Assembly (NCBI GenBank): GCA_046597055.1
Contig: JBKJLC010000033.1
Span: 1 to 12,384 of the forward strand
DNA length: 12,384 nt
Origin: Kofleriaceae bacterium
GTDB lineage: Bacteria; Myxococcota_A; Polyangia; Haliangiales; Haliangiaceae
Direction: 5' to 3'
Made by a program: the position numbers and the translations under genes. The stretch's first letter is position 1; the number at the start of each line of letters is the position of its first letter. Below the pieces are notes generated by a model. The model made no database searches, was not told where the DNA came from, and saw only the letters and a program-made list of their open reading frames with translations. Shown here in pieces: positions 1 through 12,384 of the stretch.

Positions 1-1
1 G

Positions 2-337
2 CAGTCGAAGCCACGCACGGGCCAGGTCTTCGTCACCCGCTACCACGCCGAGATCATCCGGTCACCGCGCCAGGCGCGTCACGCGCTCGCGTACGTGCTG
101 AACAACTGGCGCCGGCACCGCGAGGACCTCGCGGGGGTTGCGCAGCGACGTGCCCAGGTCGATCCGTACTCGAGCGGGATCCGGTTCGACGGCTGGAGCG
201 GCGTGGCCGCGCCGTTCGCGGCGCCCGCCGGCTACGAGCCGCTGCCGGTCGCGGCCGCGGCCAGCTGGATGCTGACCACCGGCTGGCGGCGACACGGGCC
301 GATTGGCCTGCGCGAGGTGCCCGGGCCCGTCGAGTGA
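2..337 (+). mobile_element. REP-associated tyrosine transposase (RAYT / Y1 HUH transposase), C-terminal part; 5' truncated by window edge
   Basis: Frame 2 is open from base 2: QSKPRTGQVFVTRYHAEIIRSPRQARHALAYVLNNWRRHRED...VDPYSSG. This fits the RAYT/Y1 pattern G-x-(V/L)-(F/W)-x-x-R-Y/F...Y-V-x-x-N (catalytic Tyr helix) and the downstream 'YSS' motif. The HUH motif would lie upstream of the window. Confidence 0.8.
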
Positions 338-706
338 TCAGGCCGGCGGGGCGAGCGCGGCGCGGATGGCGGCGAAGAAGGCGGGGCCGACCAGGGGCTT
401 CTGCAGCACGCCGCGGACGAGCGCGCTGGTCTGCGCGACCGCGACGACCTCGGTGCGCGGCAGGCCGCTCAGGAAGACCAGCGGGACCCGCAGCGCCTGG
501 GCCTCCATCGCCGCGAGCAGGCCGAGGCCGGTCATCGGGTACATGTCGACGTCCGAGATCACGAGGTCGAAGCTGCCCGTGACGAGCGCGGCGAGCGCCT
601 CCTCGCCACCGTGGACCGCGACCGCCTCGATGCCCATGACGCGCAGCTGCAGCGCGATCGACCGCGCGACCATCGGTTCGTCATCGACCACCAGGATCCT
701 TGTCAT
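338..706 (-). CDS. Single-domain response regulator (CheY-like receiver)
   Basis: 122 aa with RILVVDDE, the phospho-acceptor Asp in DLVISDVDM, PMTG, FLSG (Ser/Thr switch) and LQKP. No output domain. Confidence 0.9.
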   Translation of the reverse strand: MTRILVVDDEPMVARSIALQLRVMGIEAVAVHGGEEALAALVTGSFDLVISDVDMYPMTGLGLLAAMEAQALRVPLVFLSGLPRTEVVAVAQTSALVRGVLQKPLVGPAFFAAIRAALAPPA

Positions 707-810
707 TGCGCCGCCCCCCCGCGCGCATGATGCCTGACCGTCGGACGGATTTCACCCTGGCCGCGGATCGGACCCGCGTCGCATGGGCCCGAGATCGGCG
801 ACGTGGCAGG

Positions 811-1593
811 ATGACGCCGATGTCAGCTTCGAGGACGCTGGCCATGCGGCTCGGCCTGCCCATCCTGGTCGGCGCCGGGTTGCTGGCCGGCTGGTGGATC
901 GCCTGGGAGACCGGCCAGTTCCCGGTCGGCACCGTGCCCTCACCCGAGGCGGTCGCGCGCGGCTTCGTCACCGAGGCGAGCGCGGGCCGACTGACCACGG
1001 ACATCGTCGCGTCGCTCTATCGGGTCGGGTTCGGCTACGTCGGCGCGTGCGCGGCGGCGATCCCGCTCGGGTTGCTGCTCGGCCGCTCGCTGCGGTGGCG
1101 CGCCGCGCTGCTGCCGTGGATCAACTTCTTCCGGACCCTGTCGCCGATCGCCTGGATCCCGTTCGCCGCGATCTGGTTCGGCATCGGCGACCCGCCGGCG
1201 CTGTTCATCATCTTCATGGCGACCTTCTTCCAGGTCGTGCTGGCGACCGCCGGCGCCGCCGGCCAGGTGCCACGCATCTACTACCGGGTCGCCGAGGATC
1301 TGGGGATGGGCAAGGCCCAGATGCTGTTCCAGGTCACCCTGCCGGCGATCCTGCCCCAGCTCCTGGTCACGTTGCGGGTCGCGATCGGCGTGGCCTGGAT
1401 GGTCGTGGTCGCCGCCGAGATGCTCGGCATGAAGAGCGGCCTCGGCTTCCTCATCTCCGACGGGCGCAACGGGCTGCGGATGGATCTGGTCGTGGTCGCG
1501 ATGATCACGATCGGCGTGATCGGCGTCGCGCTCGACAGCCTGTTCGCGCGGCTGGCCCGGGCGCCGATGGTGCGCTGGGGCAGCGAGCGATGA
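811..1593 (+). CDS. ABC transporter permease, NitT/TauT (SsuC/TauC-like) family
   Basis: Multiple TM helices with P-SP-x-V, 'SLYRVGFG', 'RTLSPIAWIP', an EAA-like loop 'VAEDLGM', and 'WMVVVAAEML...SGLGFLI'. Start ATG 811 or 820 is more plausible than 700. Confidence 0.92.
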   Translation: MTPMSASRTLAMRLGLPILVGAGLLAGWWIAWETGQFPVGTVPSPEAVARGFVTEASAGRLTTDIVASLYRVGFGYVGACAAAIPLGLLLGRSLRWRAALLPWINFFRTLSPIAWIPFAAIWFGIGDPPALFIIFMATFFQVVLATAGAAGQVPRIYYRVAEDLGMGKAQMLFQVTLPAILPQLLVTLRVAIGVAWMVVVAAEMLGMKSGLGFLISDGRNGLRMDLVVVAMITIGVIGVALDSLFARLARAPMVRWGSER

Positions 1594-2306
1594 CCCCGGT
1601 CCTGCGCCTCGACGGGGTCGGCTTCGCGTACGGGCCGGTCGCGGTGCTCGCCACGATCGACCTCGAGGTCGCGCGTGGTGAGCTGCTGGCGTGCGTGGGC
1701 CCGTCGGGGTGCGGCAAGAGCACGCTGCTCGGGTTGCTCGGCGGCCACCTGCAGCCAACCCGCGGTCGAGTCGAGCGGCAGGGGCAGAGCCGGACCATCT
1801 ACCAGGAGGGCGGGCTCTACCCGTGGCTGACCGTCGCCGAGAACGTCGCGATCGGCGTGCCGCGAGGCGCCAGCCCGGTCGAGCGCGCCCGCAAGGTCGA
1901 CGCATGGCTGACGACCGCGAACCTCGCCAGCTTCCGCGATCACTATCCCCACGAGCTGTCGGGCGGCATGCGCCAGCGCGTCGAGATCGGGCGGGCCCTG
2001 GTCGCCGAGACCGACCTCCTGCTGCTCGACGAGCCGTTCAGCGCGCTCGACTACCAGACCCGCGTCCGCATGCGGCGCGAGCTGGCGACGACCCTGGCGA
2101 CCCGGCCGCGCACCGTCGTGCTGGTCACTCACGACATCGAGGAGGCCGTCCAGCTCGCCGATCGCATCGTCGTGCTGGGCGAGCGTCCCGCCTCGGTGCG
2201 CCGCACGCTCGAGCTGCCCGCCGGCGGCCGCCGTCCGCGCCTGCCCGCCGACCCCGGGGTCGCCGAGGCCGAGCAGCTCATCCTCGACGAGCTCGGGCTC
2301 ACGTAG
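1590..2306 (+). CDS. ABC transporter ATP-binding protein, NitT/TauT (SsuB/TauB-like) family
   Basis: Walker A GPSGCGKST, signature LSGGMRQR, Walker B LLLLDEPFSALD and H-loop VTHDIEEA. ATG at 1590 overlaps the permease stop (ATGA). Confidence 0.95.
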   Translation: MTPVLRLDGVGFAYGPVAVLATIDLEVARGELLACVGPSGCGKSTLLGLLGGHLQPTRGRVERQGQSRTIYQEGGLYPWLTVAENVAIGVPRGASPVERARKVDAWLTTANLASFRDHYPHELSGGMRQRVEIGRALVAETDLLLLDEPFSALDYQTRVRMRRELATTLATRPRTVVLVTHDIEEAVQLADRIVVLGERPASVRRTLELPAGGRRPRLPADPGVAEAEQLILDELGLT

Positions 2307-2322
2307 CAGCCGCGACCCGCGT

Positions 2323-3381
2323 GTGGATCGCTTCCACCACCCGTGCCACAGTCGCCGGGTGCGAGCGTTCTGGCTGCGGGTCGCGGCGATCACCACCGCG
2401 TTCCTGACCGTGCTGGCGGTCTTGCACCACCGGCCGTGGGTGGCCGGGCGCGCCTACGCCGCGCATGGCCAGCTCGACGTCGGCTTCTTGCCGGTGACCT
2501 GCCATCTCACCTGTCCGGTCACCGACTTCGCGACCCGGACCACGACCACCTCGACCCGCTTCCGGTCGCGGTCGTTTCCTGACTTTCCGACCGCGGTCGA
2601 GGCGCTCAAGAGCCGCAAGATCGAGGCGACGTTCCTGCTGGCGCCGCTGGCGATGGTATTGCGCGCGCAAGGGGTGCCGATCAAGATCGTCTACCTCGGC
2701 CACCGGGACGGCTCGACCGTGATGGTCCGCAAGGACTCGACCGCGCGTGACCTGCGCGACCTGCGCGGCAAGGTGTTCGCGCGGCCCAGCAAGTTCTCGA
2801 ACCAGTACCTCGTCATCACCAAGCTGATGGACGAGCAGGGCCTGGCGCCGGGCGACATCGAGTTCGTCGACCTGCCACCGTCCGACATGCCGTCGGCGCT
2901 CGCCAACGGCTCGATCGACGCCTACTTCGTCGGCGAGCCCCATGCGGCCAAGGCCGAGCTCAACGGCACCGGCCGCGTCCTCTATCACGCCAAGGACATC
3001 TGGCCCCGCTTCATCTCGTGCGTGCTGGTCGTGCGCGAGGAGCTGATCAACCAGAAGCCCGAGGTCGTGCGCGATCTGGTCCGCGGCATCGCCGAGTCGG
3101 GCGAGTGGGCCGAGCGCAACCGGCTACAGGCGGCCAAGGTCGGGGCGACCTACTACCACCAGGACCCGAAGCTGCTCGAGTACGTCCTGACCCACCCGGC
3201 CGACCGGGTCAGCTACCGCATGCTGACGCCGACCGACGAGGACCTGGGCGCGATCATGAAGTACGCGCTCAAGGCCGGCATCCTCGCGAAGCCGATCGAC
3301 CTCACCGAGCTGATCGACCGCCGCTTCATCCCGCTCGACATCCAGCCGGCCGCGATCGCCCCCGATCTGCCCGGGCTGTGA
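2323..3381 (+). CDS. ABC transporter substrate-binding protein, NitT/TauT (SsuA/NrtA-like)
   Basis: N-terminal hydrophobic segment, 'VGFLPVTCHLTCP', 'DLRGKVFARPSKFSNQY', 'SIDAYFVGEP' and 'SCVLVVR'. Third gene of the operon. Start is GTG 2323 or a later GTG (about 2359). Confidence 0.88.
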   Translation: MDRFHHPCHSRRVRAFWLRVAAITTAFLTVLAVLHHRPWVAGRAYAAHGQLDVGFLPVTCHLTCPVTDFATRTTTTSTRFRSRSFPDFPTAVEALKSRKIEATFLLAPLAMVLRAQGVPIKIVYLGHRDGSTVMVRKDSTARDLRDLRGKVFARPSKFSNQYLVITKLMDEQGLAPGDIEFVDLPPSDMPSALANGSIDAYFVGEPHAAKAELNGTGRVLYHAKDIWPRFISCVLVVREELINQKPEVVRDLVRGIAESGEWAERNRLQAAKVGATYYHQDPKLLEYVLTHPADRVSYRMLTPTDEDLGAIMKYALKAGILAKPIDLTELIDRRFIPLDIQPAAIAPDLPGL

Positions 3382-3404
3382 CCGCTCCGCTTCGCCCGGC
3401 TCAG
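3382..3404 (+). repeat. Dispersed intergenic repeat, copy 1 (REP-like)
   Basis: ccgctccgcttcgcccggctcag matches 12307-12329 at 20/23 positions. Confidence 0.5.
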
Positions 3405-3410
3405 ACTCGG

Positions 3411-3437
3411 GTTTCGCCGTTTCAGGACGGCGGCAAC
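3411..3437. terminator. Hairpin between convergent genes (possible bidirectional terminator)
   Basis: CGCCGT(3415-3420) and ACGGCG(3427-3432) form a stem, with GTT/AAC as outer pairs. It lies between two convergent stops. There is no long U tract. Confidence 0.45.
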
Positions 3438-4688
3438 TCAGGCGATCGACGCGACCACGCCGTCGCGGCGCGCGGTCTCGGCGGCGAACACCATGAGGTG
3501 GGTCTCCAGGCTCTCGGCGGGACCCGACCGGATCTTCGAGCGGTCGCCGGTCGCGATCGCGGCGACGAACTGCTCCATCAGGCGACCGTCGCCGCCGCCG
3601 TGGCCGGTCGCGATCGAGCCGTCGGACGCCTGATCGGTGCGGAACGTCTCGGTGCGATCGGTCAGGAAGTCGTGCACCTCGATGACGGTGCCGTTGCCGT
3701 ACAGCTCGCCGCGGGTGCCGAAGATGCGGGTCTCGCGATCGCGCTGGCGGGTGAACCCGGTCATCGTGAACGACGCGGTCGCGCCGCCCTCGAAGAGCAT
3801 GTTGACGACCTGGTGATCGACCACGTCGTTGTCGCTGGTGTAGACGCAGCGTCCGTACGGCCCGGTCCGCAGCGCCTCGGTGACCCCGGCCTCGGTCAGG
3901 TCGGACGTGAGCACGTCGACCGGCCAGCCGGTGTAGCCAGCGCGGACCCGGCCGAGGTAGATCCGGGGCGCCGAGTACGGGCAGCTCGGCTCGACCGCGC
4001 AGTCGAGGCAGCGATCGGCGGCCCCGGCCGGCTGCGCCTCGCGCCGGAAGTGCTTGAGGCCGCCGAACGACGACACCTTGAGGCATGCGCGGCCGACCAC
4101 GTGGCGAATCCAGTCGAGGTCGTGGCACGACTTGGCCAGCAGCATCGACGACGACCGCGCCTGGTTGCCCCAGTTGCCGCGCACGAACGAGTGGGCCTGG
4201 TGCCAGTAGCCGACCGGCTCGAGGTGGTCGAGGCTGACGATCTCACCGATGCGGCCGGCGTCGATCAGCGCCTTGACCCACTCGGTGTAGCGGGTGTAGC
4301 GCAGGACGTGACAGACCGCGAACATCACGCCGTTGCGCTCGGCCGCCGCGACGATCCGCCGGCACTCGTCGGCGCTCGGCGCCATCGGCTTCTCGAGCAG
4401 CAGGTGATAGCCGCGGTCGGCGAACGCGACCGCCGGCTCGGCGTGCTCGGTGTCCGGGGTCGCCAGGATCACGCCGTCGGCGAGCCGCGGGCGATCGAGC
4501 AGCTTGCGCCAGTCCGACGTGACGAGCGCGGGATCGATCGCGTGCTCGCGGGCGAGCCGGTCGCGGTAGAAGTCGCGCGGCTCGGCCACGCCGACGATCT
4601 TGACCGCGGCCGGGTTGGCGCGCGCGTACTCGGCGTAGATCGCGCCGCGGCTACCGGCGCCCACGACGATCAGTCGAACAGGAGGCAT
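3438..4688 (-). CDS. Gfo/Idh/MocA family NAD(P)-dependent oxidoreductase
   Basis: Rossmann motif VVGAGSRG, LLLEKPMA, VCHVLRY, HSFVRGNW, KSCHDLD and C-terminal GHGGGD. It carries a Cys-rich insert RCLDC...SCPYSA...YGRCVY. Confidence 0.93.
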   Translation of the reverse strand: MPPVRLIVVGAGSRGAIYAEYARANPAAVKIVGVAEPRDFYRDRLAREHAIDPALVTSDWRKLLDRPRLADGVILATPDTEHAEPAVAFADRGYHLLLEKPMAPSADECRRIVAAAERNGVMFAVCHVLRYTRYTEWVKALIDAGRIGEIVSLDHLEPVGYWHQAHSFVRGNWGNQARSSSMLLAKSCHDLDWIRHVVGRACLKVSSFGGLKHFRREAQPAGAADRCLDCAVEPSCPYSAPRIYLGRVRAGYTGWPVDVLTSDLTEAGVTEALRTGPYGRCVYTSDNDVVDHQVVNMLFEGGATASFTMTGFTRQRDRETRIFGTRGELYGNGTVIEVHDFLTDRTETFRTDQASDGSIATGHGGGDGRLMEQFVAAIATGDRSKIRSGPAESLETHLMVFAAETARRDGVVASIA

Positions 4689-4765
4689 CTCACCGTTCTA
4701 CCCGATCTCCTGGCAACGGCCGCACCGGCCGCGCCCGCTGGGAGCGCTGGTCGGGGCATGACCTT

Positions 4766-4801
4766 GGACGCAGGCGTCAGAACGCGGGCGTCAGGACGCG
4801 G
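4766..4801. repeat. About 2.5 imperfect copies of a 14-bp tandem repeat overlapping the kinase stop codon
   Basis: ggacgcaggcgtca / gaacgcgggcgtca / ggacgcgg. Confidence 0.55.
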
Positions 4802-6026
4802 ACAGCGCGGCCTTGAACTCGAGCGCGCTGCGCGGTCGGTCGGCCGGCGTCTTGGCAAGCGACCGGGAGATCATCGCGTCGAGCGCAGCCGGCAGGTCGC
4901 CGCGCATGACCCGCGGGATCGGCGCGGCCTCGGCGCAGTGCGCGAAGCCGATCGCGATCGCGTTCTCGCCGGAGAAGGGCGGCCGCCCGCACACCAGGTG
5001 ATAGGCGAGGGCGCCCAGCGAGTAGATGTCGCTGGCGGTGTCGACGCTCTTGCCGCGGATCTGCTCGGGCGACATGTAATGAGGCGTGCCCATCAGCATG
5101 CCGGTGGCGGTCATGCCGGCGCCGGCGGTGGCCTTGGCCAGGCCGAAGTCGATCAGCTTCACCGCGTTGCGCTCGCCGACCAGCACGTTCTGCGGCTTGA
5201 GGTCGCGGTGGATCACGCCAGCGTCGTGGGCGGCGGCCAGCCCGGTGCAGATCTGGCCGAGGTAGTCGAGGCAGTCGCTCATCGGGACCATGCCGCGGCT
5301 GGTGATCACCTCGGCCAGGGTGCGACCCGGGAAGTACTCCATCGACAGGTAGAGCAGCCCGGGCCGGGCCTCGCCCAGGTCGTGGATGCGAATCACGTTG
5401 GGCGAGCTGACCTTGCGGGCGGCCGCGGCCTCGCGGCGAAAGCGCTCGATCAGCGCGCCCTCGTCGGCCACGAAGCTGGCGGCGATGACCTTGACCGCGA
5501 CGGTGTCATCGAGCACCTCGTCGTGCGCGAGGTAGACCGCGCCCATGCCGCCGCGCCCGAGCAGGCGCTCGATGCGGTAGCGGTTGGCGAGGACCTCGCC
5601 CGGCGTCAGCCCGCCGAGCGACGGCGGCGGGCTGGACCGCATCACGGTCTGGGTGCGGTCGAGCGCGGGTGCGACCGCGGGCGCGGTCGCTGCGGTGGGA
5701 CGCACCGCGAGCGGCGCCGCCGGGGCCGCGAGCCCGGCCGGCGCCGGGATCACCGCCGACTCGAGCATCCGCCGCTCGTCGATCAGCCGGGACAGCTTCT
5801 GGTTCAGCTCGAAGTCGACGCCGCACACGATCGTCTCGAGGTTGGCGATCCGTTCGAGCAGCAGCTTGCGTTCGGGGTCGTCGGCGCCACGGCCCGCCGG
5901 CAGCTGGCGGCGCTCCTGCGCCGCGAGCTCGGCCCGGCGCTCGCGGTGGCGCAAGATCTCCCGGACGATCACCACGGGCGACCCGAACACGGCGAGGATC
6001 GCGATGATCGGGATCAGGGCTTCCAC
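4791..6026 (-). CDS. Hanks-type Ser/Thr protein kinase with N-terminal TM helix and coiled coil
   Basis: LGRGGMGAVY, VAVK, IHRDLKPQN, DFGLAK, GTPHYMSPEQ and SDIYSLG are all intact. GTG start; TM segment at about residues 4-21. Confidence 0.95.
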   Translation of the reverse strand: MEALIPIIAILAVFGSPVVIVREILRHRERRAELAAQERRQLPAGRGADDPERKLLLERIANLETIVCGVDFELNQKLSRLIDERRMLESAVIPAPAGLAAPAAPLAVRPTAATAPAVAPALDRTQTVMRSSPPPSLGGLTPGEVLANRYRIERLLGRGGMGAVYLAHDEVLDDTVAVKVIAASFVADEGALIERFRREAAAARKVSSPNVIRIHDLGEARPGLLYLSMEYFPGRTLAEVITSRGMVPMSDCLDYLGQICTGLAAAHDAGVIHRDLKPQNVLVGERNAVKLIDFGLAKATAGAGMTATGMLMGTPHYMSPEQIRGKSVDTASDIYSLGALAYHLVCGRPPFSGENAIAIGFAHCAEAAPIPRVMRGDLPAALDAMISRSLAKTPADRPRSALEFKAALSAS

Positions 6027-6040
6027 GGTCGCCGGTTGTA

Positions 6041-6973
6041 TCAGCCCAGGCGGGCGATGTCGTCGCTGCTCAGGCCGAACAGGTGCAGCAGCCGGTCGAG
6101 CCCGCCCGACGAGATCGCGGTGTCGGCGGTGGCGGCGACCTTGGGCTTGGCGTGGAACGCCACGCCGAAGCCGGCGCGCGCCAGCATCGGGAGATCGTTG
6201 GCGCCGTCGCCGACCGCCACCGTCGCCGCCGGCGCGATGCCGTGCGCGGCCGCGATCTGCGCCAGCAGCGCCGCCTTGCGCTCGGGCGTCACCACCGGAT
6301 CGATCAGCCGCCCGGTCAGCCGGCGGTCGACCCGCTCGAGCTGGTTGGCGAACGCGTCGTCGAGGCCGAGCGTGCGCTGGACCGCCGCGGTGCCGAAGGT
6401 GAAGCCGCCGCTGACGACCGCGGTGCGGCAGCCGAGCGCGCGCAAGGCGCGGACCAGCGCCGGCGCGCCCGGCATGATCGGCAGCCGGCCGGCCAGCTCC
6501 GCGAGCGCCTCGTCGGGCATCCCCGCGAGCAGCGCGACCCGGTAGCGCAGGCTCGACTCGAAGTCGAGCTCGCCCAGCATGGCGCGGCGGGTGACGTCGC
6601 TCACCTCGGGGCCGACCCCGTGCAGGCGGGCCAGCTCGTCGATGGTCTCGAGCTGGATCAGGGTCGAGTCCATGTCGAACACGACCAGGCGTGGGGCGCG
6701 CCGCTCGGGGGTGTCGGCGCGGACCGCGATGTCGATGCCGGCGCCGGCCGCGGTGAGCACCAGCCGGCGCAGCTCGCCGGCCGCGGCCCGGACCTCGCCG
6801 GTGACCTCGACGATCGCGGGCAGCTCGATCGCGGCCGCGGCCAGCCGGATCGGCGCGCCGACCGCGGCGCCCCGCCCGGCCAGCGCGTGCGCGATCGCGG
6901 CGAGCCGGGTGTCGTCGAGCGCCGCCGGATCGTCGGCGAGCGCCGTGATCGCGAAGGCGATCGAGGTGGTCAT
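6041..6973 (-). CDS. serB: Phosphoserine phosphatase (HAD family)
   Basis: HAD motif I FDMDSTLI, E-TIDELA, TRRAMLGELDFESSLRYRVALL, VSGGF, K, VGDGANDL and AFHAKP. Confidence 0.93.
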   Translation of the reverse strand: MTTSIAFAITALADDPAALDDTRLAAIAHALAGRGAAVGAPIRLAAAAIELPAIVEVTGEVRAAAGELRRLVLTAAGAGIDIAVRADTPERRAPRLVVFDMDSTLIQLETIDELARLHGVGPEVSDVTRRAMLGELDFESSLRYRVALLAGMPDEALAELAGRLPIMPGAPALVRALRALGCRTAVVSGGFTFGTAAVQRTLGLDDAFANQLERVDRRLTGRLIDPVVTPERKAALLAQIAAAHGIAPAATVAVGDGANDLPMLARAGFGVAFHAKPKVAATADTAISSGGLDRLLHLFGLSSDDIARLG

Positions 6974-7512
6974 GGCCGCGGCTGCAGCGCCGCCACCAGC
7001 TCGCCGTAGAGGCGTGCGCGCAGGCCGATCGGATCAGGGCCGCCGCCGCCCAGCGCAGGATCGACGACGATGTCGGCGAGCGTGTGGGCGAAGCCGTCGG
7101 GGACGAACAGGCGGTCCCAGCCGAGCGGGCGCGGCCCGCGCGGCTTGTCGACGATCTGGCCGCCGACCTCGCCGGTGAACAGCTCGACCTCGGCGTCGGC
7201 GCCGCGGCGCAGGGCCACGCACAGGTGCAGCCGCACCGGCGTCTCGCGCCAGTGGCGGGTGAACCGGATGTCGTTCTCGGAGTCGAGCTCGAGGCGCAGG
7301 CTCTTGCCGTCCATCGTGGTCAGGTCGCTGACCTCGGCGAAGCACGGGAACACGTCGGCGGCCAGCACCATGCCGCGCGCGCGCTGCGATGGATCGGGCG
7401 CGCTGGTCGAGTAGCCGGACGGCAGCCCGGCGATCGTCAGCTGCAGCGTGGGCGCGATCCGGGCCAGCTCGGCCGCGCGCGCGTCGTTGCCATCGAGGAA
7501 GTGGACGATCAC
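6970..7512 (-). CDS. Ham1/ITPase (non-canonical purine NTP pyrophosphatase)-fold protein with degenerate active site
   Basis: VHFLDGNDARAAE resembles F-x-TGN-x-x-K-x-x-E; PCFAEVSDL resembles P-x-x-x-EDSGL; FTGEVGGQIVDKPRG...LGWDRLFVPDGFAHTLAD resembles F-x-G-x-x-x-G-x-I...PRG...FGWDPIF-x-PDG...T-x-AE. Its stop overlaps the serB ATG (ATGA). Start is uncertain (GTG 7512 or ATG 7548). Confidence 0.75.
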   Translation of the reverse strand: MIVHFLDGNDARAAELARIAPTLQLTIAGLPSGYSTSAPDPSQRARGMVLAADVFPCFAEVSDLTTMDGKSLRLELDSENDIRFTRHWRETPVRLHLCVALRRGADAEVELFTGEVGGQIVDKPRGPRPLGWDRLFVPDGFAHTLADIVVDPALGGGGPDPIGLRARLYGELVAALQPRP

Positions 7513-7577
7513 CGCGGCGGAACCTACCACGCGGCTCCGGCTGGACATCGGCGGGAGCGGCGCCGATGATGCCGCCG

Positions 7578-8543
7578 ATGAGCTGGTCTCGTGTGGTGGT
7601 CGCGGCGGTCCTGGCGAGCGCGGCATGCAAGACGGCGGCGGCGCCCGCGCCGGCGACCGCCCCCGGGGAGCCCGCCGACGCGGTTCGCGAGGCGCGCTCG
7701 CTGGTCGAGGAGGCGTATCGCAACCTGCGCCGTGGTGACGCCGCCGGCATGACGCCGCTGCTCGCCACCGACGCGTTCCTGGTCGGGCCCGGGCCCGCCG
7801 AGGTCGGCCTCGAGCGCAGCGCCGCCGCGGTCACCGCGGGCGACGCGCTGTCGGTCACCGAGAAGAAGGGCGGCCACAAGCTGAAGTCGTCGCGGCTGGT
7901 GGCCGAGGCCGCGGCCGACGGACGCTCGGCGTGGATCACCGATCAGATCGAGCTCGACGGCCAGCCCTACGCCGTGGTCGCGCTGGCCGCCGAGGTCGAC
8001 GAGATCTGGGTGCTGACCGCGATCGAGGTCGCGCGCACGATCCCCGACGGCAAGCTCAAGCGGATGGCCGCCGAGGGTGGCCTGGCGCCGCTCGGCGAGC
8101 TGCCGGCGTGGACGCCCGGTGCCGGCCAGGCGGCCGGCAACCGCGCGCTCCCGTCCGGCGTGCTCGAGGCGTTCCTGGAAGCGGTCACCACGCCCGAGGC
8201 GCTGGTCGCGCAGCTCGGCAACCCGTCGCCGATCTTCGTCGGGGTCGCGCCGCGCGCGGTCGTGCGCGGCGCCACCGCGCTCGAGAAGCTCTGGATGCCG
8301 AAGCCGAAGACCAAGAAGCCCGCGCCGCGGTGGACGGTGGTCGACACGCTGGGCGGGGCCACCCCTGACGGCGCGCTGGCGTGGGTGCTCGCGCACGCGA
8401 CCCGCGATGGCGAGGCCCCGCAGCCGCGCCGGCTGTTCGCGATCTACCAGCGGGCGCCCGGCGACGGCGCGGCACCGGCCGCGTGGGAGCTGATGCTCCT
8501 GCACGAGGCCGCGCTGGCGGGCCCGGCCCCCGCGGCGCGGTAG
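7578..8543 (+). CDS. Putative lipoprotein, probably with tandem NTF2/SnoaL-like domains
   Basis: MSWSRVVVAAVLASAAC lipobox. Two similar halves, each with helix, 'F-L/V-V/G-G', 'AADGRSAWI' or 'TPDGALAWV', and a terminal W-x-L strand. Start ATG 7566, 7569 or 7578. Confidence 0.65.
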   Translation: MSWSRVVVAAVLASAACKTAAAPAPATAPGEPADAVREARSLVEEAYRNLRRGDAAGMTPLLATDAFLVGPGPAEVGLERSAAAVTAGDALSVTEKKGGHKLKSSRLVAEAAADGRSAWITDQIELDGQPYAVVALAAEVDEIWVLTAIEVARTIPDGKLKRMAAEGGLAPLGELPAWTPGAGQAAGNRALPSGVLEAFLEAVTTPEALVAQLGNPSPIFVGVAPRAVVRGATALEKLWMPKPKTKKPAPRWTVVDTLGGATPDGALAWVLAHATRDGEAPQPRRLFAIYQRAPGDGAAPAAWELMLLHEAALAGPAPAAR

Positions 8544-8557
8544 CGCCCCGCGCCGCG

Positions 8558-9499
8558 TCAGGGCGACGTCAGCGGGCGCGCCTCGCCGACCTCGAGGATC
8601 CACAGCTGCTCGGCCGGCAGGCGGTGCGCCGCCCACCACGCGCGCAGCCGCGCCGGCGGCTCGCCCACCGCCTCGTCGGTCAGGCGGAACGTGCCCCAGT
8701 GCATCGCCAGCAGGTGACGCGCGCCGAGCGCGCGAAACCCGGCGCCCGCGTCGTCGGGATCCATGTGCTGCGGCTCCATGAACCAGCGCGGCGCGTAGCC
8801 GCCGATCGGCAGCATCGCCCAGTCGATCGGCCCGAGCCGCTGGCCGATCTCGACGAAGTGATCGCCGGCCGCGGTGTCGCCGGCGTGGAACACCGCGCCC
8901 TCGGGGCCGCGCAGCAGGTACCCGCCCCACAGGCTCTGGTTGCGGGTCCACGGCATCCGCATCGACCAGTGCCGCGCCGGCGTCAGCGTGATCGTCACCG
9001 GGCCGACCTGGTGGGCCTGCCACCAGTCGAGCTCGATCACGTCGAGGCCGAGCCGGGCCAGGCGCGGTCCGTTGCCGACCGGCACCAGGTAGGTCGGGCC
9101 GGGGCCGATCCGGCGCAGCGTCGCCAGATCCATGTGGTCCATGTGGTCGTGGGTGACGCACACGAGGTCGAGCTTCGGCAGCGCCTCGAGCGCGACCCCG
9201 GGCGGCACCAGCCGCGGCACCACGCCCTGGATGCGCTGCGACCAGATCGGATCGATCGCGATCGCGAGGCCGCCCAGCCGCAGCACCCACGACGCGTGGC
9301 CGATCCAGCACGCGACCGGGTCGCCGCTGGCCAGCGCGGCGGCGCCGCCCGCGCGCACCGCCGGCCGCACGGCATCGAGCGCCGCGAAGTCGGGGGGCCG
9401 CGGCGCCCGGCGCCCCGGCAGCCGATCGAGCAGCTTCCAGCGCAGCACGTCGGCCGGGCCGCGTCGGGGACGGGTCGCGCGGTCGTCGAAGCGAGCCAT
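8558..9499 (-). CDS. MBL-fold metallo-hydrolase (NAPE-PLD/RomA-like, Lactamase_B_2)
   Basis: WIGHAS, IDPIWS, THDHMDH (HxHxDH), PARHWSMR, LWGGY, FHAGDT, LPIGGYAPRWFM..QHMDP and MHWGTFRL. Confidence 0.92.
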   Translation of the reverse strand: MARFDDRATRPRRGPADVLRWKLLDRLPGRRAPRPPDFAALDAVRPAVRAGGAAALASGDPVACWIGHASWVLRLGGLAIAIDPIWSQRIQGVVPRLVPPGVALEALPKLDLVCVTHDHMDHMDLATLRRIGPGPTYLVPVGNGPRLARLGLDVIELDWWQAHQVGPVTITLTPARHWSMRMPWTRNQSLWGGYLLRGPEGAVFHAGDTAAGDHFVEIGQRLGPIDWAMLPIGGYAPRWFMEPQHMDPDDAGAGFRALGARHLLAMHWGTFRLTDEAVGEPPARLRAWWAAHRLPAEQLWILEVGEARPLTSP

Positions 9500-9505
9500 C
9501 GCGCC

Positions 9506-9536
9506 AGTCTAACCGACGCGCGCGATCGGGTAGGAT
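9506..9536. promoter_or_regulatory. Divergent -10-like hexamers directly upstream of start codons (putative leaderless promoters)
   Basis: TAGACT (minus, 9511-9506) lies 6 nt before ATG 9499. TAGGAT (plus, 9531-9536) lies 5 nt before GTG 9542. No clear SD sequences. Confidence 0.5.
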
Positions 9537-9541
9537 GCGCC

Positions 9542-10147
9542 GTGGCCCGCCGCGTTCGATCCGCTGCGCTCGCCGCCGCGCTGGTCGGCGGTGGGTGGAT
9601 CACCGCGGCCTGCGTCCGTCGCCCGCCCGCGGCCGCGCCGGCCGCGCACCAGGCCCAGGTCGCCGGCGCCACGCCGGTGGTCGGTGGGTCGGCGCCGGCC
9701 GCGCTGCTGACCACCGCGACCGGCGCGCGCGTCGCGCTGGCCGACCTGTGGCAGGGCCGGTCGCAGGCGATCGTCGTCTTCTACCGGGGCTTTTATTGAC
9801 ACAGCTGCATCCGCTGGCTCGGTGAGCTGGCTCGTCAGGCCCCTCAGCTGTCGTCGCAGGGCGTCGTGATCCTCGCGATCGCCACCGACCCGGTGGAGGC
9901 GACCGCGAAGCTCCAGTCCAGGCTGCCCGGCGTGGTGTTGCTGACCGATCTCGATCCCGGGCTCGCGGCGGTGACCGCGTGGGGCCTGCGCGTCGGCGAC
10001 GCCGAGCACCCGTGGCCCGCGACGTTCCTCGTCGGGAGTGACGGCCTGGTTCGCTGGCGGCACCTCGGCGACGGTGCGGGTGATTGGCCGGCCCTCGCCG
10101 AGCTTGCCGCCGCGGTGCGCGGCGAACCGACAGCATCGCCTCGCTGA
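9542..10147 (+). CDS. Selenocysteine-containing AhpC/TSA (peroxiredoxin-like redoxin) lipoprotein, UxxC, 201 aa
   Basis: Single frame from GTG 9542 through in-frame TGA 9797-9799 to stop 10147: ...ITAAC (lipobox)...VVFYRGFY*HSCIRWLGEL...VILAIATD...LLTD...PATFLVGSDGLVRWRH. The TGA aligns with the first Cys of the FYRGxWCxxC motif and is followed by a SECIS-like hairpin. Confidence 0.9.
9813..9831 (+). promoter_or_regulatory. Bacterial SECIS element (putative)
   Basis: GCTGGCTC-GGT-GAGCTGGC forms an 8-bp stem (two G-U pairs) with a GGU apical loop starting after a 21-nt spacer from the UGA. Confidence 0.78.
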
Positions 10148-10247
10148 CACCGTGCGCGCGCATGAGGGCGTCAGCCCACATGCGATCTGCAACCCACATC
10201 GAGCTCGCACTGGACGCGCGCTTACCCATCCTGCAACGTGGAACGTG

Positions 10248-11426
10248 ATGGGGATTGGTCATCTGCTCGTGATGCTCGGCGCAACGGGGTTGTTCGCCTG
10301 CGTCGAACCCGGCGATTCGCTGGTCGATGACGACCTCGCGGTCGCCGCCGACCTCGATGCCGACGCGGGCGTGCCGGGGCCACTGACCATCGCGCGCACC
10401 TGCCATTCCGCGACGCTGCTGGCCTCTGGTGCGGTCCTGTTCGCCGGCGGCATGGATCGCGCGGTCGTGCACGCGTCGTCCGAGGTCTATCGCAACGGTG
10501 ACACCACGCCGACCGGCGCCATGCACCAGGCGCGCTGCGCACATCTCGCGACCCGGCTCCGGTCGGGTGCGGTGCTCGCCGTGGGCGGCCTTGGCGGCGG
10601 CGTCACCGCGCTGACCACGGCCGAGCTCTACGATCCCGCCACCGGCACCTGGGCGCGGACCGGCTCGACGCACGTCGCGCGCTGGGAGTTCACCGCGACC
10701 CTGCTTCCGTCGGGCAAGGTCCTCATCGTCGGCGGGATCTCCGACTGGAACAACGCGGCCCCGCGACCGCACGGCACCGCCGAGCTCTACGATCCCGCCA
10801 CCGGCACCTGGTCGCTCACGTCGCCCCTGAACATCGCGCGCCACGGCCACACCGCGACCTTGCTGGCGTCGGGTCGGGTCCTGGTGACCGGGGGCGTCGA
10901 TCCCGGCTACGCCCGGAGCCAGACCGCCGAGCTCTACGACCCGAGCACGGGCAAGTGGTCGATGACCGGCTCGATGGCGCACCGGCGTTCGCGCCACACC
11001 GCGACCATGCTGCCGTCCGGCAAGGTGCTGATCGCCACCCACGGCGGCCTCCGGCCGGCTGGCGAGTCGGCGAGCGCCGAGCTCTACGATCCCCGCACCG
11101 GCGCCTTCGCCGCCGCGGCGGTCCCGCTTCACCAGCACGTCAACGGCGTCGCCGCGGCGCTGCCCTCGGGCCACGTCCTCCTGGTCGGCGGCGGCGGTGC
11201 CTTCGACCAGGCCGGCTGGTGGACCGAGTTGCCGCTGGTCGACCGCTACGACCCGGCGACCGACCGGTGGACCGCGGTCGCGCCGCTCACCACCGGCCGC
11301 ACGTTTCACACCGTGACCGCGCTGGCGACCGGCCAGGTGGTCGTCTCCGGTGGCGGCAACGGCCTGGCGTCGGTGGAGATCTTCGATCCCGCGATGGAGA
11401 TGTGGTTGTCGTCGCCAGCGCCGTGA
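10248..11426 (+). CDS. Kelch-repeat beta-propeller lipoprotein
   Basis: MGIGHLLVMLGATGLFAC lipobox, then six to seven repeats of R-x-x-H-T-A-T-L-L-x-S-G-x-V-L-x-x-GG...AELYDP-x-T-G-x-W. Confidence 0.9.
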   Translation: MGIGHLLVMLGATGLFACVEPGDSLVDDDLAVAADLDADAGVPGPLTIARTCHSATLLASGAVLFAGGMDRAVVHASSEVYRNGDTTPTGAMHQARCAHLATRLRSGAVLAVGGLGGGVTALTTAELYDPATGTWARTGSTHVARWEFTATLLPSGKVLIVGGISDWNNAAPRPHGTAELYDPATGTWSLTSPLNIARHGHTATLLASGRVLVTGGVDPGYARSQTAELYDPSTGKWSMTGSMAHRRSRHTATMLPSGKVLIATHGGLRPAGESASAELYDPRTGAFAAAAVPLHQHVNGVAAALPSGHVLLVGGGGAFDQAGWWTELPLVDRYDPATDRWTAVAPLTTGRTFHTVTALATGQVVVSGGGNGLASVEIFDPAMEMWLSSPAP

Positions 11427-11438
11427 GGTCCTGACCGG

Positions 11439-12158
11439 TCACAGCCGCAGGGTCAGGCCGGCGGTGGCGCTGCGCTCGCCGAGCGGCATGACCTCGACGG
11501 TGACGTCAAGATCACGCGGCAGCCGGACGGTGAGGCCGGCGCCCGCGGTGAGGTGGTAGCGGTCGCTGCCGGTGACGTCGACCCCGCCGCGGCGCCAGGA
11601 CACCGGGCCGCCGAACCCGCGGGCGGCGGCGTAGGGCACCCAGCGGGTCGCGAGCGTCTTGCCGATCATCATGCCGCCGCGCAGGTCGAACGCCCGCCAC
11701 GATCGGGTCTCGCCGTCGTCGGCGGTGGCCCGGACCAGCGCGCCGCCCAGGCTGGCGCTGACGCCCACGAACGGCCGCCGGGCCCGCTCGTACACCGGCA
11801 GCCAGCTGACCGAGCCGCCGAGCGCGCCACCGCCGGCGAGGTCGCGGCCCTCGACCGAGCCGGCCACGACCGCGCCCAGGCTCACCGACCAGCCCAGCCG
11901 CGCGGTCGCGAACGCGCCGACCGTGACCGTGGTGGTCAGCTGCTCGACCTCGACCCGGTCGCCGTCGAACACGATCTGCGACGCGAAGCCGCCGACCGAG
12001 GCGCTCGCTTGCCACGATGCCGGCGCGCTGCCATCACACTCCGCGGGCAACCCGGTCGGACCGACCGGCGGAGACAGGCCTCAAGCCCGGGCGGTGTCGG
12101 CGCGCGCTGCGAGGAGCGCGGTGGCCGCAGCGGTGCTTGCCAGGATCGCGGTGCGCAT
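11439..12158 (-). CDS. Putative selenoprotein: signal peptide + Sec + outer-membrane beta-barrel, 239 aa
   Basis: ATG 12158 gives MRTAILASTAAATALLAARADTARA*GLSPPVGPTGLPAECDG..., in frame through TGA (12083-12081) with the 203-aa ORF 11439..12050. That ORF is made of amphipathic beta strands (LGWSVSLGAV, LGGSVSW, FVGVSASLG, FDLRGGMMIGK, VPYAAARGF, YHLTAGAGLTVRL, ATAGLTLRL). A strong hairpin follows the TGA. Confidence 0.75.
12039..12073 (-). promoter_or_regulatory. Bacterial SECIS element (putative)
   Basis: Minus strand reads UGA-ggccugu-CUCCG-CCGGUC-GGUCC-GACCGG-guugcccg-CGGAG. The upper stem is perfect, and the G-first apical loop follows an 18-19 nt spacer from the UGA. Confidence 0.72.
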
Positions 12159-12224
12159 CGCCGTCACTCTAACCGAGGAGCCGCTCGAGCAGGTCGGTGG
12201 CGCTCGCGATCGACACCGTCGTCA

Positions 12225-12329
12225 GGGAGTGTGAAGCATTCGCTTCCCACCCTCCCTTTCGATCGATCGCGGGCCGGAGCCCGCGCCCGATCTGTACGGA
12301 GCAGAGCCGCCTCGCTTCGCTCGGCTCAG
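12225..12329. repeat. Cluster of intergenic inverted repeats including REP-like copy 2 (12307-12329)
   Basis: gggagtgtgaagc-attc-gcttcccaccctccc (12225-12256); cgcgggc-cgga-gcccgcg (12268-12285); gagccg...cggctc (12304-12327). Confidence 0.5.
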
Positions 12330-12382
12330 GCCAGCGCGGCGATCAGCGGCAGGCCCCAGGCGATCCCGACGATGATCGAGAG
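12326..12382 (-). CDS. C-terminus of a membrane protein (5' truncated by window edge)
   Basis: ...LSIIVGIAWGLPLIAALA* is a hydrophobic helix with GC-rich third positions. Too short to assign a family. Confidence 0.6.
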   Translation of the reverse strand, partial: LSIIVGIAWGLPLIAALA

Positions 12383-12384
12383 CA

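Follow-up and report, generated by a model that had tools for sequence, protein, structure and literature searches.

Introduction

To our knowledge, nearly all bacterial selenoproteins described to date are soluble redox enzymes, and most come from anaerobes. The family described here would instead place selenocysteine (Sec) on a small outer-membrane barrel of soil myxobacteria belonging to the class Polyangia. Such a location has precedent, since the GSU2204 family (MtrB/PioB-type, NF041027) and an FCYXU-type TonB-dependent receptor (NF049945) are both predicted to be outer-membrane beta-barrel selenoproteins (PMC13188914, Table 1). For the signal directing Sec insertion in bacteria, the bSECIS model comprises an apical loop of 3-9 nt on an upper stem of 4-16 bp, with a G in the first two loop positions, 16-37 nt between the UGA and the loop, and a minimum free energy (MFE) of -7.5 kcal/mol or lower (PMC13188914, section 5, Fig. 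2). Among outer-membrane barrels with a functional N-terminal region, PcoB possesses a disordered N-terminal domain that is needed for copper resistance (PMC12509749).

In the window, i.e., the whole stretch of 12,384 nucleotides that was analyzed, we consider it highly probable that a gene on the minus strand encodes Sec through an in-frame UGA and a SECIS element, and that its product is an exported outer-membrane barrel bearing a Sec/Cys pair. This estimate leaves aside the chemistry of the arm that carries the pair, for which several readings of lower probability are weighed below.

Organization of the gene

The gene and its parts are located as follows:

11439..12158, minus strand: whole putative selenoprotein gene, 239 codons with UGA26 as Sec; own stop TGA at 11441-11439
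12084..12158, minus strand: signal-peptide-like leader, codons 1-25; MR, an Ala/Leu-rich core, then RADTARA ending in A-x-A
12081..12083, minus strand: in-frame UGA, codon 26, very probably read as Sec; conserved column, Cys in relatives
12052..12068, minus strand: SECIS-type hairpin; 6-bp stem (12068-12063 with 12057-12052) and apical loop GGUCC (12062-12058)
12018..12083, minus strand: N-terminal arm of the predicted mature protein, residues 26-47; Pro/Gly-rich, carrying Sec26 and Cys41
12036..12038, minus strand: Cys41 codon, second chalcogen residue, invariant in the family
11442..12017, minus strand: predicted beta-barrel domain, residues 48-239, ending in LTLRL; from AlphaFold2 and structure matches

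The frame originally proposed for this gene, with its ATG at 12158, the TGA at 12083-12081 as codon 26 and a 203-aa open reading frame behind it, was found exactly as described. This shorter frame starts at a TTG and occupies 11439-12050 on the minus strand. A 213-residue protein lies downstream of the in-frame TGA, and the alignments of homologs span residues 1-239 of the read-through frame.

Conservation of the UGA codon

Among the 147 genomes of the order, exactly one TGA is present in 76 of the 77 matches that cover the column. Its position was confirmed directly in 91 loci (66 from the order and 25 of 40 from other families of the class), which span at least nine families of one class and whose columns were checked both by eye and by script. 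The other 15 of these 40 loci have Cys (TGC/TGT) at the Sec column, as have all 13 full-length database matches, while 150 cluster representatives include 35 with Cys and two with Ser. A column of either TGA or Cys, as anticipated by the first-pass annotation, is hence what the homologs present, save for the two Ser representatives and one paralog with Gly at both the Sec column and that of the second Cys. From the existence of this Gly/Gly paralog, it follows that the barrel as such does not require the Sec/Cys pair. The best 93 database matches cover at most 88% of the read-through query because gene callers stopped at the TGA.

The codon might nevertheless be a mere stop, marking a pseudogene, two genes or an assembly error, or be a UGA read as a residue other than Sec. 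TGA is an ordinary stop in this genome, this very gene ends in one, and the TGA form L135, nested inside a Cys clade as sister to a Cys form in a quick tree, could for this reason be a plain nonsense change and thus one such case. Against this stand the retention of TGA at a single column across 91 loci encoding barrels that share only 26-69% identity with the protein of the window, the lack, downstream of the TGA, of any start codon with a signal peptide, the Cys carried by relatives at the same column, and the persistence of the TGA in contigs from four public runs and two studies. Further evidence on this alternative comes from the hairpin and from the distribution of selA.

A SECIS-type hairpin

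The RNA downstream of the UGA contains the hairpin CCGGUC-GGUCC-GACCGG, whose sequence encodes the peptide P-V-G-P-T-G. It is perfect, as had been reported; the distance of 18-19 nt given along with it needs correction, the upper stem beginning 12 nt past the UGA and the apical loop after 18 nt. The lower stem CUCCG/CGGAG that had been added to it is present in the window and not conserved, and it is probably due to chance since each of its five positions is paired in only 9-23 of the 36 sequences of subgroup 1. With a 5-nt loop starting with GG, a 6-bp stem and a spacing of 18 nt, the hairpin fits the bSECIS model, its MFE ranging from -10.6 kcal/mol (17 nt) to -12.0 kcal/mol (24 nt). An identical GGUCC loop is found 3' of the UGA in the selD SECIS of this genome.

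The hairpin proved to be conserved and to covary across TGA homologs, as predicted. The upper stem is complete, with all of its six pairs, in 90 of the 91 homologs that carry the TGA. Two of them, both at synonymous third codon positions, vary among the 91 TGA forms: pair 18-30 (CG 43, GC 33, GU 9, UG 3, UA 2, unpaired 1) and pair 21-27 (CG 84, UA 6, GC 1), with two-sided changes in 31/66 and 7/66 order-level loci, respectively. Over these 66 loci, the covariation score was reached by none of 500 shuffles, and every slid register was only 11-44% paired versus 95.7% at the true register. The loop is constrained as well: GU occupies positions 2-3 in 91/91 TGA forms and its Gly codon is GGU in 90/91, whereas GGU represents only 10.9% of the Gly codons elsewhere in these genes. 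At most four of the six pairs are present in 10 of the 15 Cys forms. Both the covariation and a Gly codon fixed as GGU only in the presence of the TGA argue against a mere stop.

What could be held in favor of the latter is that the 59-nt region, whose folding energy is ordinary for its G+C content, is not stabler than shuffled sequence (z = 0.06); the case beyond chance is therefore built on conservation and covariation and not on stability. An Rfam scan of positions 11400-12384 at E-values up to 10 returned no SECIS family and two chance-level matches, which lie on the other strand. As a compact and well-defined SECIS of six pairs and a GGUCC loop, this element is suited to reporter work.

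Selenocysteine machinery and co-occurrence

The genome contains every component of the Sec machinery for which it had been proposed to search, namely selA (539 bits), selB (307 bits; full length, 630 aa, with both SelB winged-helix domains), selD (301 bits, carrying its own TGA) and a tRNA-Sec with anticodon UCA. Very probably, the ribosome decodes UGA codon 26 as selenocysteine, the hairpin located 12 nt downstream being bound by SelB carrying Sec-tRNA(Sec).

Within the order, co-occurrence with selA is weakly informative because 134 of the 147 genomes have this gene; the six genera of the order that lack selA also lack the barrel gene. In the sister family f10, selA is present in 4/4 genomes with the TGA form and in 0/5 with the Cys form, all of them at least 96% complete, and one TGA-form genome of f14 likewise has selA. 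No selA match was obtained in three TGA-form genomes (G125, G056 and G136), all of which are fragmented or incomplete MAGs. That the TGA and Cys forms follow the presence and absence of selA further contradicts an ordinary stop, a pseudogene or an assembly error. We regard this explanation as already close to refuted and give it hardly any probability.

The family thus offers a clean natural Sec/Cys series in one fold, including lineages in which selA was lost and Cys adopted, with which one can ask what advantage Sec has over Cys in the oxidizing cell envelope.

Predicted export and membrane insertion

The 25-residue leader, MRTAILASTAAATALLAARADTARA, has a charged start, a hydrophobic core and an A-x-A end (A-R-A). 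Among the 91 TGA forms, Ala is found at position -3 in 86 and at -1 in 89 (Pro in one homolog), position -2 differs between sequences, usually bearing a charged residue (one of E, H, R, D and K in 77), and position +2 is Gly in 89. In subgroup 1, a His-rich RAHTAHA directly precedes the Sec. Judged from the A-x-A rule alone, Sec would be the first residue of the mature protein. The leader would route the chain through the Sec translocon and signal peptidase I would probably cleave after A-x-A, in which case the mature protein would begin with Sec-Gly.

A signal-like leader whose -1 and -3 residues are small, followed by a Cys or Sec, is also reminiscent of lipoproteins, which commonly have Gly at +2. 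Signal peptidase II would then cut the leader, and the barrel would bear a diacylglyceryl-selenocysteine at the Sec/Cys position. However, a lipobox has L/V/I at -3, a small uncharged residue at -2, G/A/S at -1 and Cys at +1, a pattern at odds with the prevalent Ala at -3 and the mostly charged residue at -2 counted above, while a Pro around -6 combined with A-x-A is better suited to signal peptidase I. A lipoprotein is consequently very improbable.

Residues 48-239 would form the barrel, with some ten strands, that sits in the outer membrane. AlphaFold2 gave two models with pLDDT of 86.1 and 93.3 and pTM of 0.80 and 0.85, the higher values being those of the mature form, and predicted with confidence a closed antiparallel barrel of about ten strands whose structural likeness is to outer-membrane barrels only. 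The best Foldseek matches are indeed outer-membrane barrels (E 6e-6 to 5e-4), and VIA-align yielded Z-scores of 14.1-15.1 against small barrels of 10-12 strands (180-191 residues, rmsd 3.5-3.8 A), of 14-16 against 10-stranded membrane barrels and of 11-12.5 against autotransporter barrels. The C-terminal strand of outer-membrane barrels ends in an aromatic or hydrophobic residue; of 98 family members, 43 end in F, 40 in L (as does the protein of the window), 10 in R and 5 in another residue. Pfam returned no match for the read-through protein at E-values up to 1, outer-membrane families included, OMP_b-brl (PF13505) being weakly matched by 3 of 68 relatives (best E 2.9e-6). In the ESM Atlas, a natural Cys-form homolog retrieved only "hypothetical" clusters with weak outer-membrane-protein families. 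The confident model and the structure matches support the small outer-membrane barrel that the first-pass annotation had suggested.

Novelty and genomic context of the family

The family, which amounts to 518 clusters at 50% identity, had not been recognized at first sight, and its novelty is supported by the absence of any Pfam or NCBIfam match (for NCBIfam, 0 families at E-values up to 1 with the read-through protein) and by its absence from the 2026 table of 119 selenoprotein families. Searches of the literature on outer-membrane, Myxococcota and Polyangia/Haliangiales selenoproteins retrieved no paper on it. The evidence thus supports that the family is not in current selenoprotein catalogues; Sec at the presumed mature N-terminus is likewise a position absent from the 119 catalogued families. 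As most gene calls are truncated at the UGA, public annotation misses both the signal peptide and the Sec.

Across the window and 12 long loci, the gene itself is the only element common to all 13, the other neighborhood clusters being shadow frames of the gene or common to close relatives only. In the window, the neighbors are a Kelch-repeat protein, a HAD hydrolase, Ham1 and parts of an ABC transporter, which give no functional hint.

The N-terminal arm and its possible functions

The first 22 or so residues of the mature protein would form a flexible arm on the periplasmic side, to which both chalcogen residues of the protein are confined, namely Sec1 and, 10-14 residues further on, an invariant Cys. 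In the mature-form model, the mean pLDDT of the arm is 54 for residues 1-10, i.e., low confidence, and 85 for residues 11-20. Cys41 is the sole Cys of the protein, as originally noted, with 14 residues between U26 and C41. All 98 aligned family members have the second Cys, at a distance of 10-14 residues from position 1, and in 70/98 the next residue is Asp or Glu; many Cys forms have C-S-L-x-E-H-E-E from the second Cys in place of the usual pattern. Exactly two Cys/Sec residues are present in 95/98 members.

For this arm, our tentative preference goes to a reversible Sec-Cys selenylsulfide, which we hold to be possible rather than probable. The arm would then be a swinging redox group positioned where the barrel opens to the periplasm, a site at which Sec may be favored because it is fast-reacting and recovers from over-oxidation in an oxidizing compartment.

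With the same gene and the same Sec insertion, the arm could bind a metal or metalloid instead of undergoing redox cycling. A soft metal (Cu(I), Hg, Ni or Zn) would be coordinated by the amine and selenolate of the N-terminus, by the thiolate of the invariant Cys and by the Asp/Glu next to it, at the point where a small channel opens to the periplasm. The acidic residue following the second Cys and the C-S-L-x-E-H-E-E of many Cys forms are consistent with such a role, as is the RAHTAHA of subgroup 1, although the latter is removed if cleavage occurs at A-x-A. Several catalogued bacterial selenoproteins are metal-related (PMC13188914, Table 1), and in PcoB a disordered His/Met-rich N-terminal domain serves copper efflux (PMC12509749). 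However, no conserved adjacent metal-resistance or transport genes were found in the window and the 12 long loci, Pfam and NCBIfam detect no known metal-binding domain, and the two ligands are separated by a variable distance of 10-14 residues; we hold metal binding to be somewhat less probable than the selenylsulfide.

The most conserved feature of the family is Sec/Cys-Gly right after A-x-A, with Gly at +2 in nearly all TGA forms, and this feature would also suit a tether, the mature N-terminus being covalently joined to a component of the envelope, e.g., to peptidoglycan meso-diaminopimelate via an LD-transpeptidase. By general chemistry, a 1,2-aminoselenol would speed the capture of the enzyme thioester, as in native chemical ligation. 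LD-transpeptidases link the N-termini of outer-membrane barrels to meso-DAP, and Coxiella barrels use an N-terminal Gly-Gly motif for this purpose (PMC12729407). Known tethered barrels, however, use Ala-Asp or Gly-Gly and not Cys, and tethering leaves unexplained the invariant second Cys and its joint loss with Sec in the Gly/Gly paralog; we deem it improbable. In a quite improbable variant, the N-terminal 1,2-aminoselenol would itself capture periplasmic thioester or acyl partners, the Cys masking Sec as a selenylsulfide until use. Such a partner could, for example, be an LD-transpeptidase acyl-enzyme, whose capture would fasten the outer membrane to peptidoglycan through a barrel that starts with Sec.

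Comparison with known systems

As in E. coli fdhF and in the selD of this genome, a short hairpin lies at the right distance behind the UGA, its small apical loop containing G and U. Other bacterial selenoprotein genes similarly have Cys homologs and depend on selA, selB, selD and tRNA-Sec. In contrast to the soluble oxidoreductases, the protein of the window is a predicted membrane barrel and, unlike in the UxxC/CxxU motifs of thioredoxin-like folds, its Sec is located at a predicted signal-peptidase site. Eukaryotes have Sec-bearing arms of their own, such as the GCUG tail of thioredoxin reductase and the Cys-x13-Sec tail of selenoprotein S, in which Sec lies near the chain terminus in a disordered segment and forms a selenylsulfide with Cys; these arms are C-terminal and cytosolic. 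The resemblance would be an analogy without homology, to be taken as a lead only.

NF041027 and NF049945 are large barrels of other families, whereas the protein of the window matches no NCBIfam model and would carry its Sec on an arm that begins the mature chain, the partner Cys being distant. The fold class is shared with small barrels of 10-12 strands, including omptins (OmpT/Pla), OpcA, Legionella Dot/Icm porin I, the autotransporter and FapF, although with 10-12% identity and no Pfam match, and a shared fold says nothing on function. Regarding PcoB, the likeness would reside in a flexible, ligand-bearing N-terminal region ahead of an outer-membrane barrel; in PcoB itself, this arm is long, poorly conserved and His/Met-rich, and the gene belongs to a copper operon (PMC12509749, PMC9210255). 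The arm encoded in the window is, by contrast, short and strictly patterned (Sec/Cys-Gly, 10-14 residues, then Cys-Asp/Glu), and its gene stands alone.

A probable selenocysteine codon within the gene

The gene studied here, a candidate selenoprotein gene of 239 codons, comprises the following features in the window:

11439-12158, minus strand: whole gene, from the ATG at 12158 to the TGA stop at 11441-11439
From ATG 12158, minus strand: signal-like leader of 25 codons, translation MRTAILASTAAATALLAARADTARA
12083-12081, minus strand: in-frame TGA, codon 26, with 213 sense codons after it up to the stop
12068-12052, minus strand: hairpin CCGGUC-GGUCC-GACCGG, starting 12 nt past the UGA, with its loop 18 nt past the UGA
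11439-12050, minus strand: 203-aa ORF with a TTG start, the sole entry for the gene in an ordinary ORF list

Leader, in-frame TGA, hairpin and C41, the sole Cys of the read-through protein, were all found in the window; the 18-19 nt that the first-pass annotation gave from UGA to hairpin applies to the loop, not to the stem. Since TGA also ends the gene as an ordinary stop, the genetic code is not reassigned. The in-frame TGA is unchanged in three soil-run contigs from one study (2-3 differences over ~860 nt) and in an 817-nt contig from a sediment run of a second study (34 differences); as the assembly may itself derive from the three soil runs, only the sediment run counts as independent.

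Upstream, the intergenic positions 12262-12332, between the stop of the preceding same-strand gene (~12327) and the selenoprotein start, hold a dispersed repeat of ~65 nt, with at least 41 copies in the genome at 84-100% identity (40 of 160 candidates scored), several of them at contig ends. REP- or MITE-like in appearance and with a G+C-rich hairpin, the repeat is a probable cause of breaks in the assembly; the summed contig depth rises from 8-23 to 63-716 there. Elsewhere in the window, a 1175-aa open frame (3018-6545, plus strand), for which no Pfam match was found, overlaps several long opposite-strand frames in G+C-rich DNA.

Selenocysteine or cysteine across the class

The read-through protein, searched against a database, gave 140 relatives; record titles assign the family to Kofleriaceae and Haliangiales, with more distant copies in other Polyangia. 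The best 93 share 40-99% identity with the query, of which they span no more than 88%, beginning just past the TGA column; the more distant ones (240-250 aa) are full length. With 27 of the 120 listed relatives aligned, all 13 that reach the column have Cys there, within A-x-A-C-G after a signal peptide.

In the order Haliangiales, a six-frame search located the gene in 79 of 147 genomes, and 76 of the 77 matches covering residue 26 contain exactly one TGA, the single exception being an additional copy in a genome with a TGA copy as well (the order- and class-level gene tallies and the selA tally include one unpublished genome, G037, without which each count shifts by one; nothing else reported here depends on it). 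Reading of the DNA confirmed the frame of leader, A-x-A, TGA and Gly in 66/70 order-level loci, three others being cut off or starting later and one being a paralog. Two arm patterns define the order-level subgroups, U-G-x-[ST]-P-P-V-G-P-T-G-L-P-x-x-C-D-G and U-G-[IV]-G-A-P-V-G-P-T-G-C-E-G. A profile search extended the family to 81 of 401 class genomes in nine taxonomic families, and the 40 loci fetched from outside the order carry TGA (25) or TGC or TGT (15) at the column, the TGA-or-Cys alternation by which the first-pass annotation had proposed to judge its selenoprotein. Ser occupies this column in two cluster representatives, P0141 and P0227, one of which retains P-V-G-P-T-G-C afterwards.

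At E <= 0.001, a profile search of 1.84 billion cluster representatives hit 518 clusters; the stricter cutoff of E <= 1e-30 leaves 326. Pattern matching on the best 150 clusters identified 35 full-length forms that have a leader, A-x-A-C-G and the second Cys. The remaining 115 mostly start inside or just past the arm (e.g., S-P-P-V-G-P-T-G or G-A-P-V-G-P-T-G-C), as is expected when a gene caller meets a TGA, although contig ends may account for some of these fragments. Each genome of the window's own genus has one copy, of subgroup 1 in the window's genome and G131 and of subgroup 2 in the others; the two are ~35-40% identical, and this split suggests either an ancient duplication followed by alternative loss, or replacement.

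A covarying SECIS-type hairpin

Counting the U of the UGA as 1, positions 16-21 pair with 27-32 around a loop at 22-26. Four of the six pairs are fixed by the peptide P-V-G-P-T-G; pairs 18-30 and 21-27, which link third-codon positions of Pro/Thr and Val/Pro, are therefore unconstrained by it, and they covary. In the 91 TGA forms, pair 18-30 is CG in 43, GC in 33, GU in 9, UG in 3, UA in 2 and unpaired in 1, and pair 21-27 is CG in 84, UA in 6 and GC in 1. For 66 order-level sequences, 95.7% of cells are paired, versus 11-44% with the 3' arm slid by 1-3 columns, a control that retains relatedness, and the covariation score was reached by 0/500 shuffles, a control that overstates significance among related sequences. 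Moreover, the six pairs are formed by other bases in the peptides P-P-A-G-S-A-G, P-V-G-P-A-G, P-V-G-P-M-G and S-T-A-D-G-L-S-A. The loop is GGUCC in 85/91 TGA forms (variants GGUUC, GGUCA, GGUCU and AGUUC), loop positions 2-3 are always G-U, and Gly is encoded in the loop by GGU in 90/91, versus 10.9% of Gly codons elsewhere in the 66 genes. Stem and loop are conserved; the lower stem CUCCG/CGGAG of the first-pass annotation is present in the window but is not kept in relatives, in which 9-23 of 36 sequences pair per position.

At most four of the six pairs form in 10/15 Cys forms, and five Cys forms with C-G-V-S-T-A-D-G-L-S-A-C still form 5-6 pairs, in one case by a compensatory change, their third loop base being free (C, C, U, G, G). 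The hairpin region folds no better than its shuffles (z = 0.06). The bacterial SECIS model specifies a loop of 3-9 nt, a stem of 4-16 bp, a G in the first two loop positions, a spacing of 16-37 nt and an MFE <= -7.5 kcal/mol (PMC13188914), and the window's hairpin lies within all these limits (MFE -10.6 to -12.0). As internal control, selD of the same genome (locus L010, G000:C206) has its own UGA and a GGACCU-GGUCC-AGGUCC hairpin, the loop lying 26 nt past the UGA; this SelD is itself a selenoprotein, with the motif G-G-G-U-A-A-K.

The genome encodes the Sec machinery, for which the first-pass annotation had proposed a check: selA (539 bits), selB (307 bits; a 630-aa frame with GTPase, SelB barrel and both SelB winged-helix domains), selD (301 bits) and tRNA-Sec (70 bits; anticodon UCA according to ARAGORN). 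selA is found in 134/147 genomes of the order, and none of the six genera that lack it carries the barrel gene. Three TGA-form genomes gave no selA match, all fragmented or incomplete MAGs (completeness 78%, 82% and, for the one in 1,770 contigs, 96%). A sharper co-occurrence test than this tally is family f10, in which selA is present in 4/4 TGA-form genomes and 0/5 Cys-form genomes (96-100% complete). One TGA-form genome of family f14 has selA, as does the single one of family f12, whose Cys-form genomes have selA in two cases, a fragment in one and none in one. Sec insertion at codon 26 through a SelB-type hairpin is strongly supported.

Regarding the history of the column, a quick maximum-likelihood tree of 98 rows (built without the Sec/Cys column and excluding seven near-duplicates, an incomplete locus and the paralog) needs two state changes. 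The Cys forms are one group (support 81), inside which the TGA form L135 (genome G421) is sister of a Cys form (support 95). L135 and its Cys-form relatives L130-L134 share the peptide S-T-A-D-G-L-S-A and a hairpin of 6 bp, again at 16-32, that is either a fossil or a regained SECIS; L135 itself either regained Sec using the retained hairpin or underwent a nonsense change.

A predicted exported barrel with a chalcogen pair on its arm

AlphaFold2 gave confident models (pLDDT 86.1, pTM 0.80 with 68 relatives; pLDDT 93.3, pTM 0.85 with 98 mature-form sequences), in which a closed sheet of long antiparallel strands extends from residue 48 onward. Foldseek returned 46 matches at E <= 0.001, and those listed are all barrels of the outer membrane: FapF, NalP and further autotransporters, Pla/OmpT, OpcA and TodX. 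With a second, independent structure aligner, the best matches were membrane barrels: a designed 10-stranded membrane barrel (Z 15.9, 137 residues, rmsd 2.4 A), Legionella Dot/Icm porin I (Z 15.1, 191 residues, rmsd 3.8 A), OmpT and OpcA (Z 14.1 each) and autotransporter barrels (Z 10.9-12.5); soluble 8-10-stranded barrels also matched (Z 9-11). The C-terminal residue is F or L in 83/98 members. The window's protein matches no Pfam family; 3/68 relatives touch OMP_b-brl and two the autotransporter domain. The evidence strongly argues for an exported barrel of outer-membrane type, as first proposed.

Of the leaders of 91 TGA forms, 86 have Ala at -3 and 89 have it at -1; Pro is frequent near -6 and the -2 residue is variable, mostly charged. 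This sequence pattern fits signal peptidase I, and cleavage at A-x-A would leave Sec as residue 1. The pattern does not fit a lipoprotein lipobox.

In 98 non-redundant members, all with Sec or Cys at position 1 by construction, the second Cys never varies (98/98) and is located 10 (53 members), 11-13 (10) or 14 residues (35) further on, and 95/98 have exactly two Cys/Sec residues. Mean pLDDT is 54 for the first ten mature residues and 85 for the next ten. A strictly kept pair of Sec/Cys and Cys on a flexible N-terminal arm is strongly supported. The only intact copy without Sec or Cys, paralog L087 (G046:C205; A-E-A-G-G-I-G-E-P-V-G-P-T-G-G-E-G), beside the normal TGA copy L083, has Gly at both the Sec and the partner-Cys columns; both chalcogen positions were hence lost together.

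With the arm predicted on the periplasmic side of the barrel, Sec and Cys could form a reversible selenylsulfide, a swinging redox group, which we tentatively favor. Asp or Glu directly follows the second Cys in 70/98 members, and soft-metal binding by the amine, selenolate, thiolate and carboxylate of the arm, which ranks second, is a rather doubtful reading with a precedent in PcoB, an outer-membrane barrel with a disordered N-terminal domain that copper resistance depends on (PMC12509749). A covalent link via the free N-terminus ranks third and seems improbable, LD-transpeptidases joining outer-membrane barrels to peptidoglycan being its precedent (PMC12729407). The gene neighbourhood holds nothing favoring redox, metal or covalent-link chemistry over the others.

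Comparison with known selenoproteins

The novelty of the family, put forward as a candidate at first pass, is supported by the sources searched. The NCBIfam release of June 2026, which has models for the 119 families of a 2026 review of prokaryotic selenoproteomes (PMC13188914), has no match to the window's protein, and the literature search found no paper on the family, subscription journals being mostly outside its coverage, so that absence is unproven. The outer membrane is represented among these 119 by two families, the MtrB/PioB-type barrel GSU2204 and an FCYXU-type TonB-dependent receptor (PMC13188914); the window's protein, a small barrel with Sec at the predicted signal-peptidase site, differs from all 119.
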